The position numbers were made by a program, and so were the translations under genes. From NCBI GenBank assembly GCA_001871495.1, contig MNVG01000007.1, positions 4,322 to 68,321 of the forward strand: 64,000 nucleotides of DNA. The letters are read 5' to 3'. Below the pieces are notes generated by a model. That model was not told where the DNA came from, searched no databases, and was given only the letters and a program-made list of their open reading frames with translations. Origin of the DNA: Candidatus Micrarchaeota archaeon CG1_02_51_15 (GTDB lineage Archaea; Micrarchaeota; Micrarchaeia; Norongarragalinales; UBA8480). This document shows, in pieces, positions 1 to 64,000 of the stretch. How positions within the stretch are numbered: the first letter of the stretch is position 1; every line of letters starts with the position of its first letter.

Positions 1-536
1 TCATCCTTGCTCTTGAGGCCCTTCTTGCCCAAACCATCTGGACGCATTGTCAAGGCAATCTTGCTATTTGGAATAGAGTCCTTCAAACTCACGGTTGCAA
101 TCTTTGCCTTCACCAAATCGCCTTTCTTGACGTTCTTCTTGGACTGCTTGCCAACCAAACAATCCGTCTTCTTGTCATAAGAAAGGAATTCGTTGGCAAC
201 TTGGGAAACGTGAACCAACCCGTCAATAGGGCCCATGCGCACGAACGCGCCGAACTCCACTATTTCGGTTATCTCACCTTCAATCACTTCGTTAACTTCA
301 GGAGTGAAAACCAATGCATCGAACTCGACTTCGCAAAACACCGCGCCGTCCCCTTGCAAAACCTTGCCCTTGGAACTGACAGACGCGTTATGCAAGCTGA
401 CTATAATTCCATGAGTCTTGTCAACAGTGCGCTCGTACTGCTCACGCAAGATTTCCAGCGCACCCTCGGAAATTTTCATCCCGAACAACTTCGGAGGAAT
501 ACGCACGACTTCCTTAAACGTCATCACACGATACAT
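1..536 (-). CDS. rpoE: DNA-directed RNA polymerase subunit E' (Rpo7/RpoE), C-terminus runs past window start
   Basis: Minus-strand translation MYRVMTFKEVVRIPPKLFG...EVIEGEITEIVEFGAFVRMGPIDGLVHVSQV...IALTMRPDGLGKKG. It aligns along its length with archaeal RpoE, including the S1 domain. The plus-strand ORF 201..908 is antisense to it and spurious. Confidence 0.8.
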   Translation of the reverse strand, partial: MYRVMTFKEVVRIPPKLFGMKISEGALEILREQYERTVDKTHGIIVSLHNASVSSKGKVLQGDGAVFCEVEFDALVFTPEVNEVIEGEITEIVEFGAFVRMGPIDGLVHVSQVANEFLSYDKKTDCLVGKQSKKNVKKGDLVKAKIATVSLKDSIPNSKIALTMRPDGLGKKGLKSKD

Positions 537-638
537 GAATCCTTTTTCACCCTGTTGCTTAATAGCCGTCAGTCAAAAACAAGCACAAAAATAGGAAAAT
601 ACTGGCTTAAAACCCTTTTGCAACCCCTATTTTTACTA

Positions 639-1016
639 TTACCTCACCCTCACCGGACGGCCTGCCTTCCAGAACACGACCTTAACCCTCTTTCCTTTAA
701 GCCCCGCCCTCAAAACGCGGTCGCCAGTACACACTCCTGCTCCAGAATGCGCACCCGCCCAAGCCAACACGGCCTCATCTGCTTTGCCTTCAACAACTTC
801 TACGCAAGCCGCTTTCGCAACCAACTCAAGCGCTGCTTTGGCCGCGTGCCTATCGCGCTCGCCGCCCGAAACCGCAATGTCCTTCAATTCCTCCACGCAA
901 GGCGATAGAACAACCAATTCCACCCTCTCGTCGAAGACCTCTTCCAACGGCGCCAAACTGGCGCGCTTGCGGAATACGTCCAACAAAAAATTCGTGTCCA
1001 ACAAAACCCTCAACAA
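639..1016 (-). CDS. PIN-domain protein (putative ribonuclease)
   Basis: 125 aa with an N-terminal MLRVLLDTNFLLD PIN signature and acidic residues in PIN-like positions. It is adjacent to rpoE, as in conserved archaeal neighbourhoods. Confidence 0.55.
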   Translation of the reverse strand: MLRVLLDTNFLLDVFRKRASLAPLEEVFDERVELVVLSPCVEELKDIAVSGGERDRHAAKAALELVAKAACVEVVEGKADEAVLAWAGAHSGAGVCTGDRVLRAGLKGKRVKVVFWKAGRPVRVR

Positions 1017-1096
1017 AACACCGCAATAACTATAACCGGCCTGCTAAAAAAAGAGTGCGTTATCAAGAAACACTATCGCCAATCGAATAAAGAAAG

Positions 1097-1245
1097 CGGG
1101 CTCGGCGGGATTTTCGGCCAAGCAAAAGCTGCAAAGCGTAGCATTTGCCTTGATTCGAACCCACGACCCCCTGGTTGCCTCCGAGATTCCGTTTTAAAGA
1201 ATTCGTTAAAAGCCAGGTGCTCTAGCCAAGCTGAGCTACGAGCCC
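1097..1245 (-). tRNA. tRNA-Lys(UUU) with two introns: canonical anticodon-loop intron and a 43-nt intron in the T-loop
   Basis: Minus-strand read: acceptor GGGCUCG pairs with CGAGCCC; D-arm GCUC/AGCUUGGCUA/GAGC; anticodon arm CCUGG-CUUUUA(intron)A-CCAGG; T-arm GUGGG-UUCGAAU-C(intron)CCGC. The mature length is about 75 nt after removing about 31 nt (anticodon loop) and 43 nt (T-loop, plus 1109..1151). A TATA-like element lies upstream. Confidence 0.6.
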
Positions 1246-1364
1246 GTTAACCTTGTTTTTATACAGCATTAAATAACTTTGTTTGCTTAAATAATCGGCT
1301 GGCGCCGCCTTTTTTCAACGGCGAATCGATTAAGTAAAACTTTTTTGAACAAGAGGTATTTGAA

Positions 1365-2021
1365 TTGAGGATTGTCTTATTGGGAGCCCCGGGAGCCGGT
1401 AAAGGAACGCAAGCCAGGCTGCTGGCGACGCACTTCATGATTCCTAACGTAGGCACGGGCCACATGTTCCGTGCAGCCGCCTCGGCAGACACCGAACTCG
1501 GCCGCGAAGTGAACAAATTCATACGCGAAGGCGCATTGGTTCCCGACGATATCGTAGTACGAATAGTGAAAGAACGGCTTTCCCACGCCGACGTAAGTAG
1601 CGGCTTCGTACTAGACGGATTTCCACGCACAGTACTTCAAGCCAACGAATTGGATGAAGCGCTTGAAGAAAAAGGAAGGAAGCTCGACGTAGTAATCTCG
1701 ATTGAAATAAAGGAATCTGAGTTGATAGAACGGCTTTCGCACCGCCGCACGTGCAGGCACTGCGGAACGGTTTACAACACGCTCTTCGAAAAACAACGGC
1801 CTAAAGAAGAAGGGGTTTGCGACAGGTGCGGCGGCGAGCTCGTCCAACGAAACGACGAAAATCCGGAAGTAATCAAGGAACGCCTGCGCATCTTCAACGA
1901 AAACAACGAACCGCTAGAAAAATACTATTCCAAGAAAGGGCTGCTCAAAAAAGTAGGAGCGTCCAACTACCTTACACCCCAACACGTTTTCGCAGACGTG
2001 CTGGCGGCACTCGCGAAGTAA
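1365..2021 (+). CDS. adk: adenylate kinase, bacterial-type long form with zinc-binding lid
   Basis: TTG start. P-loop GAPGAGKGTQ. Lid with CRHCG...CDRCGG (two CxxC pairs). Confidence 0.9.
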   Translation: MRIVLLGAPGAGKGTQARLLATHFMIPNVGTGHMFRAAASADTELGREVNKFIREGALVPDDIVVRIVKERLSHADVSSGFVLDGFPRTVLQANELDEALEEKGRKLDVVISIEIKESELIERLSHRRTCRHCGTVYNTLFEKQRPKEEGVCDRCGGELVQRNDENPEVIKERLRIFNENNEPLEKYYSKKGLLKKVGASNYLTPQHVFADVLAALAK

Positions 2022-2746
2022 CGCAGCAAATTCCGCGTGGCCTGCCTCGTTTCCCTCGACTGGATTGCCTGTTTCGACAGCACGCCTAATCTCATTAATA
2101 AGTTCAGGAGACAAGTGTCGACCATAATTTAAGGAATAACTTAAAGTTAGTCTTGTGTTCGAGCGACACTTCGCCTTTGGCGGTCGCGACGGATGGATTC
2201 CACAACCCGACAATCCATTGGGAACGAAAGACTGCTGGGCGTGGTCGACGTCCAAGCAAAGCCCATCGACTATCTTGGCGGCTTTTAACAAGAAGTGAGG
2301 ATAGCCTCCAACGCCGGTCACCATGCTATTAGACATGGTATTTTCAATCAAGACTTTCCCGAGTAACCGGCCCGTTCCTTTAACGCTATTACTTTCTTCA
2401 ATTCGGTTAAAGCGCGAATAGGATCGTTTCCAACTGCCGAAACATACGACCAGTGGACAACCACTTTACCCGCGCCCAGGGCTTTAGCAGAATCAAACGC
2501 GTTACCAAGCAAGACCGCCCGTTTGTTTGGATCTTGTTCGGACCAAATGGAATCGGGAAGGTGATATGATGCCGGATGTACTCCCAGTTCAGAAAAAACC
2601 TTGGGAAAATTTGAAGCATTTTCGTGGTCGGAAAGCAATCCGTGGACCTCGAAATGAGAATAGCCGACTTGTTGGACTTGTTCCTTCAACTGTCTTTCGT
2701 TCAACGCTGCCTTTCCGGCAAAAATCAGCCGCGCCAAGATATCCAA
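1914..2746 (-). pseudogene. xylose isomerase-like TIM-barrel (sugar phosphate isomerase/epimerase or AP endonuclease family 2) gene split by a frameshift
   Basis: Two adjacent minus-strand ORFs (2348..2746 and 1914..2351) switch frame near 2350-2370. Read through, the junction gives ...GKVLIENTM..., the conserved lxlEN motif. The downstream fragment has LCLDVDHA (lxlDxGH motif). Confidence 0.45.
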
Positions 2747-2820
2747 CCCCGTATTCGTCTCAAGCGGTAAGTACTAAGCCGCATGACCTGCGCGGTTCCA
2801 TCGCAGTCCGCATACCTTCT

Positions 2821-4035
2821 TCAGATGACTTGTGCAGTTCCATAGAGGCGCCAGCGGTTTTGGTTGCGGCGCATTACGGCAAGCACGTCACCGGTTTTTA
2901 CGCAAACCGGTTTTTTGAGTGTGAGTTCGAGCTTGCCTTTCTTGTAGGAGGTCACGAATCCAACAGTAGTTGCAGTTCCGATTCCGATTACCAGCGGCTC
3001 GTTAGGAATATTAAAGTCTTCGGATATTTTCTCGAGCCTGCGTTCAAGCGGCTTTGCCTGCGCAAAGAAAGTAAGCCGCGGTTGAGGCAGTACCCCCGGC
3101 TTGGCGACAAACGAGCCTACCATCGAGTCGGCGTGGGTTATTGCAGGGTCGAGCTCGGTGCCTACGCCTATAAGGCCGCCGGGAGTGGCTTCCTTGAGTT
3201 GTTCACCGCCTGCGTTGAGACTGGTTATTTTTGTGCGCAGCGGCGCATATGTTTCGCGTTCTTTTTTTACGTGAAGCACTCCGGGAAGTATTTCGATTTC
3301 GTCGCCAATTTTCAGCGTTCCTTGAAGGATGGACCCGCCGATTACGCCGCCAACGAGTTTCGATATTTTCGAGCCCGGCTTGTTTATGTCAAAGCTCCGC
3401 GCAACGTACATCAAGGGCTCTTGCGTCGCGTCGCGCTTGGGCGTCGGGAAATTGCGTTCCAATACATCGACCAACGCGTCCAAGTTGAGTTTCGAGTTTG
3501 CAGCAGTAGGGATTATTTCGGCACCTGAATAAGGAGTGTCTTTAAGGAATTCCTTGATTTGCTTGTAGTGAGTAATAGCCTGCTCGCGGGAAACCAAGTC
3601 TACCTTGTTTTGGGCAACGACTATCTTCTTGACCTTAGCCGCTTCCAAAACCATCAAGTGTTCGATAGTCTGCGGCTGGGGGCATTTTTCGTTGGCGGCA
3701 ATCACGAACAACGCGCCGTCGATTATACTGCTTGCGGCAATGGTTGTTGCAAGAAGGGTTTCGTGGCCCGGCGCGTCAACAAAAGAAATTTTGCGCACTT
3801 CCTTAACGGCAGACCCGCAGTGCTTGCATTTTTCTTCCAATGAATAGCATTTGGGGGCAGGGCACTTCGGACATTTTTTAACAGTAAAGTCGGCGTAGCC
3901 CAAGCGAATGGTTATTCCACGTTTTAGTTCTTCGCTATGGGCGCTGGTCCACCTGCCAGTCAAAGCACCTATCAGCGTGGTCTTGCCATGATCCACGTGG
4001 CCTGCAGTCATTATGTTAAGTTCGGCTTGAGCCAA
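2821..4035 (-). CDS. eif2g: translation initiation factor aIF-2 gamma subunit
   Basis: GHVDHGKTTL G1 motif. Zinc ribbon CPKCPAPKC...CKHCG. DAPGHE and NKVD motifs. Domains II and III present. 404 aa. Confidence 0.92.
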   Translation of the reverse strand: MAQAELNIMTAGHVDHGKTTLIGALTGRWTSAHSEELKRGITIRLGYADFTVKKCPKCPAPKCYSLEEKCKHCGSAVKEVRKISFVDAPGHETLLATTIAASSIIDGALFVIAANEKCPQPQTIEHLMVLEAAKVKKIVVAQNKVDLVSREQAITHYKQIKEFLKDTPYSGAEIIPTAANSKLNLDALVDVLERNFPTPKRDATQEPLMYVARSFDINKPGSKISKLVGGVIGGSILQGTLKIGDEIEILPGVLHVKKERETYAPLRTKITSLNAGGEQLKEATPGGLIGVGTELDPAITHADSMVGSFVAKPGVLPQPRLTFFAQAKPLERRLEKISEDFNIPNEPLVIGIGTATTVGFVTSYKKGKLELTLKKPVCVKTGDVLAVMRRNQNRWRLYGTAQVI

Positions 4036-4095
4036 AAGAATTTACCTCTATAGTGCGACGAAGTATTTGTGAAGACAGCCAGTTATTAATGTTTG

Positions 4096-4554
4096 TTAAA
4101 GCAGCCGCGCTTCCTTGGGCTTTGGGAATTCCGCGAGTTTTTGCCTCTGGAATTCGCTTAAGTGCGCTTCTTTCAACTCGAGTTCTCCAAAAAGCACGAA
4201 CGAACGCCGCATTCCCTTAACGTCTTTAACGCCAAGCACGAATACCTCTGCGCCTGCAGGCGTACTCACTTGCTTCAACAACACGTCGCGCGAGTTTGGA
4301 TCTGCAAAACGGCCCAGCTTGTTTTCCAAGTTGGATACGCAATGCATTTTAGCAGGCTCCGCTGACTGGTAATACTGCCGTATGCTTTCGTACTGCGCAT
4401 TCAAGTCAATTGACTCGACTAAAGTCAATCCTGAATAATCCGAGCCGAATCCTTCGACTTTCTCGAGCGGAAAGTGTTTTTCTTCGTCCAAGGCAAAGCC
4501 CTTGGATTCGATTAGTTTTATTACCTTGCTTATTTCAATAAGCGCTTCAGCCAT
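4096..4554 (-). CDS. hypothetical protein (152 aa) probably co-transcribed with lysK
   Basis: ORF begins 8 nt after the lysK stop on the same strand. I recognise no motif. Confidence 0.4.
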   Translation of the reverse strand: MAEALIEISKVIKLIESKGFALDEEKHFPLEKVEGFGSDYSGLTLVESIDLNAQYESIRQYYQSAEPAKMHCVSNLENKLGRFADPNSRDVLLKQVSTPAGAEVFVLGVKDVKGMRRSFVLFGELELKEAHLSEFQRQKLAEFPKPKEARLL

Positions 4555-4561
4555 TCGGCAC

Positions 4562-6169
4562 TCAACCTTTTCCGCTCAGCCGTTGTGCAACCAGCTTGCA
4601 GTCCAACGCGTTTGCAAACGAAACCAAGCGCGGCCCGCGTTCGCGGCCCAAAAGAATTGCGTAAGCGGCTTTGAAAAATTCCGAGGTTGAAACCCCGCGT
4701 TCTGCGCACAGGCTTTTTATCGCAGAAGTCTGTTCAGCCTCGCTTTTGCCTGCTTCAATCAAACCCGCAAAGTCGGTCAGAGCGCGCTTCACCCCTTCGG
4801 ACAACAACACGTATTTCTCGCTTGCTTCCTGCCACGGAAGTATCCTTATTTTGAACTCATCTGCAGCAAAGCTTTCCACCCAGTTTTTGGCAAGGCGCAA
4901 ACGGTTTAACGCGCTCTCCTCGTCTTCATCCGACGCGCCGTCCAAATGGCCTAACTGGCGGAGTTTTTCAAGCGCCGCATTCTCGTCAAGAACTTGAATC
5001 AACGCAGCTGCAAAAGAATACGAAACGCGTACAGGCTGTTTTTCTGGAATCGTTGAAACCGCAAGTTCGTACATTCTCCTTGCATTCTCCTCGCGGTTTT
5101 CAGTCCTGGCTTCTGCCTTGCCGAAGTAAACGCGTTCGGCTTCGTCGAACTCGTCAGCCAATTGGAAGACCCTGCTTAATTCCAAATCGCGTTGTTTCTC
5201 AGGCCGCTTGACGTAAAAAAAGTTGAACACTTCCTTCTCAACGAGTTTAAGCATGTCCTGGACAACGTAGACGTTGCCCTTACTGGCACTCATTTTCTCG
5301 CCGTTTACCATGAAAAACTCGTACACGAACGGAATCGGCGGAACGGTTCCGTAAATTGCAGGCATTATTTCAAGCACGCTCTTCCAGCTTCCTTCCGCGT
5401 GGTCTTTTCCAAAAGGCTCGAAAGTAGTGCGGAACAGCGACATCAAAGCAGGCCATTCAAAGCGCCACTGCAGTTTTCCCTCGCTCCAAGGCGCGTCACC
5501 TACAAAGCCACAGCCTTCCGCCTTTTTTTTCTTTATCGACTTTCCGCCGCAAGTAAAGTGAACCGTCTTGTTATCCAAGTCAAAAGAGTCTACCGGAGTA
5601 AGCACTCCGCACTCGGGACATATAACGTCGAAAGGAAGGTAATCTTGGGCCTTAGTGGACTGGAACTTGGCAGCAAGCTTGCCGGCTTCAGGAGCCTTTT
5701 CAAACATCATGCGCACAAACGGCTCCATCTTACCGCTTTCATACAATTGATTGAGGGAGTAAAGCTCGGGATCGCAGTCCAACGAGTACACCCCGCGCAT
5801 CCACACTTCCGTAAAGTGTTCGCTCCAGCTCTTGCAGCAGCCAAACGGGTCGGGAACGCGACACAACGGCCTTCCCAAATACTTTCCTATTTCCGGAAAC
5901 TGCTTTGAGTCATGCCACTTGGCATCCAAGTCGGCAATGCGCGCCGGAACGTCTTTCAACGGGTCGCGGTCGTCGGTAGTGTGGACAAACTCGCATTCCA
6001 AACCCATTTCACGCACTGCTTTAACGGGGAACCACGCGCGCAGCACGTCATTCAAATTGCCGATGTGCTTGCCGCCACTGGGCGTCTGCTGGCACTTGAC
6101 ATTAGGCGTACGTCCCTCTGCTTTGGAACGCGCAACAATCTGTTCGGCAAGCGAGTCGGCCCAGTGCAT
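4562..6169 (-). CDS. lysK: lysyl-tRNA synthetase, class I (archaeal type)
   Basis: MHWADSLAEQIV N-terminus. HIGH-region TPSGGKHIGN. KMSASKGN (KMSKS). C-terminal RGPRL. 535 aa. Collinear with Pyrococcus LysK. Confidence 0.9.
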   Translation of the reverse strand: MHWADSLAEQIVARSKAEGRTPNVKCQQTPSGGKHIGNLNDVLRAWFPVKAVREMGLECEFVHTTDDRDPLKDVPARIADLDAKWHDSKQFPEIGKYLGRPLCRVPDPFGCCKSWSEHFTEVWMRGVYSLDCDPELYSLNQLYESGKMEPFVRMMFEKAPEAGKLAAKFQSTKAQDYLPFDVICPECGVLTPVDSFDLDNKTVHFTCGGKSIKKKKAEGCGFVGDAPWSEGKLQWRFEWPALMSLFRTTFEPFGKDHAEGSWKSVLEIMPAIYGTVPPIPFVYEFFMVNGEKMSASKGNVYVVQDMLKLVEKEVFNFFYVKRPEKQRDLELSRVFQLADEFDEAERVYFGKAEARTENREENARRMYELAVSTIPEKQPVRVSYSFAAALIQVLDENAALEKLRQLGHLDGASDEDEESALNRLRLAKNWVESFAADEFKIRILPWQEASEKYVLLSEGVKRALTDFAGLIEAGKSEAEQTSAIKSLCAERGVSTSEFFKAAYAILLGRERGPRLVSFANALDCKLVAQRLSGKG

Positions 6170-6233
6170 AGCCTAGAAATAAGGAAGGAAGAAAATAATA
6201 AAGGACATGGAACGCCTGCCTGCGCGCGCAAAA

Positions 6234-7895
6234 CTATTGCTTCTTGCTGAACATTGCTTCGATGAGCGCGCCGTAGGCAGGCCGAGTGACGAATATTCCT
6301 ATGAGCAATCCTATTATAGTCGAAAGTGCGAAGCCGATTACTTCCACTACCCCTGAAAGGATTAGGGGAATCATGGACGCAACCGCAACGCCTGCAGTGG
6401 TAAAGATTATGTAGAATGCGCGGGCAATACGTTCTTTAGCCTCACGCTTATCCTGCTTTTCTTCCGCGCTAGAAGCGGGGTCGCTTCCTTTCTTGCGCTT
6501 GAGGACCTCGTCGGTAATGATGAGCTGGTCGTCAACTCCCTTTCCGATTAAGGTAATAATCCCGGCCATGGCTCCCAAGTCAATGGTACCTATTGCACCC
6601 ATTATTGCAATCAAAATCAATATTTCGGAGACGTTGGTTATCATTATCGGGATTGCCAACGCAATCGTACGGTAACGCAATACTATTACTATTGAGACGC
6701 AGACTATTGCAACCAGCAACGCGACCCAACTGTAGCTCAAAAAGCGTTCTCCCAAAGAAGGCGCGACAACGTAAGAACTGCCTATCACCGTGTTTACCGG
6801 CAGTTTTCCGCCTGAGAGCACGCTCTTCAAGTGCTTCAACTCGGCAACTGCATACGCTTCCTTTTCCGCGTCGGTTGTTCCCACGGCGGTTCCGCTGATT
6901 GAATAAAACTGTGAAACATAGCCGTTAGCCAAGCCGGCGCTCAACACTGGAGCAGAAAGCAATCCGATTGCAGACCACCGCGTAATCCCGCCGCCTGGCG
7001 CAGATGAAAACTCGGGCGACATTTCAGAATCTTCTTTTTCAACCAGTATTCTAGTGGAAACCGCAGAAGAATTGTCTTGCTCGGAAGCTATTTGTGTCAA
7101 CGGCTTGAATCCCATTGTAATTATCTGATAGTAAACTTCGGGCCGAGTTTCCTTAAGCTTCTTGCTTACTACCAGCTTGGTCTTGTTTAACAAAATGTCT
7201 TTGCTTGCAGTAAAGTCTTCTGCATAAACCAATAAAAGGTCGTCGTCCTGTTTATGAAGCGCCTCGGAAACAGCTTTCGACGAAGCAAGGCCCAGTGAGA
7301 AGTTAAGGGAATTACGTTCGAGAATGATTGCCGCATTCTCGGGACGGTCTAAAAACAATTGCACGGGAAAATCGGCTTTGCCCAAAGCAGCCTGTGCAAA
7401 ACGCTCGCCGCCCTCGCGCCGCACTACGAAATCAAGTTCCCACTTGTCGGAACGCGAGTTGCGGGGAGTCGACTCGCTGCCTGCGCCGCCGACTGCAACC
7501 ATATCGTCGCCTGAAAGCGCCTGCTTGCCGTCGATAATCGCCTCAAACCGGCCTTGCTCGCGCAACAACGCCTCAATGCTCTGTATTGCATCCGCGTCGG
7601 CTCTGGGCACTTCCACGACTATTTCGCGGTCACCTAACGACTGGACAACCGACTGCTTCAAGCCGTACTTGTTTATACGCGCTTTAATGACTTCAACCAT
7701 AGTAGCCATCGTAGACTGGTCCACCGCCCTCTCAAGAGTGATTGGAATACGCACGCCTCCGGTGAACTCAATGCCGAAATTAGTGTCCAGCGTGGCAGGA
7801 TTCAAGTCCCGCAAAAACATTACCGCAAGAGCCAAGACTACGCAAACCGCTGCAAAACGAACGCGGTTATCCCCTGCAAGCGAACCTAAATCCAT
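6234..7895 (-). CDS. secD: protein-export membrane protein SecD
   Basis: 553 aa with an N-terminal TM helix, then FGIEFTGG, a large periplasmic domain and C-terminal multi-TM domain. Follows secF. Confidence 0.75.
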   Translation of the reverse strand: MDLGSLAGDNRVRFAAVCVVLALAVMFLRDLNPATLDTNFGIEFTGGVRIPITLERAVDQSTMATMVEVIKARINKYGLKQSVVQSLGDREIVVEVPRADADAIQSIEALLREQGRFEAIIDGKQALSGDDMVAVGGAGSESTPRNSRSDKWELDFVVRREGGERFAQAALGKADFPVQLFLDRPENAAIILERNSLNFSLGLASSKAVSEALHKQDDDLLLVYAEDFTASKDILLNKTKLVVSKKLKETRPEVYYQIITMGFKPLTQIASEQDNSSAVSTRILVEKEDSEMSPEFSSAPGGGITRWSAIGLLSAPVLSAGLANGYVSQFYSISGTAVGTTDAEKEAYAVAELKHLKSVLSGGKLPVNTVIGSSYVVAPSLGERFLSYSWVALLVAIVCVSIVIVLRYRTIALAIPIMITNVSEILILIAIMGAIGTIDLGAMAGIITLIGKGVDDQLIITDEVLKRKKGSDPASSAEEKQDKREAKERIARAFYIIFTTAGVAVASMIPLILSGVVEVIGFALSTIIGLLIGIFVTRPAYGALIEAMFSKKQ

Positions 7896-7910
7896 GAAAC
7901 AAAATACACC

Positions 7911-9056
7911 CTAGTTTTTCTTGCGCTCCACCCACCAAAGCACTATTGCCGCGTTGGCGCACCAAGTTGCAAACAAGTCAACGATACTCCCTATTACCGC
8001 AACCAACCCGATAGTGTAGTAAACCTCGATTTGAAGTAGCATACCGAAAATCGCGAGAATGCCGAACGCAACCACGCTAGTCACGTTCATCATCGCGCCG
8101 GTCTTGAAGGCATCGAAAGCCCGCGCCGCAGGCGAGTCCTCCGAACGCTTCAACACGCGAATAGTCAACAGCATGTCCGTATCCAACGAGAACCCTATAA
8201 GCATCAACAGCGTTGCAACCGTAGCCAAGTTAAGGGGAATGGCGAACAAGCTCATTGCCCCCAGCGTAACGATTACGTCGGTAGCAGCCCCGAAAATAAC
8301 GGCAAAACTCGGACCCAACGACCGGAATACTATCAAAACCACTATTGCCGACAAAATAAACGAGTACAAGACGAATTCGCGCGTCTTAATGAAGAAAAAC
8401 TGACTCAACACGCTGCCAACTTCACGCAACGAAACCGCCGCATTCGGTGCAACCTGCTTTACAACCACAAGCAACTGCTCGCGGTAACGCCCTTTAGCAG
8501 CAGTGAACTCGTCACGGGCAAGCTTTACTGCCCCGTGAACGTCGGAAGGCAACGCCGCAGAAGAACCAATCAAAGCCAGCAAGTCTTTAGCATCCGAATA
8601 AACTTTGGCCCGCATTGCATCGGCCGATTGCTGCGCAGCATACGCTTGGGACGCCAGGCTGGAATCGTTTTTCGCCTGTTCTGCAAAATAAGAAGCGTTA
8701 AGCTCGGCCGAAATCAAGTCCTTTTCAGACGCCTCCAAAGCAAAAAGCTTCTCGGAAGCAATTTCAAGCGCTTCGTTGTTGCTCATTTCAATCTCGATTC
8801 CCGAACCAGTCGGGTTCTCGAAACCCCGAACCGACAAGTCCTTGGAAAACGACGAAAACCTTTCTCTAAGCAAGTCAACATCAACAGGCTCCGCAGACTG
8901 CACCGTAATACGCAAGCCTCCTCTCAACTCTATTCCAGTAGGAATTCCTTTGACGAAAATAATTGCGAAAGAGGCAATCAATAGGATTAAGGGAATGACC
9001 GCAAGCAGGCGGTAATCTTTTTTTTCATAAAAGTTCGGAATCAAGCCAAGAACCAA
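7911..9056 (-). CDS. secF: protein-export membrane protein SecF
   Basis: 381 aa with a TM helix, then GIELRGG (SecF GIDFxGG motif) and C-terminal polytopic TM bundle. secF-secD order as in other archaea. Confidence 0.75.
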   Translation of the reverse strand: MVLGLIPNFYEKKDYRLLAVIPLILLIASFAIIFVKGIPTGIELRGGLRITVQSAEPVDVDLLRERFSSFSKDLSVRGFENPTGSGIEIEMSNNEALEIASEKLFALEASEKDLISAELNASYFAEQAKNDSSLASQAYAAQQSADAMRAKVYSDAKDLLALIGSSAALPSDVHGAVKLARDEFTAAKGRYREQLLVVVKQVAPNAAVSLREVGSVLSQFFFIKTREFVLYSFILSAIVVLIVFRSLGPSFAVIFGAATDVIVTLGAMSLFAIPLNLATVATLLMLIGFSLDTDMLLTIRVLKRSEDSPAARAFDAFKTGAMMNVTSVVAFGILAIFGMLLQIEVYYTIGLVAVIGSIVDLFATWCANAAIVLWWVERKKN

Positions 9057-9168
9057 CTCGAATAAGGTAGTAATAACAAGAAAATAGGGTCAACCAACCT
9101 TAAAAAACCCCCACGCCGCCCCTCCGCCGACAAGGATTAATAATTCGCGCAGCCAAAAAGATACTCGT

Positions 9169-9294
9169 GCAGGGGTGGCAGAGTCTGGTCAAACCCGCTT
9201 GTTTTTCACGGTCGAAACCAGGAGGGAACTTGATGCGCAGGACTCAGAATCCTGTGGCCTAGCGCCTGCGAGGGTTCAAATCCCTTCTCCTGCA
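9169..9294 (+). tRNA. tRNA-Leu(CAG) with a 39-nt non-canonical intron in the D-arm (between positions 22 and 23)
   Basis: Acceptor GCAGGGG pairs with CUCCUGC (one G-U). D-stem GCAG / C+(intron 9195..9233)+UGC. Anticodon arm CAGGA-CUCAGAA-UCCUG. Long variable arm. T-arm GAGGG-UUCAAAU-CCCUU. Discriminator A. The ORF 9175..9459 is spurious. Confidence 0.6.
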
Positions 9295-9488
9295 CTCTTA
9301 CTTATTAAGCTCGATTTGGCTACTGCCTTTAAGACATTCTGCAAGCCCGAAAAAGTCGTCGGCATGTCCTTCCAAGCCGCGGGATTGGCGGCGCCGATAC
9401 CTTTCCGACGGTACGCGCACTCAAACCGCGTTTATAACACAGCTTATTCTAAACTTTAAAACATACTTCACATATCAACATTAAACAC

Positions 9489-9743
9489 TTGTCTTCAATC
9501 GGTTTAATCGCGGGATTGCTTTCCGTAATCATTCTCTCGGGCTGCGTTTCCCAAGACCAACCCTGTTTGAACGACTCCGAGACATCCGGAAACGAAATCG
9601 TTGAAGGAACTTACAGCAATTCGGAGAACCTAATGAACTCGGTTGAAACCGCGGAATTAAAAGAAAACGAAGTGAAACACTGCATCTGCCACTTAATGGA
9701 AGTACAGTACGACTATTCGGATTACACTAGACGAGTTGGCTAG
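9489..9743 (+). CDS. small Cys-rich secreted/lipoprotein-like protein (hypothetical)
   Basis: Signal peptide with LSGC lipobox-like motif. Several Cys. An overlapping ORF at 9736..9939 in another frame may be a frameshifted continuation. Confidence 0.3.
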   Translation: MSSIGLIAGLLSVIILSGCVSQDQPCLNDSETSGNEIVEGTYSNSENLMNSVETAELKENEVKHCICHLMEVQYDYSDYTRRVG

Positions 9744-10075
9744 GGAAACCACCTTCGACGGCAAAGTCAAACACGCCATTAACCGGCAGGAAAGCTGCGC
9801 AATGCAGGCCGGAATACCTAAGCAGTGTTCTCCTTTGGACTTCGATTTCGACGAGTTAAGACACGAATGGATTAAGGAAACCGAAGCAATGCCCTGCAAC
9901 TGCAATACAATCGCCCACGACAAGAAATACTTCAGCTAAACCGCGTCGGAAACACCACTCCTCTTCTTTTAAAGTAGTTTGACTCCGGCAACCCCAACGA
10001 ATTCACTGTGCTCACATCACGCAACCTAACCTTAAACTTTTTAATACTGTTTGTTTAATGATTTCGGTGATTCCA

Positions 10076-10306
10076 ATGGGAATTAAAGTAGTGAAAAGAG
10101 GCGACAGTTTCAAGGAACTGAAGCTAAGGACCTCGATAAAAAAATGCAGGGCAAAACCGGCCACCGTAAGCGCCGCCGTAGCTGCAGTAAAGAAAAAACT
10201 CCGCAACGGCATGAGCACGCTCGAAATAAGAAAGACGGTAACCGACGTGCTGAAAAAAACCGACCCGAAGGTAGCAAAACACTATGCAACCGGCAAGAAA
10301 AAATAA
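10076..10306 (+). CDS. stand-alone ATP-cone domain protein
   Basis: MGIKVVKRGDSFKELKLRTSI...MSTLEIRKTVTDVLK matches the ATP-cone pattern (IKVIKRDG...fd..KI). Confidence 0.5.
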   Translation: MGIKVVKRGDSFKELKLRTSIKKCRAKPATVSAAVAAVKKKLRNGMSTLEIRKTVTDVLKKTDPKVAKHYATGKKK

Positions 10307-10462
10307 ACCCAACAATTAGGAGCCGGCCTAATCGGAAACTCCGGCGCCTCTCTTTTTTTGAATTCCCTCACTAAACAAGTCTCCTACCTCAAACCGCGCA
10401 AACCAATGCCTCCGCCTAACGCCAAGGCGCAGTTTCTTAAACCGTTTTGCCATAAGCCGAGT

Positions 10463-11845
10463 ATGAGGCTTTCGTTCCACGGCGCAGCCGGCGTTGTCAC
10501 TGGCTCTTGTTACTTGCTTGAAACAGCAAACAGCAGGGTACTAGTCGACTGCGGCATGTTCCAAGGCTCGAAGAACGTCACCCGCTTGAATTACGAGCCC
10601 TTCAACTTCGACGCATCCAAAATCCAGTACTTGCTGCTTACGCACGCACACATTGACCACTCCGGATTGATTCCCAAGTTGGTAAAGCACGGTTTCAGGG
10701 GAAGGATTTTTGCAACGCGGCCCACAGTCGACTTGGCGAAAATCATGCTTGAAGATTCTGCGAATATAGCCGTACAAGACACGGAGCACGAAAACAAACG
10801 CAGGCTGCGCGCAGGCCTCCCGCCAAGAAAGCCGCTTTACGGCCTTCCGGAAGTAAAAGCAGCCTGCAAACTATTCACTGCTAAAGAATACGACGCACGT
10901 TTTGACTTGACAAACGGAATAGCAGTGCGTTTTCAAGACGCGGGGCACATCCTCGGTTCAGCCATTGTTGAAGTCTGGGTCACTGAAGCAGGTAAGACCA
11001 ACAAAATAGTTTTCTCAGGCGACTTAGGCCAGACAAACACACCGATAGTGCCAGACCCCACGCCAATAAACGACGCGGACTTCGTGGTAGTCGAATCGAC
11101 TTACGGAGACCGTTTGCACGCGGACTCCGGAATAAGGGAAGAACTTTTCGCCAAGGAAGTCAACGACACGTTCAAAAAAGGCGGCAAACTGATGATTCCA
11201 TCGTTCGCAATCGAAAGGACGCAGGAACTCCTGTATTACTTGAAGAGAATAGAACGCGACAAAAGACTGCCTGCAGAAAAAGTGTTTCTCGACAGCCCGC
11301 TTGCCATAAAAGCCACTGAAGTATTCAAGAAAAACATGGCTTACGCAGAACCCGAGCTCAAACAAGAATTTTCAGACCCGTTTAACCTAAGGCAATTGAC
11401 TTACCTCAAAAGCACGCAGGAATCCAAGTCATTAAACGAATACAAGCGACCGTGCATAATAATCGCAGGAAGCGGAATGTGCACCGCCGGAAGAATAAGG
11501 CACCACTTGAAGCACAACCTGTGGAAACCGGAGAACACGGTTTTGTTCGTGGGTTATCAAGCAGAAGGAACGCTGGGCCGCCTAATCCTTGAAGGCGCGA
11601 AGACAGTCCGCATGATGGGCACTGAAGTCGCAGTAAAATCGAGAGTAAGCAGAATGGAAAGCTTCTCATCCCACGCCGACTCCCGCGAACTATTAAACTG
11701 GATGACAAACTTCACGAAAACCCCGAAAAAAGTATTCGTGACGCACGGCGAACCTGACGCAGCCAACGCACTCGCGGCGAAACTAAACGCACTCGGCTTC
11801 AAAACCTACATTCCCGCGCTGTACGAACAAACAGAGATAAAATAA
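10463..11845 (+). CDS. beta-CASP family metallo-beta-lactamase ribonuclease (aRNase J / aCPSF2-like)
   Basis: MRLSFHGAAGVVTGSC start. HAHIDHSG MBL motif 2. beta-CASP region. C-terminal HGE motif. The ORF-track N-terminal extension 10358..10462 is probably not translated. Confidence 0.8.
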   Translation: MRLSFHGAAGVVTGSCYLLETANSRVLVDCGMFQGSKNVTRLNYEPFNFDASKIQYLLLTHAHIDHSGLIPKLVKHGFRGRIFATRPTVDLAKIMLEDSANIAVQDTEHENKRRLRAGLPPRKPLYGLPEVKAACKLFTAKEYDARFDLTNGIAVRFQDAGHILGSAIVEVWVTEAGKTNKIVFSGDLGQTNTPIVPDPTPINDADFVVVESTYGDRLHADSGIREELFAKEVNDTFKKGGKLMIPSFAIERTQELLYYLKRIERDKRLPAEKVFLDSPLAIKATEVFKKNMAYAEPELKQEFSDPFNLRQLTYLKSTQESKSLNEYKRPCIIIAGSGMCTAGRIRHHLKHNLWKPENTVLFVGYQAEGTLGRLILEGAKTVRMMGTEVAVKSRVSRMESFSSHADSRELLNWMTNFTKTPKKVFVTHGEPDAANALAAKLNALGFKTYIPALYEQTEIK

Positions 11846-11910
11846 GACCAAACCAAAAAAAGAAAATAAAAAAGAAAGCGGAAAAAACTCCCGCTTAACC
11901 CAAAAACTAA

Positions 11911-12441
11911 CTACGGAGTATACGTTACCCTAACGCGGACTCTGGCAACGTAACCGCCACCCAAATACTGAGCTGACATTATTCCAACCTGCAAGTTATT
12001 TATTTCACTCCAAGTCCATGCACTACTTGTGAACGGACTCATAGTATAATTAGTAGTATAATCAGCATACGCAGCAGAAAGCGGAGCCCCGCCTCCTAAA
12101 CTATGATACACGGGACTGCCTCCCGTCGATAACCTGGAATATAAATAGAACTTGTTAGTCGAATAACGCTTAGCAGTATGTATAATATTAACTTGCGAAA
12201 TAGTTCCGAATGCTAAATGATTTGATAGGGAATAACTGTCAGTTACCTTGTTCGCCGACGTATACACATAGTCGGAGGTATCTATACTAACCTCGTTTAC
12301 ACATTCAAAGGAATTAACACCACATCCCATTGCAGTAAAACCCCTAATAATATCGCTTTGAGGATATAGATACAAATAATTCGCCGATACTACTGGTAAA
12401 AGCAACATTAATGCCGCGACTATTCCTAAAACCAATTTCAT
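11911..12441 (-). CDS. secreted protein, paralog A of a two-member family (176 aa)
   Basis: Sec signal MKLVLGIVAALMLLLPVVSA, then YLYLYPQS. Two Cys. Conserved TSSAWTW and GGGYVARVRVRVTYTP C-terminus. Low GC. The 5' region is identical to that of 18512..19036. Confidence 0.7.
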   Translation of the reverse strand: MKLVLGIVAALMLLLPVVSANYLYLYPQSDIIRGFTAMGCGVNSFECVNEVSIDTSDYVYTSANKVTDSYSLSNHLAFGTISQVNIIHTAKRYSTNKFYLYSRLSTGGSPVYHSLGGGAPLSAAYADYTTNYTMSPFTSSAWTWSEINNLQVGIMSAQYLGGGYVARVRVRVTYTP

Positions 12442-12490
12442 TCTAAAACACCTCGCAAAAATTAGAAACTATATATATATACCGAACGAA
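12442..12490 (-). promoter_or_regulatory. TATA-box promoter/5' UTR, duplicated almost exactly at 19037..19085
   Basis: Minus-strand atatatatagtttctaatttttgcgaggtgttttagaATG. TATA element about 30 nt upstream of the start. A 62-nt perfect identity runs from the signal-peptide codons through the 5' UTR to the TATA box, where the two copies differ (c versus t). Confidence 0.55.
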
Positions 12491-12564
12491 TTGGCGGACG
12501 GAAATAACGCGAGTTTTTAGTAAGACGAGTTTTTGTCTTCGCTTTTGTGGGCATTAACCGGCAG

Positions 12565-13413
12565 TTATTTTTTCAGCGTTGTTTTCCCGAATGCCTTGCT
12601 TGCCCGATCGCTCCAGAACGAGGGCAGGAAGTTGGAGGCGAAACCGCGGAATTTGTCAGAGTACACGTAAACCAGTCCCTTGTACGGCGCGAGTTCCTTG
12701 AAGTCTTTGGAAACCGCGTCGTAGATTTCCTTTATTTTGCTGCGCTCGAAGTCTTTCTGCAGCAACGACGGCCGCTTCAACAACAGGTAGTCTGCCTGCC
12801 TAATCGTGTTCACTTCCAAGTTAGCGGAGTTCTGGCTTATGAAAACCACGCACAAGTCTTTGTGCCTTGCAACGAACAACAGCTTGGAAAGGAACTTGTT
12901 GGCGTCCGACATTGCCTCCCGCGAGTTAAACAGGATGCCTCCCTCGTCAACTAACAGGACGGAATTGTTCGGGACTTCGTCCACGTCGTTAACGCAGCGG
13001 ACCCACGCGGGAAGCCCCGCGTCTTGGAAGCCGATTGCGTAAGTTTTCCTTCCGCGGATAGCCCAATTTTCAAGCAGGTACATTCCCAATCCCGACTTTC
13101 CTGCCCCGCGGGCGCCGAGGATTATTCCAACAGTACTTTTGGATGAGTAAAGCCATTTTTCAAACGCCTGCACGCTTCCCTCGAATGCCTTTACTTCCGC
13201 AAGCGGCAAATTTACGGGCTTGGGCGCGGCGGCTTCGGCGGCCTTGCGGGAAGCAATGAAAACGCGGTTACCCAACCACGCGGCCAAACTGAGTGCCGCA
13301 GCCCAAACGAGCTTTGCAACCCACTTTAACCCCTTGAAGACGGTTAAGAACAACCATTTAACAAGGCCGTACAATAGCCCGATGACTTTTGCGACTATTC
13401 CCTTTCTTGCCAC
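12565..13413 (-). CDS. membrane-anchored P-loop NTPase (Walker A/B), family unassigned
   Basis: N-terminal hydrophobic segments (IVAKVIGLLYGLVKWLFLTVF..., VWAAALSLAAWLG). Walker A GARGAGKSG. Walker B LLVDEGG. 282 aa. Confidence 0.6.
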   Translation of the reverse strand: MARKGIVAKVIGLLYGLVKWLFLTVFKGLKWVAKLVWAAALSLAAWLGNRVFIASRKAAEAAAPKPVNLPLAEVKAFEGSVQAFEKWLYSSKSTVGIILGARGAGKSGLGMYLLENWAIRGRKTYAIGFQDAGLPAWVRCVNDVDEVPNNSVLLVDEGGILFNSREAMSDANKFLSKLLFVARHKDLCVVFISQNSANLEVNTIRQADYLLLKRPSLLQKDFERSKIKEIYDAVSKDFKELAPYKGLVYVYSDKFRGFASNFLPSFWSDRASKAFGKTTLKK

Positions 13414-13505
13414 TGACGGATTAGAAAAACGGGGTTAATAACGGCTTGCCACCCCCCTCCACGACGGGGTTTAATAATTTCTTCCAGCATTCTCATTCGC
13501 GGAGT

Positions 13506-14813
13506 ATGATTGTTATGCGCTTGCTTTCGAACCAGTTTGAGGAACACGACGGCAAGCCCGTGGAAGGCGCGGGCTGGGTGCACGGAGTTCGCGACGTAAA
13601 AAAACTTTTCTTCGCAGTGGTGCGCGACCGTGCCGGCAAAGTGCAGTTGATTGCAAAGTCCCCGCAAGCATTGGAGCAATGCAGGCAACTCGGACTGGAA
13701 GACGTAATTCGCTTTAGGGGAACTGCCCGCAAGAACCCGGGAGTCAAGATGGGCGGCGTGGAAATAGAGTTGGACTCGCTTGAAGTCCTTTCGAAAGCGG
13801 CTTCGCCGTTGCCGGTGGACATTGCGGGAAAGACGGACACGAACTTCGAGAACCGGTTCGACCACCGCGCGTTGGACTTGAGGCGCGACGAACCCCAAGC
13901 CGTTTTCAAGCTGCGGCATTCGCTGTGCAACGCATTCAGGGAATTCCTTTCAGGCCAAGGCTTCCTGGAAATCCACACTCCTAAAATAATTGCGACTGGC
14001 ACCGAAGGCGGAACCAGCCTCTTTCCAGTCAAATACTTTGAAAAACAGGCGTTTTTAGCGCAGAGTCCGCAGTTCTATAAACAAATGCTTGTCGGAGCGG
14101 GTTTCGAACGCGTGTTTGAAATCGCGCCGGTATTCCGCGCGGAAGAACACAACACGCCCTACCACTTGAACGAATACGTTTCGCTGGATTTGGAAATGGG
14201 CTTCATAAAGAACGAAGAGGACGTGATGAAAGTCACGCAGGACTTCCTGGTGCACGCGGCCAAACAAGTGAACTTGCGCAACAAGGCCGAACTCGAACAG
14301 TTCAACACCGCGTTGGAAGTGCCCAAAACGCCTTTCCCGACAGTGAACTACTGGGATTTGCCCGACGTATTCAAAGAACACGGCAAAACGTTTTCACCTA
14401 AAGAAGACTTGACGCGCGAACACGAGTCGATAATAGGCAAGTGGGCGCAAGAAAAGCACGGGAGCCGCTTCGTCTTCGTAAACCACTACCCCTCAGACCA
14501 CCGACCCGCGTACACTATGCCTTTCGAGGAAAACGGCGACTTCACGCGCGGCTACGACCTGCTGTTCGACGGCGTGGAAATAGTCACAGGCGGACAGCGC
14601 ATCCACGACCCCGCGTTGCTGGCGAAGCGTTTTCGCGCCAAGGGCTTCGACCCTGCGAAATACGAGTTTTACTTCGAGGTATTCAAGTATGGAATGCCGC
14701 CCCACGGCGGGCAGGCCATAGGCTTGGAAAGGCTTACCACTAAGATACTGGGAATACAGAACGTGCGCGAAGCCGCGTTTTTTCCCCGCGACCGCACGCG
14801 CGTCACGCCTTGA
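13506..14813 (+). CDS. aspS: aspartyl-tRNA synthetase, archaeal/eukaryal-type class II (Asn-tRNA synthetase not excluded)
   Basis: OB-fold N-domain GWVHGVRDVKKLFFAVVRD. Class II motifs FREFL..GFLEIHTPKI, FRAEEHNT, GGQAIGLERL. About 436 aa from the internal Met. Confidence 0.8.
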   Translation: MIVMRLLSNQFEEHDGKPVEGAGWVHGVRDVKKLFFAVVRDRAGKVQLIAKSPQALEQCRQLGLEDVIRFRGTARKNPGVKMGGVEIELDSLEVLSKAASPLPVDIAGKTDTNFENRFDHRALDLRRDEPQAVFKLRHSLCNAFREFLSGQGFLEIHTPKIIATGTEGGTSLFPVKYFEKQAFLAQSPQFYKQMLVGAGFERVFEIAPVFRAEEHNTPYHLNEYVSLDLEMGFIKNEEDVMKVTQDFLVHAAKQVNLRNKAELEQFNTALEVPKTPFPTVNYWDLPDVFKEHGKTFSPKEDLTREHESIIGKWAQEKHGSRFVFVNHYPSDHRPAYTMPFEENGDFTRGYDLLFDGVEIVTGGQRIHDPALLAKRFRAKGFDPAKYEFYFEVFKYGMPPHGGQAIGLERLTTKILGIQNVREAAFFPRDRTRVTP

Positions 14814-15276
14814 GTTTCTTTCCCTTGCGCTTTTTTTCCTCACGGATTTCCTCCATTTCCAGCAGCCGCAGGGCCTTCAACGACTTTTCGAGCTTGAGCA
14901 AGTTTAGTTCGCGCGGCAATTTAATAAGCCGCCCGCCCTGCTCGGCTTCAGCAACAGGGTGAAGCACTTTGCCGCCTTCGCCAAGAACCCGCAGGGCTTC
15001 GGAGGGCTCGGCTGGAATACGGAGAATCCAGAAGAAAGGAATGGTGGCAATAATTTCAAGCCAATAGTTTTTGACGAAGTAAGTCCACGAATTGCAATGC
15101 CGCCTCTTGAAATATAAATCCAGCGTGAAAAACAGGATTACGATAAAGTCAAACGCGTCTATGAAAACCTGGAAAGGGTGCAAGTCGGCTGCAAACTCGA
15201 AAATCAAGAGGATTATTACGCCCACTAACAGGAACGGAATCGACTTTTCCACAAAACGTTCTAGAGACAAAACCAT
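14803..15276 (-). CDS. small polytopic membrane protein (ion-channel-like TM helices)
   Basis: 157 aa with three or four hydrophobic helices and a K/E-rich coiled C-terminus. Confidence 0.4.
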   Translation of the reverse strand: MVLSLERFVEKSIPFLLVGVIILLIFEFAADLHPFQVFIDAFDFIVILFFTLDLYFKRRHCNSWTYFVKNYWLEIIATIPFFWILRIPAEPSEALRVLGEGGKVLHPVAEAEQGGRLIKLPRELNLLKLEKSLKALRLLEMEEIREEKKRKGKKLKA

Positions 15277-15347
15277 GGCGGTAACGCCATTCGTTAATCC
15301 CCGCGACTACTAAAAGCTTGCTGAATTTAACCGAATAAAAAATGCAG

Positions 15348-15421
15348 TGGGGACGCCGAGATTTGAACTCGGATCGCCAGATCCCGAATCTGGTAGGCTA
15401 ACCAGGTTGTCCCACGTCCCC
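15348..15421 (-). tRNA. tRNA-Pro(CGG), intron-less
   Basis: GGGGACG/CGUCCCC acceptor. D-loop AACCUGGUUA. Anticodon arm CCAGA-UUCGGGA-UCUGG. T-arm CCGAG-UUCAAAU-CUCGG. 74 nt. One D-stem mismatch. Confidence 0.75.
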
Positions 15422-15533
15422 ACGTAATTAAAACAAAACAATATTTTGCGGCCTCGGAATTAAAAACAGGCATTATCACCGGTTTTAAGTGAAGCGTTTC
15501 AAGCACTTGCTTCCGCGCTTGAAAAAAAGCTTA

Positions 15534-15690
15534 CGGGCCTGGAGGGATTTTCGCACAAGCGAAAAAACTGCAAAACGCAACGTTTTGCTTGCATTTGAAC
15601 CCTCGACCTCGTGCTGGCTTCCCGTCTTTCCCCCGACTTCGGAAAAAAAGTTAGAAGGCACTTGCGCTATCCAGGCTGCGCCACAGGCCC
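15534..15690 (-). tRNA. tRNA-Arg(UCU) with two introns: canonical intron (about 35 nt) and a 46-nt T-loop intron related to that of tRNA-Lys
   Basis: Acceptor GGGCCUG/CAGGCCC. D-arm GCGC-AGCCUGGAUA-GCGC. Anticodon arm AGUGC-CUUCUA(intron)A-GCACG. T-arm GAGGG-UUCAAAU-(intron, plus 15547..15592)-CCCUC. Discriminator G. TATA (tttatat) lies about 30 nt upstream. This explains the GC-rich region that has no ORF; ORFs 15485..15757 and 15489..16217 are spurious. Confidence 0.55.
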
Positions 15691-15867
15691 ACGCGCAATA
15701 TTCTTGGAGCCGCGCGGATATAAAGTTTTTTAACTCGGCAAACCCTTTGGTTCTCAATGATCCAACTAGGCTGCCTGCCGCTGAAACTGGCTTTCGACCC
15801 CAAGACGCTCGCGCTGCGCCTCAACGGCCGAAAACTCGTACCGTCATTCGAGCGGACCGTAGGCGAA

Positions 15868-16521
15868 ATGCGGAGCGTAATGCTGAGCCCCCAGGCGGCG
15901 CTTTCAGACTCGTCGGTGTGCTACCGCGTGTTCCGCCGCGTCGAAAGGCCGGCCGACCGCAAGGCATTCGCGGAAAACGACTGCTCCTACGACGTTACGG
16001 TTCTCGAACGGTGCTTCCTGGGCCCGGAGCGCAACAAGACAATGGGCCACTACCACTCCATCGCATCCAACGGCTTGACTTACCCGGAGGTGTACGAAGT
16101 GCTGTACGGCGAAGCGCACTTCGTTTTACAGCGCCGCAGCGCGCCGTCTTCGCGGGAAGTGAGCGAAACCCTGTTCGTAACCGCCAAACAAGGAGAAAAA
16201 GTAGTGGTCGAACCTAGGTGGGGCCACGCTGTAATAAACGCCTCCCACGAGCCCCTCGTGCTGGCAAGCTTAGACTGCATGCTTAACGAAAGCGACTACG
16301 CGGCTTACTTGGAAAAGCACGGAGCGGCCTACTACAAGTTTGGCGCGAACAACCTCCTGCCCAACAAACACTACCACAAGCTTCCACCCCTCCACATATT
16401 CCCTGCTTCGTCGCTGAAACCGGTTCCCAAAATAGGGGAAGCCAACCTCTACGCAGACTACACCACCCACCCTCAACGGTACTCGTTCCTCAAAAACCCT
16501 GAAAGGATTTGGAAGGCCTGA
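15868..16521 (+). CDS. pgiA: cupin-type glucose-6-phosphate isomerase (archaeal cPGI)
   Basis: TMGHYHS metal-binding motif, EVYEVLYGEA, and PRWGHAVINASHEPLVLAS align with Pyrococcus cupin PGI. The ORF-track start 15757 probably over-extends. Confidence 0.7.
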   Translation: MRSVMLSPQAALSDSSVCYRVFRRVERPADRKAFAENDCSYDVTVLERCFLGPERNKTMGHYHSIASNGLTYPEVYEVLYGEAHFVLQRRSAPSSREVSETLFVTAKQGEKVVVEPRWGHAVINASHEPLVLASLDCMLNESDYAAYLEKHGAAYYKFGANNLLPNKHYHKLPPLHIFPASSLKPVPKIGEANLYADYTTHPQRYSFLKNPERIWKA

Positions 16522-16708
16522 TACAGTAGCGGCTACGCGCCGCCATGCCTTGCTTTTAACCGCAACATTACTTCCGTAAACAAGCCGTAAGGAATTGACT
16601 TACCCCATTTCGAAGGACAACCGCAGTTGAACGTGCCTGCGCGACCGTAGTTTTAGGAGTTCAGCCAAATTTCTTCCAGGGACTGCTTTCGTAAGTCGCC
16701 GGAAGCCG

Positions 16709-17557
16709 TCACGTCGTCGCCGGGACACCGCAAGACTTTACCTGAAAGCGTGACGTACCGCCCACAGGCGACTTGGTTGCAGCACGCTGCCTTGGCATAA
16801 TGTGAAATTCCTTCTCTTCAAGTTGTTCAATTGTTTGAATGCCTTTCTCCAGATTAAACTCATAGATTTCGGCATACAAGTCAATCAATGCGCTGGCTTG
16901 AGGCGTTATTTTTTGCCACGCTCCCTCATTGGAACCCTTTCCGCTAACCATAGTAGGGCAAGCGATTACGCTAATGTTTCTTACCCTCGCCCACTCGTAT
17001 ATTTCAAGAATTTCAGAGTAATTGCCGCAAGTCACTGGGAGCACGGCAAGGCAGAGCCGCGACGGGTTGTGCTTGTTTAACCCTGCTTCTGCAAGTAATT
17101 CCGGCGCGCGGTTTCGTTTAAGCGAATACCCCTCCATTCCGCCCACCATTTCGTCTTGGGTGCACAGGTCAAACGAGTTAAAGCCAAGCATTATGCTTGC
17201 GTTTACTTTAGTGATTTCTTCAACCAATTCTTTTCCCGTAGATATACCGTATTGCGAATTCCATTTGCGGGCTTCGGCGTCATCTCCAATTACGTGCCCT
17301 TTAGTAAACACCAGCAGAGTTACATCAAGTTTCTTCAACTCGCGCAGGAACTCGAAGAACCGCTCGTTTTGGAACGGCTCGCTGGCTCCAAGAAACTTTA
17401 CCGACTTCAAGCCAAGCCGTTTGGCGTCCTTGATTAGGCGCAGGGTCTCGTCGAAATCCATTGGCTTTTCCTGCCCGGCGTAAACGCGGTTTTCTCGCCT
17501 GAAACAATGCGGACAATTAAGGGTACAATAATCGCCAAAGTCTATGTCTAAAGTCAA
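16709..17557 (-). CDS. radical SAM domain protein
   Basis: CTLNCPHC (Cx3Cx2C) near the N-terminus in a TIM-barrel-like context. 282 aa. No partner genes nearby. Confidence 0.55.
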   Translation of the reverse strand: MTLDIDFGDYCTLNCPHCFRRENRVYAGQEKPMDFDETLRLIKDAKRLGLKSVKFLGASEPFQNERFFEFLRELKKLDVTLLVFTKGHVIGDDAEARKWNSQYGISTGKELVEEITKVNASIMLGFNSFDLCTQDEMVGGMEGYSLKRNRAPELLAEAGLNKHNPSRLCLAVLPVTCGNYSEILEIYEWARVRNISVIACPTMVSGKGSNEGAWQKITPQASALIDLYAEIYEFNLEKGIQTIEQLEEKEFHIMPRQRAATKSPVGGTSRFQVKSCGVPATT

Positions 17558-18511
17558 CAGCTTGCCCAGGTTTTCCTTTAATTCCTTCCTTGAAAAAGTT
17601 TAGCCGTTGACATCGTTGACGAAATCCGTTGGAAACCGGCCTGCGTAGACTACTGGAACATTAGGTAATGTTTTCACACTATGATTTTTGGACGCGGAAA
17701 CGAATCAAATTAATGCCGCCTTACAACGAGTGGTTTAAAAACTGGTCTTGGAAAGCGAGTCTGCAAGCAAGGGAAGGGGGCGTGCTTCGGCCTTGCGCAG
17801 GTGCTCGGCGAAAGTGAAGGAGAAATTCCCATTTGTTTGGCCAGCTCTTCCAAACTCGCGTTTTAGGAATGAGTAATAACCTTTCCTGACTGCAAGAACG
17901 AAGGCATCGCGTTGTTGTGCTGCAAGGTGTTCGGAAACCAGTTTCAGCTTCAGGAAGTAAACCGAGTTGAAAACCGACGAAGCGGTTTTAGAATCCAAGT
18001 ATCTTTTGGACCTCGCCTAGTATTGCGCGTCCTCCTTCAGTAAGCTACGGAGCTTGCGCAAGTCAGCGTCAGACGGTACGATAAGCGGAACGAAGTCACG
18101 GTCGACTGCGGACACCGCAGGCAGGGCCGGAATTACTTTCGCCACTATGAGCTTTGGTAAAAGCAGGGAATCCGGCTTTGAAACTACCTCGCCAAGTGCC
18201 CAGTTGCCTGTCTTGCAAATCAAGTCGACTTTCTTTACGTTGGGTCTCGCCCGCAGGTACGAACAAACGCGTTTATGTCGGGCGCTTCCAACTCAAACAA
18301 CGTATACTCCAAGTTGTTCTTGAAGAAAGGAATAGAAATGAAACGCATCCGCGCACCCTCGTGCTTTTCAACTGATTCTATTACGAAACAATTGGGTGCA
18401 CGTACCCGAGTTCAAGGAAAACAGGACGCTTGGATTTTTTCGGCATTTTGATAAAATAAGAAAAACCTAAAATAAAAAGGAGGGGAAAGCAGGAAAACCC
18501 GCGTTATGAGC

Positions 18512-19036
18512 TTACGGAGTGTAAAACACTCTTATGCGCGTCCGGGCAACAAAGCCGCCGCCTTCGCTAATAGATCTAACTCCAGCACCAAGACTTTGAA
18601 GATCAAACCAAGTCCAAGCGCTACTAGTCACAGGGTTAATATAGTGAGTAAAATAGTGGGTAGTGTAACTTGATCCGAGCATAACTTTAACGCTCTCTAC
18701 CTTAGACCCCCAGTTCACAAGAGTAAAATTTACATGTTTGTGAGTGTCAGAATACCTCTTAGCATAGTATTCTACGCGGACAGAATTTATTGTACCTGAA
18801 AACCCTCCCGCACCAAAACTGAAGTCGTACACGTCAAGCTCGTCGTCGTAAGGCGTATACACAAAGTCGTTAGTGTTTATCGGATTCTCGTCCACGCACT
18901 GATAATTCAAAGAACATCCTTTTGGCGTCCACTCGGAATAACTAGTGTTTGATTGCGGATATAGGTAAAGATAATCCGCCGACACTACTGGCAAAAGCAG
19001 CATTAATGCCGCGACTATTCCTAAAACCAATTTCAT
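18512..19036 (-). CDS. secreted protein, paralog B (174 aa)
   Basis: Signal peptide and YLYLYPQS identical to paralog A. Conserved GC...CV.E, AKRYS, TSSAWTW and GGGFVARTRIRVFYTP. The central region is diverged. Confidence 0.7.
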   Translation of the reverse strand: MKLVLGIVAALMLLLPVVSADYLYLYPQSNTSYSEWTPKGCSLNYQCVDENPINTNDFVYTPYDDELDVYDFSFGAGGFSGTINSVRVEYYAKRYSDTHKHVNFTLVNWGSKVESVKVMLGSSYTTHYFTHYINPVTSSAWTWFDLQSLGAGVRSISEGGGFVARTRIRVFYTP

Positions 19037-19085
19037 TCTAAAACACCTCGCAAAAATTAGAAATTATATATATCCACCACGGGTG
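19037..19085 (-). promoter_or_regulatory. TATA-box promoter/5' UTR copy (see 12442..12490)
   Basis: Near-identical to the upstream region of paralog A. TATA box about 30 nt before the ATG. Confidence 0.55.
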
Positions 19086-19313
19086 GCGGCGTGTGAAAAT
19101 TGAAAACTAGTCGCCGGCAGAGACCAAATGACGGCAACGTCCATACTACTCGCGCATCAGCCACCTAATTCCAACCGCGGAGAGCCAATTACACCCACAA
19201 TACGAGACAGATTGCGTTTTTGTGAGTGTAACTCCTAAAAGTCCCTTAATTACCAAGCTTCCGCTCGGGTTTCGAAAAAAAAGCGGTAAAGAAAAAAAAG
19301 AATTAGGCGGGTT

Positions 19314-20960
19314 TTAGTCCATGCCTCCCATTCCGCCCATACCGCCAGGCGGCATTGACGGGCCTTTCGAGCGAGAGGCGATGATGTCGTCGATGCGGAG
19401 AATCATTTCCGAGACTTCCGAAGCGCTTTGGATGGCTTGCTTCTTGACTTTCATGGGCTCGATTACTCCGATTGCCTTCATGTCGCCAACCTTGGCCTTG
19501 GAAATATCGACGCCTACTGCGCGACCGTCGGGTTTTTCGTGCTTCGAGCGAAGCTCGACGAGAGTGTCAATTGAGTCCATTCCGGCGGATTCGGCGAGGG
19601 TGCGGGGGATTATTTCCAGCGCGTCGGCGAATGCCTGTATGGCGAGCTGTTCGCGTCCTCCGACTTCAATCGCGTACTTCTTCAGCCTGGCCGCAAGCTC
19701 CATTTCAGTGCTTCCGCCTCCAGTTATGTACTTGCCTTCTTCTATTGCGCTCGAAACGGCGCCGACCGCGTCGACTACTGCGCGTTCGGCTTCGTCGACG
19801 ATGTGGCTGGTGCTTCCGCGCACGAACAGTGTGACTGCCTTGGGTTCCTTGCATTTTTCCACGAAAGTCATTTGTTCCCCTGCGACTTTGCGTTCCTCCA
19901 CTGTTCCAGCATATCCCAGGTCCTTGGGTGAAAGGTCGTCGAGAGTGGTTACTACGCGTGCGCCTGTTGCGCGAGAGAGTTTTTCCATGTCGCTTTTCTT
20001 TACGCGCCTGCAGGCGACCACTCCCTTCTTGGAGAGGTAGTGCTGGGCGACGTCGTCAATGCCTTTCTGGCAGAAGAGCACGGTTGCCCCGGTCTTGGCT
20101 ACTTTTTCCACCATTTCCTTGAGCATGTTTTCTTCCTGGGCGAGGAAGGAAGTCATTTGGTCGGGGGAAGTGATGTTTATGCGGGCGTCGGTCTGGGTTT
20201 TCTCGATTTCCAAAGCGGCGTCCACCAATGCGATTTTGGCGTCGGAAACTTTCTTTGGCATTCCGGGGTGCACTATTTCCTTGTCCACCAGCACGCCGTT
20301 TATCAAGACGGTCTGCATTACGTCGCTGCCCTGCTTCTTCTCGATTTTGACGTAGTCCTTGTCTATCAAGGTCTTGCCATCCCTTTGTTCGACAACTTGA
20401 GTGACTGCACTTACCACGAGTTTTGCAAGGTAGTCCTTGGCGGAACCGGTTCCGATGGTCTTGCTGCCCATGCTTACGCTCGCTATTTTTTCCAGCGATT
20501 CCTTGTCGTTGAGCGAAACTTTTTCGCTTATTCCGTTAAGCGCCTGCACTGCCTTCACCGAAGCGTCCTTGTAGCCGCGGATTATAGTCGAAGCATGGAC
20601 GTCCTGGTCCAAGAGTGCGACTGAGTTCTTCAAGAGCTCTCCGGCAATTACCACTGCCGAAGTGGTGCCGTCGCCGACTTCCTGGTCCTGGGTCTTGGCT
20701 ATTTCAACCATCATCTTGCCTGCTGGGTGTTCCAAGTGCATTTCTTCAAGGATGGTTGCGCCGTCGTTGGTGATTACTATATCACCCATTTCGCTGACTA
20801 ACATCTTGTCCATTCCGCGAGGGCCGAGAGTTGTTTTTACGGCTTGTGCAACCGCGTATGCTACTGCAATGTTAGTGCGTTGAGCGTCGCGTCCTAGGAC
20901 GCGGTTGCTTCCTTCGGGAAGCACGAGAACTTGTTGTCCGTTAATTTGTCCTTGCTGCAT
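19314..20960 (-). CDS. ths: thermosome subunit (group II chaperonin)
   Basis: 548 aa. [25 protein letters not shown] motifs. C-terminal GGMGGMGGM tail. Confidence 0.95.
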
Positions 20961-21101
20961 GTTTTCGTTCCACCTCTTATTTCAATCAAAACTTTTGCGA
21001 ACCGCTCCTACAAACGGAGCTGGGTTCATTCAAAATAAGTTTCCAAAAAAACTCAGTTTTGCCTTCTTACCTGATATATGGAAAAGGCAGGAATAAAAGG
21101 G

Positions 21102-21290
21102 TTACGGAGTTACGGTTGCGTTGCTGAAATTGTTCAAATAGTCGAAATAGGCGTCGGACTCGACTTTGGTTTCGTTGGCGCCGGGAGAAAGCACGTAGGT
21201 TTTGACTATGGTTATGACTATTACTACAAAGAGGATTACTGCCCCGGCTAGTAGAAGGTATTCTATTGCGCCCTGCGCTTTTTCGTCCAT
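21102..21290 (-). CDS. class III signal peptide protein (archaeal type IV pilin-like, DUF361-type)
   Basis: MDEKAQGAIEYLLLAGAVILFVVIV is a prepilin-like N-terminus: charged, then a hydrophobic helix. 62 aa. Confidence 0.55.
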   Translation of the reverse strand: MDEKAQGAIEYLLLAGAVILFVVIVITIVKTYVLSPGANETKVESDAYFDYLNNFSNATVTP

Positions 21291-21337
21291 TTAGACAAGA
21301 CTAAACGCAAGGCTGTTTAAAAAACCTAAAGTAGGGC

Positions 21338-22678
21338 TCAGAAGCCGTCTGGGGCAGGGGCGCCTGCGTCGTCGCGAATCTGCTTGAGCTTGAGTTGGTA
21401 GGCGTTCTTGCGATAGTAGGAAGTCACGTCCTCGTCTTCAGTCCGAGTGTTTGAAGCCCAGAGCGCGATTCCTACTGCGATTCCGATTATCAACAGCACT
21501 ATCAAGCCGTCTTGCGAAAGCACGCCTGCAAACAATCCGGTTACTCCTACTTGCTTGCGCGGCGCGATTGCGGGCAACTTCTTTTCGTAGAGTTTTTCGC
21601 CTGCACTTGAAAGCACTAACAGCGGCGTTTCAGCGCCTTCGTCTGTATTTTGGCGCAAGTAAACAGTTATCGCCTTGGTTTCGCCAGGCTGTACGTCTAT
21701 TGGAGCCGGGCTAAGCACATCCCAAGTGTTCGGAATGCCTGCAATGGTTGCAGTCACCAAAGGGAGAATGTCGCTTCCGGTATTGGTTATTGTTGCAACC
21801 AAACGCATGAGCGAACCATCGGCGTCCTGTTGTGGGACCGAAACAGTTGCGGCTGCGTACGGAACAGTTGCCGATGAAGCCGCAACGTTGAAAGTAAAGC
21901 TTTTTTGGGCAACCACCTGCCGATTGTTAAGCACTTGCACGAACAAGTGGTACTGGCCTTCAGGCAGCTTCTGCGAGTGCACGTCGAAGTAAACATTCTT
22001 AGCCTCGCTGCGATCTAACGTGATTTTTTCAAGCGAGAGAAAAGGACGCAGTTCGTCAACGTCGCCTATCACGCGAATGTCGAACGTACCCGTAGCACCA
22101 TAATTGGAAATTTCCAATGGCACGCGACGCATTAGAGTAGGCTCCATCTTAAGGTAGTCCGAACGCGAATTGATCTTCAGCGAATACTCTGACGGGTCAA
22201 AGTACAAGTGCTCGCCGTTGTAGATATTGGAGTTGTCATAACCGTGGGAATACGAAGCGCATTGGCTTGAAGGGACTACCTGGACTTGAACGCTTGTTGA
22301 ACCCCGTTCTTGAACGCCGTTTGCGCTGGAAATAATTACCGTAACCGGCACTCGGAAAGTGCCTTCCAAACAGGGCGCGGAACTCAGTCCCAGCACCACT
22401 GCCTTGGAAGAACGTCCTGCAACTTCTCCGATTTCGGAATCAAGCTGTGCGTAAAGCACGCCTGCATCCGCTTGCACGGAATACGCACGGGCTTCAGCCG
22501 CTTGATTCTCGAACCAAATTACCACGCGGGCCTCAGTTGAATCCCGAATGGTCACCGAATCACTCGAAGAATGCAGCGGAAGCGCGTAAACGGCACTGGC
22601 AAAAAACAGTAGTACCAACGCGATTCCACCTGCAAGCAAAGCAAAATTTATTTTCTTCAAAGACAAATCACCCTGCAC
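21338..22678 (-). CDS. large cell-surface protein with Sec signal and C-terminal TM anchor
   Basis: 446 aa. N-terminal signal, beta-rich S/T/V ectodomain, C-terminal TM (LIVLLIIGIAVGIALWA) and charged tail. Confidence 0.5.
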   Translation of the reverse strand: MQGDLSLKKINFALLAGGIALVLLFFASAVYALPLHSSSDSVTIRDSTEARVVIWFENQAAEARAYSVQADAGVLYAQLDSEIGEVAGRSSKAVVLGLSSAPCLEGTFRVPVTVIISSANGVQERGSTSVQVQVVPSSQCASYSHGYDNSNIYNGEHLYFDPSEYSLKINSRSDYLKMEPTLMRRVPLEISNYGATGTFDIRVIGDVDELRPFLSLEKITLDRSEAKNVYFDVHSQKLPEGQYHLFVQVLNNRQVVAQKSFTFNVAASSATVPYAAATVSVPQQDADGSLMRLVATITNTGSDILPLVTATIAGIPNTWDVLSPAPIDVQPGETKAITVYLRQNTDEGAETPLLVLSSAGEKLYEKKLPAIAPRKQVGVTGLFAGVLSQDGLIVLLIIGIAVGIALWASNTRTEDEDVTSYYRKNAYQLKLKQIRDDAGAPAPDGF

Positions 22679-22893
22679 TGCAACACCCGCAGTGCTTGTT
22701 ACTACTACTTATAGGTTACTTAGTATATATACCTTTTGATTTGTTACTATTGAAACGTAATTACATTTATATAGTGGTTTCGCTATATTAATGTCATGCC
22801 TTCCGTAAGGGGAGGCGAACGGATTGGTTTTTCTTGGCACGTGTTAACGACAATAACTTTAAAAATCGGAGAACATTCAATTCTTTGAATTCT

Positions 22894-23640
22894 ATGCCCC
22901 ACAACCCTGAGATACTTGATGGACTTCGTAAACTAGGACTTAATCAGTACGAAGCACGTGCATATCACGCGTTGCACTCTTCGGACACCAGCACGGCAGG
23001 CGAATTGAGTGAAACTGCCGAACTGCCCCGTCCAAGGGTTTACGACGTGCTTAACAGCCTGCAGGAAAAGGGATTCGTGGTCCTTCAGCCCGGCCGCCCG
23101 GTGCGTTACGCGGCACTGCCGCTCGACGAGGCGATAAAAACGCTTGGCAAGCAGAAGCAGGAGACCGCCTTGCAAGAGATTGCGGCAATAGAAAGGATTG
23201 CCGAAAGCCTTAATGCCCGCATAAAGGGAAACAAAGTCGCAGACAAGTTTAAAGCAAGCGAAAACGTCTGGACCCTTAAAGGCAGGGAAACTATTTACTC
23301 TAAATTAAGCTCGATGATTTCAGGAGCAAGCGATCACGTGATTATAGTGTCGAGCAAGGACGGCGCGGCGCGCAAGTTCAAAGCACATGCAGCTGAATTG
23401 ACTTCTGCAAAACAGCGGGGAGTCAACGTGCGCCTGGTGTCTTCTCATGCGGTTCCCGAGGCAACGCAACTGACTTCGTTCCACAAACGCACACTACCTA
23501 CAAGAATGGCAGTTGCAGACGACCAAGCTTTGCTGTTTCTTACTGAAGAAACCGCCCATCCCAATGAGGAAGTAGGCTTGTGGATAAGCAATCCTGCTCT
23601 GGCAGCAACGTTAAGGCAACTTACCACTGAAAAAAATTAG
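22894..23640 (+). CDS. TrmB-family transcriptional regulator
   Basis: N-terminal wHTH LGLNQYEARAYHALH...TAGELSE...PRPRVYDVLNSLQEKGFV, plus a C-terminal sensor-like domain. Confidence 0.7.
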   Translation: MPHNPEILDGLRKLGLNQYEARAYHALHSSDTSTAGELSETAELPRPRVYDVLNSLQEKGFVVLQPGRPVRYAALPLDEAIKTLGKQKQETALQEIAAIERIAESLNARIKGNKVADKFKASENVWTLKGRETIYSKLSSMISGASDHVIIVSSKDGAARKFKAHAAELTSAKQRGVNVRLVSSHAVPEATQLTSFHKRTLPTRMAVADDQALLFLTEETAHPNEEVGLWISNPALAATLRQLTTEKN

Positions 23641-23652
23641 CCTGCGTCAGAC

Positions 23653-24624
23653 CTACAGCAATACCTTAATCCCTTCAGCGTAGGCTTTGCGTTGGTTTTC
23701 TATTAATTTTGCGTACTGCAAGTCAACGCTGCTTAAACGCACGGCCTTGCCTTTTTCAAGAAATAGCGGATCCACGCACCTGAACTTCCCAGGAAGCACC
23801 GTAGCCTCGCGGGAACTGCTTGGTTGGAAACGCGTGCGGCGGGCAAGCAACTGCAGGGGCTTTTTGACTTCGGGATTGACGCTTGATTCGAGCTTGCAAA
23901 AGACGTGTACGTCATGTTCTTTAAAGTCAGTCTTGGATATTGTTTCGTCGGCTAACGCGGCTTTTAAGGCTTCTGAAAAAAGCAAATAACGGGCGCGCGA
24001 GTCGGCGTCGCCCCATTGTTCTTCATACAACCGCGCATAGTGGTTTGCGAACAACGCCGCTTTTTCAAGTGAAGAAAAAACGATTTTACCCTCGTTAACA
24101 ATTAATCCGGAGTAGCAAACACAGGCATCGGCAGCTCGACCGCATCCCATCATTTCTCTTAAAGCGTAGTCAACTCGGTCGGCGCAAAGGTCGGGCGCAG
24201 GACGTTCTAACAAACCGAATTTTTCAATATTGGAAACCGATTCGGCGTTCAGGCCATAGCGCGCGAGTATTACTGGGATTTCGGATTCGGATACGACCTG
24301 TGAATGCAGGTTATCTTGGTAGTCTTCCACACTTGGGTCGCCAAACACGTAGTCGATTATGTGTGAAAAGGCAGTGTGGGAAACGTCGTGCAGCAACCCG
24401 GCAGCCTGTTCTTCAAGCGTCGCGCCAAGGCTACGGAGCAAAAACATTACGCCTATAGAGTGTTCGTAGCGAGTGAATGCCTTGTAACCCGAGCGGCACA
24501 AGTGTGAAGGAATGCCGAACTGGCTTATTTTCTTAAGGCGTTGGACCGGCTTGGATTCGATTAGCTTTGTTAACAGCGGCTCGGTTACTTCAAAGCCGCC
24601 GTAAACACAGTCATACAGTTGCAT
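23653..24624 (-). CDS. HD-domain phosphohydrolase, dGTPase/SAMHD1-like (COG1078)
   Basis: RYEHSIGV, GLLHDVSHTAFSH and DRVDY motifs. Probable start at the internal Met MQLYD. Overlaps the rps3ae stop by about 10 nt. Confidence 0.7.
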   Translation of the reverse strand: MQLYDCVYGGFEVTEPLLTKLIESKPVQRLKKISQFGIPSHLCRSGYKAFTRYEHSIGVMFLLRSLGATLEEQAAGLLHDVSHTAFSHIIDYVFGDPSVEDYQDNLHSQVVSESEIPVILARYGLNAESVSNIEKFGLLERPAPDLCADRVDYALREMMGCGRAADACVCYSGLIVNEGKIVFSSLEKAALFANHYARLYEEQWGDADSRARYLLFSEALKAALADETISKTDFKEHDVHVFCKLESSVNPEVKKPLQLLARRTRFQPSSSREATVLPGKFRCVDPLFLEKGKAVRLSSVDLQYAKLIENQRKAYAEGIKVLL

Positions 24625-24631
24625 AAGAAGA

Positions 24632-25288
24632 TCATTCGCTTTCCTCTTCAGTAGGTTGTTCCTTGGGCTTTTCCTTCGCAGCCTCGGATCCGGGAACCGC
24701 CTGGTTTTCGGCAACGTCGAACACTTCTTTGAGTTCAGTCTTGTATATCTCCACACGACGGAGGGGAACCAGCCTCTTGAGTGTGCCATACGTTTCAGTA
24801 CTGGCCTTACCGTAAAGGACTTCTTGGATGAATTGTCCAAAGGGCTCGCGTGCTATTTTCTTTTTCAAGAATTCGGCTGCACGGTTGCGCAAAGTGGTCT
24901 TTTGTGCAGCACTGCAATTGTGTGCCGTAACCACTAGAGCCTTGACACGGAATTCCACTTCGTCCTTGGATACCGCGTCGAAAACCACGTAAAGGGCATC
25001 GCGCCTGCAGCGGATTAGCGTGTGCAAATACTCGCGTGCAACGGAGTGTCCTATGAATTTGGTGAACGCCGTTTTTCCCTTGATTTCGGTGACGCGAAGA
25101 CGCACTGAAGAATACATGTGGGCAAGGTCGCGCGTTATTTCCTTCAAGGGAATGTTGATTACGCGGTTCAACAGGTGTTCCTCGTCAAGCGAAGGAACTT
25201 CAGTAACCTTTGCCTCGTTGAATATTTTCGGGGCAACCAGGGCATACCAACTTTTAGACTTCCATGAATCCACTACTTTCTTTGCCAT
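24632..25288 (-). CDS. rps3ae: 30S ribosomal protein S3Ae (S1e)
   Basis: KKVVDSWKSKSWYALVAPKIF N-terminus and overall S3Ae pattern. 218 aa. Confidence 0.9.
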   Translation of the reverse strand: MAKKVVDSWKSKSWYALVAPKIFNEAKVTEVPSLDEEHLLNRVINIPLKEITRDLAHMYSSVRLRVTEIKGKTAFTKFIGHSVAREYLHTLIRCRRDALYVVFDAVSKDEVEFRVKALVVTAHNCSAAQKTTLRNRAAEFLKKKIAREPFGQFIQEVLYGKASTETYGTLKRLVPLRRVEIYKTELKEVFDVAENQAVPGSEAAKEKPKEQPTEEESE

Positions 25289-25295
25289 TTGATTA

Positions 25296-25748
25296 TCACT
25301 TCACCAATAACGCCGCTTCTTCGGGTACGTAAGACCATTTTTTCGGCAGTTTTTTACCGCGATAGTACCTCACTAGGCGTTTTATCTTGCTTTCCACATG
25401 CCCGAGCTTGGTGCGGTTTCCTTGATCGCGTGTGTTTTCCTTCAGGTGCTTGCGCATATTCATCGCCTTGCGTATCAAGTCAATCAAATCGGAAGGATAT
25501 TTGCCCGCAAGCTTCTTCTCTTCAAGAACCTGTGAAATGCTTTTGCCCAAAAACGCCTTTACGGACGGAATGCCGTACTGGTCGCGCAGTATCGCGCCCA
25601 TCTGCGCTTCTGTCTTGTCTTCTTTTGCAAACTTTTCAATTAGCGCAATCACGTCCTCTTTAGACTGCTGTATCCAAGCAGGGGCCGTCTTTGAAACGGG
25701 TTTTGATGACGCGCTCCGCCCGCGTTTTCTTGAATGCATTCTTGCCAT
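25296..25748 (-). CDS. rps15: 30S ribosomal protein S15 (S13e)
   Basis: MARMHSRKRGRSASSKP N-terminus, and C-terminal GHVESKIKRLVRYY S15 fold. Confidence 0.85.
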   Translation of the reverse strand: MARMHSRKRGRSASSKPVSKTAPAWIQQSKEDVIALIEKFAKEDKTEAQMGAILRDQYGIPSVKAFLGKSISQVLEEKKLAGKYPSDLIDLIRKAMNMRKHLKENTRDQGNRTKLGHVESKIKRLVRYYRGKKLPKKWSYVPEEAALLVK

Positions 25749-25783
25749 AAACAACACACTTCCTTACTTTCTTTTTTTCCTCA

Positions 25784-28192
25784 TTAAACACTAAGTTGTA
25801 CTTCCAGTTCGCCCTCTTCTTTGGCCTTGAACAACACGGTTTTTATCCTTCCGACGTTCCTCATTTCCTCTTCGACATCGGCCAACTCCTTCAACGTAGT
25901 TTCAGGAGCAATCACGGTTGCAGAAGATAGCTCTTCACTCAAGGCAAGAGCGTTGGTCGCCTTGTATTTTCGCACTGCCGAAAGGACTTCGTGCAGTGCT
26001 CCAACAATTTTTTCCACTCCGTCATTTAAATACTCTTCTTCCGCGTCGGGCCACTTGCAGGAATGGATGCTTTCGCCTTTAGAGTAAAGCTGGGAATAAA
26101 TCTCCTCAGTAGAATAGGGAGCAAACGGCGCTAGAAGCCTTAAAACGCCTTCAAGCACTCGGCGCAGCGTCCACTGGGCAGCCTGCTTGGAATCCACATC
26201 ATCCCCGTAAACCCTGTATTTGACGTCCTCCAAGTAATTGTCACACAAGTCGTGCCAAGTAAACGAATGAATAGAAGTAAGAGCAGAATAGAAATCGTAG
26301 GCGCGCAACGAGTCGGTCGTCTTCTTAACCAAGCGCTCGTATTTGCTCAAAATCCATTCATCACTAAGGCGAAGCTTGTCCGGCCTGCAATCAGCAGCAC
26401 CCACAGTGGCCTTTTCCACGAACTTTGAGGCATTCCACAGCTTGTTTAGAAAGCCTTGCGCAAACAGAACGTCCTTCCAATAAAAAATATTGTCTTTTCC
26501 AGTCGAACCGCTCAACGCCGCCCATTGGCGCAATGCATCAACTGAAGAACGAGCCACCACATCTTTGGCTTCCACATAGTTGCCCAGGCTCTTGCTCATT
26601 TTCTTGCCGTCTTTTTCGCCGCAAACCATTCCGTTTACCAAAACCTGTTTGAAAGGCGGCGCGCCAACAAGTACGATACAACGGAGAATGGTGTAAAACG
26701 CCCAAGTACGGATTATGTCCGTACCTTGCGGCCTCACCGCAGCAGGGTATAGGTGCTCGAATTTCTTTTGGTCAAACGGCCAGCCGGCAACAAAAAGTGG
26801 AGTTATTGAAGAGTCGACCCAACCGTCGCAAATGCTTTTTTCCCCGACGAAGGCACCGCCGCAAGAACACTTTTCAACAGGAGGCTTGTCTTTGGCCGGG
26901 TCAACAGGCAAGGACTCGACTGAAGGCAAGAGCACCTCACCACAGCAGTCGCAGTACCAGAAAGGCAACGGAATTCCGAAAACACGCTGACGCGAAATAC
27001 ACCAATCCCACTCCAAGCCGTCAGCCCAGTCAGCCAACAACTGGTAAGCGTGCTCGGGATACCACTCCATTGAAGAAGCGGCTTGCTTCACCTTGTCCTC
27101 CACGCCCTTAAGCTTTATGAACCACTGAAGTGAATTCAGCAACTCTATAGGCTTCTTGCAACGGTCGTGAAGCTTTACGGTCTGCACAAGTTTTTCCTGC
27201 TTTTCTACAAACCCTTTTTGCTGCAAGTCTTCAATTATTTTCAGTTTTGCGGAATGTCCGGCAATGCCGTCGTAAAGCCCGGAGTTCTTCAGCCGCCCCC
27301 GCCCGTCCATCGCCTCTATTACCGAGAGTTTGTGACGGTAAGTCCAAACAACGTCCGACTTGTCACCGAAGGTACAAACCATTACTACCCCTGTTCCGAA
27401 CTCCTTGTCAACATCGACATCGGCAACTATCGGAACCTCTTTGTTATACAACGGAGTGACGGCAGTCTTACCTACCAGCGCAGAATAACGCGCGTCGGAA
27501 GGATGGACAAAAACCGCGACGCAAGCGTGCAAAAGCTCAGGCCTAGTTGTTGCAATAAGTAGCACTCCATCAACGGCAGAAGCACATTCGAACTTAAGGT
27601 AGTTGAAAACGGTTTCGCGCTGGGTTTCTTCAGTTTCGGCCTTGGTAATTGCGCTCGCGCACGTAGGACACCATAACACAGGATGCTGCGCGTGATAAAC
27701 CAGCTTCTGCTCGAACATCTTAAGCAAGGAATATTGCACTACCTTATAGTACTCAGGATTAATCGTGTAATACTCGTAATTCCAGTCTATAGAAAAAGCC
27801 ATTTGCCGCATCTGCGTTTTCATCGTGCTTACAACGTCATGCGTCCACTCCAAGCACTTTTCACGAAATTCCGCCCGACTCAAGTTACGCCCGTGCTTTT
27901 TCTCGACTTTAACTTCAGTCGGAAAACCATGACAATCCCAACCCTGCGGAAACAACACATTATAACCCCGCATGCGATGGAAGCGTGCACTGAAGTCAAT
28001 ATAACTCCAATTCAAGACCCCGCCCATATGAAACTCGCCAGTGGGAAACGGAGGAGGCGTATCGATAAAGTAAACAGGCTTCTTGGAATCGTCGTTGTCA
28101 AAAGAATAGATTCCCTTCGTCTCCCAATTGGCCTGCCACTTTTGCTCCATAGCCCTGCAATCAAATTTTCCCAACGGCATTAAACGCACCAA
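25784..28192 (-). CDS. valS: valyl-tRNA synthetase
   Basis: 802 aa class I. TPPPFPTGEFHMGG in the HIGH region, GWDCHGFPTE, DWCISRQ, KMSKS (GKKMSKSLGN). The size fits ValRS rather than LeuRS or IleRS. Confidence 0.75.
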   Translation of the reverse strand: MVRLMPLGKFDCRAMEQKWQANWETKGIYSFDNDDSKKPVYFIDTPPPFPTGEFHMGGVLNWSYIDFSARFHRMRGYNVLFPQGWDCHGFPTEVKVEKKHGRNLSRAEFREKCLEWTHDVVSTMKTQMRQMAFSIDWNYEYYTINPEYYKVVQYSLLKMFEQKLVYHAQHPVLWCPTCASAITKAETEETQRETVFNYLKFECASAVDGVLLIATTRPELLHACVAVFVHPSDARYSALVGKTAVTPLYNKEVPIVADVDVDKEFGTGVVMVCTFGDKSDVVWTYRHKLSVIEAMDGRGRLKNSGLYDGIAGHSAKLKIIEDLQQKGFVEKQEKLVQTVKLHDRCKKPIELLNSLQWFIKLKGVEDKVKQAASSMEWYPEHAYQLLADWADGLEWDWCISRQRVFGIPLPFWYCDCCGEVLLPSVESLPVDPAKDKPPVEKCSCGGAFVGEKSICDGWVDSSITPLFVAGWPFDQKKFEHLYPAAVRPQGTDIIRTWAFYTILRCIVLVGAPPFKQVLVNGMVCGEKDGKKMSKSLGNYVEAKDVVARSSVDALRQWAALSGSTGKDNIFYWKDVLFAQGFLNKLWNASKFVEKATVGAADCRPDKLRLSDEWILSKYERLVKKTTDSLRAYDFYSALTSIHSFTWHDLCDNYLEDVKYRVYGDDVDSKQAAQWTLRRVLEGVLRLLAPFAPYSTEEIYSQLYSKGESIHSCKWPDAEEEYLNDGVEKIVGALHEVLSAVRKYKATNALALSEELSSATVIAPETTLKELADVEEEMRNVGRIKTVLFKAKEEGELEVQLSV

Positions 28193-28208
28193 CTAAAGAC
28201 AAACGCCG

Positions 28209-28442
28209 TCAATTCGTCGGACTGGCCTGCCCGACGACGCGTGCCGAACGCGTATTGCTCGACTCCGTCTTGCCCTTGACGTAATGTGCAGTCCACTTCT
28301 GCTTGCGAGGATTGCGATTCATCTTGGTACTGTTCTGCAGACACTTGCGCGAACAATAATTCAACCCAGTGCCATCGCGTTTGAACACGATAAACCCCGT
28401 GCCTACAGGAACTTGCGTTCCACAATGAGTACAAGAAACCAT
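28209..28442 (-). CDS. rpl24e: 50S ribosomal protein L24e
   Basis: CTHCGTQVPVGTGFIVFKRDGTGLNYCSRKC zinc-ribbon, a match to L24e. Confidence 0.85.
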   Translation of the reverse strand: MVSCTHCGTQVPVGTGFIVFKRDGTGLNYCSRKCLQNSTKMNRNPRKQKWTAHYVKGKTESSNTRSARVVGQASPTN

Positions 28443-28447
28443 TCAAA

Positions 28448-28768
28448 TCACACTTTTTTCTTGGTCTTCAACGGACGCGCCTCGCGCTCAGTTTCAAGAA
28501 GCAAGACAATATCTCCCTTGCGAACAGAGCCTTTAATGTTTCGGCGAATTACCCGACCGCGGTCGCGGCCGTCCAAAACCTTGCACATTACTTGGTTAAC
28601 TTCCCCAAAAACCCCTGTTTTCCCGACGATCTCCATTACCTCTGCCGGACTTGCGTCGGAATAAGACGCAACAGCAGGCCTTGAGCTTGCTGCAGCAGGC
28701 AATTGCCCTGCCTCCTTTGCAGGAGGTCGGGCAGTTGACACGCTAGCCGATTTTTTTTTTTCAACCAT
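28448..28768 (-). CDS. rps28e: 30S ribosomal protein S28e with N-terminal low-complexity extension
   Basis: [59 protein letters not shown] matches S28e. About 40 extra A/P/S-rich N-terminal residues. Confidence 0.85.
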
Positions 28769-28783
28769 TCAAAACCAACCTTT

Positions 28784-29284
28784 TTACTTGCCTGCAGCCT
28801 CGGCAGACGCTTCAACCGCCTTGGGCTCCTCAACAGGTTTCTCCTTTTTGGCAACCGCCTTCTTGGCAGCCGGCTTCTTCTTGACCTTGACAGGCTCTGA
28901 AGTCTTTTCCGCCTTTTCAGCAACAAGCGCGCCGGTTTTGGCCAGCACTTCCTTCAGCGCAGCCTCGGCCGATCCGGCCTTGGTTACCGCGACTGCAGCA
29001 GTGCCCACCGTCAACCCTGCAACTTTGCCTAACGCAGTTTTTTCTGCAATGTAAACAAACGCAATCTTCTTCTCCTCGCACAAGCTTGGTAAGTGCATTA
29101 CGATTTCCTCAGGATCAACGTCTTCTGCAATGACAACAAGTTTTGCGTCACCGCGTTCAATTGCCTTGGTAGTTTCATTAGTGCCCTTGCGCACCGAACC
29201 TGAATTCTTGGCGCCTTCTATAATCTCAAGCACCTTTGCCTGCACGTCAGCAGGAGTCTCGAACTTCACGTAAGACTTCGCCAT
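28784..29284 (-). CDS. rpl7ae: 50S ribosomal protein L7Ae with a C-terminal K/A/E-rich tail
   Basis: [47 protein letters not shown] core. About 50-aa tail [45 protein letters not shown]. Confidence 0.9.
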
Positions 29285-29378
29285 ACCTCAAAACACCTCA
29301 TATCATAGGCTCTTTAAAACGAGCATCAAACTAATGCCAAACAACGTTTAAATAAGTACAGGTTACGCAAAAGACGCG

Positions 29379-30605
29379 TCAAACAACCGCATTGCGTTCA
29401 CGCTCAACGTACTTACGGTTAAACGAATCAAGTTTCGCTTCATCCAAATAAGAATCGTTCTTGCCCACACCACAACTGATTATGTAATCGCGAATCGCGC
29501 GCGGGTCTATTCCCCTCGCCTTCATTCCTCTAAGAGTAGGCGCACGCGGATCGTCCCAACCCGAAAGCTCGCCGCGCGCAATCGCATCACGAATATCGCT
29601 CTTGTGCTCCAAACCCCCTCGGATTTTCAGCACGCCGGTTTCTATCGAGTGGGGCTGCGTCCAACCGAAAGCAGCATACGCGTACCCCTGCTTTATTGCA
29701 TTCAACTCGTGTTCCTTCCCGCGAGTAACCAAAGTAATGTCCATTTCATGGTCGTCTATTGCCGCTGCAAAATTATACAGCGGCCAAACCCGGTACTTCT
29801 TACCCGTAACCGGATGAGCCTCGTCGACTATACGCAACATCACCCAATCACGTATCGAAGAATTAGGGTGGTCCACTTCCGTCTTAATGCGAACAACCGC
29901 ACCACCTTCAGCGTAAGCACCGTCAAGCATCTTCTTCCACTCTAAAAGAGCGTGAGAAGACGATTGGCCACGGCAAGCGCACGCTCTGGCCTCCAAACGG
30001 TTTTTCTGCATCTCCTCTTTGGCACACGTGCAAACATACGCCTTTCCCGCCCGCATCAGGCGCTCGCAATAATCGTAATAAATAAGAAGACGCTCGCTCT
30101 GCTTGACCACTTTGTAAATCTTACAGCCGAGCCACTCTAAATCCTCTAAAATAAGTTCGTAAAACTCGGGAACTGGCTTCTTGGTACGAGGGTCAGTGTC
30201 TTCGAAACGCAGCCAAAACTTTCCACCGTACTTCCTTGCGTATTCATCACCCAAAATAGCCTGTTTGGCGTGCCCCATGTGTGCATAACCGCTGGGATTT
30301 GGGGCAATACGCGTATTCACTTCCGCTCCGCCAAGCGCCCACTCGAGTTCAGGTAACCAGTCGCGCTGTTTCTTCTCGGGAAAAGAATACCCGCTAACCT
30401 CGGACTCTACTTGAGCACGCGAAAGCGCATTAACCTCGGCGACCCCTTTTACAACCACAGCCATAGTACTTTTCATGTCCGCCTTGCAGTCGGGCAACTC
30501 CGCAACAACTTTTGCAATAACAGACCCCGGCTGCGCCTTGCCGTAATCGAATGCATTCTTCAACGCGTGCTTGCGCACGACCTCATCAAGCATAATCCAA
30601 TACAT
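29379..30605 (-). CDS. glutamyl/glutaminyl-tRNA synthetase-like catalytic-domain paralog with N-terminal GatB/YqeY-like domain
   Basis: HIGH region RIAPNPSGYAHMGHA. GWDDPRAPTLRGMKARG motif of GluRS/GlnRS. The KMSKS position reads LKIRGG. The protein ends about 50 aa after WDDPR, so there is no anticodon-binding domain. The N-terminal approximately 95 aa resemble a YqeY/GatB C-terminal domain. Confidence 0.65.
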   Translation of the reverse strand: MYWIMLDEVVRKHALKNAFDYGKAQPGSVIAKVVAELPDCKADMKSTMAVVVKGVAEVNALSRAQVESEVSGYSFPEKKQRDWLPELEWALGGAEVNTRIAPNPSGYAHMGHAKQAILGDEYARKYGGKFWLRFEDTDPRTKKPVPEFYELILEDLEWLGCKIYKVVKQSERLLIYYDYCERLMRAGKAYVCTCAKEEMQKNRLEARACACRGQSSSHALLEWKKMLDGAYAEGGAVVRIKTEVDHPNSSIRDWVMLRIVDEAHPVTGKKYRVWPLYNFAAAIDDHEMDITLVTRGKEHELNAIKQGYAYAAFGWTQPHSIETGVLKIRGGLEHKSDIRDAIARGELSGWDDPRAPTLRGMKARGIDPRAIRDYIISCGVGKNDSYLDEAKLDSFNRKYVERERNAVV

Positions 30606-30639
30606 GGCGCCACAGGCTTTTCAACGTTACGGAACCATG

Positions 30640-31329
30640 TTACGCCGAACCCCCGCCAAGCCCACGCTGTTGAATACGACGAATCGCCTTATTCAAAGCA
30701 TTATACGCCCTAACAGTATCATCATCTTGGAGGAAAAAGCTCAGAATATGATAAGTTGAAAAACCGCCCAAAATAGGAACCCCGCTTGCGGCAAGCTGTT
30801 CGGTGAAAAAGTTAAACAGCCCCGGAACTTCTAACGCCCCCGAATCGAAGAAAATAGTCAACGTGGTTACGTCCTCCCTTTTCTCCAAAACATCGCCTTT
30901 TTCAACAAGCTTCAAAACCTCTCCCAAAAACTTGTGACTACCCGCAACAGTAATCTCGTCACTCCTCAACATCAAATACATTTTCTCTCCAACCGCCCAG
31001 TTTACTGACTTCTCCAAATCCAACAACAACTCATACAACTTCGGAACCGGCCGCAAGTGAACCACGAAAAAACCTGCGCGCAAAATCAGTTTAGACCGCG
31101 CCGCAAATGCGGCAAACGAATCCTCCCTCTTCTTCGAAAAAGAACGGTAACTTCTACGGATGGCCATAGCAATAGCATCAATTGAAACCGGCTTTCCAAC
31201 TTGCTTCTCGACATCGGAGTGAATAAACCGAGCCAACGCCGACAAATTAACCAAGTCGTACTTGAAAGGCAACCGCAAAAACTCCAGTTCCCCCACCACC
31301 TTTTCAACAACACCTGAAACAGACTCCAT
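30640..31329 (-). CDS. hypothetical protein (229 aa)
   Basis: Long ORF with even codon usage. I recognise no motif. Confidence 0.4.
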   Translation of the reverse strand: MESVSGVVEKVVGELEFLRLPFKYDLVNLSALARFIHSDVEKQVGKPVSIDAIAMAIRRSYRSFSKKREDSFAAFAARSKLILRAGFFVVHLRPVPKLYELLLDLEKSVNWAVGEKMYLMLRSDEITVAGSHKFLGEVLKLVEKGDVLEKREDVTTLTIFFDSGALEVPGLFNFFTEQLAASGVPILGGFSTYHILSFFLQDDDTVRAYNALNKAIRRIQQRGLGGGSA

Positions 31330-31946
31330 TCAAAAACCAACCTCTTGTTTAAAGACTATAGAACAACAACGCAAAAATTTAAAAACAGTCAACAAATCTA
31401 CAAAACAACCAAAAACTTACAAAACGCAATGAAAAAACAAACTATCCTGTAATTAAACGCACAATTATTTTATTTTACAACTATTTCGTTAGTAATACAA
31501 AGGCTTTTAAGTGAGCAGGTAATATAATTTGATTAGAGGCAAATCCAGAATAACGGAACAGAATTCGCGCTCGCTGGACAATGAGTCCGACGAAGGGCAA
31601 GAGAAAGGTTCGGGCAGCAAACCCCAAGGAGGTAAATCCAAAAAGAATGTTTGCCCTCCTTTCTCTGCCCTTATACTCCCCCGCAAGCAAAAATTAGCCT
31701 CTATGGAGGTGGGAGCGAATGTACAAGAACGCGTTCGAGTCAAACGCGGAAGAGGCGATGCCCAGCGCAAGCTGGAACTTAAGCGCATCAACGATACTCG
31801 CACTAGTCGGCGCTTACGAAGCAGTAATTGCAACCAACGCCAGTACAGCAATAGCTTTTTTCATACTCGCTTTGATTGCAGGAGTCTGGCAGCAAAGCCC
31901 GCCGAAACTCGAAGAGAAACACGATTGGAGCTTCTGAAAACCGTTT

Positions 31947-32774
31947 TTAGAAAAACACGGCAGAAGCATAGTCTACTACCCGCGCGTTGCAAGAAACCGC
32001 GCCCGAGTTGCTAAAATGTAACACGCTTGCTTCTTTAGCACCATTAAGCAAGGCATACTCTATTGAAGCCGCAATTGCACAAGGCCCGCAGGCACTAACG
32101 TCGCGTTCTTCCACTCTCTTCATGAACCCAGCTGCGTCGAGTTTCAAAACGGCTTCCAAGCAATATTCGTCTTTTGCCTTCGCCTGACGGGCCGGTTCAT
32201 AGTGAGTCAAATCGCTGCTGGCTATCATAAAAACGGGTTGCCTTAAATTTTTAGCCGCAACTGCAGTCGCTTTAGCCAAATCGGTTGCAACTTCAAGTTC
32301 TTGGCGCATCAACGCGATTGCAACGAATTCGAAATCTTTTCCGAAAAGAAACTGCAGAAATGGAAGCTGGACTTCCGCCGAGTGTTCGCGAGCGTGCGCA
32401 GCGTCGTCTGCAGAAACGAATTCCGACGAATTGATAACCGCCGCAACTGTCTTTTGGGAACACTTGGCTTCGCCTAATGGAGTAAGCCAGTTTTCCGTAC
32501 TTACGGCTACTTCCGCACCGCAACCGGAGTGATTGGGGCACAAGATTACGAAAACAGGCTTCTTGACTTTTTTTCCAACGCACGTTTGCTTCAATGCCGC
32601 AAAAGAATGCATCGCAGTAAACCCGGAATAAACCCAGCCGGCGTGAGGAACAACACAGGAAACCACGTCGCCTGCAAAATCGGTTTTACAACGCGATTGA
32701 AACCCAGAAAGCATACGCTCGCACTCTTCCTTGGTTCCCGGATAGAACGCGCCTGCAACCGCGGGACTACGCAT
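31947..32774 (-). CDS. Memo-like protein (AmmeMemoRadiSam system protein B family)
   Basis: N-terminal MRSPAVAGAFYPG signature. His-containing motif VVPHAGWVYSG. 275 aa. Confidence 0.8.
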   Translation of the reverse strand: MRSPAVAGAFYPGTKEECERMLSGFQSRCKTDFAGDVVSCVVPHAGWVYSGFTAMHSFAALKQTCVGKKVKKPVFVILCPNHSGCGAEVAVSTENWLTPLGEAKCSQKTVAAVINSSEFVSADDAAHAREHSAEVQLPFLQFLFGKDFEFVAIALMRQELEVATDLAKATAVAAKNLRQPVFMIASSDLTHYEPARQAKAKDEYCLEAVLKLDAAGFMKRVEERDVSACGPCAIAASIEYALLNGAKEASVLHFSNSGAVSCNARVVDYASAVFF

Positions 32775-32813
32775 AAGTAAACACTAGGCAGACCTGTTGA
32801 AAAAGCCCTGCCT

Positions 32814-34570
32814 TCACTCGCCGGCAACAATACGGCGAATTACACCGTGAGTCGCGTCCACTTCAACCAAGTCGCCGTCCCTGAACGACTTTGTTACGGT
32901 CTTCGTTCCGACGAGGCAAGGAATGCCGAGTTCGCGGGAAACGATTGCAGCGTGACAGGCAATGCCGCCCATGTCGGTGACTATTGCAGACGCTTTCTTC
33001 ATTCCCACTACAAGAGACGGGTCGGTGGCGTGCGAAACCAGTACGTCGCCAGCATTCATTTTCGGCAGATCCTCCGGAGAATTGACTATACACACGATGC
33101 CACGGCCTTGGCCCGGACTGGCACACTGCCCCTTGAGCTCGCGAATCCCTTTGTCCACGGACGTAACCGCAATACCCATACTGTTGAAAAACGTATCTGC
33201 AACGTCACCTACAAGAATTTTTGCAACGTTGTTTTCCGACAGGACCAAGTATCGCTTGTGACGCGCTTTCATTTCGTCAGGCGAAACTTTTTCACCTTTT
33301 TTTAGTAGAGCGGGAATTTCCCACGGAAACAAGTAATTTACTTCATCCAGCGTCAAACCGAGCCGGCGGCCAATCTCTTTATGAAGGGGAACCGACTTGT
33401 AAGCCGCGAAGTAAATTGCGTCTTTACGCAATCCTTTTCCCCGCACTATTTCGCGGGCAATCTCGAACAACCGCGCGTGCTTGTCGTCAACCCCTAATGA
33501 CTTCAAATAATTTTCCTGAGTTTGCTCTAGTTCCTCGCGCCGCGAACGCAGTTCCTCCTTCAGCGAACCCAGCCGCGGCCGGTCGCGTAACAACGACGAC
33601 ATCGTTTGCGCAAAAAACGAGTCACTCCAAGCCGGCCCTTCGTACATAAAAGGAAGCCACTTGAACTTTTCAACATGGTTGCAGAACAAGCGGTACAGCC
33701 GGGCGTCGGCATCCTTGAATGCATTAAAAAATTCCTCATCAAAAACCCGCGAGACGGTAAACAGTTTAAAACTTCTTCATCGACCTGCACTTTTATAGCC
33801 AAATCAACTAATGCCGCTTCCTCGCACTGCGCGTTGCTGTACACAAGCGGCGTAGTCAAAATCGAAAAAATGCTCCCTGCACTTAGTCCCTTGGCGCGCT
33901 TTGAAATATACTCCATTAAATAAGCAGAAAGAGGCGGGTTTTCAACCATATCCAGCGGAACCCATGAAATGCCGGTTTCGTGACAGTCGATCCGTACGCG
34001 CGTAGCCTCTTGAAAAATTTCGGACAACTCCGAGTCTTCAAATGAAGAAAAATCCTGCGGAAAAGAGCCGAAATAATTGAATGCCGAAGAAGAAGCATCA
34101 ACCACTAACCGATTGACCGCCTCAGCCCACTCCGGCTCGTTCAAGACCTTTTTGAAAATCAAGTTTGAAGCCCGAGCAAGCGGACGCGCGGCTAGAATCA
34201 TATCCGCCTGGCCATTACGGCTTGAGATCGCTACGCGCTTCAAACCGGGAACCCCGATTATCAAGTCGTTAACGCCCATCCGCTCCATTATCGCCAACAC
34301 CGTCAAAGGCCGAGCACGCCCAGGCGGCTTTTCCGGAAACTCTTCTACAACCACCCACTCGTCAGGCGAGGTTACTCCCAGCCTCCTCGCCTCTTCTCCC
34401 AGCTCACGGCCAGCAGCATCAACCTCTTCTTCAGAAGGCGAAACCGAACCGAAGTACCGGCGTAGCTTCTTCCAGCCGCCGCCGGGAAGGCGGTGGCTTG
34501 CACTCACAAAGTAATAGTCCCGGCCTCCCTTCTCAACTTTCTCAACAAACGCCACACCGATTATGTCCAC
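32814..34570 (-). pseudogene. PEP-utilising-enzyme gene (PEP synthase / phosphotransferase-like) interrupted by a frameshift
   Basis: Downstream fragment 32814..33689 carries the mobile His domain GDVLVSHATDPS...GGIACHAAIVSRELGIPCLVG. Upstream fragment 33560..34570 overlaps it in another frame and ends in implausible Cys/Arg-rich sequence. Junction near 33690-33760. Confidence 0.5.
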
Positions 34571-34671
34571 TTTTAAAAATAAATACTCTTTGTGTCCACT
34601 AAAAACTTGGACAGAACACTTTTTATTGTCAAATGCGTAACAAGTAGGTATTAGATAATCATCCAGAGTGT

Positions 34672-34920
34672 GTGTGTATGAATGTTAATTTGGGCGCGCC
34701 TTACGAGGCAGTGATAAACCGTTTGATTGAACGGGGCTACGCAGGCAATCAGACCGAGATTATTCGTCAGGCGTTGGTTGTTTACGCGCGTGAGATTGAC
34801 GAGGAAGAGGCGCATTTGGTGCACAAGGCAGTTGGAATCGAGGTGGCGCGAATGAAGTCGGGCGCAACCAAAACCTATTCTTACGAGGAATTAATGAGGA
34901 AAGCGGGGCTGAAACCGTGA
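34672..34920 (+). CDS. parD: ParD-family antitoxin (RHH)
   Basis: PYEAVINRLIERGYAGNQTEIIRQALVVYAREIDEEE matches the ParD/COG3609 pattern. 4-nt ATGA overlap with the downstream toxin. Confidence 0.65.
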   Translation: MCMNVNLGAPYEAVINRLIERGYAGNQTEIIRQALVVYAREIDEEEAHLVHKAVGIEVARMKSGATKTYSYEELMRKAGLKP

Positions 34921-35189
34921 AAATAGTGTTTTCCGAGGAGGCCCAGCAGGACTTTTGTTCCCTTGACGGACAACTCAAACAGTTTTTCCAAAGCCATTTT
35001 AAGAAACTATTGTCCTTGCCGCCCCGGCGCCACTTGCAGCACGGAGTCCCGCACCACGCGGAAGACGTAACGCGACAGGCGCGGCTCGTATTCGACGTTG
35101 AAGACAATGCAACCGCGCCCATACTTTGGGTTGTCCGTTGCTTTGCAACCCACAAGGAATACGAAAAGTGGTTCCGCAGCTATCAATAA
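34917..35189 (+). CDS. parE: ParE/RelE-family toxin
   Basis: 90 aa. MKIVFSEEAQQDFCSLD...ARLVFDVEDNATAPILWVVRCFATHKEY has ParE/RelE topology. Confidence 0.6.
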   Translation: MKIVFSEEAQQDFCSLDGQLKQFFQSHFKKLLSLPPRRHLQHGVPHHAEDVTRQARLVFDVEDNATAPILWVVRCFATHKEYEKWFRSYQ

Positions 35190-35197
35190 CCGTGCGT

Positions 35198-36523
35198 TCA
35201 CAGTATTCTTTTTTCTTGCAGGATTTTCTTGAGCTCGGCGTTTGCATCCACGTATTCGTAGGTAACGCGGTGGCAGGGTTTGTTTATGCGGATGTGTCCG
35301 GCCAGGTCAATTGGCGTTCCGATTATTATTGCGTCAATGTCTTTTGAAGCGTTTTCAATAGTTTGCCTGAGTTCGTCCATTTGTTTTTGACCGTAACCCA
35401 TTGCAGGCAGTATTGCGTCCAAGTGCGAGTATTTTTGGTAAGTGGCTTTTATCGAGCCGACTGCGTAAGGACGTGCGTCGATAACAACCGCGCTTGCTTT
35501 TTTGGCTGCAACAATTCCCGCGCCGTAATTCATGTCGCCATGCGTGAGAGTGGGCCCGTCTTCTATAACGAGAACGCGCTTGTTGCGCAATTCGTTCTCG
35601 CGTTCTAACGTAACCTTGCTTACTGCCTTGATTATCTTAGCGTAGGGATTGGCTTTACGTACGTTTTCTTCAACTAACGCAATATCTTCGGGCTTGGCCG
35701 AGTCGACTTTGTTGATTATAACTACATCCGCCATGCGGACGTTTACTTCACCAGGATAATAGGATATTTCGTGACCGGGTCGGTGCGGATCTGCAACGGT
35801 AATCAGCAAGTCGGGGACAAAGAAGGCATAGTCGTTGTTTCCACCGTCCCAGAGAATTACGTCGGCTTCTTTTTGGGCTTCGTTGAGAATTGCGCGGTAA
35901 TCGACTCCTGCGTAAACAACCAAGCCGCGTTCTATGTAAGGCTCATACTCCTCCATTTCTTCAATGGTACACTCGTGTTTTTCCAAGTCGGCATACGATG
36001 CAAAGCGTTGGACGGCTTGTTTTGCCAAGTCGCCATACGGCATAGGATGGCGGATTGCAACGCATTTACGGCCTGCTTCGTTCAATAATTTCGAGATATA
36101 ACGGCTGGTTTGGCTTTTTCCAGAGCCCGTGCGAACCGCACATACTGCGACAACCGGCTTTTCCGCTTTTATTTGAGTTGCATTAGGACCCAGTAGCCAG
36201 AAGTCGGCTCCAGCCGCGTTAACGCGTGCCGAAATATTCCCTACTTTAGAGTACGGAAGGTCGCTGTAGGAAAGCACTGCAATGTCGACGTTGTTTTGTT
36301 CTATTATCTTCTCGAGGTTTTTTTCCTCTTCAATTGGAATTCCTAATGGATAGAAAGCGCCTGCCAATACAGGAGGGTATTTACGGCCGGCAATGCCGGG
36401 AATTTGTTCTGCAGTGAAGCAAACAACTTCGTAAGAGGGGTTGTCGCGGAAGAAAGTGTTGAAGTTATGAAAGTCCCTTCCCGCTGCACCTATTATTACT
36501 GCTCTGCGCTTCGCTCCACTCAT
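35198..36523 (-). CDS. COG2403-like predicted P-loop NTPase (cyclic 2,3-diphosphoglycerate synthetase-like family)
   Basis: 441 aa. P-loop-like VRTGSGKSQTS. Family assignment is tentative. Confidence 0.45.
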   Translation of the reverse strand: MSGAKRRAVIIGAAGRDFHNFNTFFRDNPSYEVVCFTAEQIPGIAGRKYPPVLAGAFYPLGIPIEEEKNLEKIIEQNNVDIAVLSYSDLPYSKVGNISARVNAAGADFWLLGPNATQIKAEKPVVAVCAVRTGSGKSQTSRYISKLLNEAGRKCVAIRHPMPYGDLAKQAVQRFASYADLEKHECTIEEMEEYEPYIERGLVVYAGVDYRAILNEAQKEADVILWDGGNNDYAFFVPDLLITVADPHRPGHEISYYPGEVNVRMADVVIINKVDSAKPEDIALVEENVRKANPYAKIIKAVSKVTLERENELRNKRVLVIEDGPTLTHGDMNYGAGIVAAKKASAVVIDARPYAVGSIKATYQKYSHLDAILPAMGYGQKQMDELRQTIENASKDIDAIIIGTPIDLAGHIRINKPCHRVTYEYVDANAELKKILQEKRIL

Positions 36524-36616
36524 CCCAATACGCCTCCTTGTTTTCGCCGGCCCTAGAAAGAACCAGCGGATTGCCTAAGGAGGAAAAGAAAAAAGAAGTA
36601 TAAAAACCAGCAGGAA

Positions 36617-37258
36617 TTACGCTTCGAATTCTTCGCGGGTTACGACATACTCTTCGTCCGCAACCAGTTTGCCTTGCTTTTTGAGCAGCTCGCGCGCAAT
36701 TATCCAAAGTAAGAGTGCGATTGCCTTGCGTCCCTTGTTGTTTGTGGGCACGCAGAGGTCGACGCGGCGAAGGTTATTGTTGGTGTCGCAGAACGCGAGC
36801 ACGGGAACGTTGATTTCAAAAGCTTCGTTAACCGCCTGCTTATCGACAGCAGGGTCGATTACGAACACCATTTTGGGCTCGACAAAGTCTTCACGCGCGG
36901 GGTTGGTGAACCTGCCGGGCGTAAACCTTCCGATTAATGGAGTGCAACCGGTAAGCTCGCAGAATTTTTGTACTGCCTTGCGGGCGTTTTCCTTGGCGCC
37001 CACTACGTAAACGAATTCAGGTGCAATCGAGTTCATGAGGTTTGCCGCAGCGCGCACGCGTTCGTCGGTCTTCTTAAGGTCAAGCACGTGCAGGCCGTCT
37101 TCACGGGCTTTGAAAATGAATTGTCTCATACTGCCGTTTTTCGTCTTCGTGCCAATGTGAATGCCTGCTTCCAAGTACTTTTCCTGCGCAACCAAAAAAC
37201 CCTTTTCCAAAGTAAATCCCTCTTTGTTCCAATGACGCCAGTCGCAAACGAAAGGCAT
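36617..37258 (-). CDS. rps2: 30S ribosomal protein S2 (Sa)
   Basis: YLEAGIHIGTKTKNGSMRQFIFKAREDGLHVLDLKKT and VFVIDP...VPVLAFCDTN motifs. Confidence 0.9.
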   Translation of the reverse strand: MPFVCDWRHWNKEGFTLEKGFLVAQEKYLEAGIHIGTKTKNGSMRQFIFKAREDGLHVLDLKKTDERVRAAANLMNSIAPEFVYVVGAKENARKAVQKFCELTGCTPLIGRFTPGRFTNPAREDFVEPKMVFVIDPAVDKQAVNEAFEINVPVLAFCDTNNNLRRVDLCVPTNNKGRKAIALLLWIIARELLKKQGKLVADEEYVVTREEFEA

Positions 37259-37421
37259 CCGTTAGTCTGCGTCCACAAAACCGCAAATAGCATGAACGCA
37301 GCCAAACTACCTTTTGACCAAAGGGCTTAATAAAAACAGGCGGTCGGCACTAGCCCTGGTTTACACCACACGCAATACCGCTTAAAAAGCAGCGCAACGA
37401 ATGAAATAACGGGTTTTTACA

Positions 37422-37991
37422 ATGGATGACTTGCCAGAAACACAAGCAGGCGGACCGCCCGTTGCAGTTACGGAGTCAGAAGAAATAGAAGAAGAAAGCA
37501 TGCAGACCAAGCTGGCTACTGCGAAACAGGATTCGTTGAAGATAATAGAAGCGGCTTTGTTTCTTTCCAACAAGCCCCTGCCACTGGCGGACTTGGCAAT
37601 GACGGCCAACAACATCCGCGTGCAGGACGCAAGGCGGCTTGTTGAAAAACTCAAAAAAGAGTACGACGAACGCAGCAGCGCAATGGAAGTTGACCTTGCC
37701 GAAAACGGGGAAGCCACGCTTCAAGTGCGCTCGCAATACGTCGCGTCGGTTGCAAAGCTTTCGAAAAACGTGGAAATGACTCGCAAGGCATCCCGAATCC
37801 TGGGACTGGTTGCGAAGAAAGGACAGTTGCTTCAAAGCGAGTTGAAAAAATACTTCAGGGGCGAAATCTACTTGTACGTCCACGAACTACGCAACCTAGG
37901 ATACGTTACTGCCGAAAAACACGGCAACACACGCGCGCTCAAGCTGACAAAGAAGTTTCACGACACGTTCCAAATGAGTGCAACGGAATAA
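37422..37991 (+). CDS. scpB: segregation and condensation protein B-like (ScpB)
   Basis: IEAALFLSNKPLPLADLA signature and a second wH region. Acidic N-terminus. The real start may be the internal Met. Confidence 0.6.
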   Translation: MDDLPETQAGGPPVAVTESEEIEEESMQTKLATAKQDSLKIIEAALFLSNKPLPLADLAMTANNIRVQDARRLVEKLKKEYDERSSAMEVDLAENGEATLQVRSQYVASVAKLSKNVEMTRKASRILGLVAKKGQLLQSELKKYFRGEIYLYVHELRNLGYVTAEKHGNTRALKLTKKFHDTFQMSATE

Positions 37992-37993
37992 CT

Positions 37994-38668
37994 TCAAGAA
38001 CCGGGCTCAAAATATTCGGCTGCGGTTACCTTCCTTATTTCGCGCGCTTTTTCGACTCCTATTCCGTCAACTTGGCACAGCTCGTCCTCGTGGGCGTCGA
38101 AGACTTCCGCAACGCTTCCAAAGCGCGCCAACAGTTTTTTGGCAGCAGAAGGCCCCACGCCAGGCAGGCTTTCGACCACGAACCGCTGTTGCTCGGAAAG
38201 GACAGACTTCTTTTTCTCCAAACGCAGCCGTTGTTCCCTTGCAGGTGCAAGCTGCTCACGGAAGGCAACGTGAAAAATAAAGTCGCCAAGTGAAACGTCG
38301 TCTTCGAAAAAAAGCACGGGAATCCCGTAGTCTATTGAAATCGAAATCAACGCACCCCGCAATGCCTTACCGTTAATGCGGCAGGCGCCGCTGCCTACTA
38401 CTCCAACAAGGGGCCGTTCGAAATTGCGTTTGAGTTCCAGCGCTTGTTGAAACAACCGGCCGTCGATAATACTCGATTCCAAATCAGAGTACGCCTTGCG
38501 CTCGATTCCCGCGCGCGGAGAGGCCACGAAATCAGCTACGTCCAGACGCTGGATTTTCAAACGCGCACCTAACTGCTCCAAACGCGAGGTAACCTCGTTA
38601 AACTCCTCGCGGTCGTCGACGAACACCAGCGGTTCTTTCAAATCGACGGAAAATTCCAGTGCCTGCAT
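37994..38668 (-). CDS. ERCC4/XPF-type nuclease with C-terminal (HhH)2 (Hef nuclease half)
   Basis: VFVDDREEF ERCC4 motif, GDF, and C-terminal LPGVGPSAAKKLLARFGSVAEV...VDGIGVEKAREI HhH pair. 224 aa. Confidence 0.8.
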   Translation of the reverse strand: MQALEFSVDLKEPLVFVDDREEFNEVTSRLEQLGARLKIQRLDVADFVASPRAGIERKAYSDLESSIIDGRLFQQALELKRNFERPLVGVVGSGACRINGKALRGALISISIDYGIPVLFFEDDVSLGDFIFHVAFREQLAPAREQRLRLEKKKSVLSEQQRFVVESLPGVGPSAAKKLLARFGSVAEVFDAHEDELCQVDGIGVEKAREIRKVTAAEYFEPGS

Positions 38669-38707
38669 TTCAAATCAACTTCACTTGCTTTATCAAAAGA
38701 ACACGCA

Positions 38708-40384
38708 TTAAAAGAATTCATCCATCTTAAGCTGGCCTTCTTTTTTCCCGAGTGGCTTTTCGACAGGTGCATCACCACGCGAAGCCGGCGCAACCGCGGT
38801 TACAACCGACTCCAACTGTGCAGCTGCAACGCCGATTTCGTCCTTCATTTTCTTAAGCAACCGCTTCATCTTGCCTTCCTTTCGTTTAGACACCCAGTAG
38901 AATGCCTCGTCCTTAGTCCCTTTGGCAACTATACCCGTTACTTTGCCTGCTTTAATACGACCTGCGCGTCCCCTGCGCTGAATCAACCTAACCTCGGAGG
39001 GAACTGCCTCAAAAAAAATCACTTCATCAACCGAAACCACGTCCAGCCCTTCTTCCGCAACAGACGTTGCAACCAATACGTTGAATTCCTTTGCACGAAA
39101 CGAGTCAAGCAAACCGATTTGCTGTTTTTGCTTCATTCCGTCGTCTCCCGAACGGCCGACTAAAAGCCGCGCGTCCACGCCCGGCAACGAATTAAGTTCC
39201 TTCAAAAGTTTCTTGGCAGAATCACGGAAATGCACGAAAACAATCAAAGTTTTTCCAGTTGAAGCCGCTTCGCCGACAATCTGCTTCAAAACCGCAATCT
39301 TAGGGTGCTCGATTTCCTGCTTCTCAATAAGAGAATGGCAACGGCCGCGTAATACGGCAATACGCGGGTCGGTTGAAAGCCGCACCACTGCCTTCGAAGG
39401 GTTCTTGCGCGTAAGCAAGCCGTCCAAAAAAGACAGCAACGCGCTTATACCCTGGCTTTCAAGCAAGTCCAAGCCATGCATCAAGTTCATTGCGCGAGCA
39501 AGTTCGCTCAACGCACGGTAGGAAGACGGAATACGGCGCCGCATTTCCGACTGCAGCAGCAACAACTGGCGCTTGTTAGGCTCTTTCATAACCGCCTCAT
39601 AACCCAATCCCTTGAGGTTGGAAATGCTTTCGGACAACAGCCCCCGCAACACGCGGCTCAATTCCTTCATTTCTTCAGGCAATTCCACGAAAACCGTGTC
39701 CACTTCAACATCTTGAACAAACCCCGCCACTTCCTCGTCCGACTCGTCTTTCACTTCCAGCCACTTCACTGCCAGAAGTTCCCTCATTCCCGAAATCCTG
39801 GCTCTCTCTGAAGACGGCGACGCAGTCAAACCAAGAAGCAATATAGCCGGGTTCTGCCTCGCTTTTTCGGCAATCGGCACGTAAGCGTAATCGCCAGCCA
39901 TGCGGTGAACCTCGTCGAAAGCAATGAACGCATACTGAAAAAGGTCCAACCCCCGCTTTCGAACGTCGTTGTTCACACACTGCGGAGTTGCACAAACCAC
40001 TTGCGCCTTTTCGTAAACCGCCTTCCTTTCTTCAGCAGGCATTTCCCCGGTAAGCAACTCAACACTGCCTTCGAGTTCCAATGTTGCTTTAATACGCTGC
40101 GCCTGCTGGGCAGCCAACGGCTTAGTGGGAGCCAAAAACAACAACTTGGCGCAAGGGTTGCGCTTAAGCACGCCCGCCATCACCAGCAACGCAACAAACG
40201 TCTTACCCAACGCAGTGGGCATTACCACCAACGCATTGCCTTTCTCAAGAATGTTACGCGCGGCAGTCAACTGGTATTGCCGCGGCTGCATCGCCCCCTT
40301 TTGCAAAGGCAGGCCTTCAAAAAACGCCGCTGCATCCCCTTCCAAACCCAAACAAGAGCCCTCCTTCTCCGAATTCACAGACAA
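38708..40384 (-). CDS. Hef-type DEAH/DEAD-box helicase (Hef helicase half)
   Basis: ALVVMPTALGKT Walker A, FDEVHR box II, helicase C domain, and Hef-like insertion domain. 558 aa. TAA stop, then a 39-nt gap before the nuclease gene. Confidence 0.8.
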   Translation of the reverse strand: MSVNSEKEGSCLGLEGDAAAFFEGLPLQKGAMQPRQYQLTAARNILEKGNALVVMPTALGKTFVALLVMAGVLKRNPCAKLLFLAPTKPLAAQQAQRIKATLELEGSVELLTGEMPAEERKAVYEKAQVVCATPQCVNNDVRKRGLDLFQYAFIAFDEVHRMAGDYAYVPIAEKARQNPAILLLGLTASPSSERARISGMRELLAVKWLEVKDESDEEVAGFVQDVEVDTVFVELPEEMKELSRVLRGLLSESISNLKGLGYEAVMKEPNKRQLLLLQSEMRRRIPSSYRALSELARAMNLMHGLDLLESQGISALLSFLDGLLTRKNPSKAVVRLSTDPRIAVLRGRCHSLIEKQEIEHPKIAVLKQIVGEAASTGKTLIVFVHFRDSAKKLLKELNSLPGVDARLLVGRSGDDGMKQKQQIGLLDSFRAKEFNVLVATSVAEEGLDVVSVDEVIFFEAVPSEVRLIQRRGRAGRIKAGKVTGIVAKGTKDEAFYWVSKRKEGKMKRLLKKMKDEIGVAAAQLESVVTAVAPASRGDAPVEKPLGKKEGQLKMDEFF

Positions 40385-40477
40385 AAGCGGCGCAAGGTTT
40401 TAATAAATCCCGCGCTCTTGTCTTTCTTACAAGCAACAATCTTGTTGCAATCACGTATATTTTAGGTAGGTGTAAAA

Positions 40478-40678
40478 ATGACCGACATCCCATTAGCACC
40501 CGTTGAACGCCTCATCCGCAAGGCAGGAGCAGAGCGCGTAAGCACAGACGCGACAGAAGCCCTAGCCGACGTCCTCGAAGAAGTCGCCTCAGACATCTCC
40601 CAAAAAGCAGTACAACTCGCCAAACACGCGGGGCGCAAGACCGTAACCGCCCAAGACATCAAGCTCGCGGCGAGATAG
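40478..40678 (+). CDS. archaeal histone (HMf-like)
   Basis: 66 aa. [32 protein letters not shown]...[19 protein letters not shown]. Confidence 0.9.
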
Positions 40679-40685
40679 CTCCCCT

Positions 40686-41407
40686 AATTCTTGGCAGGCG
40701 GCTTGCGCAGGATCATAAAGTGCACGCCATAATCCGCGCTTTCTGGCTCGGAATATTTTTCTGCAATTTTCTTAAAGCGCGCGCCAATCCGGGCCGCTTT
40801 TTCGCTATTTAGGTCAAACCACCCTTTTAGACGCCATCCCGCACGCAAACCCATTTTTATTAGCGAATGTTCTACGCCTTATTTTTCAACTTACAACCCG
40901 CTTTTGGCAATGCTATCCTTTATTACGCCCTCGTTTCTGGCCAGGACATTCTTCAGTTCTGATGGAAATTTTTCTATCCCTAAACTACCCGTCAGACGTA
41001 AGTGCTGATCCATGGCAGCAACCGACGATAGCGAGCCATTCAGTAATAAATGCCCCGCATCCCACATTGAGTAAACCCTGCCGTTCGACTCAAGCACTTC
41101 TGAAACCGCTTTCCAGCCACGAGGATCGCCGCTCATGTCACTCATATAACCACTAGGCACGACCAATTATATTTCGTGAAACTTTTTTCCGCCCGCGATT
41201 TCCTTTAACTGCTCATCCAACCTTGAAAGACTAGCAAAACTCAGGCGCCCCTCATGGAAAGACTCATTAAAATCAGGATGCTCCACCCCGCTGTAAGAAC
41301 GATCAAGCAACGCGTCAACTCCCACATAATCTATCCAATGGAAGGAAAACCTCTTCGCAACCGCGTGCCGAATCCTCGCGTCCCGCAGCCCAAATCGAGT
41401 ACCCGGA
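40686..41407 (-). pseudogene. class I SAM-dependent methyltransferase gene disrupted by stops/frameshifts
   Basis: Minus-strand pieces: MVSREEKVIRVLDLGCGTRGFG then stop; IDYVGVDALLDRSYSGVEHPDFNESFHEGRL... in a second frame; VVPSGYMSD... in a third. No intact ORF above 91 aa. Confidence 0.45.
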
Positions 41408-41496
41408 TTACTTTCTCTTCACGCGACACCATGCGGCGATTAGTTCGGCTACCTTTAAATTAATCGGCTACCTGCCAATTGCAGGCATAATCCAAG

Positions 41497-42948
41497 GTGA
41501 TGCATTTGGCAACGGGAGACGCAAGACAGTTTTTGAAGACACTTAACGACAAGCAGAAGGCCTACGTGGACTTCGGCCTGAAAAACCCGCGCAACGGCGA
41601 GTACATGCTCACTGCCTTCAGGCTGGTTCCAGGCCGCGGCCTTAATTTCCTGCAAGCAGCCGCTGAAATAGCCGCCGAGTCGTCCACCGGAACCAACTTC
41701 AAGGTTCAAACAGAAACCGCATTCTCGCGAGAAATGAACGCCCTCGTTTACCAAGCCGACTCCAAGCGAAACCTTGTTTGGATTGCGTACCCTTGGCGGC
41801 TGTTCGACCGCCGCGGAAACGTCCAAAACATCCTCACTTACTTAGTCGGAAACGTTTTGGGAATGAAGGAAGTCGACGGCCTCAAGCTGTTGGACGTGTG
41901 GTTTCCACCTGCGATGCTCGAACAATACGACGGACCAAGCTACACGCTAGACGACATGCGCAAGTACCTGAAGGTCTATAACCGCCCCATTTTAGGCACA
42001 ATAGTAAAGCCAAAGATGGGCTTGACTTCCGCAGAGTACGCCGAAGTATGCTACGACTTCTGGGTCGGCGGAGGCGACTTCGTAAAAAACGACGAGCCGC
42101 AAGCCGACCAGGACTTCTGTCCCTATTACAAAATGGTCAAACACGTCAAGCAGGCGATGGACAAGGCAATCAAAAAAACTGGGAAGAAGAAAGTGCATTC
42201 GTTCAACGTGTCGGCAGCCGACTGCGACACGATGATAACGCGGTGTGAAATGATTCGCAACGCCGGCTTCGAACCAGGAAGTTACGCCTTCCTCATAGAC
42301 GGAATAATGGCAGGCTGGACCGCAGTCCAGACGCTGCGGCGGCGTTATCCCGACGTGTTCATCCACTTCCACCGTGCAGGGCACGGTGCGTTCACGCGGC
42401 CCGAAAACCCGTTTGGTTTTTCCGTGCTCGTACTCTCCAAGTTCGCGCGGCTTGCAGGCGCTTCAGGAATCCACACTGGCACAGCAGGCGTAGGCAAAAT
42501 GAAAGGCACCCCCGAAGAAGACGTGGTCGCAGCACACAACATACTGCACTTCAAAGACAAGGGCCACTTGTTCGAACAGGAATGGAACTTGATCCCCGAA
42601 AACGACAAGAACGCAATCGAACTGGTCCATTTGGACTTAGCACACCACGTCATCCTCGAAGACGATTCCTGGAGGGGAATGAAGAAGTGCTGCCCAATTG
42701 TTTCAGGCGGATTAAATCCCCTGCTGCTCAAGCCGTTCATTGACATGATGGGAAACACGGACTTCATAACAACAATGGGGGCCGGCTGCCACGCGCACCC
42801 TGAAGGAACCAAAGCAGGTGCAACTGCACTAGTTCAAGCCTGCGACGCCCAGCAAAAAAGAATACCCCTCGAAAAATACGCTAAAACTCACAAGGAACTT
42901 GCAACGGCAATAAAGTTTTTTGGAAAGAAAAAACGCAGGCCGGAATAA
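41497..42948 (+). CDS. rbcL: ribulose-1,5-bisphosphate carboxylase/oxygenase large subunit, form III (archaeal)
   Basis: AAESSTGT, GTIVKPKMGLT, GGGDFVKNDEP, HFHRAGHG and GGL motifs. No small subunit gene adjacent. 483 aa. Confidence 0.9.
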   Translation: MMHLATGDARQFLKTLNDKQKAYVDFGLKNPRNGEYMLTAFRLVPGRGLNFLQAAAEIAAESSTGTNFKVQTETAFSREMNALVYQADSKRNLVWIAYPWRLFDRRGNVQNILTYLVGNVLGMKEVDGLKLLDVWFPPAMLEQYDGPSYTLDDMRKYLKVYNRPILGTIVKPKMGLTSAEYAEVCYDFWVGGGDFVKNDEPQADQDFCPYYKMVKHVKQAMDKAIKKTGKKKVHSFNVSAADCDTMITRCEMIRNAGFEPGSYAFLIDGIMAGWTAVQTLRRRYPDVFIHFHRAGHGAFTRPENPFGFSVLVLSKFARLAGASGIHTGTAGVGKMKGTPEEDVVAAHNILHFKDKGHLFEQEWNLIPENDKNAIELVHLDLAHHVILEDDSWRGMKKCCPIVSGGLNPLLLKPFIDMMGNTDFITTMGAGCHAHPEGTKAGATALVQACDAQQKRIPLEKYAKTHKELATAIKFFGKKKRRPE

Positions 42949-42998
42949 ATTGTGGAACAAGGTTGCGCAATTAATATATACGCCAACCGTATAATTAT

Positions 42999-43808
42999 AT
43001 GCAACGCCTTAAGCTAAACGGAATGGCTATTTTAACTTTTGTATTAGCCTTGGCTTTTGTTGCGACTGCAGGCGCCGCCGAAGTGCGGATTGCATCCGAA
43101 ATAAGTGCAGGCAGCCACAATGCGTACGTGTTCGAGGCAGGCGCACCTGCTTCTGGCAGCGTAGATTTCGTTTCGCCTTCCGGAGACGTTTTTGCGCGCG
43201 AATTGGATTCCAACGGAGCGGCCGAGTTTTACTTCGATTCAGTCGGCGCTTGGAACGTGCGTTACGGCAACGTTTCTGCTAAAACGGAAGTAACGCAAGC
43301 CATGGTTTTTGCTTCAAGCGGAAATTATGCAACGCCAATTACGTTGCAATCCGCATCCAAAGAAACCGCGATTAAACCAGTTGCTGCCGAACTTTCGTTG
43401 TTTTCTAGCGATTCATTTTTATGGCCTGCATTGTTTTTCGCATTGCTGGGCGCAACTGCATGGTACTTCTTTGGGTACTCGGTTTTGAAAATAAGTAAAA
43501 AAGCAACCGAAGACAAAGTGACCATAATAGTCGAAAACAGGGGGCCTTCACTGAAGGAAGTTATCTTGACCGATGTTGCCCCCGAAGGAACGCGGACAAC
43601 CTTTTTTTCAGAGGTTCCCGAAGTAAGCGAAACCGTGTTGGGAAACTGCTTCCGTTGGAAGAAGGCATTGCTGCGAAACGGAGAAGCCTGGAAGATAAGT
43701 TACAAATTACAGGACGCTAAGGGCGTGTTGCGCAACGCTTTGATTGTCGGAACCGCAGTAAACGGAAGGGTTTTCAAAGCGGCAAGTACCGAATTAGAGT
43801 TGGATTAA
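42999..43808 (+). CDS. secreted/membrane-anchored protein (signal peptide + one TM), hypothetical
   Basis: N-terminal signal ILTFVLALAFVATAGAA and internal TM FLWPALFFALLGATAWYFF. 269 aa. Confidence 0.45.
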   Translation: MQRLKLNGMAILTFVLALAFVATAGAAEVRIASEISAGSHNAYVFEAGAPASGSVDFVSPSGDVFARELDSNGAAEFYFDSVGAWNVRYGNVSAKTEVTQAMVFASSGNYATPITLQSASKETAIKPVAAELSLFSSDSFLWPALFFALLGATAWYFFGYSVLKISKKATEDKVTIIVENRGPSLKEVILTDVAPEGTRTTFFSEVPEVSETVLGNCFRWKKALLRNGEAWKISYKLQDAKGVLRNALIVGTAVNGRVFKAASTELELD

Positions 43809-44613
43809 ACACTGTTTTTTTTTTCGTTGTTGCCTTAATTGCACGCTTCCATTCGTCGCTTAATAAAGTCAGTTCTTCAACTGCAAGCGAGCAGGCCCGA
43901 CGCTCGGAGAGGGAAAGCTTGGCAACGGCTTTTTTGATTTCTTCTTTTCCGAATCCGAAATTTCCCGCAGAGTGCATTAAGGCGTTGCGCACGGTTTGGT
44001 TCTTGTGCTGAAACAAAGAGTTTATCAACGCGGCGTCAAGCTTATTGACTTGCGAAGCCCTTTTTTTCTCAAGCAGTACTATTGCCGAGTCGACGCGCGG
44101 CGAAGGCGAAAAGCACGACGCGGGGACGAACGAGATTATGGAAACCGAAGCATTGTTTTGTGCAAGCACGGACAGACGCGAATACTCCCGAGAGTCGGGT
44201 TTGGCAACTAGGCGCTGTGCAAATTCTTTTTGCACCATAAGTACTGCAAACGGACTGTTGCTCTCGATTATCTTAAGCAATAGCGGAGTCGAAATATTGT
44301 AAGGAAGGTTGCCGAAAACCGCGTCGTAACCGCTGAATTCGGAATACAGTGCGTCGGCACGTACTATTTCCACGTTATCGAATTCCAAAACGCTCTGCCG
44401 CAGTTCCGGAATGAGCCTAGCATCGACTTCAAGTGCAGTTACTTTTTTTGCGCGCGCAGCAAGGAAGGCAGTAAGAATTCCGGTTCCCGCGCCTATTTCA
44501 AGCACGTTCTTTCCGTCCAATTCTATTGTTTCTGCTATTTGCTCGGCAACTGACTCGTCATCTAGAAAACATTGTCCGAAACGCTTCAATGGTCTGAACT
44601 GCATTTTAATCAC
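43774..44613 (-). CDS. ksgA: 16S rRNA (adenine1518/1519-N6)-dimethyltransferase KsgA/Dim1
   Basis: FGQCFLDDESVAEQI, VLEIGAGTGILT (motif I), and NLPYNISTPL. Confidence 0.88.
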   Translation of the reverse strand: MIKMQFRPLKRFGQCFLDDESVAEQIAETIELDGKNVLEIGAGTGILTAFLAARAKKVTALEVDARLIPELRQSVLEFDNVEIVRADALYSEFSGYDAVFGNLPYNISTPLLLKIIESNSPFAVLMVQKEFAQRLVAKPDSREYSRLSVLAQNNASVSIISFVPASCFSPSPRVDSAIVLLEKKRASQVNKLDAALINSLFQHKNQTVRNALMHSAGNFGFGKEEIKKAVAKLSLSERRACSLAVEELTLLSDEWKRAIKATTKKKTVFNPTLIRYLPL

Positions 44614-45037
44614 TTTCCAAAACTACAAGCAAGAGGGCACAGAAGCCTATAAGTTCGAACATTATGGTGGCCGCGTCAAAAGAAAGGGATAACCCAACCT
44701 GACTAGTAAAATCGAAGGAAACCAATGGAAAAAACAATGGCAATGGCGAATTTAAGTCCAGTGCAAGGTGGAACCACGAGCCGACTAATGCGGCCACAGC
44801 CAATGGAACCCGCGTTTGGCGCGGGAAAAACGCGATGCACATTAATGCAAGCGCAATACCAAACCAAACCGTATGGGCAATGAACCTGCTCGTAGGCGCC
44901 ATTCCTAATAGGTACAACGGTTTGTCGATCAAGTCGGGCAAAACAGAGAACACCGCAGTAGCAAGAAGGGGCAGATGAACGGGCTTGAAGTGTTTTGCAA
45001 AAAAGAGGGTTATCCCGACGTGGGCCAAAGGCAACAT
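44606..45037 (-). CDS. polytopic membrane protein (possible DUF457/YdjM-like hydrolase)
   Basis: 143 aa with four hydrophobic helices and conserved His/Asp positions. Weak assignment. Confidence 0.35.
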   Translation of the reverse strand: MLPLAHVGITLFFAKHFKPVHLPLLATAVFSVLPDLIDKPLYLLGMAPTSRFIAHTVWFGIALALMCIAFFPRQTRVPLAVAALVGSWFHLALDLNSPLPLFFPLVSFDFTSQVGLSLSFDAATIMFELIGFCALLLVVLESD

Positions 45038-45040
45038 GGT

Positions 45041-45610
45041 TTAGTACCTGCGGTCTTCTTCCGTACGTGCGGGCTTGGCGAACAAGTAATACTTGGAAGT
45101 GCCCCTAAGTTCTTCGAATACGCGGTCTGCAATTATTTGTTCCACGCTTCGAATGTGCGTGACGCGGGCTTGAATGTCTTTAAAGCTGGTAAACGGTTGT
45201 TTGGCGCGGGCGTCGAGAAGACTTTGAAGGTGCTTCTTTCCAATTGACGGCAGCATTTCCAGAGAATGGCAACGGATGTTGACTGCTCCGGCACGATTAA
45301 GGAATTGGACGAACTCCGCTTCCCTTGTCCGTATTATTGTCGGAACCACGCGGTGCAATGCATTTTGTGCACTGTTGGTCAAATCGTCGAAAGTTATCCT
45401 TCCTATTATGCGCTCGACTTTTTCGCGTTCGTCACGGCCTAAGTACACCCGCTCGCCCTCGCGTGCCTGCATTCCCTGCTTCAAAGTAACCTCCAGTAAA
45501 GTAAACTGCATTTCACCTACGACCTGTACTATTGCATCGGGCGAAGCTCCTGCTGACCGGCCGTGAGGCAGGAAATCGAGGACTAGTCCATACTCTTCGC
45601 GTTTAATCAT
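45041..45610 (-). CDS. DUF655/COG1491 OB-fold nucleic-acid-binding protein
   Basis: MIKREEYGLVLDFLPHGR N-terminus. Sits in the conserved archaeal rpl21e-rpoF-DUF655-ksgA gene order. Confidence 0.6.
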   Translation of the reverse strand: MIKREEYGLVLDFLPHGRSAGASPDAIVQVVGEMQFTLLEVTLKQGMQAREGERVYLGRDEREKVERIIGRITFDDLTNSAQNALHRVVPTIIRTREAEFVQFLNRAGAVNIRCHSLEMLPSIGKKHLQSLLDARAKQPFTSFKDIQARVTHIRSVEQIIADRVFEELRGTSKYYLFAKPARTEEDRRY

Positions 45611-45665
45611 ATTCCATCGCCCGTTATATGCGAAAAAAGAATTAGCGAGTTTCTCTTAAATAAGT

Positions 45666-46010
45666 CTATCGGTATTCCTTACACGCCGCAATGACTTGCT
45701 TAATTTGCTCGGCTTCAAGCGAAAACCCGTTTTGGAACAACGCAGCCCGGACATCATCGTCTTTGGCAGGCAGCAAGTCGACGACCTTGGCAATCTGTTT
45801 GGCGTCGAGAAAACCCAGTGCTTCGAGCGCCTTTTTGAGTTTCGCGGCATCTTTGGCAGTAAGATGGGCAAATTTTTCAGCGTAATCAAGAGTATTCTGT
45901 TGCTCGTAACTCAACGCGGCATCGCCCTTCTGCCTATTTTTCAGCAAATCCGCTACCTCAACCAAGGTAACGGGCCTCTCGGAAACAGCTTGCATAAACC
46001 AAAACCTCAC
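45666..46010 (-). CDS. rpoF: DNA-directed RNA polymerase subunit F (Rpo4)
   Basis: 114 aa helical protein in the canonical position between rpl21e and DUF655. The VADLLKN...YAEKFAH pattern fits Rpo4. Confidence 0.65.
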   Translation of the reverse strand: MRFWFMQAVSERPVTLVEVADLLKNRQKGDAALSYEQQNTLDYAEKFAHLTAKDAAKLKKALEALGFLDAKQIAKVVDLLPAKDDDVRAALFQNGFSLEAEQIKQVIAACKEYR

Positions 46011-46286
46011 TTAAACCTTCTGCAGGTGCCTGGCCGAAACCACGAACCTCTTCGACTTCTTGATGTCGGTAAGCTCCACGCTGTACGCACGGCCCTGGCG
46101 CCCGACTATCTTGCACAGCCTACCGTTATACCTTAAGGAAATTTGCCCGCCAGGAACCCTGCAGTCAAGCCTAATCCTTACAGTCTCCCCGGTTGCAAAA
46201 TCAGCTAGTTGCCGAGTTATAGGAACCCGACCGCGAAGCTTAAGCCCCCTACTACGTCCCGCGTTATACCCATGAGATCTCTTCAA
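46011..46286 (-). CDS. rpl21e: 50S ribosomal protein L21e
   Basis: MKRSHGYNAGRSRGL... basic N-terminus and SH3-like core typical of L21e. Confidence 0.85.
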   Translation of the reverse strand: MKRSHGYNAGRSRGLKLRGRVPITRQLADFATGETVRIRLDCRVPGGQISLRYNGRLCKIVGRQGRAYSVELTDIKKSKRFVVSARHLQKV

Positions 46287-46314
46287 ATTACAACACCTGC
46301 AAACCTATTTAAAG

Positions 46315-46665
46315 TTGTTACTCGCCAATAGTAGTGATATTACTATGAATGCGGATGACCTGTCGTCTTTGTTAATTGGTTTCCTCATACTTGTATTTAT
46401 ACTTGTTGAAATACAGGGTGCAAGCCCCGCAAGCGCTTTGATAGGCGCGCCAGGCGCATTAGTAGGTTCAATAGGGTTAGTTTTAATAGGATTGGGAAAC
46501 GCAGTTGCCGCCGGATTCGGCTTCCTACTATCGTTTGGATTCGCAGGAGTAATCGCACTAGTCGTAGCACTCTTACTTTTAAAAGACGGCTTCGCACCTG
46601 CATTCAAAGCAAGCCATGTTCTGGCCGTATTGGCTTTTATTGCAATAATGATGCTCGCTTTATGA
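46315..46665 (+). CDS. small Gly/Ala-rich membrane protein, hypothetical
   Basis: 116 aa with three hydrophobic segments. Confidence 0.35.
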   Translation: MLLANSSDITMNADDLSSLLIGFLILVFILVEIQGASPASALIGAPGALVGSIGLVLIGLGNAVAAGFGFLLSFGFAGVIALVVALLLLKDGFAPAFKASHVLAVLAFIAIMMLAL

Positions 46666-46749
46666 CTTTAGGCGGGGTTTAAATAGGGGTTTAAAATACT
46701 AATCGTAAGCATATCTGCTTGAAAATGATGATTTGGAGGGAGTGTTTAA

Positions 46750-47049
46750 GTGGTAGCCAAAAAAGGAAAGACCGCCAAGAAAATCGATACTAGTTTTAAT
46801 GTAGAAAATATAGTTGCAAGTGCGAACCTCAAAGTCGAGCTCGACTTGTTCAACATTGCAATGAACATTGACAACGTAGAATATGAACCGGAGCAATTCC
46901 CAGGCGCTATAATGCGACTCAAAGAAATCGGCACCACGTTGTTGCTCTTCAAGAACGGCAAGGTGATCTGTAGCGGTGCAAAAAACGAAAAACAAATTGC
47001 AGCCAGCATAGCAAAGGCAGTTGAATTACTCCGGGAGTATATCACGTAA
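46750..47049 (+). CDS. single-repeat TATA-box-binding-protein-like protein (half-TBP, 99 aa)
   Basis: GTG start 9 nt after a GGAGGG Shine-Dalgarno-like motif. K-rich N-tail, then exactly one TBP repeat: NVENIVASANLKVELDLFNIAMNIDNVEYEPEQFPGAIMRLKEIGTTLLLFKNGKVICSGAKNEKQ. Flanking genes leave no space for a second repeat. Confidence 0.7.
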   Translation: MVAKKGKTAKKIDTSFNVENIVASANLKVELDLFNIAMNIDNVEYEPEQFPGAIMRLKEIGTTLLLFKNGKVICSGAKNEKQIAASIAKAVELLREYIT

Positions 47050-47097
47050 TCCCGAACTAAACGAATCCTTTTTATACTTCGCGCTTCAGAATAGCTA

Positions 47098-47216
47098 GCG
47101 ACAGCGGTCATAGGAGTGGGGCAAGACCCGTTCCCTTTCCGAACACGGAAGTCACTCCCGCTTACGACTGCGCCAGTACTGTTCTGATGAACGGGAAAAC
47201 CGGTTTCTGCTGTCAC
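47098..47216 (+). rRNA. rrf: 5S ribosomal RNA (stand-alone)
   Basis: GCGACAGCGGUCAUAGG...CCGAACACGGAAGU...GCUGUCAC. Helix I pairing GACAGC/GCUGUC, conserved loop C/helix III motif. About 120 nt. The minus ORF 46746..47216 is spurious. Confidence 0.8.
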
Positions 47217-47262
47217 TCTTTACTAAACTCAACTAGCCTGCGCTCGGCTCGCGCATAAAAAG

Positions 47263-48288
47263 CTAACCAACTATTACGTCCAGCACTACTTCGTCTTCGA
47301 ACGGAGAATAATGTAAGACCGCGCGTTTGCTGATTATTCTACATTTTCGTCCCGCTTTTGCGCAAGCGGCGCGCACAAGCGACGAAGGCTTGCTAAAGGC
47401 ATCGAGCGTGTTTCTTTCGACATCCCTCCTTTGTCCAAAAGAATAGAAATGAACCACGCCCCCTCGCTTGAGCACCGCCAGCGCGCCGTCAAGGAATTCA
47501 TGGGCCGAATGAGGCAACGGCATTACCACTCGGTCGAACGCGCCGCAGTTGACGGGTTTTGCACAGAATTTTGCAGCGTCGGCGCGCACGGCTTTCACGC
47601 GACCGATAACCTTGTTTGCTTCAATATTTTTTTCAAGAAACGGAATTGCGTTCGGATTGAGTTCGACTGCCACGAAATGCGCAAGCGGCTGTTTTTTGGA
47701 ACCTATTATGGCAAAGGGACCGACACCTGCGAACAGCACGAGCACGCGCTCGCCTTCTTTGACCTGCACGGCAATGCGTTCGCGTTCGAATGAAAGACGG
47801 GAAGAAAAGTAAACCAATGCAGGGTCTACTGCAAACGAACAGCCGCTCTCACGGTGCACTGTTTCCGTGTCCCTGCGGCCTACGAGTACGCGCAGGCGGC
47901 GTACTCGGTACTTGCCGCTAAAAGCGCTCTTAAGCGCGACGCAACAGATGCGGGGATTGGTTTCAAGCAATATGCGCGCAGCTTCACCTGCCTTTCCAAT
48001 AGATTCCGCATCGATTAGCGCAACATCGCCTATTAGGTCAAAAGGAAATTCCAGAGCAGTTGGCTTGGACTTGTTTGGCTGAAAGCGGGCGCGAGTTATT
48101 TCGTGTTCGAATGGAAGGACCACAGACGCATCGCGGGAGATGGGAAACAGGATGAATTCTTTTTTCTTCAAAGGAGCGTATTCGTGCGAAAGGACGTTTT
48201 CACTAAGGAGAAACCGTTTGGCCCGCTCTGCGTCTTTAAGCCTGACTTTAACTGCTTTCAAAACGCGTTTGGCAACCGGATTCATCAT
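47263..48288 (-). CDS. trm5: tRNA (guanine37-N1)-methyltransferase Trm5 (Trm5/TYW2-Taw2 family)
   Basis: Class I MTase with LVLFAGVGPFAI and VELNPNA (Trm5/TYW2 motifs). About 340 aa from the internal Met. The basic 47-aa N-terminal extension in the ORF track is probably not translated. Confidence 0.7.
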   Translation of the reverse strand: MMNPVAKRVLKAVKVRLKDAERAKRFLLSENVLSHEYAPLKKKEFILFPISRDASVVLPFEHEITRARFQPNKSKPTALEFPFDLIGDVALIDAESIGKAGEAARILLETNPRICCVALKSAFSGKYRVRRLRVLVGRRDTETVHRESGCSFAVDPALVYFSSRLSFERERIAVQVKEGERVLVLFAGVGPFAIIGSKKQPLAHFVAVELNPNAIPFLEKNIEANKVIGRVKAVRADAAKFCAKPVNCGAFDRVVMPLPHSAHEFLDGALAVLKRGGVVHFYSFGQRRDVERNTLDAFSKPSSLVRAACAKAGRKCRIISKRAVLHYSPFEDEVVLDVIVG

Positions 48289-48320
48289 TGTTTTAAAACT
48301 TTGGCTGCTTAAAGGTTTTT

Positions 48321-49175
48321 GTGGACTTTTCTTCTTTTTTGGATAGTTATTTCTTAGAGCCATTGCGCAGGCCCGGAGAAGCCGCGCCTTACAATTGGGC
48401 GAATACGCTAGCGTACGCAGTTGCCGCATTGGTTGCTACTTTTGCAATATTCAAGGGCTTGCAACGGCTCAAAATAAAAATAGACGGAAAATTTTTTGCG
48501 GCAATACTGCCGTTCGTGTTATTCGGCAGTGCACTGCGAGTTGCCCAGGACGCAGGAACGTTGCCGCGCGCAGTCGATTTTTTCGGGCTCGAACTTTTTC
48601 CATTCGTGACTCCCGGGATTTATTTGATTACTTTTGGGCTGGTCGCACTGTCTATTGACGCGGCGCTTGCTGTTGAAAAAAAAACAGGCATTCCGTTATG
48701 GAAGACAGTCGGAGGAATCGGCTTGATTCTAGCGTTAGGCGCCTTGCTTCCCGCATTGGGGATTGCCAAGTATTGGTTGCACGGCTTGCTGGCTCTGCTT
48801 ATGGGCTGTAGCGGCATATTGTTGTTCAAACTGGCTGCAGTAGCGTTCAAGCACAGGACGGAATGGATGGAACACGCGGCGGTTTTCGGCCAATGTTTTG
48901 ACGGCGCGGCAACGTTTGTTGGAATTGGAATAGGCACGCCTTCGGCACAGTATTTCGAACAGCACGCTGTAGGCGGCACCTTGATTGAAGCAGCGGGTCC
49001 GCTGGCATTCTATGCACTTAAGGTAGTGTTCGCGCTGGCAGCGGTTACGATTGTGCGAAACGAGTTCATTAAAAAAGAGGACGCCGAAAAGAAGACTTAT
49101 GTACTGTTGCTGCTTACTATCTTCGGCTTGGCGCCTGGAGCACGCGACGTCCTTAGGATAATGGCAGGAGTTTGA
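48321..49175 (+). CDS. polytopic integral membrane protein (archaeal DUF63-like)
   Basis: 284 aa with seven or more TM helices. Its stop overlaps the start of the next gene (ATGA). Confidence 0.5.
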   Translation: MDFSSFLDSYFLEPLRRPGEAAPYNWANTLAYAVAALVATFAIFKGLQRLKIKIDGKFFAAILPFVLFGSALRVAQDAGTLPRAVDFFGLELFPFVTPGIYLITFGLVALSIDAALAVEKKTGIPLWKTVGGIGLILALGALLPALGIAKYWLHGLLALLMGCSGILLFKLAAVAFKHRTEWMEHAAVFGQCFDGAATFVGIGIGTPSAQYFEQHAVGGTLIEAAGPLAFYALKVVFALAAVTIVRNEFIKKEDAEKKTYVLLLLTIFGLAPGARDVLRIMAGV

Positions 49176-50131
49176 TTATAACGGCAATCGATTTTCGCGA
49201 AAACCAACCCCTTGAACTGCTCACGGCACTTCACGGCCGTGGGGAAATTCCATTCAAGATGGAATACCTTGGAGAAGGCGCAGATGCTTGGAATAAATTG
49301 GCCGAAGCCGAGGAATTCGACATTGCGCACGGCGAATACAAGCTGTTGAATGAGTCGGTTAAAAAGCTTTTTTCAAAACTAGGACGAAACAAAGTCAACT
49401 TGCTTTACCTCGGTTGCGGCACCTGCTTTAAGGCAGTTCCATTGGTTAAAGCAGCTGCAAAAACCCATTCGCCAGTAAACCTTTGTCTATTAGACATCAG
49501 CCCGACAATGCTGGAAATAGGGAAGAAAAACATACAACAGAAAATAAAACGCAATTTGTTGGTTGAAACATCGTTGTTTGACTTCGAAGGCGGAAATTTT
49601 GCGCACATAACCAGTTCGTTACGGAAGAGGTTTTACCGCAACAACCTGCTTTTCATATTGGGGAATACGTTCGGAAACCTTTCCGACCGGGCACGCATAC
49701 TCATAAACTTTCGCGAAAGCATGACTGCTACAGACTACCTGCTAATAGGAGTGGAACTGGCGCCAAGCACTACCGTTGAAAAGGAAAATATGTTACGACG
49801 TTACCGCGGCGAAGGCGTGCTCAACGTGTTCTTCAATATTCTAAAAAGTCTGGGCGTAAGCCGCAACTCGGGAAAATTCATCGTAAATTATAATACAGTA
49901 AAAAGCCAGGTGGAATGGCGTTTCGAACTTTATAAAGACGCCGCCGTAAGACTGGGTGGAGAGTGGGTCGAATTACGCAAAGGCCAGAAGATATTTCTTG
50001 GAATGTCGCACAAGTTTACGCCGGCCGAATTAAAGAAGCTATTTAGATACGCCGGATTCCGCACGTTATTGTGCATAACCAACCCTGAAAAGAGATATAC
50101 CTTGATAATGGGACAGCCCAAGGGAATGTGA
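49172..50131 (+). CDS. EgtD-like (Methyltransf_33) SAM-dependent methyltransferase
   Basis: KMEYLGEGADAWNKL...EYKLL N-terminal motif. LLYLGCGTCFK motif I. LLDIS. LLFILGNTFGNL near the C-terminal region, matching the EgtD family pattern. 319 aa. Confidence 0.6.
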   Translation: MIITAIDFRENQPLELLTALHGRGEIPFKMEYLGEGADAWNKLAEAEEFDIAHGEYKLLNESVKKLFSKLGRNKVNLLYLGCGTCFKAVPLVKAAAKTHSPVNLCLLDISPTMLEIGKKNIQQKIKRNLLVETSLFDFEGGNFAHITSSLRKRFYRNNLLFILGNTFGNLSDRARILINFRESMTATDYLLIGVELAPSTTVEKENMLRRYRGEGVLNVFFNILKSLGVSRNSGKFIVNYNTVKSQVEWRFELYKDAAVRLGGEWVELRKGQKIFLGMSHKFTPAELKKLFRYAGFRTLLCITNPEKRYTLIMGQPKGM

Positions 50132-50138
50132 GCCGACT

Positions 50139-51098
50139 TTAAGAAAACAACAGACGTTGCCTTGCAGCTTCAGCATCGCGGCATAATAGTACTACCCGCG
50201 AAGGAATGTGTTCGACAGAATACAAATATCCGGTTTGACTCGCGAGTTCCGCTGCAAATACGGTTATTTCTTGATGTGAAGGCATTGCCTGCACGCCCAA
50301 CCGCTCGCGGCTTGAACCAAGCGCCATCCATGCTTTTACTTCACAGTAATCACAGCCACTGGCCTTGATTATTTCAGAGTATTCTTTAGCGCGGCCAAAA
50401 TTGAATCCCTTTGCCAAGGTCATGCGCAGTACAGTACGGGTTTGTCCTTGCAACCTCTTCATTTCCGCAATTGACTCCAAAAACGCGAGCCATGCACTGG
50501 AAGAGAGGTTTCCGCTGGCTTTGGCAAATGACGCCGCATCCCACGCGTTCAGCGAGAGATATAACTGGGTTGGCAACGCGTGCTCTTCTTTCAAAAGCCG
50601 CAGTACTTCAGGATGCAAGCCGTTTGAAACCACGAAGGAAGTCATTTTTCGATCCCGTATTTCCTTAATTAGTTCCGAAAGACGAGGATAAAGAGTCGGC
50701 TCACCCATCAACGAAATGGCGACGTGCAGGGGTGCCTGCGCTTCTTCGAGCCGAGATACGTCGGCTTTTGGGTTGCCTGCAAACCCGTTGAGCAAATGCC
50801 GTTGGGCCTCGATTGCCGAATCGATTATTTCCGAAGGGGAGTCGGCAGCGCCTTGCCAGGTTTTGCCTAAGAACGAGGTTTCACGCCAGCAGTGGGGACA
50901 GGAATTATCGCAATACATTCCGGCTGCAAGTTGAAGACACCGCCAACTCCTTATTCCATAGAAAGCGTGTTTGTAACACTCGCCTCCGCCAATAAGCGCT
51001 TTCTTGGTCCAAGCGCATACCTTTATTGCAGCATGTTTCGACGGCCCGACAAAGAAATAGCCTGCGCGCATCATTTGCCCTGCTTGTAAAGAATCCAT
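50139..51098 (-). CDS. taw1: tRNA 4-demethylwyosine synthase Taw1 (TYW1, radical SAM)
   Basis: KVCAWTKKAL, GGECYKHAFYGIRSWRC and radical SAM YCDNSCPHCWR all follow the archaeal Taw1 pattern. 319 aa. Confidence 0.8.
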   Translation of the reverse strand: MDSLQAGQMMRAGYFFVGPSKHAAIKVCAWTKKALIGGGECYKHAFYGIRSWRCLQLAAGMYCDNSCPHCWRETSFLGKTWQGAADSPSEIIDSAIEAQRHLLNGFAGNPKADVSRLEEAQAPLHVAISLMGEPTLYPRLSELIKEIRDRKMTSFVVSNGLHPEVLRLLKEEHALPTQLYLSLNAWDAASFAKASGNLSSSAWLAFLESIAEMKRLQGQTRTVLRMTLAKGFNFGRAKEYSEIIKASGCDYCEVKAWMALGSSRERLGVQAMPSHQEITVFAAELASQTGYLYSVEHIPSRVVLLCRDAEAARQRLLFS

Positions 51099-51156
51099 GG
51101 GCTAATTGTGGAAACGAAGCAATAAAGCCGTTTCTTACGGCCCCCCTAAAGAGGCG

Positions 51157-51405
51157 TTACTGCTGACCTGGTTGTGAAGGAGCCTGGCCAACGGGAATTT
51201 CTACGAACCTTACGCTTTCTCCATCAGCGGTGTAAATCACGCGAATTACGCCCGAAACCAGTTGAGAGTCGTTAAGTTTGTCCATAAAAGCAAGCGTAGT
51301 GTCTTCTTTTACGCCTACAGCCCCTTCAAACACTGCGTCAACCGGGTTAAACCCCTGTTTTTTGAGAGCGTCTATTATCTTGAGAACCTCGTCTTTAATC
51401 TTCAT
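51157..51405 (-). CDS. hypothetical small protein (82 aa)
   Basis: ORF only. Alpha/beta composition. Confidence 0.35.
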   Translation of the reverse strand: MKIKDEVLKIIDALKKQGFNPVDAVFEGAVGVKEDTTLAFMDKLNDSQLVSGVIRVIYTADGESVRFVEIPVGQAPSQPGQQ

Positions 51406-51530
51406 TTAACATCACCTATTGAAAAAGAGAACGCAACCTTGTTATTTAAACGTGCGCAAAAGGCAGATTACGAAGGTTATTTAAAGAAAACGGCACTTGA
51501 AATAAACGGGGGCACAGTCTCAAAAAGAAG

Positions 51531-51821
51531 GTGAAAACAATGGTTAAATTCGCAATAGCAAAGCAAATGGCTGGAAAGAGAATTATAACAACAGACGGCG
51601 AGGAACTCGGCCGCATAATCGACTTGTACGTAAACGAACTTACCGGCAAGATCGAGAGCGTAGTAGTCGAACCCAACCCCGAATCCAGCCTTGCAACCAG
51701 GGCCAAAAAAGACGGCAGCGGAGTAGTCAGCCTGCCTTACTCAAGCGTCTTGGACGTAAAAGACGTGATGGTAATGGACCGCCGCGGACTTTCGTCCGAA
51801 AGCTCATCATCGCCGTTCTGA
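51531..51821 (+). CDS. PRC-barrel domain protein
   Basis: MAGKRIITTDGEELGRIIDLYVNELTGKI matches the PRC-barrel consensus. Confidence 0.6.
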   Translation: MKTMVKFAIAKQMAGKRIITTDGEELGRIIDLYVNELTGKIESVVVEPNPESSLATRAKKDGSGVVSLPYSSVLDVKDVMVMDRRGLSSESSSSPF

Positions 51822-51896
51822 AAAAACGTCGCAAGGCAATACTTACTCCCTAGCCCTATAACTTAGTCTTATTCATATTACGTAGCTCCCCTTGCG

Positions 51897-52973
51897 CTAT
51901 TGTATTTCGGTAACAATCCTGCCTTTGATTATTTCCAAACCAAGTTCCCGCGCTATTTCAGCGTCGGTTTTCTTACGTTGCTTCATTTGAGCAAACGAGT
52001 CCAGCAAGGCCTGCACTTGAACGAGGCTTGCTTCCATTACAGCTGCCGTTTCCCTTAACTTTGCTTCTTCTGCCTTTCCGTCTTCAAGTACCCGCGCTTG
52101 CTGTTCAAGAGCTTTCTTGAGCCCAGCTATTTCAGCGTCTTTGCGGCTTGTTTTACGAACCCGTGAAACTTTGGAGAAGTATTCTTCCAGCGCCTCCGAA
52201 AACGAGCTTAACTCCTTGACTTCCGCGTTCTGCAACCGCATTTTTTGCAAGAGTATCGGAGCAAATGCAATTGGCTTGCCTTCGTTATAATAGACTGAAA
52301 AAAAAGGTTCGTTCAATGCCTTAAGTTCAGATTCAAGTTTGCGCACTTCCGGTTGCGAAAGTTTTTTGGAATCAAAAGAAATCCCCGCACGCAGGCAGGC
52401 TTCTTCAAGGTAAAAAGGAGATAAGTTGATTTTCTTCGAAAGCGCGGGAATTATTTTTCCGTCCAAACCGGCCAAGTCGGTTCCGTCAATATCGCTAGGA
52501 TTTTTCTTGCCCGAAGGAGGAAGGACATACTCTTGACCTATCTTAAGCGAACGCGCCGCAAACTGTTCAACACGATATACTCCGAGAATAGAGCCCGTTC
52601 CCGAGCACAACAACGCGTTTCCTTTTCCAAGCATTTCAAAAACAAGCGAGTACTCGCCGCCGGCAGTTGAAAACGCGATTGACATCACGCGGTCGAAGTT
52701 AAGCTGCTTAACCCCTTTCACAATTGCGTTGGCCAGCTTCCTTCGCAGCAATGTTGCAAAATGCGAAGGGGAATCAGGAGGCTCTTCGAGTTTGGACGCC
52801 AAATAAGCACCCCAACCTAGTTCCACTAAAAGGTTGATTTCCCCTTTCTTGTGGAACTTAAAACGCAGCACGCCAGGCCGCAGTTCATATACTTTGTTGA
52901 GGAATGCGCCGACTAACGCCGCGTCCAATTCCCGCGCAATGAACCCGTAATCCAAGTTGCTCATAGTTTGCAT
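51897..52973 (-). CDS. NFACT-N domain protein (RqcH/NEMF/FbpA-like, short form)
   Basis: MSNLDYGFIARELDAALVGAFLNKVYEL NFACT-N start, GKGNALLC, and a C-terminal coiled coil. 358 aa. Lacks the NFACT-R/C part. Confidence 0.5.
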   Translation of the reverse strand: MQTMSNLDYGFIARELDAALVGAFLNKVYELRPGVLRFKFHKKGEINLLVELGWGAYLASKLEEPPDSPSHFATLLRRKLANAIVKGVKQLNFDRVMSIAFSTAGGEYSLVFEMLGKGNALLCSGTGSILGVYRVEQFAARSLKIGQEYVLPPSGKKNPSDIDGTDLAGLDGKIIPALSKKINLSPFYLEEACLRAGISFDSKKLSQPEVRKLESELKALNEPFFSVYYNEGKPIAFAPILLQKMRLQNAEVKELSSFSEALEEYFSKVSRVRKTSRKDAEIAGLKKALEQQARVLEDGKAEEAKLRETAAVMEASLVQVQALLDSFAQMKQRKKTDAEIARELGLEIIKGRIVTEIQ

Positions 52974-53086
52974 GGCTTCTTCCCGACTTTATTGTCGGAG
53001 TCTGCGTTTAAAGCGCTTCGCAAGCGGCCTGTTTTTTACAACTTGTTTTTATTAACCGCCGCCGTTGTAGTATACCACCCTGCTCG

Positions 53087-53809
53087 GTGAAAACATTGAC
53101 GCCTAGAATAAAACGCAAGACCGTACTCGAACTGGAACACGCCAGCAAATGCTATTTCCTAGGAGAAACCACGTGCAGCGCGTTGGATAACATAAACCTG
53201 AAAATAAGCGCAGGCGAAGCAATACTGATAATAGGCCCTTCAGGAAGCGGCAAGAGCACCATGCTGCACTTGCTAGGTTGCTTGGACAAGCCGTCTAAAG
53301 GAAAGGTGTTCCTCGACGGTGCGGACATTATGGAAATGAGCGAAGAAGAACTGACCCGCGCACGGGGAAAGAAAATAGGCTTCATATTCCAATTCTTTTT
53401 CCTCATACCCACTTTGAACGCGGTTGAAAACGTGGAACTGCCCATGATATTCGACGGAGCCACTGCAGAAGAAAGACGCGAACGTGCAATAAACCTGCTT
53501 AAAAAAGTAGGGTTAGGAGAACGCCTGTGGCACGTTCCCTCGCAGTTAAGCGGCGGCCAGCGCCAAAGAGTAGCAATTGCCCGCGCGTTGGCAAACGACC
53601 CTTTGATAATATTGGCAGACGAACCAACAGGCAACCTGGATTCCAAGTCCGGCGCCGAAATACTCAAGCTGTTTGAAGAGCTTCACAAAAAAGAAGGCCG
53701 GACCATAATAATCGTAACCCACGACCCCGGGCTCTTAAAGCACACTCAGAGGGTAGTGGAAATAAAGGACGGAAAAATAGAAAGCAATAAACAGGTGGTT
53801 AAAAAATGA
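53087..53809 (+). CDS. ABC transporter ATP-binding protein (MacB/LolD-like)
   Basis: Walker A GPSGSGKST, Q-loop, signature LSGGQRQRVAIARAL, Walker B ILADEPTGNLD, H-loop. Confidence 0.9.
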   Translation: MKTLTPRIKRKTVLELEHASKCYFLGETTCSALDNINLKISAGEAILIIGPSGSGKSTMLHLLGCLDKPSKGKVFLDGADIMEMSEEELTRARGKKIGFIFQFFFLIPTLNAVENVELPMIFDGATAEERRERAINLLKKVGLGERLWHVPSQLSGGQRQRVAIARALANDPLIILADEPTGNLDSKSGAEILKLFEELHKKEGRTIIIVTHDPGLLKHTQRVVEIKDGKIESNKQVVKK

Positions 53810-55362
53810 ATGGAAAACTATTGAACGTGGTTACGCTCGCGCTAGCAATCCTGCTTACAATAGGAGTATGCAACGCATTGACGCTGCAAAGCCATTCTTT
53901 TTCTCCGTCCACACTCAAGCCGGGAACAACTGGAAGCATCAACATAGTAATACAAAACGCGGGAACTGAATACATTTCTTCAGCCACTTTAAGCGCAATC
54001 GGAACCGGCCTCGCCTTCTCAGGCAGTACAGTAATAGGCGATATCGGAAGCAGCGGAAGCACCAGCATAGCAGTTCCCTTTGTAGTAAAAAGCGGGGCTA
54101 AAACAGGTTCGTACGCAACATCAATAACAATAGCGTACACTTCAAACGCGTACTCTTCAAGCACAAACGGGGCATCGCGGTACATCACATTCTCAGTGCC
54201 CTACACGATCAGTTCAACTACCGGACTCGAAATGACCACCTTAAGCGTTTCGCCCACGACCGTATCGCCCGGAGACCGCCTTACAATCAGGGTAAAAATA
54301 CGTAATACAGGCGGAAAAGTCCGCTCACTTTCGATAGTTCCAAACGGCGACTTCGCTTTGGCAGGCGTATCGCAGTTGCAGATAGCTGAATTAAGCGAAG
54401 GACAGGAAATCGAACAGGATATTCCGTTGATTGCCTCAACAACCCTCGCAACAGGCTTGCAAAGCGTTTCACTTGCACTGACTTACGAAGATGCTTCAAG
54501 CACTGAAAAAACAGAATCATTTTCCTTAGGCCCTATTGCAATTTCGGAAAAAACACCTTCACTGATGATGACTGTTTTCGCCCCGAACGCCAGCCCGGGA
54601 AGCAGGACGACAATAACCGTAAAAGTAACCAACGCAGGCGAAAGAATGCTTGAAAACACCCGCATTTCCCTCCAGACTTCTGCGTTTTTCGTGCCCCTAG
54701 AATACAGCGAAAAAACGGTAGGAAACCTTGCAGCGAGAGAAAGCAAGGACGCAACCTTCCTAATCGGAATAAGCCCATCTTCAAACCCCGCATACTACGC
54801 CCTCTCATTCCTAGCCTCATATGACGCAGGCAAGGGAACCGAAACCGAGACCAAAATACTTGGAATAGACGTGCACGGCAATACCGAACTGGAATTAGTG
54901 GCGTCAACAAACCCAACTCCCTTGCTTACTACAACCAAAAGCGGCTCGCTGTCAATCCAAGTGGCAAACCGCGGCGATGCAGTAGTACGAGCGCTTTCGG
55001 TTGCAGTTGACTCGCCAATCATCGAAGCAATAGACGCCCCGAGCAACTACATTGGAAACCTAGAAGTAGACGATTATAGCGCGTCCCAATTTGCAATAAT
55101 AACTAAGAACAACCTTTCGCCAGGCACTTATCCCGTCAGAGTTACTATAAAATACAAGGATTTCTTCAACACGCCTCGCGAGGAAACCAGCGAATTGCAA
55201 ATAACGGTCTTCACGCCAGAATCAGTAGCAAACACACAAAGCGGCGACAACACCGGCTGGACAGTTGCAATTTTGGTAATCGTCCTGGTAGCGGCGTATT
55301 GGGGATACCGTAAATTCTTTCACAAAAAGAAACACGGCACTCTGAACGCGTTGACCGAATGA
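53806..55362 (+). CDS. secreted beta-rich surface protein with C-terminal TM anchor (COG1361/DUF11-like)
   Basis: 518 aa. Signal peptide. Repeated T/S/G-rich beta modules. C-terminal TM GWTVAILVIVLVAAYWGY. Translationally coupled between the ABC ATPase and the permease. Confidence 0.55.
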   Translation: MNGKLLNVVTLALAILLTIGVCNALTLQSHSFSPSTLKPGTTGSINIVIQNAGTEYISSATLSAIGTGLAFSGSTVIGDIGSSGSTSIAVPFVVKSGAKTGSYATSITIAYTSNAYSSSTNGASRYITFSVPYTISSTTGLEMTTLSVSPTTVSPGDRLTIRVKIRNTGGKVRSLSIVPNGDFALAGVSQLQIAELSEGQEIEQDIPLIASTTLATGLQSVSLALTYEDASSTEKTESFSLGPIAISEKTPSLMMTVFAPNASPGSRTTITVKVTNAGERMLENTRISLQTSAFFVPLEYSEKTVGNLAARESKDATFLIGISPSSNPAYYALSFLASYDAGKGTETETKILGIDVHGNTELELVASTNPTPLLTTTKSGSLSIQVANRGDAVVRALSVAVDSPIIEAIDAPSNYIGNLEVDDYSASQFAIITKNNLSPGTYPVRVTIKYKDFFNTPREETSELQITVFTPESVANTQSGDNTGWTVAILVIVLVAAYWGYRKFFHKKKHGTLNALTE

Positions 55363-56585
55363 CAGTGAAAATAATGAACCACCTTGCGCTTGTAACCTAT
55401 GCACTGCACAACATGTCACACCGCCAGCTTCGCAGCTGGCTTACCGTGCTCGGAATAGTGATAGGTATAAGCGCAATAGTCCTTCTTATTGCGTTGGGCC
55501 AAGGAATAGACGCAAGCATACGCAATCAACTTGCAGTGCTGGGAAGCGACTACATAGTCGTGCTTCCCGGAAGCATTTCGATGGGCGGAGGCGGCGGATT
55601 CGGACCCCCCGTGCTCAAAGGAGCGCTTACCAACAACGACGTGAACGCCCTCGAGAGAGTGCCGGGAATAGACGCGGCAACCGGAATGATATCCCAATCG
55701 TTTGCGCCAATAAGATACCGCGGGGAAACCATTCAATTGACAGTAAGCGGATTGAAACCCAGCGCCGGCGAGAAGTACATGACTAACGGATTCTACGCCG
55801 GAAGAAACCTGAAAGACGGGGAAGCAACCGGCGTGATAATAGGATACAGTGTCGCTTATTCCTTGTTCAAGAAAAAAGTTGAAATTGGCAGCACAGTCAA
55901 CATTTTGGGAAAGGACTTCAAAGTAAAAGGAATCCTAAACAAAGTAGGGGCAGCAGGACAGGACATGGACAACGGAGTGTTCATAAACTTGGATGCAATG
56001 CGCGACATTCTAGGCGGCACTTACGAAAAAAACAGGGTCACTGCAATCCTATTGATAAAAGAAGCCGACGCAGACATGGCTCAAGTAACCAAAGACGTTG
56101 AAAAAACGCTTGCGAACCGCCATCATTTGAAAATAGAAGACAAGGACTTTACCCTCATTTCACCTTTGTCGGTTGCAGAAAGCATCAGGCAAATAACCGG
56201 AATGCTTTCATTGTTCTTAGGCGGAATCGCTACAATCTCGCTTTTAGTAGGCGGAATAGGGATAGCAAACGCGATGTTCACTTCAGTCCTAGAAAGGACG
56301 CGGGAAATAGGCGTGCTTAAATCAATAGGCGCAAGCAACTCGGCAATCCTGGAAATATTCATAATAGAAGCCGCGCTCACAGGAGCCCTCGGCGGAAGCC
56401 TGGGCATTGTTTTCGCACTCGTACTGGGCGCAATACTGATACAACTCGGAGTCCCAATAGTGTTTACCTTGGAACTCCTGGCCTTCGCAGTAAGTTTTGC
56501 GATAATAGTAGGCGTTGCATCCGGATTGTTTCCCGCGCGACAAGCGGCTGCGCTCGAACCAGTCGAAGCGCTCAAGTACGAATAA
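55359..56585 (+). CDS. ABC transporter permease, FtsX/MacB-like
   Basis: 408 aa. N-terminal TM, large extracytoplasmic domain, C-terminal FtsX-like three-TM bundle. Confidence 0.8.
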   Translation: MTVKIMNHLALVTYALHNMSHRQLRSWLTVLGIVIGISAIVLLIALGQGIDASIRNQLAVLGSDYIVVLPGSISMGGGGGFGPPVLKGALTNNDVNALERVPGIDAATGMISQSFAPIRYRGETIQLTVSGLKPSAGEKYMTNGFYAGRNLKDGEATGVIIGYSVAYSLFKKKVEIGSTVNILGKDFKVKGILNKVGAAGQDMDNGVFINLDAMRDILGGTYEKNRVTAILLIKEADADMAQVTKDVEKTLANRHHLKIEDKDFTLISPLSVAESIRQITGMLSLFLGGIATISLLVGGIGIANAMFTSVLERTREIGVLKSIGASNSAILEIFIIEAALTGALGGSLGIVFALVLGAILIQLGVPIVFTLELLAFAVSFAIIVGVASGLFPARQAAALEPVEALKYE

Positions 56586-56602
56586 CCTAATTTAAAAAAA
56601 AG

Positions 56603-56803
56603 TTAATTTATTGCTGCAACTCGAACAACCTGAAGAGGAATCACGCCTGCTTCGAGTTCCAAAAACGCAAGCCTGATTGGGCTACGCACTCCCTTAGGCA
56701 ATTTTATCAAAGTCGGCGCGCCCATTGCCAATTGCAATGCACGTGCTCCGATAATCCTTGCCTTCTCGTATTTGGACAGTTTTACTTCCACTTTTTTAGC
56801 CAT
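56603..56803 (-). CDS. rpoK: DNA-directed RNA polymerase subunit K (Rpo6)
   Basis: LSKYEKARIIGARALQLAMGAPTLIKLP matches RpoK/Rpb6. Probable start at MAKKVEV. Confidence 0.75.
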   Translation of the reverse strand: MAKKVEVKLSKYEKARIIGARALQLAMGAPTLIKLPKGVRSPIRLAFLELEAGVIPLQVVRVAAIN

Positions 56804-56844
56804 TACAAATAACCTCTTTTTTTCTAACAAACCATTGTTCAGAC

Positions 56845-58038
56845 TCAGACCAACGCACTCAACAACTTAAACAAAGTCGGCCTAGTAAGCACTATTTTGG
56901 CAACAACCGACTTGAACTGGCCCTCCATTACTTTCTGCAAGTCCTCTTCATTAATACTGCCTACAATGTGGTTCCAGTCGTCGTCATTCAATTTCTCCAA
57001 TACCTTCCGCAGCGTAAGGCGTTTTGCAAGCTTGGAGCCGCTCTTTTTCGTCCAAGCCTCTTCGTAAGGCAACAGCCGCGCCTTCGAATAATCGCCACCT
57101 GATTCAAACGCATTTAAGGCAACTTCTGCAGCTATATTGCCTGCTTCGATTGCCAACCCTATTCCACCTCCGTGAATGGGGTCCACTTGATGTGCAGCAG
57201 TACCTATAACCATAAAATTATCCTTAACAAACTCGTTGATGGGCGCGCCGACGCTTATTATTCCTCCTTTGAATTCAACCGGCTGGCTGCGCTTGAATAG
57301 TTCGGGGTGTTCTGCAATAAACTGGTCAAGCAACTGCTTCGGGTTGCCGCCGACACTACCCCCAATTCCTATGCCTACGTTGGCAACATCTTTTCCCTTT
57401 GGAAACACCCAGACGTAACCGCGGGGCGCAAGACGGTTGGAAAAATAAAGGTCGATAAACGGTTCGCAGGGAACTCCGGCCATTTCGTACTCAAAGCACG
57501 TGTCAACGTCGTAAAGAGCGGCCTTGACATCAAAACCCGCTTCCCGTGCGAGCTTGGCCTCCATTCCCTCTGCGGAAACAATCAACGGAGCACGAAACTC
57601 GATTTCTTCACCCATGTGCAACACTTTAACGCCGCAAGGCTTGTTTTCGTTAGTAACAAGCAATCCTTTTGCAAGCGAATGCGGCAACACGTGCGCTCCG
57701 GCGCGTGCGGCGTCAATAGCCAAGTGCTTGTCGAACAGTTTGCGCTCCAACACGTACCCTTTAGTTCCCTCGTTCTTGAGACAAAGAGTTTTTCCATTGG
57801 GAGAAAACACCCGCGCACCGTCAATACGGCTTGCAACCGCCTGCGGAAGCACCATAATACCTAAATCAGCTTCACTGTGTTCAGCAATACCTTCGCCGCA
57901 ACGTACGGGCGAACCTATTTCCTTCTTCTTATCAAGCATAAGCACCTGCATTCCACCGCGAGCGGCAACCTTGGAAAACGCGCTACCTGCAGGCCCGGCC
58001 CCCAATACTATTACGTCGTACTCAGTTTGAAATCGCAT
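56845..58038 (-). CDS. geranylgeranyl reductase family (digeranylgeranylglycerophospholipid reductase-like) flavoprotein
   Basis: YDVIVLGAGPAGS FAD dinucleotide motif, RCGEGI, 397 aa GGR-family pattern. Confidence 0.85.
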   Translation of the reverse strand: MRFQTEYDVIVLGAGPAGSAFSKVAARGGMQVLMLDKKKEIGSPVRCGEGIAEHSEADLGIMVLPQAVASRIDGARVFSPNGKTLCLKNEGTKGYVLERKLFDKHLAIDAARAGAHVLPHSLAKGLLVTNENKPCGVKVLHMGEEIEFRAPLIVSAEGMEAKLAREAGFDVKAALYDVDTCFEYEMAGVPCEPFIDLYFSNRLAPRGYVWVFPKGKDVANVGIGIGGSVGGNPKQLLDQFIAEHPELFKRSQPVEFKGGIISVGAPINEFVKDNFMVIGTAAHQVDPIHGGGIGLAIEAGNIAAEVALNAFESGGDYSKARLLPYEEAWTKKSGSKLAKRLTLRKVLEKLNDDDWNHIVGSINEEDLQKVMEGQFKSVVAKIVLTRPTLFKLLSALV

Positions 58039-58045
58039 AAGCAGC

Positions 58046-58237
58046 TCACTTCCCGCCCTTGTTTATCCTAATCGCATTGACCGGACACGCCTTCTCGCAC
58101 ACCCCGCAAGCAACACACTTGCCTTCGTCGCAATAAACCCGAGTTTCATTCAACGTAAGCGCGGCAGTCGGACACACCGAAACACAGCCCGCACAGTAAA
58201 TACATTTGGAAATATCCACCTTGAACTTTTCAACCAT
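58046..58237 (-). CDS. 2x[4Fe-4S] ferredoxin
   Basis: 63 aa with CIYCAGCVSVCP and CVACGVCEKACP. 7 nt downstream of the GGR gene. Confidence 0.8.
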   Translation of the reverse strand: MVEKFKVDISKCIYCAGCVSVCPTAALTLNETRVYCDEGKCVACGVCEKACPVNAIRINKGGK

Positions 58238-58316
58238 GAATTACCTACTCCTTAAGAAAAAATACGAAAGATAATTACTAAAGCGGAATTAATTAAAGGT
58301 TTGCCGCAACGGCCAA

Positions 58317-59036
58317 TCAGGCCTCCTGCCCCCCTTTTTCATCAAACTCCGCATAATCCACATCATTAAACTCAAACAAGCCCCTGCTCACCCGCTTATT
58401 GTTAAACAAATACTTACCCACCAACTCTTCGACGCTACCGCTGCGCTGCAACGCGGACTCGTCTTGGACAACGTCGGAAACAAACCCGCGTTCTCCAAAA
58501 GAAAACAGAACCAACGGATGCCTAAGCCCGCCTTCCAGTTCGACTACCCTGATTTTAGCATTCCGACAACCCAAGGCAACCAGCAACGAACAATACAACA
58601 AAGCACGGTCAAACGGGTCTGCCGCGCCTATTTCAAGGATTTCCTTGGGCGAAAGCCAGTAAGACACTGGAAGGTCGGCGTGCACTAAATGCAATTCTTT
58701 AACCCGTAAGAACACCGCTTGCACAACAATTGGAAAATCTCTTTCAAACACGTACTGCTTTCCTGCACCTAGAGTTGATTCAACCACTGCATCGCGCAAC
58801 CGCACTACCGATTCGTCGCCGGGCCTCACCAATTCCTTAAGCTGCGGAACCGTCTTTTCCTCTCCTTGGTTGACCGCCTCGGCGTAACGTTCTATTATCT
58901 TGCGGTAAACCGCAGCACGAATACGGTAAGACAAAACAGCCTCTTTTTCGGCAGCGCAAACCTCCTTCTCAGAAACAGGTTCTTCCTTAGGCCTTGGGGC
59001 GGTCTTGAGAAAAGGAAGCAAACTATCCAACGCCAT
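58317..59036 (-). CDS. transglutaminase-like domain protein
   Basis: DRALLYCSLLVALGCRNAKIRVVE resembles the TGase-like Cys core, with His/Asp downstream. 239 aa. Confidence 0.45.
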   Translation of the reverse strand: MALDSLLPFLKTAPRPKEEPVSEKEVCAAEKEAVLSYRIRAAVYRKIIERYAEAVNQGEEKTVPQLKELVRPGDESVVRLRDAVVESTLGAGKQYVFERDFPIVVQAVFLRVKELHLVHADLPVSYWLSPKEILEIGAADPFDRALLYCSLLVALGCRNAKIRVVELEGGLRHPLVLFSFGERGFVSDVVQDESALQRSGSVEELVGKYLFNNKRVSRGLFEFNDVDYAEFDEKGGQEA

Positions 59037-59157
59037 ACTATCTAATATAGTGAGACAAGCATAAAATACTATAAGTGTTTAAAAAGACGGTTTTCACAAA
59101 GCGCGGGCGCAAGACGCTCTCTTTTTGTGAAACGCCGCCCTAAACGAAGGTGAAGAA

Positions 59158-60465
59158 ATGGAAATAAGTTTCCTCGGCGGAGCCGGGGAAGTAGGCAGAA
59201 GTTGCATACTCGTAAGCGGAAGCGAAAAAATACTGCTTGATTGCGGCGTCAAATTCAAAGAACGCGAAGAATTCCCTCAGCTAGATAACAAAACTGCGCG
59301 GTCGCTCGACCGCGCGGTGATAAGCCACGCACACATGGACCACTCGGGATTCGCGCCGGCATTATACGCAGCAGGCTATACTGGACAAGTATACCTCACC
59401 AAACCCACGCGGGACCTAACCCAATTACTTCTTGCAGATTACCTGCGGTTGCAAAAAGACTTTTCCCCCTACACTCAAGACGACATAAACAAGCTGCTTA
59501 CTCACACTCAAATTCTAGAGTACGACCAATGGAGCGACAAAGGAAAGGGGCCCATCCGCTTTCAAGAGGCAGGCCACATTCTAGGCAGCGCAATCACGGA
59601 ACTCAACCTCGACGGAAAGAAAATAATCTACACCGGCGACATAAACCTGCGCAGCTCGCGTCTCCTCGAAGGTGCTAAAGTAGGAATGGAAGCCGACGTG
59701 CTGATAATCGAAAGCACTTACGGCGCAAAGGCAAACCACCACATAGCAGGAAAAGACGCAGACCGCATACTCATAGACAACATAAACGCCGCACTCCGCA
59801 ACGACGGCAAGGTCATAATCCCCTCGTTTGCAATAGGCCGCGGGCAAGAAATCCTGTCAACACTAGAGAGCTTCATGCGCTCGGGAAGCCTTGAAAAAAC
59901 CCCTATTTACTTAGACGGCATGATAAAAAAAGCCCTCAAGATATACCGTCACAACGCAATCTACCTCAAAAAGGAAGTGCAACGTAGGATACTTACCAGC
60001 GACGACGACCCGTTCAAAAGCGAGTTTTACCTCATACCCAAAAGCAAAGACCGACGCGACGTCTTCGAACAAAAAAAAGCGATAATAGTAACTACTTCGG
60101 GAATGCTTAACGGAGGCCCGGTATTCACTTACCTTGAACACCTGGCAGGAAGCAAGAAAAACGCGATGATACTCGTAGGCTATCAAGCCGAAGGCACGCG
60201 CGGACGCAAGCTGCTCGATGGCGCAAAAGAAATCGAACTTAGACGAAAAACAGTAGAAGTAAACCTGAAAGTGTCACAAGCGCCGTTCACTGCCCACAGC
60301 GACCACCGCGAACTAGTCCACTTTGCCAAAAACGTGAGGGGACTCAAGAAAGTGTTCATAGTGCACGGCGAAAAGGAAAAACTCGGCGAACTCGCAACAG
60401 CAATACGCAGGGCAACCGGAGCCGAAGTAGTAATCCCAGAAATAGGCGAAACGCACCAAATATAA
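59158..60465 (+). CDS. beta-CASP family metallo-beta-lactamase ribonuclease, second paralog
   Basis: MEISFLGGAGEVGRSC, HAHMDHSG, beta-CASP motifs, and C-terminal HGE. 435 aa. Confidence 0.8.
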   Translation: MEISFLGGAGEVGRSCILVSGSEKILLDCGVKFKEREEFPQLDNKTARSLDRAVISHAHMDHSGFAPALYAAGYTGQVYLTKPTRDLTQLLLADYLRLQKDFSPYTQDDINKLLTHTQILEYDQWSDKGKGPIRFQEAGHILGSAITELNLDGKKIIYTGDINLRSSRLLEGAKVGMEADVLIIESTYGAKANHHIAGKDADRILIDNINAALRNDGKVIIPSFAIGRGQEILSTLESFMRSGSLEKTPIYLDGMIKKALKIYRHNAIYLKKEVQRRILTSDDDPFKSEFYLIPKSKDRRDVFEQKKAIIVTTSGMLNGGPVFTYLEHLAGSKKNAMILVGYQAEGTRGRKLLDGAKEIELRRKTVEVNLKVSQAPFTAHSDHRELVHFAKNVRGLKKVFIVHGEKEKLGELATAIRRATGAEVVIPEIGETHQI

Positions 60466-60497
60466 CGCACGCGACGAAACCGCCGTTCCAATTCGAA

Positions 60498-60812
60498 CTA
60501 AAGAGACTCGAACTTCGCCTTCGTCGCAGGAGTAAGCGCCCACTTGGTCCAACGCAAATAATCTTTTCCAGTGGGACTCTTGTAAACCTGTTGCACCAAG
60601 CCCTTTTCGCGAAGGAAAATCAGCACGCGGCCCACGAACTCGTTGTCGCGCGCAAGCTCAGCCGCCACTTCGCGACCGGAAAGAGGCTCGGGAAAACGCT
60701 CGTTCAAAAACGCAAGCGTAGCCTCTGCAACCTTGTTGAACGTACGCTGTGAAACCCTTGACAAACCCAAACTACCCTTGAAGAAAACTACACCCCGCAA
60801 AAATAAAAACAC
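60498..60812 (-). CDS. winged-helix DNA-binding protein (putative transcription regulator)
   Basis: LSGREVAAELARDNEFVGRVLIFLREKGLV wH-like segment. 104 aa. Weak. Confidence 0.4.
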   Translation of the reverse strand: MFLFLRGVVFFKGSLGLSRVSQRTFNKVAEATLAFLNERFPEPLSGREVAAELARDNEFVGRVLIFLREKGLVQQVYKSPTGKDYLRWTKWALTPATKAKFESL

Positions 60813-60875
60813 GGCGTTAAACCGCCAAACTGTTCGCGGACGGGTTTATAGAACAAGGCGCACTAAAAATTAGGA

Positions 60876-62294
60876 GTGACCATTAAAATGGATTCCGTTT
60901 CTTTTTTCGAACGCTGCACTAAAGTCGGCGAAAGCGCGCTAAGCTTTGAAAATCCGTTAGTAGTACATCACATTGACTGCGACGGAATAGCATCCGGAGC
61001 AACAGCAGCATGGGCGCTTGAAAGAAGCGGAAAAAACGTTTTAACCAAGGCAGAAAAACAACTAAATCCCGATATTATAGCAGGCGTAAGGGAGTTTGCG
61101 CAAAAAAATAATTGCAGTGGAATCGTGTTCACCGACTTTGGTTCGGGAATGATTAACGAAGTTGGAAAGCTCTCTGACGAATTCAAGGTCGCAGTAATAG
61201 ACCATCATAAACTCGAAACCGCGCCGTCTGAAACAATAGCGCATGCAAACTGCGAAGAATTTGGTTTTTCCGGAACAGACGACGCCTGCGGCGCGTCCAC
61301 GGCCTATTTCTGCTTCCGCCACCGCTTTCCCGACCTCGCACAACTTGGAATAGTTGGGGCAGTCGGAGACATGCAGGACCGACGCGGATTCGGTAAAATA
61401 AACGCGCTCATGCTACAAGATGCGATCAGTGGAGGGTTCTGCAAAGTACTTAAAGACTTACGGATGTTCGGCCGCAACTCGCGTTCACTTACAAGCTTCC
61501 TCGCCTATTCTTCGGAACCCTTCGTGCCCGGCTTAAGCGGAGACGAAAAAGCATGCGCACTTTTCCTGCGTGAAAACGGACTTCCCACGCGCGACGCAAA
61601 AGGCAACTGGATTCACTATTGGGACCTTCCGATTGAAGCCAAGCGCGCGCTTGTGGGTGCTTTCCTAAACAAGTGCATGGAGCAAAAAATAGATTCCGAA
61701 CTCCTATGCTCGATAATAGGCGACGTCTACGTATTCCCAAACGAAGACCCGCATTCTGAATTATACGATGCTTTGGAGTACAGCACGCTGCTCAACGCTT
61801 GCGGCAGGCACGGCCACGCTCAAGAAGGAATCCGCTTGTGCACAAAGAAAGAAGGCGCGTTGGAAGAAGGAAGAAAGCTACTCAACGAACACAGAAGGGC
61901 AATACGCAACGGACTTTGGTACGCGCGCAAGAACTTCGTAGACCTAGGCGCGTTTTATTTTCTCGACTGCCGCGGAACCGTAAGCGACACGGTAGTAGGA
62001 ATTGTTGCCGGAAGTTTTCTTGGATCTGGCCTGGTACGCCGAAACAAGCCGGCAATCGCGTTCGCACTCGACGAAAAAAACAACGTCAAGGCATCCTCGC
62101 GCGGAACCGCGGAGATGGTTACAGACGGGCTTGACTTAGATGCGGCACTCCGAGAGTCACTATTAGAAATAGGAGCAGGAGGAGGGCACAGCATAGCCGC
62201 AGGCGCCACAATACAAAAAGGCTATGAAGACGAATTCCTTAAACGCCTGAAAAAAGCCCTAGAAAAACAGGGCTTCGGAATTCACAACGCATAA
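60876..62294 (+). CDS. DHH-family RecJ-like exonuclease (GAN/Cdc45-like)
   Basis: HHIDCDGIASGA (DHH motif I), VIDHHK (DHH motif), DHHA1-like C-terminal region with GGGH. 472 aa. Confidence 0.75.
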   Translation: MTIKMDSVSFFERCTKVGESALSFENPLVVHHIDCDGIASGATAAWALERSGKNVLTKAEKQLNPDIIAGVREFAQKNNCSGIVFTDFGSGMINEVGKLSDEFKVAVIDHHKLETAPSETIAHANCEEFGFSGTDDACGASTAYFCFRHRFPDLAQLGIVGAVGDMQDRRGFGKINALMLQDAISGGFCKVLKDLRMFGRNSRSLTSFLAYSSEPFVPGLSGDEKACALFLRENGLPTRDAKGNWIHYWDLPIEAKRALVGAFLNKCMEQKIDSELLCSIIGDVYVFPNEDPHSELYDALEYSTLLNACGRHGHAQEGIRLCTKKEGALEEGRKLLNEHRRAIRNGLWYARKNFVDLGAFYFLDCRGTVSDTVVGIVAGSFLGSGLVRRNKPAIAFALDEKNNVKASSRGTAEMVTDGLDLDAALRESLLEIGAGGGHSIAAGATIQKGYEDEFLKRLKKALEKQGFGIHNA

Positions 62295-62512
62295 AGCAGG
62301 TTGGCAGCAAGCACAATATCTTCGCGGATAACGTTGTTGCGGCCGGCATGACGCGCCAACACTTTGGCTTTGGCAATCACTTCTTCAGCCGAGTCTTCAA
62401 GCAACTGGCACAATTTTATGCTGGCGTCCTCGCCCACGCGCTCGGCGCCTGCATTGCGCAAAAACCTATCCATATCGAATAGGGACAATACTCTTCCCAC
62501 CATTTTTTCCAC
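62282..62512 (-). CDS. archaeal histone, second paralog
   Basis: 76 aa. FLRNAGAERVGEDASIKLCQLLEDSAEEVIAKAKVLARHAGRNNVIREDIVLAA. Confidence 0.85.
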   Translation of the reverse strand: MEKMVGRVLSLFDMDRFLRNAGAERVGEDASIKLCQLLEDSAEEVIAKAKVLARHAGRNNVIREDIVLAANLLYAL

Positions 62513-62595
62513 CTTCCTAACTTAATTTGCCGCCAAGCGACAACCGCGACCCACATCGCGGCTCCACCGTCGCAACCACCCCATCACCGGCGCAG

Positions 62596-63777
62596 TCAAT
62601 GCAACGTAAAAATGTTCCTGACTTTTGCATTCACGAAATAAATGTTTTTCTTCCGCCCTCCCACCAACTTGGGTTTCACTTCCACCAAAGGAAAAGGCAC
62701 TTCGGGCTTACGTTTCAACTCCGCGTCGTCTTCTCCCCTCAACTGATACAGCGCATTGAAACAAGTGTTCTGTGCGAGTTTCAACTCCGCTATTATCTCA
62801 TTAAGCGTAACCCCTTCAGGCCTAGTAAGCAAAAGCTTCATCACGCCCTGCTGCGAAGGAGAAAGCATTACCCACCACTCCGCATGAGCAGTGGTTATCT
62901 TATCTTCTCTCGCACGCTGCACCACATCCATCACAAACGCGTCGCGCGCATAAGGGTGTTCAACATGTTCTTCAACCTCTTCTTCCTCAGCAGCAACAGC
63001 CTCGCCGGCTGCAATCTTGGCCAGTTGCGCATTCAACTCGTCAAAAACGTAACGCGGAGTCAAAAGATTCTGTTCAGTAAACACTTCCCCTAGGAAGTCG
63101 TCGTCAAACGGCGCAACTCCCTTTCCGCCAACTGCCGAAATGCGGCGTTCAATTATACGCTTCATCTCGTCACGGGAGAAATTCTTCCTAGTAAACACGT
63201 TTTTGGAACCTATCAAGTGCATTAACGAATCCGGAAACCCCTCTTGGCCCAGTGAAGACAACACCAACCTCAAGTTGGATGCCTCATCCAACAAATACTT
63301 GAACTCCATATACATTTCCTTAGATGCTACAAGATGCGCTTCGTCAACAAACAATACTACCTTGCGGTCGACTGCCTTTACCCGACGCGCCAGTTCCTCG
63401 CGCGAAATAATTTTCTTCCCCCTAAAAACGGACAAAAGTCCGTCGACCAAACCGTTTTGCTTAACCAAACCCATTTCGCGAGCCAAAGCATCCACTGACG
63501 CAGGCGGTTCTTTGAGCAATATCGGAAGAAACGAGTCTTCAGGCAAGGAATAAAAGACATGATACAACGCAGATGTCTTGCCAACTCCTTTAGGTCCAGT
63601 CAGCAAACACGCCTTGGCATCAAAGGCAAGTTTTTGCAAAATAGCAGTTGACTCAAACGGGCAGTAGTGCTTAACAAAAGACTCCCTATCGAATACCCTA
63701 AGGTCCTTGACAAACGGGTTCTCATTCCACTTCAAGTCCTGCAACAATCTTTCCTTTGCTTCAAAAATATCAGTCAC
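62596..63777 (-). CDS. AAA+ ATPase with C-terminal winged helix (Arch_ATPase or Orc1/Cdc6-like)
   Basis: VFDRESF motif, then Walker A TGPKGVGKTS. Walker B VLFVDEAH. C-terminal wH (VTLNEIIAELKLAQNT...). FDRE favours the archaeal ATPase family PF01637, so the Orc1/Cdc6 call is unresolved. Confidence 0.55.
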   Translation of the reverse strand: MTDIFEAKERLLQDLKWNENPFVKDLRVFDRESFVKHYCPFESTAILQKLAFDAKACLLTGPKGVGKTSALYHVFYSLPEDSFLPILLKEPPASVDALAREMGLVKQNGLVDGLLSVFRGKKIISREELARRVKAVDRKVVLFVDEAHLVASKEMYMEFKYLLDEASNLRLVLSSLGQEGFPDSLMHLIGSKNVFTRKNFSRDEMKRIIERRISAVGGKGVAPFDDDFLGEVFTEQNLLTPRYVFDELNAQLAKIAAGEAVAAEEEEVEEHVEHPYARDAFVMDVVQRAREDKITTAHAEWWVMLSPSQQGVMKLLLTRPEGVTLNEIIAELKLAQNTCFNALYQLRGEDDAELKRKPEVPFPLVEVKPKLVGGRKKNIYFVNAKVRNIFTLH

Positions 63778-63807
63778 TTTTCAATCCACCTGATTCAGAC
63801 AACATTA

Positions 63808-63995
63808 TCTAAAAGACATATAAAAACACCATAGTTCCACAAAAGACATGTAAAAGGCTCGTAAGAGACTCGCCCCTTGGACTTCCCTGTTTTTACATCT
63901 AAAAGCCCCACTCTATAAAAGAGTTAAAAGAGTAGTAAAAGACTTGTAAAAGAGAAGTAAAAGACATGTGAGGGGGTAGTAAGAGACATATACAC
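63808..63995. repeat. array of at least 8 copies of an approximately 11-nt A-tract motif GTAAAAGA(C/G)NN (one inverted)
   Basis: Copies include ctaaaagacatat, aaaagacatgt, gtaagagact, inverted ttttacatct, ttaaaagagta, gtaaaagacttg, taaaagagaa, gtaaaagacatgt, gtaagagacatat. They lie immediately upstream (on the minus strand) of the AAA+ ATPase gene and continue to the window edge. Confidence 0.5.
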
Positions 63996-64000
63996 AATGT

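Follow-up and report, generated by a model that had tools for sequence, protein, structure and literature searches.

Homologous T-loop introns in tRNA-Lys and tRNA-Arg of a Micrarchaeota genome and their probable spread among tRNA genes

The tRNA-Lys(UUU) and tRNA-Arg(UCU) genes of Candidatus Micrarchaeota archaeon CG1_02_51_15 very probably give rise to precursors with two protein-spliced bulge-helix-bulge (BHB) introns, one at position 37/38 and one in the T-loop at position 59/60, the latter having been copied among tRNA genes. Both genes lie in the window, by which we mean the whole stretch of 64,000 nucleotides that was analysed. Proteins encoded in the window were identical to proteins of CG1_02_51_15 (AUJ65_00565 and AUJ65_00510) and to proteins of a TPA MAG with HA318 locus tags, which derives from groundwater metagenomes.

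In silico splicing of two segments from each locus yielded cloverleafs of 75 nt, which were called by ARAGORN as tRNA-Lys(ttt) and tRNA-Arg(tct). They are located at the coordinates given in the original prediction, on the minus strand, and in agreement with that prediction one of the two segments removed from each gene was a canonical 37/38 intron (31 and 36 nt, respectively). The layout of the two genes and the elements surrounding them is as follows.

1097..1245, minus strand: tRNA-Lys(UUU) gene with two introns, precursor of 149 nt (in-silico splicing, ARAGORN)
1207..1245, minus strand: Lys exon 1, tRNA positions 1-37
1176..1206, minus strand: Lys canonical 37/38 intron, 31 nt
1154..1175, minus strand: Lys exon 2, tRNA positions 38-59
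1111..1153, minus strand: Lys T-loop intron at 59/60, 43 nt, UCAAGGCAAAUGCUACGCUUUGCAGCUUUUGCUUGGCCGAAAA (BHB is the MFE structure; covariance model; intron-less ortholog L209)
1097..1110, minus strand: Lys exon 3, tRNA positions 60-73, discriminator G, CCA not encoded
1269..1276, minus strand: putative TATA box TTATTTAA, -24 to -31 of tRNA-Lys (direct reading)
1089..1095, minus strand: T-rich TTTCTTT 3' of tRNA-Lys, likely terminator (direct reading)
15534..15690, minus strand: tRNA-Arg(UCU) gene with two introns, precursor of 157 nt (in-silico splicing, ARAGORN)
15652..15690, minus strand: Arg exon 1, tRNA positions 1-37
15616..15651, minus strand: Arg canonical 37/38 intron, 36 nt
15594..15615, minus strand: Arg exon 2, tRNA positions 38-59
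15548..15593, minus strand: Arg T-loop intron at 59/60, 46 nt, UGCAAGCAAAACGUUGCGUUUUGCAGUUUUUUCGCUUGUGCGAAAA (covariance model)
15534..15547, minus strand: Arg exon 3, tRNA positions 60-73
15718..15724, minus strand: putative TATA box TTTATAT, -28 to -34 of tRNA-Arg (direct reading)
15522..15528, minus strand: oligo-T run 3' of tRNA-Arg, likely archaeal terminator (direct reading)

The predicted spliced T-loop junction reads GGGUUCGAA joined to UCCCGCC in tRNA-Lys and GGGUUCAAA joined to UCCCUCC in tRNA-Arg. Syntenic orthologs of tRNA-Lys were found, flanked by the PIN_9 and the adenylate kinase gene, at loci L211 (Sv246), L212 (MAG245), L209 and L187 (a Sv246-type relative), and syntenic orthologs of tRNA-Arg, with the glucose-6-phosphate isomerase gene and tRNA-Pro as neighbours, at loci L069 and L202. 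The TATA-like element of tRNA-Lys is kept upstream of its orthologs, as AAAGTTATTTAATG in L211 and L187 and as AAACTTATTTAAT in L212 and L209. The putative TATA box of tRNA-Arg is preceded by an A-rich BRE-like run; it is kept in L202 and, as TTTTTTAT, in L069. The T-runs downstream of both genes are likewise conserved among the orthologs.

Neither locus was called in unspliced form in the 64-kb window, either by ARAGORN or by Rfam at the gathering threshold. The only ARAGORN calls were tRNA-Leu(CAG) and tRNA-Pro(CGG), to which Rfam at the gathering threshold added a 5S rRNA. Two of the four tRNA genes of the window were missed by standard tRNA finders and a third was called partially. The tRNA-Leu contains a D-loop intron.

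Based on their alignment, the T-loop inserts of tRNA-Lys and tRNA-Arg are judged to be homologous, as had been proposed. They share 74% identity (z = 6.6), a score reached by none of 5000 dinucleotide shuffles, and the cores that remain after removal of the first base and the terminal CGAAAA still gave z = 4.6 (0 of 5000 shuffles). The similarity of the two anticodon introns was at chance level (z = 0.27), as was that of the T-loop inserts to the other introns, all these values lying between -0.5 and 1.4. The RNA strings of the inserts quoted in the original prediction were correct. Among the blocks that it listed as shared, the common block had to be corrected to UUUGCAG, with GCUUUGCAG in Lys and GUUUUGCAG in Arg. 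A covariance model scored 75.1 bits for Arg and 62.6 bits for Lys, with the next match at 15.9 bits, showing exactly two copies of the T-loop element in the window. Pattern, covariance-model and blastn searches did not add to this number, either in the window or within the 10 kb past its right end.

The sequence alone allows the boundary of each insert to slide across four positions, as the AAU is repeated where the insert ends. Cleavage of a BHB reportedly takes place after the second base of the bulge. The motif is of the 3-4-3 type, with two bulges of 3 nt separated by 4 bp (PMC3239211). Bulges, central helix and cleavage site taken together place the intron at 59/60. The insert following the T-loop UUC(G/A)AAU had been given the right lengths (43 and 46 nt) but a junction after U60; the BHB moves this junction to 59/60, with the same mature product. 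In the resulting layout the T stem (49-53/61-65) is followed by a 3' bulge formed by A-A-U60 and by a central helix in which U54-U55-C56-R57 pairs with CGAA of the intron, and the 5' bulge consists of A58-A59 and the first intron base, after which the intron hairpin begins.

Folding of the proposed junctions recovered the BHB in both genes. In Lys the T-loop BHB is the MFE structure of the entire precursor, with helix UUCG/CGAA and bulges AAU and AA(U); this MFE structure combines the cloverleaf, the T-loop BHB and an anticodon-intron hairpin. In Arg the BHB is 2.4 kcal/mol less stable than the MFE structure and contains an A57.C mismatch in the central helix. Two hairpins had been expected in each insert; they were found in the MFE of Arg, but that of Lys shows one long irregular hairpin which forms the BHB. 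The T-loop motif is relaxed, not strict, as a 5' bulge of 2-3 nt stands opposite 1-2 unpaired bases. Across 8 members of the intron family described below, 95% of the cells of the BHB-plus-hairpin structure were paired, against 24-58% when the partners were slid.

A competing 3' hairpin, UUUUCGC-UUGY-GCGAAAA, is more stable than the Arg BHB, invariant in 7 of the 8 members and favoured over the BHB as RNAalifold consensus. It was regarded as an alternative conformer and not counted against splicing. For the 37/38 intron of Lys a strict 3-4-3 BHB could be drawn by hand (C32-G, U33.G, U34-A, U35.G; bulges UAA and CAA); its inner helix CGA/UCG also forms in the MFE structure. A BHB can be drawn for the Arg 37/38 intron as well: in its MFE structure the anticodon stem leads to a 3' bulge CCA, after which come the helix CUUC(U)/(G)GAAG and the hairpin of the intron. 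[quoted passage not shown]

No splicing endonuclease gene was found among the 68 ORFs of the window in a Pfam scan. Elsewhere in its genome CG1_02_51_15 encodes EndA, a tRNA-intron lyase of 385 aa (OIO22351.1; P0254), of which residues 11-385 align to PDB 4fz2, the epsilon2 EndA of ARMAN-2 (E = 4e-119). The protein keeps the GTYK of the ARMAN-specific loop (ASL). EndA of ARMAN-2 cuts a 59/60 relaxed-BHB intron in vitro, for which the ASL lysine is required (PMC3239211, PMC3488258). By this alignment, the genome encodes an ARMAN-2-like epsilon2 splicing endonuclease, predicted to be of the broad-substrate type.

A search for copies beyond the two loci of the window, as recommended in the original prediction, revealed the T-loop intron in tRNA-Glu(UUC) and tRNA-Asn(GUU) of the same genome (L168/L179, L169). 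The proteins encoded at these loci are identical to AUJ65_04210, AUJ65_01055 and AUJ65_01050 of CG1_02_51_15, and the intron is therefore present in this genome in no fewer than four tRNA genes: Lys(UUU), Arg(UCU), Glu(UUC) and Asn(GUU). The Arg T-loop intron is 91% and 89% identical to those of Glu and Asn, respectively; the Lys intron has drifted and shows 74-78% identity to its paralogs. The family as a whole comprises six isoacceptor types in four related Micrarchaeota genomes, Arg(CCG) and Arg(GCG) being contributed by the relatives:

Sv246: family in Lys(UUU) and Arg(CCG)
MAG245: family in Lys(UUU), Arg(UCU) and Arg(GCG)
Genome of the L202/L209 contig: family in Arg(UCU), a diverged copy

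The family consensus is U(G)CAAGC-AAAA...UUUU-C-GCUUG-YG-CGAAAA. A covariance model of T arm and intron (R1) scored family members at 58.6-82.4 bits and other archaeal 59/60 introns with the same ends at 39 bits or less. Species-representative genomes were scanned with the pattern GGGTTCRAAT-N25-55-CGAAAATCCC, which informs on distribution only, copy counts being lower bounds. About half of the matches listed were bacterial chance matches, consisting of an intact T arm with CGAAAATCCC downstream. True 59/60-intron tRNAs among the matches listed came from Micrarchaeota, Thermoplasmata, Methanosarcinales, Bathyarchaeota, Naiad-, Nano- and Aenigmatarchaeota and Asgard archaea. Position 59/60 is a general archaeal insertion site. 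Introns resembling those of the window were, among the matches listed, confined to some Micrarchaeota. A metagenome scan for the 3' half of the family was complete, and 6 of its 79 loci were true family members. Outside tRNA T-loops, neither the window nor any of the fetched loci contained a family copy. Two scans of IMG/VR viral contigs gave one chance match and no family copy.

Sequence identities support the proposal that the T-loop intron either spread from one tRNA gene to another or was homogenised between them. T-loop introns in different tRNAs of the same genome were 82% identical on average. The mean fell to 69% when syntenic orthologs from different genomes were compared, and it was 73.5% where both genome and tRNA differed. 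The exons gave the reverse picture, with 65-77% identity between different tRNAs and 87-99% between orthologs, so that the relationships of the introns disagree with those of the tRNA bodies. The anticodon introns of tRNA-Lys track orthology (69-81% identity), that of the window gene being 73-81% identical to its orthologs. The Lys exons are 99% identical to those of the L187 ortholog, the introns differing. Identity of the T-loop introns thus tracks the genome, and together with the four or more genes carrying the intron and the intron-less Lys ortholog in L209 this bears out the spread that had been proposed.

Details of the introns point the same way. Their apical part is shared within genomes and different between genomes. 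Among the four members with a UUCA T-loop (A57), three have an uncompensated CGAA (Arg and Glu of the window genome and Arg of MAG245); the compensating UGAA occurs in the diverged L202 copy only. Conservation of the basal intron helix CAAGC/GCUUG and of the UUUUGCAG block is at the level of sequence, without covariation, and only the exon T stem covaries. An invariant basal helix of this kind is expected of recent copies. The presence of one intron sequence in six isoacceptor families requires copying, because these families are far older than the clade.

The intron also varies in presence among relatives. The T-loop intron of tRNA-Lys(UUU) is found in the window, in Sv246 and in MAG245 and is absent in L209, where the intact T-loop of the syntenic tRNA-Lys is exactly the predicted mature T arm; this ortholog delimits the insert of the window. 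The L209 tRNA-Lys has a D-loop intron, which is absent from the window tRNA-Lys. A third intron, placed by hand at approximately 28/29, occurs in tRNA-Arg(UCU) of the L202/L209 contig and in its MAG245 ortholog. The D-loop and anticodon-stem introns vary opposite to the T-loop intron among the relatives. These differences among syntenic orthologs point to a quick turnover of introns in the clade.

The splice motif suggests why such an intron can move. The CGAA at the 3' end of the intron would pair with the nearly universal U54-U55-C56-R57, leaving A-A-U60 as 3' bulge; A58-A59 and the first intron base would form the 5' bulge, and the remainder of the intron a long hairpin. It is expected that the epsilon2-type endonuclease of the Micrarchaeote cuts in both bulges and that an RNA ligase joins the exons, which would restore UUCRAAU. 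The parts of the motif supplied by the exons, the T stem and the GUUCRAAUC loop, are common to all elongator tRNAs, and so the intron should be spliceable at 59/60 in any tRNA. A copy arriving at this position could be spliced at once, whereas a 37/38 intron would have to match each anticodon loop. The T-loop intron has, very probably, accordingly been copied among tRNA genes, kept alike within a genome and occasionally lost precisely. Possible routes of copying are gene conversion across the conserved T arm, transposition at the DNA level and reverse splicing. Since UUCGAA is a palindrome, the intron end CGAAAAU mimics the preceding exon, and the short identical flanks that result could support recombination.

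A bolder reading would make the 59/60 intron an RNA element that actively propagates itself. Its 3' CGAA(AA) guide would pair with the universally conserved, palindromic UUCGAA and so allow homing into the T-loop of any tRNA, by recombination across the T arm or by reverse splicing followed by recombination. Such families would then exist independently in several archaeal phyla. In support of this, the Thermoplasmata MAG AUK033 has 100% identical 59/60 introns in tRNA-Arg(CCU) and tRNA-Gly(UCC). We consider this reading possible but rather unlikely.

Less likely again is that the intron sequence is functional and that purifying selection, not copying, keeps the paralogs alike. The intron might then act as a protein-binding or regulatory hairpin, as a switch with the BHB and the 3' hairpin as its two conformations, as a stable circular RNA or in protecting the 3' half of the tRNA from integrating elements. 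The invariance of the RNAalifold-preferred 3' hairpin would fit such a role, and disrupted tRNA genes have been proposed to guard against mobile elements (PMC3488258, PMC3239211). Moreover, the T-loop introns of Glu in the window genome and of Lys in Sv246 are 91% identical, and the adenylate kinases of such genomes are approximately 64% identical. A consensus kept across this divergence suggests that selection on the intron could add to the similarity. Selection cannot, however, place one sequence in six unrelated isoacceptors, so that copying would still be required, and it does not account for an apical part that is genome-specific and shared within genomes. The drift of the Lys copy and the loss of the intron in L209 without visible replacement also argue against a conserved role, as does the lack of C/D-box motifs (RUGAUGA, CUGA) in both introns by direct reading.

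Convergence is a distinctly poor explanation. It would hold that the 59/60 introns are ancient and independent, each inherited vertically with its own tRNA, and that their likeness is forced by the BHB and the T-loop. Introns at 59/60 with a CGAAAA-U end are indeed known from numerous archaeal lineages and from numerous tRNAs, and the need to pair with UUCG prescribes their terminal CGAAAA. However, the similarity persists once these constrained ends are removed, and other 59/60 introns with identical ends stay well below the family in the covariance model. The conservation of the CAAGC/GCUUG helix and the UUUUGCAG block in sequence rather than by covariation, the tracking of genome instead of tRNA, and the CGAA that is not adapted to the UUCA T-loops in three of four cases are likewise at odds with convergence.

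That the loci are unspliced tRNA pseudogenes or remnants of the insertion of a mobile element or virus, for which one might cite their being uncalled by standard tRNA finders and the fact that tRNA 3' halves are common integration sites, is scarcely credible in view of intact and conserved exons (99% between Lys and L187), covarying T stems, conserved TATA-like boxes and T-runs, inserts of 43-46 nt without ORF that are precisely delimited by the intron-less ortholog, and the lack of copies outside tRNA T-loops in the window and fetched loci or in IMG/VR viral contigs.

Two other identities of the inserts were considered and rejected. A C/D box guide RNA does not fit, as the C and D boxes are missing from both T-loop introns. 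A group I/II or homing-endonuclease intron does not fit inserts of 43-46 nt without ORF and without ribozyme core.

The copied BHB introns favoured here resemble known systems in part. In ARMAN-2 (Candidatus Micrarchaeum acidiphilum), 56% of the tRNA genes are disrupted (Fujishima et al. 2011, PMC3239211). ARMAN-2 belongs to the same phylum and shares the 59/60 position, the relaxed BHB and the frequent occurrence of tRNAs with several introns; the endonuclease architecture is also alike, the 385-aa protein matching 4fz2 over its full length with the GTYK loop. The example studied in vitro in ARMAN-2, a tRNA-Cys, differs in having a 13-nt hBH intron, whereas the predicted introns described here are of 43-46 nt with a long hairpin. 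The ARMAN-2 papers (PMC3239211; Hirata et al. 2012, PMC3488258) report no sequence family across different tRNAs.

In Thermoproteales, similar introns in diverse tRNAs were read as intron transposition (Fujishima 2010, as cited in PMC4090602 and PMC4033280). The parallel with Thermoproteales drawn in the original prediction is apt for the pattern of spread but not for the host, which is a DPANN Micrarchaeote. According to these secondary accounts, very similar introns across isoacceptors in related genomes, read as late gain or spread, and a host with a broad-specificity endonuclease are common to both cases. The Thermoproteales are Crenarchaeota with an (alpha-beta)2 enzyme, whereas the enzyme of the DPANN Micrarchaeota is of the epsilon2 type. 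As far as the same accounts go, a further difference is that all family members described here sit at the single position 59/60, with the universal T-loop serving as the exon-derived half of the BHB. Canonical archaeal 37/38 BHB introns, of which each window gene has one, follow the same splicing chemistry and motif logic; they pair with a tRNA-specific anticodon loop and are unrelated between Lys and Arg, whereas the pairing partner of the T-loop intron is an exon sequence that does not vary, and this intron recurs in different tRNAs. The C/D box sRNA intron of euryarchaeal tRNA-Trp is likewise a tRNA intron of conserved sequence, but it occupies another position and has the boxes that both T-loop introns lack. 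Full-text literature searches found no paper devoted specifically to a tRNA intron family in Micrarchaeota. The type of phenomenon is already known, from the 59/60 introns of ARMAN-2 and the intron families of Thermoproteales, and the Micrarchaeota family is a new instance of it.

For lineages such as this one, tRNA finders that skip such genes bias the tRNA inventories and completeness estimates of MAGs. The status of 59/60 as a hot spot may have a simple explanation, namely that the invariant T-loop is the exon half of the splicing motif. The finding would also extend the picture of tRNA introns that spread between genes from Thermoproteales to the DPANN Micrarchaeota and, apparently, to Thermoplasmata.

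The intron content of the tRNA-Arg(UCU) and tRNA-Lys(UUU) genes was compared with that of their orthologs in MAG245 and in a second relative (the genome containing loci L202 and L209):

L069:1966-2140 (-), tRNA-Arg(UCU), MAG245
L202:9786-9940 (-), tRNA-Arg(UCU), second relative
L212:1334-1500 (-), tRNA-Lys(UUU), MAG245
L209:2760-2920 (-), tRNA-Lys(UUU), second relative

In both genomes tRNA-Arg(UCU) has a third intron, located in the anticodon stem (~28/29), and tRNA-Lys(UUU) contains a D-loop intron; the former is missing from tRNA-Arg(UCU) of the window and the latter from its tRNA-Lys(UUU). The T-loop intron is entirely absent from the L209 tRNA-Lys. The tandem of tRNA-Arg(UCU) and tRNA-Pro(CGG) is kept in L069 and L202. 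Two further tRNA genes of the window deviate in their D arm:

15348-15421 (-), tRNA-Pro(CGG), 112 nt downstream of tRNA-Arg(UCU)
9169-9294 (+), tRNA-Leu(CAG), D-loop insert of ~40-45 nt

The tRNA-Pro(CGG) is intron-less and has an irregular D stem, with a non-standard pair flagged by Rfam; an aberrant D arm has also been reported for the tRNA-Pro of ARMAN-2 (PMC3239211). For tRNA-Leu(CAG), the Rfam alignment showed a 45-nt insertion and the ARAGORN call was limited to 9218-9295. Its insert shows no sequence relationship to the T-loop intron family, and with this gene the window contains a third type of tRNA disruption.

The 3' part of the T-loop introns (1111-1153 and 15548-15593, both -) can alternatively be folded as a predicted stable hairpin, UUUUCGC-UUGY-GCGAAAA, which would tie up the CGAA required by the bulge-helix-bulge motif. 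This hairpin is included in the predicted minimum free energy fold of tRNA-Arg, and its sequence is unchanged in seven of the eight family members.

The covariance model of the T arm plus intron gave a marginal match (15.9 bits, E = 0.028) at 46805-46859 (-), which lies within the spacer upstream of the 5S rRNA gene. Its surroundings showed nothing tRNA-like, and the match is probably due to chance. The 5S rRNA gene region (47100-47215) is itself flanked by two tRNA modification genes:

47263-48429 (-), Trm5/TYW2-family methyltransferase
50139-51098 (-), radical-SAM wyosine-formation enzyme

In addition, the window encodes L7Ae, several aminoacyl-tRNA synthetases and a RuBisCO large-subunit homolog (41497-42948, +; Pfam RuBisCO_large and RuBisCO_large_N). 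The closest homologs of the adenylate kinase (1365-2021, +) outside Micrarchaeota are bacterial (Thermodesulfatator, Firmicutes; ~50% identity), which suggests that this gene may have been horizontally acquired.

Introns at position 59/60 were also found in the Thermoplasmata MAG AUK033 (JAGGSX01):

L048:3004-3061, tRNA-Arg(CCU)
L099:2272-2333, tRNA-Gly(UCC)

Both introns are 48 nt and 100% identical to each other; the pattern of copying between tRNAs is therefore also present in another phylum.

Follow-up and report, generated by a model that had tools for sequence, protein, structure and literature searches.

Two genes of the tiny groundwater archaeon Candidatus Micrarchaeota archaeon CG1_02_51_15, here called A and B, raise the question of how the beginning of a gene can be the same to the last letter in two copies whose remaining sequence has gone separate ways, and of what such an arrangement could provide to the cell. 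Both are encoded on the minus strand of the 64,000-nt stretch of DNA that was analysed (the window; features in Table 1), at a distance of 6,595 nt from each other, and the product of gene B is deposited as a hypothetical protein of this archaeon (NCBI OIO24668.1).

Table 1. Positions in the window of genes A and B and of the elements that they share
Feature	Positions	Strand	Description	Basis
Gene A	11911..12441	-	176 aa: putative signal peptide and single predicted jelly-roll domain	ORF, homologues, AF2 model
Gene B	18512..19036	-	174 aa, paralogue of A	ORF, sequence comparison
Perfect 63-nt block, copy A	12406..12468	-	-27 to +36 relative to the ATG	
Perfect 63-nt block, copy B	19001..19063	-	-27 to +36 relative to the ATG	
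Extended 126-nt repeat, copy A	12358..12483	-	91% identical to 18953-19078	
Extended 126-nt repeat, copy B	18953..19078	-		repeat finder
TA tract of A	12470..12481	-	TATATATATATA, putative archaeal TATA box	sequence
TA tract of B	19065..19073	-	ATATATATA, putative TATA box, shorter than that of A	sequence
GAGGTG of A	12449..12454	-	Shine-Dalgarno-like, -13 to -8	sequence
GAGGTG of B	19044-19049	-	same element as in A	
Signal-peptide coding region of A	12382..12441	-	n-region MK, hydrophobic core of 16 residues, predicted cleavage after V-S-A	
Signal-peptide coding region of B	18977..19036	-		sequence
Mature domain of A	11914..12381	-	156 aa; predicted jelly roll of galactose-binding / carbohydrate-binding-module type	
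Mature domain of B	18515..18976	-	154 aa	alignment and homologues
3′ flank of A resembling that of B	11836..11885	-	T-rich, includes TCTTATTTTATC	local score
3′ flank of B resembling that of A	18450..18497	-		local score
Hairpin followed by a T run, just past the stop codon of A	11876..11896	-	terminator-like	

Extent and reality of the shared 5′ module

The block of identity pointed out by the first-pass annotation is real, although it covers 63 nt and not 62, and its perfect coding part is shorter than the roughly 50 nt first given: it is made up of 27 nt of leader and 36 nt of coding sequence from the ATG onward, without a single difference between A and B. No further copy occurs in the window, not even with a tolerance of 3 mismatches, and 100 shuffles produced none. 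Upstream, one mismatch at -28 separates the block from nine nucleotides that are identical again (-37 to -29, ATATATATA), and the decay of identity that had been described beyond this point is complete, since past -41 no similarity is detectable (local score 16, against 15.7 ± 2.4 in shuffled sequences). All 11 of the differences within the longer repeat of 126 nt fall outside its central 63 nt. At the other end of the genes, the 3′ flanks have a T-rich similarity of about 50 nt, with a score of 34 against 18.8 ± 2.9 in shuffled sequences, of which 1 in 500 scored as high. The copied unit thus spans from about -41 to about 78 nt beyond the stop codon, and, given that the 3′ flanks are also alike, the paralogous unit has the TA box at one end and the terminator region at the other, in favor of a single duplicated transcription unit.

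Several short elements lie within the block or next to it. The TA tract of A is a putative promoter element, judged by its position some 30–40 nt before the ATG; it is 12 nt long, against 9 nt in B, is longer in contig L004, and has one base changed in contig L001. The GAGGTG motif is probably used as the ribosome-binding site, and GGTG is found at an equal distance from the start in other genes of the window. An inverted repeat, TTCTAA-N15-TTAGAA, is also contained in the block (12441-12467 and 19036-19062), where it brackets GAGGTG and ends at the start codon; it could be the site of a regulator, or a product of chance in AT-rich sequence. A hairpin is predicted around the AUG, although it is no better than those of shuffled sequences (z = -1.15); this, and the want of any Rfam match at the position, led us to reject an RNA element in the block.

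A repeat of this kind might have been created by the assembly or polishing of the sequence, through a collapsed or a copied repeat, and there are contigs that stop, start or diverge in the block or close to it: L008, which carries the upstream sequence of A, has its end within the block, the start of L001 lies 67 nt before A, L004 departs from the locus at the TA tract, and L033 is a hybrid. Nevertheless, a repeat of 63 nt is shorter than a sequencing read, and for both loci other assemblies and samples again join the block to the private flank and the private body that it has in the window, as the upstream sequence, block and body of A are intact in contigs L002 and L003 and those of B in L004, L005 and L007. 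The check for an artefact that had been proposed at first reading is therefore negative, and there is hardly any chance that the block owes its existence to the assembly. As for contig L004 (ENA ERZ909571, contig k127_112660), it continues from the upstream sequence of A into a longer TA tract and then into some 130 nt (16560-16693 of the contig) that have no match in the window or in the viral contigs, with the junction at about 12470-12481; the contig may represent a strain that varies at the TA tract, or its end may be chimeric.

Age of the gene bodies and origin of the 5′ identity

A codon-wise comparison of A and B gives a different picture for each part of the genes: (i) in codons 1–12 both pS and pN are 0; (ii) in codons 13–29 pS is 0.51 and pN 0.11, with 16 of 17 residues identical in the protein; (iii) and finally, from codon 30 to the end pS reaches 0.72 and pN 0.45, with saturated synonymous sites and a nominal dN/dS of about 0.27. 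Saturation together with this ratio points to bodies that diverged long ago under purifying selection, rather than by fast adaptive change, next to a 5′ module that either is young or is being held identical. The divergence is equally distributed over the domain, with 26 of 68 positions identical in the predicted strands (38%) and 25 of 66 in the loops (38%), so that nothing in it indicates diversifying selection. The first-pass annotation had seen in the mature domains a diversification like that of surface antigens, and had proposed a dN/dS analysis; these values, with two copies and no silent cassettes, speak against that part of its reading. In other words, it is very improbable that the duplication was recent and that, behind a young 5′ end, the mature parts were driven apart by diversifying selection or by targeted hypermutation. 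Such a process would account for mature parts that are 37–41% identical next to an identical 5′ end, in proteins that are probably surface-exposed, but fast adaptive change would keep the synonymous sites similar, and a diversity-generating retroelement was rejected, since the window contains no pair of template and variable repeats and its only long direct repeat is the 126-nt one at the 5′ end of the genes.

Past codon 29, A and B are 37.3% identical to each other and 37.6–38.3% identical to their best foreign homologues; they are mutual nearest neighbours in only about 14% of bootstraps, and in a neighbour-joining tree of 101 domains they are not paired (65/200 bootstraps). The bodies are thus as far apart from one another as from homologues in other phyla. 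To this is added their base composition, whose low G+C had already been remarked on: 0.405 in A and 0.434 in B, against a mean of 0.498 ± 0.028 for the 58 open reading frames of the window, with GC3 values of 0.362 and 0.434 against 0.543 ± 0.064. They are the two lowest of the window in overall G+C, A is also the lowest in GC3, and B lies 1.7 SD below the mean in GC3; that this is so despite the old divergence of the two genes may reflect a foreign origin or a special codon preference. Both the distances and the composition could be expected if A and B had been acquired separately, by horizontal transfer from donors of low G+C among other DPANN archaea or their viruses, in a family that is widespread in DPANN archaea and in phages, and if one of them had later received its 5′ module from the resident copy. 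We regard this as rather improbable. The significant similarity extends to the 3′ flanks as well; the states TSSAWTW, VARxRxRVxYTP and YLYLYPQS, which A and B share, are rare in the family, which fits one duplicated unit better; and, in any case, separate transfer would still require the same step of recombination at the 5′ end.

For the 5′ end itself, gene conversion or selection had been suggested at first reading; its distinct history stands, and conversion is likely. The block includes about 8 synonymous sites, and by our arithmetic the chance that all of them would remain unchanged at a pS of 0.5–0.7 is about 0.003 or less. With no difference in 63 nt that include these sites, beside a saturated body, conversion over a short tract is the best and most likely explanation, and the simplest account of an unbroken run of identical bases in such surroundings. 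The hybrid contig mentioned above, L033 (ENA ERZ27293351, contig k141_101367), which comes from a different assembly, bears on this point, as its positions 1-1249 correspond to 19064-19267 of the window joined to 11424-12468: 204 nt of the private upstream sequence of B, with the B variant of the TA box, are followed by the block, by the body of A with one amino-acid change (M155T), and by the gene downstream of A, and the switch from B to A is located inside the block. It is either a true product of recombination or deletion, or a chimera assembled from a thinly covered sample. If real, it would be the expected product of recombination between the two blocks, an event that would delete 6.6 kb including the aspartyl-tRNA synthetase; recombination at exactly the position of the block is at least suggested by this contig.

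The main rival to conversion is that the 63 nt were kept identical purely by purifying selection at the nucleotide level, acting on a shared regulatory element such as the promoter-proximal sequence, the ribosome-binding region, a structure in the mRNA, or the site of a regulator or a small RNA. The block coincides with the TA box, GAGGTG, the start codon and the first codons; it contains the inverted repeat and the hairpin around the AUG; and residues 13–29, kept as protein although their synonymous sites have changed, show selection at work on the same end of the gene, which also counts against a single recent conversion as the whole story. Nevertheless, the known signals for promoters and initiation require a minority of the 63 positions, and an identity that continues unbroken through spacers and 8 synonymous sites, with saturated sequence for a neighbour, is unlike constraint at the level of motifs; nor do the folding score and the Rfam search give any support to a structured RNA. 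We consider selection as the sole cause unlikely, even if it is an alternative of some weight, and selection may well contribute, as the constraints on promoter, ribosome binding and early codons act on exactly the region of the block.

The explanation that we hold to be the probable one overall, if by no means a certain one, is an old duplicated unit with a recent conversion of its 5′ end, which would serve two binding modules exported together. A and B would be anciently diverged copies of one transcription unit, extending from the TA-rich promoter box to the T-rich terminator, and each would encode a small exported protein of a single domain. The 5′ module would have been homogenized recently by ectopic recombination over a short tract (gene conversion) between the two direct repeats, while residues 13–29 (the remainder of the signal peptide together with the first strand) would have been held identical as protein, either through purifying selection or because of an older conversion. 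The outcome would be two different binding modules with promoter, ribosome-binding region and export signal in common, which would probably be expressed and exported together and would most likely bind a glycan of the cell surface, either that of the archaeon's own envelope or that of a host cell.

Gene conversion restricted to one domain has been described between the archaeal paralogues mtrA-1 and mtrA-2 (PMC4632066; see also PMC6053082). There, as would be the case here, one part of two paralogues is kept alike by recombination and the rest is free to differ. In A and B, unlike mtrA-1 and mtrA-2, the homogenized part would be a regulatory and export module of 63–126 nt and not a catalytic domain, and the proposed conversion is read from a single genome, where it may or may not recur.

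In bacteria, the vlp and vsa genes of Mycoplasma, the vsp and vlp genes of Borrelia, and babA and babB of Helicobacter combine a shared 5′ module for expression and signal peptide with variable bodies. The resemblance lies in a conserved promoter, leader and signal peptide placed before divergent exported bodies, and in recombination between the copies. Unlike those systems, A and B are two copies only, both complete and each with its own promoter; silent cassettes, an invertase and demonstrated switching are all lacking, and their bodies differ by old divergence and not by ongoing diversification.

Putative export signal and predicted jelly-roll domain

The N-termini of both proteins consist of MK, followed by LVLGIVAALMLLLPVV, by SA, and by N or D and then Y. 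Read from the sequence, this agrees with the features of a Sec-type signal (signal peptidase I), with a likely cleavage after V-S-A; in the homologues, the first strand begins 2–4 residues after comparable signal peptides. The identity of the signal peptide (MKLVLGIVAALMLLLPVVSA) that had been noted is exact, with 20 of 20 residues the same in A and B and 3 synonymous differences in the coding sequence. All the anchor motifs that had been listed for the mature parts are present in both proteins. Signals of the pilin, lipoprotein and twin-arginine types were rejected, as the N-terminus contains no K/R-G/A cut site, no lipobox cysteine and no twin arginine, and no C-terminal anchor was found in the sequences of A and B. 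In the family, a pair of cysteines is present in the members that bear a signal peptide and the first of them is missing in the members that do not, a pattern that fits an extracellular disulfide.

As to the mature domain, neither A nor B, nor the same region in 47 homologues, gave a match in Pfam or NCBIfam, there was none among the PDB sequences for A, for B or with a profile built from the 47 sequences, and the literature search returned nothing on this domain or on the two genes. An alignment of only two sequences gave an AF2 model with a pLDDT of 54; repeated with the 47 sequences, the prediction reached 95.9 and shows the mature domain as a beta jelly roll of the carbohydrate-binding-module (CBM) type. 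The structure prediction recommended by the first-pass annotation has thus provided a two-sheet jelly-roll sandwich that superposes on members of the galactose-binding-domain-like and CBM folds, and Foldseek places CBM35, CBM6 and domain III of the Cry toxins at a TM of about 0.5. The domain would have in common with CBM6, CBM35, CBM36, CBM32 and the F-type lectins the galactose-binding-domain-like beta jelly-roll fold. It differs from them in that its sequence matches no curated CBM model or solved structure, in that the TM is only about 0.5, and in that it stands alone, not attached to a glycoside hydrolase or other carbohydrate-active enzyme. By our reading, A and B would be exported lectin-like modules whose function is presumably one of binding. 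The conserved CVDE, NPxT and W residues are candidate positions for a site, no more, and, while over 90% of the family, B among them, have CVDE, A has CVNE, with N in place of a nearly invariant D at codon 49 (12295-12297), such that in A the role of this site may be lost or altered.

The claim that the family is uncharacterised is correct in so far as it has no curated name, but it is a very large family, with a CBM-like predicted fold, and common to proteins encoded next to phage tail fibres. An exhaustive profile search collected 3,934 representative proteins at E ≤ 0.001 (418 at E ≤ 1e-10), which stand for at least as many clusters at 50% identity. Many members carry 2–7 copies of the domain; in the larger homologues it is combined with CARDB, PKD, dockerin, cohesin or FN3 domains, but not with hydrolase domains. 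In named genomes, the relatives are mostly from DPANN archaea (Pacearchaeota, Woesearchaeota, Nanoarchaeota, Aenigmatarchaeota), with a few from other archaea and bacteria; the DPANN homologues are isolated genes amid housekeeping genes, a context that offers no clue to function. A large domain family without a curated name now has a confident predicted fold.

Phage relatives, copy number and genomic setting

The family also extends to the phages. B matches PHROG 2448 at 3.7e-8, whereas A matches only PHROG 6368, at 0.0047; between these two PHROGs and members of the family the values are from 1e-10 to 1e-19, the HMM E-values as a whole ranging from 4e-8 to 1e-19, and hhalign gives a probability of 97.8% to the protein QIV65771 of the Mesorhizobium phage Cp1R7A-A1. 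Predicted phage proteins reach a TM of 0.74–0.85 to the AF2 model. The proteins of both PHROGs are of unknown function and about 335 aa, and in Mesorhizobium phage Cp1R7A-A1 and Brevundimonas phage Leszy the genes for homologues of this length directly follow those for tail fibres or tip attachment. Their C-terminal domain is homologous to that of A and B, from which they are distinguished by some 200 additional N-terminal residues, weakly concanavalin-A-like in one case, and by the absence of both the signal peptide and the first cysteine. A and B, by contrast, are proteins of signal peptide and domain alone, encoded among housekeeping genes with no prophage. QIV65771 (L010:7386-8402) ends at AGIE and is thus missing the final strand (GGGxVAQVYxxVxY), which in the cellular proteins closes the sandwich.

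A broader reading would take the jelly-roll domain as a host-recognition module common to tailed phages and episymbiotic DPANN archaea, with A and B as attachment factors of two specificities, made and exported together thanks to a single 5′ cassette kept by recombination; we put this forward tentatively and think it unlikely in its full form. In a more modest sense, the locus is a small and clean case of mosaic evolution in a DPANN archaeon, in which a homogenized module of 63 nt would be joined to bodies as distant as those of different phyla, and the family links DPANN surface proteins with the gene clusters for host recognition in phages. This is useful for annotation and for the choice of candidates in studies of cell attachment in DPANN archaea, and it overturns nothing: partial gene conversion between paralogues and jelly-roll binding domains are both of already known kinds, and the event is fairly ordinary.

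Searches for further relatives of the pair returned little. Within the 64 kb, neither the DNA search nor the profile search found copies beyond the two, and there are no silent cassettes; among 5.8 billion clusters, a word-based search for a third protein with the N-terminus of A and B retrieved only these two. Scanned with 39 nt of the block, the metagenome_contigs collection yielded the two known loci only, but it missed contigs L003 and L007 from JGI, which carry the block, and, as the collection is incomplete for this population, the lack of extra copies in it is weak evidence. No close relative was found through the alignment of A and B in the reference genomes or viral contigs scanned, nor did the protein search or the reference genomes contain an orthologous pair from a related species, the material for the classical comparison for concerted evolution (identity within a genome and divergence between genomes).

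The genes surrounding A and B encode a beta-CASP nuclease, an unnamed P-loop membrane protein, the aspartyl-tRNA synthetase, a cupin-type glucose-6-phosphate isomerase, a radical SAM protein and the thermosome, with no recombinase or phage gene among these neighbours. Two sizeable reading frames next to the pair have no Pfam match: 12565-13413, of 282 aa, which has a P-loop (GARGAGKSG) and a hydrophobic segment near its N-terminus, and 21338-22678, of 446 aa. Two features of the stable RNAs of the window may also be recorded. The tRNA found by Rfam at 9169-9294 occupies 126 nt for a model of 71 positions, where ARAGORN places a tRNA-Leu(CAG) at 9218-9295, and an intron or a 5′ extension may account for the difference in length. 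A 5S rRNA gene is present at 47100-47215, the only rRNA gene detected in the window, and the reading frame that lies over it on the opposite strand (46746-47216) is probably not a gene.

Follow-up and report, generated by a model that had tools for sequence, protein, structure and literature searches.

A probable three-exon tRNA-Arg(UCU) gene in Candidatus Micrarchaeota archaeon CG1_02_51_15, with a T-loop intron similar to those of other tRNA genes

A 157-nt locus on the minus strand of the window (the whole 64,000-nt stretch of DNA that was analysed) is, with a probability of about 0.88, a functional tRNA-Arg(UCU) gene of Candidatus Micrarchaeota archaeon CG1_02_51_15 in three exons, a reading that draws on sequence analysis and comparison. 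The exons join to a canonical 75-nt cloverleaf with the anticodon UCU, and the two introns that separate them are placed at the canonical 37/38 site and, most likely, at 59/60 in the T-loop (Table 1). A two-intron tRNA-Arg(UCU) had been proposed for the minus strand at 15534-15690 in a preliminary description of the window, and this proposal was borne out by splicing, folding and an independent covariance model.

Table 1. Position and content of the features discussed. Coordinates are those of the window unless a locus number (L), denoting a locus recovered in the scans, is given.
Feature	Position	Strand	Description
tRNA-Arg(UCU) gene	15690..15534	minus	157 nt including discriminator G73; exons of 39, 22 and 14 nt and two introns
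Exon 1	15652..15690	minus	39 nt, tRNA positions 1-37: acceptor 5' strand, D arm, anticodon stem 5' strand, C32 U33 U34 C35 U36 A37
Intron 1	15616..15651	minus	36 nt; canonical 37/38 site, strict hBHBh' (BHB scan, minimum-energy folds, R1 insertion)
Exon 2	15594..15615	minus	22 nt, positions 38-59: A38, anticodon stem 3' strand, variable loop AGGUC, T stem 5' strand GAGGG, T-loop UUCAAA
Intron 2	15548..15593	minus	46 nt; T-loop, best placement 59/60, relaxed BHB; member of the paralogous intron family
Exon 3	15534..15547	minus	14 nt: U60, T stem 3' strand CCCUC, acceptor 3' strand CAGGCCC, discriminator G73
Putative promoter	15718..15731	minus	A-rich BRE-like run 15731-15725 and TATA box TTTATAT 15724-15718, at -34..-28 from tRNA position 1
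Presumed oligo-T terminator	15522..15528	minus	T7 run, 5 nt after the discriminator
tRNA-Lys(UUU)	1245..1097	minus	149 nt; 31 nt at 37/38 (1206-1176) and 43 nt at 59/60 (1153-1111)
tRNA-Leu(CAG)	9169-9294	plus	D-loop insertion of about 43-45 nt
tRNA-Glu(UUC)	L099; L102:1047-1208		59/60 intron family; long U/A-rich D-loop insertion
tRNA-Asn(GUU)	L100	minus	59/60 intron family
Mature Arg sequence shared by Micrarchaeota: no intron	L049, L067, L081		
Same sequence: T-loop intron only	L012, L090		
Same sequence: 37/38 intron only	L024, L058		
Same sequence: both introns	L045		

The tRNA-Arg(UCU) locus and its detection

On the minus strand, exon 1 reads GGGCCUG-UG-GCGC-AGCCUGGAUA-GCGC-A-AGUGC-CUUCUA and is followed by 36 nt, after which the remainder of the gene reads A-GCACG-AGGUC-GAGGG-UUCAAA, 46 nt, and U-CCCUC-CAGGCCC-G, with no CCA encoded. 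Removal in silico of 15651-15616 (36 nt) and 15593-15548 (46 nt) gave a 75-nt sequence that forms a cloverleaf with standard pairs at 20 of 21 positions, the sole non-standard pair being A27.G43, where 10 of 48 relatives have G27.A43. The conserved nucleotides U8, A14, G18 G19, U33 and G53 U54 U55 C56 A58 C61 are all present in the spliced sequence, and the anticodon UCU lies in a 7-nt loop, as read from this sequence and from the ARAGORN drawing. ARAGORN called the spliced 75-mer tRNA-Arg(tct) with a score of 118.7 (range for the 48 relatives 116-125) and called none of 500 shuffles of it a tRNA. The D arm and anticodon loop are identical in 90 tRNA-Arg(UCU) genes of other archaea. In the unconstrained minimum-energy fold of the 157-nt precursor (-61.6 kcal/mol, z = -2.78 against dinucleotide shuffles), the acceptor, D, anticodon and T stems all form. 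Five public assemblies carry the locus and all copies are 100% identical, so that the population-level signal is nil.

An independent covariance model, R1, was trained on 48 distinct mature tRNA-Arg(UCU) sequences from other organisms only, all of them from genes that are intronless or interrupted at 37/38 alone; these were aligned with the cloverleaf imposed, and the window sequence was left out. The best match of R1 in the whole window was 15534-15690(-), with 68.6 bits and an E value of 2.5e-13 over model positions 1-75, i.e. the full length, and with two insertions skipped, of 37 nt after A37 and of 47 nt after A59. In the second match, 1097-1245(-) (58 bits, E 6.1e-11), 32 and 44 nt were skipped at these two sites; it corresponds to tRNA-Lys(UUU), and the match to tRNA-Pro (50.1 bits, E 3.8e-09) had no insertion. 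When the filters were switched off on a 600-nt slice, R1 gave only a partial match at the Arg locus (15610-15690, 29.6 bits), which is taken to be a hit-length limit of that mode, and the default run was relied on. Intronless relatives that are 88-91% identical to the spliced Arg sequence scored 69-71 bits on Rfam RF00005, which has a gathering score of 29. A covariance score below threshold after splicing, which the preliminary description had named as grounds for giving up the gene, was thus not what was found, since both the R1 result and the scores of these close relatives point the other way.

The unspliced gene is silent in ARAGORN and Rfam searches. ARAGORN, with or without its -i intron option, missed it and found only tRNA-Leu and tRNA-Pro in the window, and Rfam RF00005 gave no match at the Arg locus either at the gathering score or at E<=10 on a 400-nt slice, the Rfam matches within the window being tRNA-Pro, tRNA-Leu and one 5S rRNA. 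The gene for tRNA-Lys(UUU) was likewise missed by both programs in the unspliced window, and once spliced it was called Lys(ttt) by ARAGORN with a score of 124.3. The silence at the Arg locus reflects the limits of the tools, not the absence of a gene. The earlier expectation that standard gene callers may miss such tRNAs holds for ARAGORN and Rfam, which are the only callers for which it is shown. tRNAscan-SE 2.0 does look for non-canonical introns, using models that were trained on Crenarchaeota/Euryarchaeota and Thaumarchaeota (PMC8450103).

Several statements about the surroundings of the locus could be checked directly. The gap between tRNA-Pro and pgi, given beforehand as roughly 450 nt and GC-rich, measures 335 nt and has 47% GC against 49.5% for the window; only the exons are rich (64%), and the introns have 53% (intron 1) and 41% (intron 2). 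A TATA box of the gene's own, some 30 nt upstream, had been described correctly, and we read 15718..15731 as the putative promoter from the usual archaeal promoter spacing, just as the T7 run at 15522..15528 is presumed to be the terminator of the Arg gene. The two open reading frames that run over the locus, 15485..15757 (-) and 15489..16217 (+), had been dismissed as artefacts, in agreement with the absence of any Pfam match for either, even at E 0.1, and of any corresponding gene call in the five assemblies; the plus-strand frame overlaps the gene for a cupin-type glucose-6-phosphate isomerase out of frame. The count of three interrupted genes among the four tRNA genes of the window also stands, these being Arg, Lys(UUU) and Leu(CAG), with Pro(CGG) uninterrupted. 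For tRNA-Leu(CAG), Rfam gives 47 bits across the insertion and ARAGORN a truncated 78-nt call, and the best BHB candidate for its D-loop intron removes 9194-9236, with ambiguous boundaries.

By standard wobble rules, AGA requires a UCU anticodon. Codon counts over 35 window ORFs, almost all of which match a Pfam family, give 50 AGA and 113 AGG among 727 Arg codons, and this shows the need for such a tRNA only. The housekeeping genes of the window include those for thermosome, aIF2-gamma, class I LysRS, RuBisCO, Trm5 and a wyosine enzyme, and no splicing endonuclease domain was found among the approximately 54 window ORFs scanned with Pfam. Other features observed in this DPANN genome are a RuBisCO large-subunit homolog, presumably of form III (41497-42948, plus strand), the cupin-type glucose-6-phosphate isomerase (15757-16521, plus strand) and a stand-alone 5S rRNA gene (47100-47215, plus strand, 59 bits), which is the only rRNA gene in the 64-kb window and adjoins a Trm5-like tRNA methyltransferase gene (47263-48429), with a gene for a radical SAM enzyme of wyosine formation nearby (50139-51098).

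Intron sites and motifs

Intron 1 has the canonical archaeal BHB (hBHBh') at 37/38. Its central helix consists of four Watson-Crick pairs between C32-U33-U34-C35 and GAAG (CUUC/GAAG), and its bulges are U36 A37|A and C C|A38, giving a 3-4-3 motif in which the outer helix is the anticodon stem and the inner helix leads to a U-rich/G-rich hairpin. The 3' bulge and the central helix are seen in the unconstrained minimum-energy fold, and four pairs are present in the central helix in 34 of 48 37/38 introns of relatives. The canonical archaeal hBHBh' intron at 37/38, as far as it is described where Marck and Grosjean (2003) is cited in PMC8450103, is likewise 3-4-3 and cut between the second and third bulge nucleotides, and on that description Arg intron 1 differs from it only by an internal run of seven U. 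This T7 run lies at 15643-15649 (-). The canonical introns of Arg and Lys(UUU) are not convincingly related to each other, 99 of 5000 shuffles scoring as high.

The placement of intron 2 needs more discussion. Cuts at any position from 56/57 through 60/61 leave the same mature T-loop, UUCAAAU, so that the sequence itself cannot fix the cut site, and a scan of every T-arm register for a strict 3-4-3 BHB found none that fits. In the 59/60 register, which is the most likely placement, the 3' strand carries, beyond the 5-bp T stem, first the bulge A A|U60 and then CGAA, the GAA of which forms three pairs with U54 U55 C56, with an A57.C mismatch as the fourth position. The 5' cut, A59|U, falls in a small asymmetric internal loop of 2-4 nt without a clean 3-nt bulge, and the inner helix GCAAGC/GCUUGU is displaced by one nucleotide. 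The motif is thus relaxed and hBH-like, with a cut in a 3-nt bulge between the exon helix and the central helix. Nearest-neighbour folding of the segment favours two intron-internal hairpins (-21.8 kcal/mol) over the best fold that keeps the T stem and UUC/GAA (-18.4 kcal/mol), and assigns the UUC/GAA pairs a predicted probability of about 1%. This predicted energy cost of the relaxed motif is where the case is weakest, and it is counted as evidence against the case.

Some further features of intron 2 were observed. An intron-internal U run with CGC (UUUUCGC) can pair with the GCGAAAA 3' end, the same end that is needed by the T-loop pairing; this competing hairpin is the predicted favoured fold and is possible in four of five members of the family described below (Arg and the paralogs in L099, L100 and L103), the window's Lys copy being the one in which it is not. 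A T6 run lies within the intron at 15562-15567 (-). Archaeal transcription terminates at oligo-T, and the intronic T7 (intron 1) and T6 (intron 2) runs, which are about as long as the presumed terminator of the gene, could lead to premature termination.

Comparison with other archaea was based on a scan with a D arm and anticodon loop pattern, one genome per species, which gave the 90 tRNA-Arg(UCU) loci mentioned above, mostly from Micrarchaeota, Woesearchaeota and other DPANN and some from Bathyarchaeota and Thaumarchaeota. Among the 88 that were parsed, 39 were interrupted by an intron at 37/38 alone, 11 had an insertion in the T-loop alone, eight had both and 30 were without introns, although the assignment of L017 and L041 to the T-loop-only group looks spurious. 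One mature Arg sequence occurs in all four states across different Micrarchaeota (Table 1). In 14 T-loop introns of relatives, the terminal tetranucleotide forms 3-4 bp with UUCA and is followed by NN|U and the T stem, in the same layout as in Arg intron 2. Together, these comparative sequence data support the view that such insertions are probably introns. Beyond these shared ends, no clear similarity was found between the Arg T-loop intron and the T-loop introns in tRNA-Arg of other Micrarchaeota species, and no synteny was found between the window and the 90 genome loci. A 19-nt match to the Arg T-loop intron in L031 was discounted, as it lies on the opposite strand, inside a long intron and within a palindromic hairpin.

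The same set of loci included long T-loop insertions, of 116-229 nt, in tRNA-Arg of other Micrarchaeota (L009, L031, L052, L066, L072 and L085), with a CCCTTTTCTTTGAAAAAGAAAAGG-like palindrome common to L031, L066, L072 and L085. In two further Micrarchaeota tRNA-Arg genes, L091 and L094, the T-loop intron seemingly sits elsewhere, directly after U54, and is accompanied by a 14-nt intron at 37/38.

A T-loop intron family in several tRNA genes

The T-loop introns of Arg and Lys(UUU) are identical at 34 of 46 positions, with an alignment score of 20 against -9.7 +/- 3.8 for shuffles, i.e. 7.8 SD above the shuffles, and none of 5000 shuffles reached that score. The conserved part of the intron was used as a pattern to scan metagenome contigs, and the scan recovered the Arg locus itself, tRNA-Glu(UUC) (two loci), tRNA-Asn(GUU) and, as L103, the homolog of the Lys gene in a relative that shares 65-79% protein identity with the window. 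The other five of the ten matches (L096, L098, L101, L104 and L105) were rejected as chance hits, none being a tRNA gene. The T-loop introns of Glu and Asn are about 91% identical to the Arg intron. Proteins from the Asn and Glu contigs have identical counterparts in Candidatus Micrarchaeota archaeon CG1_02_51_15, which also holds the isomerase and thermosome of the window; the contigs therefore belong to one genome, in which the 59/60 intron is present in at least four tRNA genes of differing identity. Similar introns in tRNAs of different amino acid identity, with differing exons, are the mark of a paralogous ('transposed') family, and on sequence comparison the introns found here form one; as the means of movement, transposition, reverse splicing and gene conversion would all be compatible with the sequences.

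In an alignment of the five sequences, a fold consisting of the T stem, UUCR/CGAA, CAAG/CUUG and the inner hairpin is paired in 94.8% of cells, compared with 22-55% when the partners are slid. The helices are mostly invariant, and conservation, not covariation, is therefore what this shows. The tRNAs with G57 (Lys and Asn) have a full central helix of 4 bp, UUCG/CGAA, whereas in those with A57 (Arg and Glu) the C of the intron is unchanged and mismatched, as expected if the intron arrived with its own CGAA and did not evolve in place. For the Lys, Asn and L103 Lys paralogs, the fold of minimum energy is the one in the 59/60 register.

UUCR and the T stem occur in nearly every tRNA, and an intron that carries CGAA could therefore work in any of them, which would explain its spread. 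It is tentatively suggested, at somewhat short of even odds, that the 59/60 intron belongs to a portable Micrarchaeota family that has been spreading recently, in which the intron's own CGAA complements the universal T-loop UUCR and so forms a cleavable motif in whichever tRNA gene it enters, and which has colonised at least the Arg, Lys, Glu and Asn genes of one genome. The conserved internal hairpins of the family, one of which competes with the T-loop for the CGAA end, may serve this spread or may regulate splicing.

Processing, alternative readings and known systems

If the locus works as proposed, transcription would start from the TATA box about 30 nt upstream and end at the T7 run, and RNase P and RNase Z would trim the ends of the tRNA. 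A broad-specificity splicing endonuclease, expected in Micrarchaeota to be epsilon2 EndA (the enzyme type being assumed from the lineage), would cut both motifs, an RtcB-type ligase would join the exons, CCA would be added afterwards, and the mature product would decode AGA (and AGG).

Intact exons, with 20 of 21 pairs, all conserved positions and 68.6 bits on an independent model, are hard to reconcile with a dead or dying tRNA gene, that is, a pseudogene in which the T-loop insertion, and perhaps both insertions, would never be spliced. Such a reading would account for a BHB in intron 2 that is imperfect and is not the lowest-energy fold, and for the T7 and T6 runs within the introns, yet it is considered very unlikely: the same insertion also occupies this site in the Lys(UUU), Glu(UUC) and Asn(GUU) genes of this genome, and it would be necessary to postulate the simultaneous loss of four isoacceptors, which is implausible, AGA codons are in use, identical mature Arg sequences occur with and without such insertions in related Micrarchaeota, and relaxed 59/60 introns are cleaved by the ARMAN-2 enzyme (PMC3239211). 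The chance that the region codes for protein, with an incidental resemblance to a tRNA, is negligible; both frames exist mechanically, but neither has a Pfam match or was called in any of the assemblies that carry the locus, the plus-strand frame runs out of frame through the isomerase gene, and the tRNA model matches with an E value of 2.5e-13.

A reading that keeps the gene and changes only the handling of intron 2 is somewhat less remote than these, though still unlikely. In that case the cut would be made elsewhere than 59/60, or the intron would be recognised via another fold, such as the hairpin UUUUCGC/GCGAAAA abutting the T stem. The equivalence of the cuts from 56/57 to 60/61 in their mature product leaves room for this, as does the internal hairpin, which is predicted to be favoured and can form in four of five paralogs, according to the aligned sequences read by eye. 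However, the window's Lys copy lacks the internal hairpin and keeps the T-loop pairing, and 59/60 is the only register in which the 3' cut falls within a 3-nt bulge that has the T stem on one side and a helix on the other, besides being the register of the minimum-energy fold in the three paralogs named above. Its layout also recurs in the 14 unrelated T-loop introns of other Micrarchaeota, and 59/60 is a site cleaved experimentally in ARMAN-2 (PMC3239211). A functional gene with a relaxed intron at 59/60 is therefore retained as the preferred reading.

Under annotation with ARAGORN or Rfam, the MAG and its relatives will seem to be without tRNA-Arg(UCU), Lys(UUU), Glu(UUC) and Asn(GUU), and tRNAs missed in this way can distort completeness estimates and suggest false decoding gaps in DPANN genomes. 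Four tRNA genes with a single intron family at the same position make a compact example that bears on the gain of tRNA introns in archaea, and the link between a broad-specificity endonuclease and heavily interrupted tRNAs would be extended to Micrarchaeota of neutral groundwater, with the enzyme assumed here from the lineage.

The closest known system is that of ARMAN-2 (Candidatus Micrarchaeum acidiphilum), where interruptions affect 56% of the tRNA genes, in many cases at non-canonical positions such as 59/60 (Fujishima et al. 2011, PMC3239211). A relaxed hBH intron sits at 59/60 in its pre-tRNA-Cys, and strict as well as relaxed motifs were cleaved in vitro by its epsilon2 endonuclease, an enzyme of three units (PMC3239211); multi-intron tRNAs have been listed for ARMAN-1 and ARMAN-2 (PMC4033280). 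The suggestion in the preliminary description of a lineage with pervasive tRNA introns holds in the light of these figures for a related organism. The present locus resembles ARMAN-2 in belonging to the same phylum, in having introns at 37/38 and at the non-canonical 59/60 site, the latter relaxed and hBH-like, in the possibility of several introns per gene and in having tRNA genes that are missed by default tRNA finders. It differs in coming from another genus-level organism of neutral groundwater with 50% GC, and in the tRNA concerned, the ARMAN-2 examples being Cys(GCA), Pro(GGG) and Ile(UAU). Paralogous introns shared between tRNA genes, as present here, are not reported in the ARMAN-2 paper (PMC3239211).

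Similar introns in different tRNAs have been read as intron transposition in Thermoproteales (Sugahara et al. 2008 and Fujishima et al. 2010), and the comparison made here follows the summary of that work in PMC4033280. Judged by that summary, the two systems have in common two or more BHB introns per gene, similar introns in different tRNA species, which implies a spread between genes, and 59/60 as a recurrent site, while the Thermoproteales are Crenarchaeota with an (alpha-beta)2 endonuclease and not DPANN, and the Micrarchaeota family is distinguished by having one site only so far and a 3' end whose pairing partner is the T-loop itself. Earlier work has already described multi-intron tRNAs, relaxed 59/60 introns in Micrarchaeota and the spread of introns between tRNAs, and current understanding is unchanged; the modest addition made here is a paralogous intron family confined to a single site, together with a simple proposed reason for its portability.

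What the first reader, a model, noticed from the sequence alone, without database searches (positions are those of the whole stretch)
46750..47049. Stand-alone single-repeat TBP-like gene (half-TBP) next to the 5S rRNA
The 99-aa ORF has a GTG start and a strong GGAGGG Shine-Dalgarno-like motif. It encodes a Lys-rich tail plus one clear TBP repeat (NIVAS...LDL..IA....EYEPEQFPG...LLLFKNGKVICSGAKNE). Canonical archaeal and eukaryotic TBPs carry two tandem repeats of about 180 aa in total. Here the upstream neighbour is a membrane-protein gene, and the 5S rRNA starts 48 nt downstream, so no second repeat can fit. A monomeric half-TBP could act as a homodimer, which is the presumed ancestral state of TBP. 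Alternatively it could be an accessory TBP-domain regulator.
Basis: partly seen in the sequence, partly recalled or inferred. Interest (0 to 1): 0.72.

Follow-up and report, generated by a model that had tools for sequence, protein, structure and literature searches.

The report
Single-repeat (half-size) TBP of Micrarchaeota
This archaeon, like at least 57 related Micrarchaeota species, encodes only one of the two repeats of the universal TATA-binding protein, in the genomic slot where relatives keep the normal two-repeat gene. It most likely works as a symmetric homodimer, which would be a living version of the long-postulated ancestor of TBP.

Summary
ORF 46750-47049 (+, GTG, 99 aa) encodes a Lys-rich tail and exactly one complete TBP repeat (PF00352, 97 bits, profile 1-85/85). 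An in-frame TAA lies directly upstream, and the 5S rRNA starts 50 nt downstream. No second repeat exists in any frame of the 64-kb window.

It is not an artefact. The same roughly 100-aa gene occurs in 57 different species-level Micrarchaeota genomes. It sits in the conserved slot KsgA-DUF655-RpoF-L21e | TBP | 5S rRNA, which holds a normal two-repeat TBP in Anstonellales and Iainarchaeota-type relatives.

The gene is under extreme purifying selection: median 86% identity, against 38-52% for neighbouring genes, and 52 invariant columns. It keeps the Phe pair and the EYEPEQFPG stirrup. A head-to-tail in-silico fusion folds into a full TBP saddle (1.8 Å to P. woesei TBP).

Best explanation: it is the positional orthologue of TBP and acts as a homodimer. 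It is probably derived rather than a relic, because this clade shows repeated switching between one-repeat and unusually symmetric two-repeat TBPs.

Not shown: that it is the only TBP in the genome. No description of it was found in the searchable literature.

The parts
46750..47049 (+). Single-repeat TBP gene (GTG start, 99 aa, TAA stop)
   Evidence: ORF list and sequence. PF00352 gives one stretch, E=6e-28. PDB TBPs match with both of their repeats at E~1e-34.
46750..46791 (+). Lys-rich N-terminal tail (residues 1-14, MVAKKGKTAKKIDT)
   Evidence: Disordered in the AF2 model (pLDDT <50 for residues 1-8). A basic tail of variable length but similar composition is present in all 65 aligned homologues. 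Its length is similar to the linkers of two-repeat relatives.
46792..47040 (+). The single TBP repeat (residues 15-97): S1-H1-S2-stirrup-S3-S4-S5-H2
   Evidence: Pfam stretch 15-97. DSSP elements E16-26, H33-39, E43-45, E53-57, E62-66, E71-75, H80-97. Foldseek rmsd 0.9-1.2 Å to TBP lobes. F50 and F67 align with the conserved Phe residues of both repeats of crystallised TBPs, and EYEPEQFPG (44-52) is identical to the P. woesei C-terminal stirrup.
46735..46740 (+). GGAGGG Shine-Dalgarno-like motif, 9 nt before the GTG
   Evidence: Read from the sequence. Function is inferred.
46747..46749 (+). In-frame TAA directly upstream of the start codon, which bounds the ORF
   Evidence: Read from the sequence.
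46678..46698 (+). Two TATA-like boxes (TTTAAATA, TTTAAAATA), a putative promoter of the TBP gene
   Evidence: Read from the sequence. Inferred only.
47069..47076 (+). TTTTTATA, 24-31 nt upstream of the 5S 5' end: putative 5S promoter TATA box, and possibly an oligo-T terminator for the TBP gene
   Evidence: Read from the sequence. Inferred only.
47100..47215 (+). 5S rRNA gene
   Evidence: Rfam RF00001, 59.2 bits, model 1-120/120. A 5S gene was found within about 2 kb downstream of the TBP gene in 25 main-group loci, on the same strand in 24 of them (38-1062 nt downstream), and also downstream of two-repeat TBPs in L066, L067, L069, L071 and L073.
46315..46665 (+). 116-aa hydrophobic ORF between L21e and TBP. 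It is lineage-specific and not part of the conserved block.
   Evidence: No Pfam hit. Found only in the closest relatives L001 and L003 and as an unannotated 106-aa gene in L081 and L082.
43774..46286 (-). Conserved divergent block KsgA (43774-44613), YdjM-like (44606-45037), DUF655 (45041-45610), RpoF/Rpb4 (45666-46010), L21e (46011-46286)
   Evidence: Pfam. The same block lies upstream of single-repeat and of two-repeat TBP genes in related genomes.
47263..48429 (-). Trm5/TYW2-type tRNA methyltransferase, the conserved downstream neighbour
   Evidence: Pfam PF02475, E=1.3e-44. Synteny.

Best explanation
The gene encodes the organism's TATA-binding protein in a one-repeat form. Two identical 99-aa chains are proposed to pair through their S1 edge strands into the usual ten-stranded saddle. 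Each chain would contribute one Phe pair to kink the TATA box and one EYEPEQFPG stirrup. TFB would bind one stirrup, and its BRE contact would set the direction of transcription, as it already does for the nearly symmetric archaeal TBPs. The single-repeat gene is the positional orthologue of the two-repeat TBP gene of sister lineages.

It most likely arose by loss of one repeat from, or before re-duplication into, the unusually symmetric TBPs of the Micrarchaeota/Iainarchaeota cluster.

Shown here:
- the one-repeat architecture;
- conservation across the lineage;
- positional orthology;
- strong purifying selection;
- retention of the canonical residues;
- structural compatibility with a saddle.

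Inferred, not shown:
- homodimerisation;
- DNA and TFB binding;
- that this is the only TBP in the cell.
For: (1) Architecture. There is one complete PF00352 repeat and no other in the 64 kb.

(2) It is real and widespread. Of 120 listed homologues, 104 are 91-132 aa. Fifty-seven distinct GTDB species genomes (L001-L057) each carry one stop-bounded single-repeat ORF, including on a 1.30-Mb and a 452-kb contig.

(3) Positional orthology. The block KsgA-DUF655-RpoF-L21e(-) | TBP(+) | 5S(+) flanks the single-repeat genes. The upstream part also flanks the two-repeat TBPs of L060, L061, L063, L067, L070, L073, L075, L076, L078 and L080. A 5S gene lies 39-76 nt downstream of the two-repeat genes in L066, L067, L069, L071 and L073.

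(4) Constraint. The TBP domain has a median 86% identity to the window protein, against L21e 40, RpoF 41, DUF655 52, KsgA 49, Trm5 38 and DUF63 42. At matched DUF655 divergence (45-60%), single-repeat pairs stay at 85% (n=1048) while two-repeat N and C repeats are at 59% and 53% (n=28). Fifty-two columns are invariant in 65 sequences. Between species, amino-acid identity is 89% but only 46% of identical residues use the same codon, so synonymous sites are saturated.

(5) Functional residues. F50 and F67 and the motifs NIVAS, EYEPEQFPG and LLLFKNGK align with both repeats of S. acidocaldarius, M. jannaschii and P. woesei TBP.

(6) Fold. The monomer superposes on a TBP lobe at 0.9-1.2 Å. A head-to-tail fusion using the protein's own basic tail as linker gives pLDDT 88.6, pTM 0.78, and TM 0.82/0.89 with rmsd 1.8 Å to 1AIS_A.

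(7) No N/C specialisation. In the complete Ca. Fermentimicrarchaeum genome the two single-repeat genes are 98-99% identical, so they are not complementary halves.

(8) No co-occurrence seen. No assembly among the best 80 loci carries both a main-group single-repeat gene and a two-repeat gene. No second TBP-like domain occurs in the 0.85 Mb of main-group flanks.
Against: Whole genomes could not be scanned, so a canonical two-repeat TBP, or a divergent partner half, elsewhere in the genome is not excluded. The collection scan used 8-mer patterns from the query and kept only the best 80 of 327 relatives.

The tandem model was built with an alignment that contains real two-repeat TBPs. It is therefore biased towards the canonical saddle and says nothing about the affinity of two separate chains.

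A perfectly symmetric TBP offers two TFB-binding stirrups, which could allow bidirectional complexes. No experiment addresses this.

There are no expression data.
Confidence: 0.6

Rival explanations
1. It is an accessory paralogue. A normal two-repeat TBP is encoded elsewhere in the genome, and this half-TBP is a regulator or specialised factor, for example a competitor at TATA boxes or for TFB. This would resemble Halobacterium TbpA or the Thermococcales monopartite TBP-domain proteins, which coexist with full TBPs.
For: All previously described single-TBP-domain proteins coexist with full-length TBPs (PMC3597702). Whole genomes could not be scanned here.
Against: The gene sits in the slot that holds the canonical TBP in sister lineages. 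It is far more conserved than the neighbouring ribosomal and RNAP-subunit genes and than two-repeat TBPs at equal divergence, which is the opposite of a redundant paralogue. It is not divergent from TBPs: 97 bits to PF00352 and about 40% identity to canonical repeats. The Thermococcales class, in contrast, is described as only distantly related to the TBPs of the same genomes. Genomes of this group are small, about 0.9-1.3 Mb.
Confidence: 0.2
2. It is a split TBP. The protein heterodimerises with a second, divergent single-repeat protein encoded elsewhere, so the functional unit is still an asymmetric N/C pair.
For: Split genes are frequent in DPANN archaea (own knowledge). Some relatives do carry two single-repeat genes (L059; L062 and L072).
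Against: Where two copies exist they are 96.6-98.4% identical at the DNA level, so they are not N/C-specialised. Each main-group genome gave only one locus among the best 80. Among the 150 best cluster representatives the only intact single-repeat families are the main group (P0030) and the Burarchaeales/Fermentimicrarchaeales type (P0203). The other one-stretch hits cluster with the N or C repeats of two-repeat TBPs and look like fragments. A partner would relax, not double, the constraint on each residue, which is contrary.
Confidence: 0.1
3. It is an artefact or pseudogene: a collapsed tandem repeat in the assembly, or the remnant of a truncated TBP gene.
For: A single 64-kb window cannot by itself exclude mis-assembly.
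Against: The same architecture appears in 57 or more independent assemblies made by different groups and assemblers, with stop codons on both sides. Selection is very strong. The repeats of neighbouring two-repeat TBPs are at most about 80% identical at the DNA level, which is too different to collapse.
Confidence: 0.02

Closest known systems
Canonical archaeal TBP (for example P. woesei 1AIS/1PCZ, S. acidocaldarius 1MP9, M. jannaschii 2Z8U)
   Same: Same Pfam family (PF00352). About 40% identity to either repeat. Same lobe fold (rmsd about 1 Å). The same Phe pair and the same EYEPEQFPG stirrup. Same genomic slot as the TBP of sister DPANN lineages.
   Different: One repeat per polypeptide (99 aa) instead of two (about 180 aa), so the saddle must be formed by two chains and is exactly rather than pseudo-symmetric. 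It has a basic N-terminal tail. It scores below all NCBIfam TBP cut-offs.
Halobacterium TbpA-type truncated TBP (as cited in Brindefalk et al. 2013, PMC3597702)
   Same: A single TBP domain that clusters with genuine TBP repeats rather than with divergent TBP-like domains.
   Different: TbpA is described as very similar to the full-length TBPs of the same species and as non-essential, one of several TBP paralogues. The present gene is conserved across an order-level or deeper lineage, is present as one locus per genome in the best hits, and occupies the canonical TBP locus.
Monopartite TBP-domain proteins of Thermococcales and other Euryarchaea (Brindefalk et al. 2013, Table 3)
   Same: Stand-alone proteins of about 91-96 aa with one TBP-like domain.
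   Different: Those proteins are only distantly related to TBPs, form a separate sequence cluster, and coexist with full TBPs. The Micrarchaeota protein is a bona fide, highly conserved TBP repeat.
Symmetric two-repeat TBPs of Anstonellales, Iainarchaeota and unnamed Micrarchaeota (L060-L080; P0002-P0011)
   Same: The closest sequence relatives (52-65% identity). Same synteny, same motifs, same basic tails and linkers.
   Different: They have two repeats with 51-84% inter-repeat identity, against 32-56% in 28 canonical archaeal TBPs. They probably document fusion or fission events from or to the single-repeat state.

Membership tests
TBP family (Pfam PF00352, TATA-box-binding protein) | Sequence match to the TBP repeat profile above the curated threshold | tested here: met
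   97 bits against a cut-off of 22.9; full-length match 1-85/85.
TBP family (Pfam PF00352, TATA-box-binding protein) | TBP lobe fold (five-stranded antiparallel sheet plus two helices) | tested here: met
   AF2 pLDDT 84.4. Foldseek finds 44 PDB TBP chains at E<=3e-5, with rmsd 0.9-1.2 Å over about 79 residues.
TBP family (Pfam PF00352, TATA-box-binding protein) | Two tandem repeats in one polypeptide forming the pseudo-symmetric saddle | tested here: not met
   One repeat only. There is an in-frame stop directly upstream and the 5S rRNA lies 50 nt downstream. No second repeat exists in six frames of the 64 kb.
TBP family (Pfam PF00352, TATA-box-binding protein) | Conserved DNA-kinking Phe pair and concave-face residues in the repeat | tested here: met
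   F50 (QFPG) and F67 (LLLF) align with the conserved Phe residues of both repeats of 1MP9, 2Z8U and 1AIS and are invariant in 65 homologues, as are N20, V22, S24, R56, K71, I73 and S75. Their role in DNA contact is from established TBP structural knowledge, not tested here.
TBP family (Pfam PF00352, TATA-box-binding protein) | Stirrup that binds TFB/TFIIB | tested here: inconclusive
   The motif EYEPEQFPG is identical to the C-terminal stirrup of P. woesei TBP in the TBP-TFB-DNA crystal entry 1AIS. Binding itself cannot be tested with these tools.
TBP family (Pfam PF00352, TATA-box-binding protein) | Binds the TATA box and nucleates the pre-initiation complex | not testable with these tools
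   Needs EMSA, footprinting or in vitro transcription.
TBP family (Pfam PF00352, TATA-box-binding protein) | Orthology with the cell's general TBP gene | tested here: met
   Same syntenic slot (KsgA-DUF655-RpoF-L21e | TBP | 5S) as the two-repeat TBPs in related genomes. Uniqueness in the genome was not tested.
NCBIfam TATA-box-binding protein models (NF001592-NF001601) | Whole-protein score above the curated cut-off | tested here: not met
   59-85 bits against cut-offs of 181-347. This explains the 'hypothetical protein' labels in NCBI MAGs.
Divergent monopartite TBP-domain proteins of Euryarchaea (Brindefalk 2013) | Stand-alone single TBP-like domain of about 91-96 aa | tested here: met
   99 aa, one domain.
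Divergent monopartite TBP-domain proteins of Euryarchaea (Brindefalk 2013) | Sequence cluster distinct from genuine TBP repeats, only distantly related to TBPs | tested here: not met
   About 40% identity to canonical repeats and 52-65% to two-repeat TBPs of relatives. It clusters among genuine TBP repeats.
Halobacterial TbpA-type truncated paralogue | Coexists with closely similar full-length TBP genes in the same genome | not tested
   No other TBP is present in the 64-kb window or in 0.85 Mb of flanks of related loci.

The most novel reading that the evidence does not exclude
In a large part of the phylum Micrarchaeota the only TBP is a 100-aa single-repeat protein that acts as an exactly symmetric homodimer. 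The unusually symmetric two-repeat TBPs of sister lineages (Anstonellales, L063-type and L075-type) arose by independent, recent re-duplication and fusion of such a gene. Nature would then have replayed, several times, the duplication that created TBP. These organisms would offer a living model of the postulated homodimeric proto-TBP and of how promoter polarity is set without any TBP asymmetry.
Probability: 0.45. Interest if true: 0.88.

Novelty: new variant of a known kind. Interest (0 to 1): 0.77.

Why it matters
TBP is treated as a universally two-repeat, pseudo-symmetric factor of Archaea and Eukarya. Its origin from a homodimeric one-repeat ancestor is a textbook inference that has no natural example.

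The single-TBP-domain proteins described so far are either divergent or are dispensable paralogues next to full TBPs (PMC3597702). Here a genuine, extremely conserved TBP repeat sits in the TBP locus of a whole lineage. This would make several questions directly testable with natural proteins:
- whether a homodimeric TBP supports transcription;
- how direction is set when TBP is perfectly symmetric (TFB/BRE only);
- how often fusion and fission of the repeats occur.

It also matters in practice. These genes fail the NCBIfam TBP cut-offs and are labelled 'hypothetical protein'. Comparative studies may therefore score these genomes as lacking TBP. Inter-repeat similarity has been used as a clock for TBP antiquity (PMC4910066), and that clock is misleading where repeats are re-duplicated or homogenised.

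Tried and rejected
(1) Testing whether it is the sole TBP. No tool gives whole-genome access to the 1.30-Mb contig or to CP058998. The question is left open.

A version with the window tandem plus real two-repeat homologues (A3) ran, but it is biased by those homologues.

(3) Literature. Eight full-text searches found nothing on single-repeat TBPs in Micrarchaeota or DPANN. Only Brindefalk 2013 covers monopartite TBP domains. Bell et al. 1999 (PMC24121) is not held.

(4) Deep nodes of the repeat tree are unsupported: bootstrap 0-30 for most N+C pairings, 81 for L063. The N-N/C-C against N-C identity test has little power at depth, because even canonical TBPs give only +2.1 points. The direction of change (loss or re-duplication) is therefore argued only for Anstonellales/Burarchaeales, L063 and L075.

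(5) A listing of A/T runs in the window, made to look for promoter motifs, was uninformative beyond the two local TATA-like boxes.

(6) A weak antisense HMM hit (5.3 bits) lies in a radical-SAM gene (16709-17557) and is noise.

(7) No TFB gene was found among the 36 larger window ORFs scanned against Pfam.

Full report
**1. What is in the sequence**

ORF 46750-47049 (+) starts with GTG and encodes 99 aa. A GGAGGG motif lies at 46735-46740, 9 nt upstream of the start. An in-frame TAA (46747-46749) directly precedes the start codon, so the reading frame cannot be extended.

Rfam places a full-length 5S rRNA at 47100-47215 on the same strand. That is 50 nt after the stop codon.

Pfam gives one match to TBP (PF00352): E=6e-28, 97 bits, residues 15-97 covering the whole 85-position profile. 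Residues 1-14 form a Lys-rich tail.

Against the PDB, the protein aligns equally well with the first and the second repeat of S. acidocaldarius, M. jannaschii and P. woesei TBP, at about 40% identity. The alignment includes the Phe of QFPG, the Phe of LLLF, and a stirrup (EYEPEQFPG) identical to the C-terminal stirrup of P. woesei TBP.

A six-frame HMM search and tblastn with 13 two-repeat TBPs found no second repeat anywhere in the 64 kb. Both repeats of every two-repeat query land on 46786-47040.

**2. It is a conserved gene, not an accident**

The window is ordinary archaeal chromosome. It carries aIF2-gamma, class I LysRS, SecDF, thermosome, several aaRS, RuBisCO form III, L21e and RpoF.

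The protein search returned 695 relatives. Of the 120 listed, 104 are 91-132 aa and 75-93% identical, and they are labelled Micrarchaeota, Micrarchaeia or Norongarragalinales where named. Sixteen are longer, two-repeat TBPs at 52-65% identity.

A scan of one genome per GTDB species gave 80 loci.
- L001-L057 come from 57 different assemblies. Each holds one single-repeat ORF closed by stop codons on both sides, and most start MAKK.... They include a 1.30-Mb contig and a 452-kb contig.
- A second, more divergent single-repeat type (54-63% identity) occurs in Burarchaeales and Fermentimicrarchaeales-type genomes: L058, L059, L062, L064, L065, L068, L072, L074 and L077.
- Two-repeat genes occur in Anstonellaceae, Iainarchaeum and unnamed relatives: L060, L061, L063, L066, L067, L069-L071, L073, L075, L076 and L078-L080.
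- Independent ENA and Logan assemblies also call a 99-aa PF00352 gene in the same context.

**3. Positional orthology**

In the window the gene lies between the divergently transcribed block KsgA-YdjM-DUF655-RpoF-L21e and the 5S rRNA, which is followed by Trm5 and DUF63.

This arrangement recurs in about 50 of the 57 main-group loci. The same upstream block also precedes the two-repeat TBP genes of L060, L061, L063, L067, L070, L073, L075, L076, L078 and L080. A 5S gene lies 39-76 nt downstream of the two-repeat genes in L066, L067, L069, L071 and L073.

The single-repeat gene therefore occupies the locus of the canonical TBP of sister lineages.

**4. Selection**

Across the 57 loci the TBP domain is 77-93% identical to the window protein (median 86%). 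The flanking genes have diverged much further: L21e 40%, RpoF 41%, DUF655 52%, KsgA 49%, Trm5 38% and DUF63 42%.

At matched divergence of DUF655 (45-60% identity), single-repeat pairs keep 85% identity (n=1048, minimum 71%). The N and C repeats of two-repeat relatives keep 59% and 53% (n=28). One caveat applies: some of those N or C pairs may not be orthologous.

Fifty-two columns are invariant in 65 sequences.

Between species, protein identity is 89% but nucleotide identity is 75%, and only 46% of identical residues share a codon. Silent sites are thus saturated while the protein is frozen.

This pattern is what a homodimer predicts, because every residue must serve both the 'N-lobe' and the 'C-lobe' role. 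It is the opposite of what a redundant paralogue predicts.

**5. Structure**

The monomer model (pLDDT 84.4) has the S1-H1-S2-S3-S4-S5-H2 order and superposes on single lobes of crystallised TBPs at 0.9-1.2 Å.

I then joined two copies head to tail, with the protein's own basic tail acting as linker. Its length is similar to the 11-15-aa linkers of two-repeat relatives. The fusion is predicted with pLDDT 88.6 and pTM 0.78. It matches whole TBPs, for example 1AIS_A (P. woesei TBP in the TFB-DNA complex) at TM 0.82/0.89 and rmsd 1.8 Å over 182 columns.

This shows compatibility with a saddle. It does not prove dimerisation, because the alignment used for the model contained real two-repeat TBPs.

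**6. Mechanism proposed**

Two chains pair through their S1 strands across a true dyad. Each contributes one Phe pair and one stirrup.

TFB binds one stirrup and reads the BRE, which fixes polarity. In archaea the BRE-TFB contact, not TBP asymmetry, is already held to orient the complex (Bell et al. 1999, cited in PMC4041446; the content is from my own knowledge, as the paper is not held).

The basic tail may add non-specific DNA contacts; this is inference.

TATA-like boxes precede both the TBP gene (46678-46698) and the 5S gene (47069-47076). These were read from the sequence, and their function is inferred.

**7. Evolution**

Published work on 34 species found that N and C repeats form two clades, with 39.9-61.5% nucleotide identity between repeats (PMC4910066).

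In my NJ tree, the repeats of 26 canonical archaeal TBPs largely separate into N and C groups. All repeats of the Micrarchaeota/Iainarchaeota cluster (N, C and single) instead fall together. The well-supported groups are:
- main single-repeat group, bootstrap 98;
- Fermentimicrarchaeales-type singles, 99;
- Anstonellales N, 100, and Anstonellales C, 98;
- L063 N+C, 81.

Deeper nodes are unsupported.

Within-protein N-C identity is 52-84% in this cluster, against 32-56% (mean 44%) in 28 canonical TBPs.

Anstonellales N and C are 70% identical to each other and 71-73% identical to Burarchaeales singles, but only 51-58% identical to Iainarchaeal repeats. The Anstonellales repeats therefore diverged at about the time of the Burarchaeales/Anstonellales split.

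In L063, L075 and L060 the two repeats share 72-80% nucleotide identity, and 71-79% of identical residues use the same codon. That is above the 95th percentile (63%) of between-species comparisons. It indicates recent duplication or gene conversion.

Norongarragalinales, which carry the single-repeat form (L012, L023, L029, L048), are reported as sister to all other Micrarchaeia (PMC8561730).

Together this points to repeated transitions between one-repeat and two-repeat TBPs in this clade. All other archaea and eukaryotes have two repeats, so the single-repeat state is more parsimoniously a secondary return than an uninterrupted relic. The direction of each individual transition is not settled.

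**8. What remains open**

I could not scan whole genomes. A canonical TBP or a divergent partner half elsewhere is therefore not excluded. The indirect evidence against one is:
- each main-group assembly gives one locus;
- no assembly among the best 80 has both forms;
- no further TBP-like domain occurs in the 0.85 Mb of main-group flanks;
- the two copies in the complete Fermentimicrarchaeum genome are 98% identical over exactly the gene, so they are not complementary halves.

**9. Comparison with known cases and novelty**

Brindefalk et al. 2013 (PMC3597702) describe two kinds of stand-alone TBP domain: Halobacterium TbpA, and a divergent class of 91-96 aa in Euryarchaea. Both occur next to full-length TBPs.

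The present protein differs from both. It is a bona fide TBP repeat, it is conserved across a lineage, and it lies in the TBP locus.

Eight full-text searches found no description of it. Many NCBI records call it 'hypothetical protein', because it scores 59-85 bits against NCBIfam TBP cut-offs of 181-347.

I class it as a new variant of a known kind. Interest is high, because it would make the homodimeric proto-TBP hypothesis experimentally accessible.

Noticed in passing
L062 9973-10275 and L072 9973-10275 (both from CP058998.1, Ca. Fermentimicrarchaeum limneticum, about 448 kb and about 894 kb); L059 5105-5460 and 6376-6729: The complete Fermentimicrarchaeum genome carries two dispersed single-repeat TBP genes that are 98.35% identical over exactly the gene (303 nt) and share nothing in their flanks. 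Another MAG has two copies 1.27 kb apart at 96.6% identity. These are gene-sized, homogenised duplicates of a half-TBP, which may reflect dosage compensation or gene conversion.
   Followed up: partly
Proteins P0123 (376 aa), P0125 (272 aa), P0126 (702 aa), P0160 (329 aa): Public proteins with three or four TBP repeats in one chain. This is the opposite extreme of repeat-number variation. Their origin and taxonomy are unknown.
   Followed up: no
L063 10007-10552; L075 8915-9697: Two-repeat TBPs whose repeats are 79-84% identical in protein and about 80% in DNA. This is far above the 39.9-61.5% nucleotide range published for 34 species, so inter-repeat similarity is not a safe indicator of TBP antiquity in this clade.
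   Followed up: partly
window 46750-47049 and homologues: All ten NCBIfam TBP models score the single-repeat protein at 59-85 bits against cut-offs of 181-347. Even the two-repeat relative P0009 (163 bits) fails. These genes are therefore annotated 'hypothetical protein', and genome surveys may score the lineage as lacking TBP.
   Followed up: yes
window 47050-47100; L010, L015, L037, L039, L053, L054, L056, L066-L073: A TBP gene followed within 38-91 nt by a same-strand 5S rRNA gene is conserved across single-repeat and two-repeat lineages. The T-rich TATA-like box of the 5S promoter (47069-47076) could double as the terminator of the TBP gene. Whether the linkage has a regulatory meaning is unknown.
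   Followed up: partly
window 9169-9295: Rfam reports a tRNA match of 126 nt (9169-9294), while ARAGORN calls tRNA-Leu(CAG) at 9218-9295. The extra 5' part of the Rfam match is unexplained.
   Followed up: no
window 41497-42948; 10358-11845 and 59158-60465: A form III-type RuBisCO large subunit and two beta-CASP/RMMBL RNases (aCPSF-like) are present. The RuBisCO gene is syntenic with the TBP region in several related loci.
   Followed up: no
window 46315-46665: A 116-aa very hydrophobic ORF with no Pfam match is inserted between L21e and TBP. It occurs only in the closest relatives (L001, L003, L081, L082) and is absent from the other main-group loci.
   Followed up: partly
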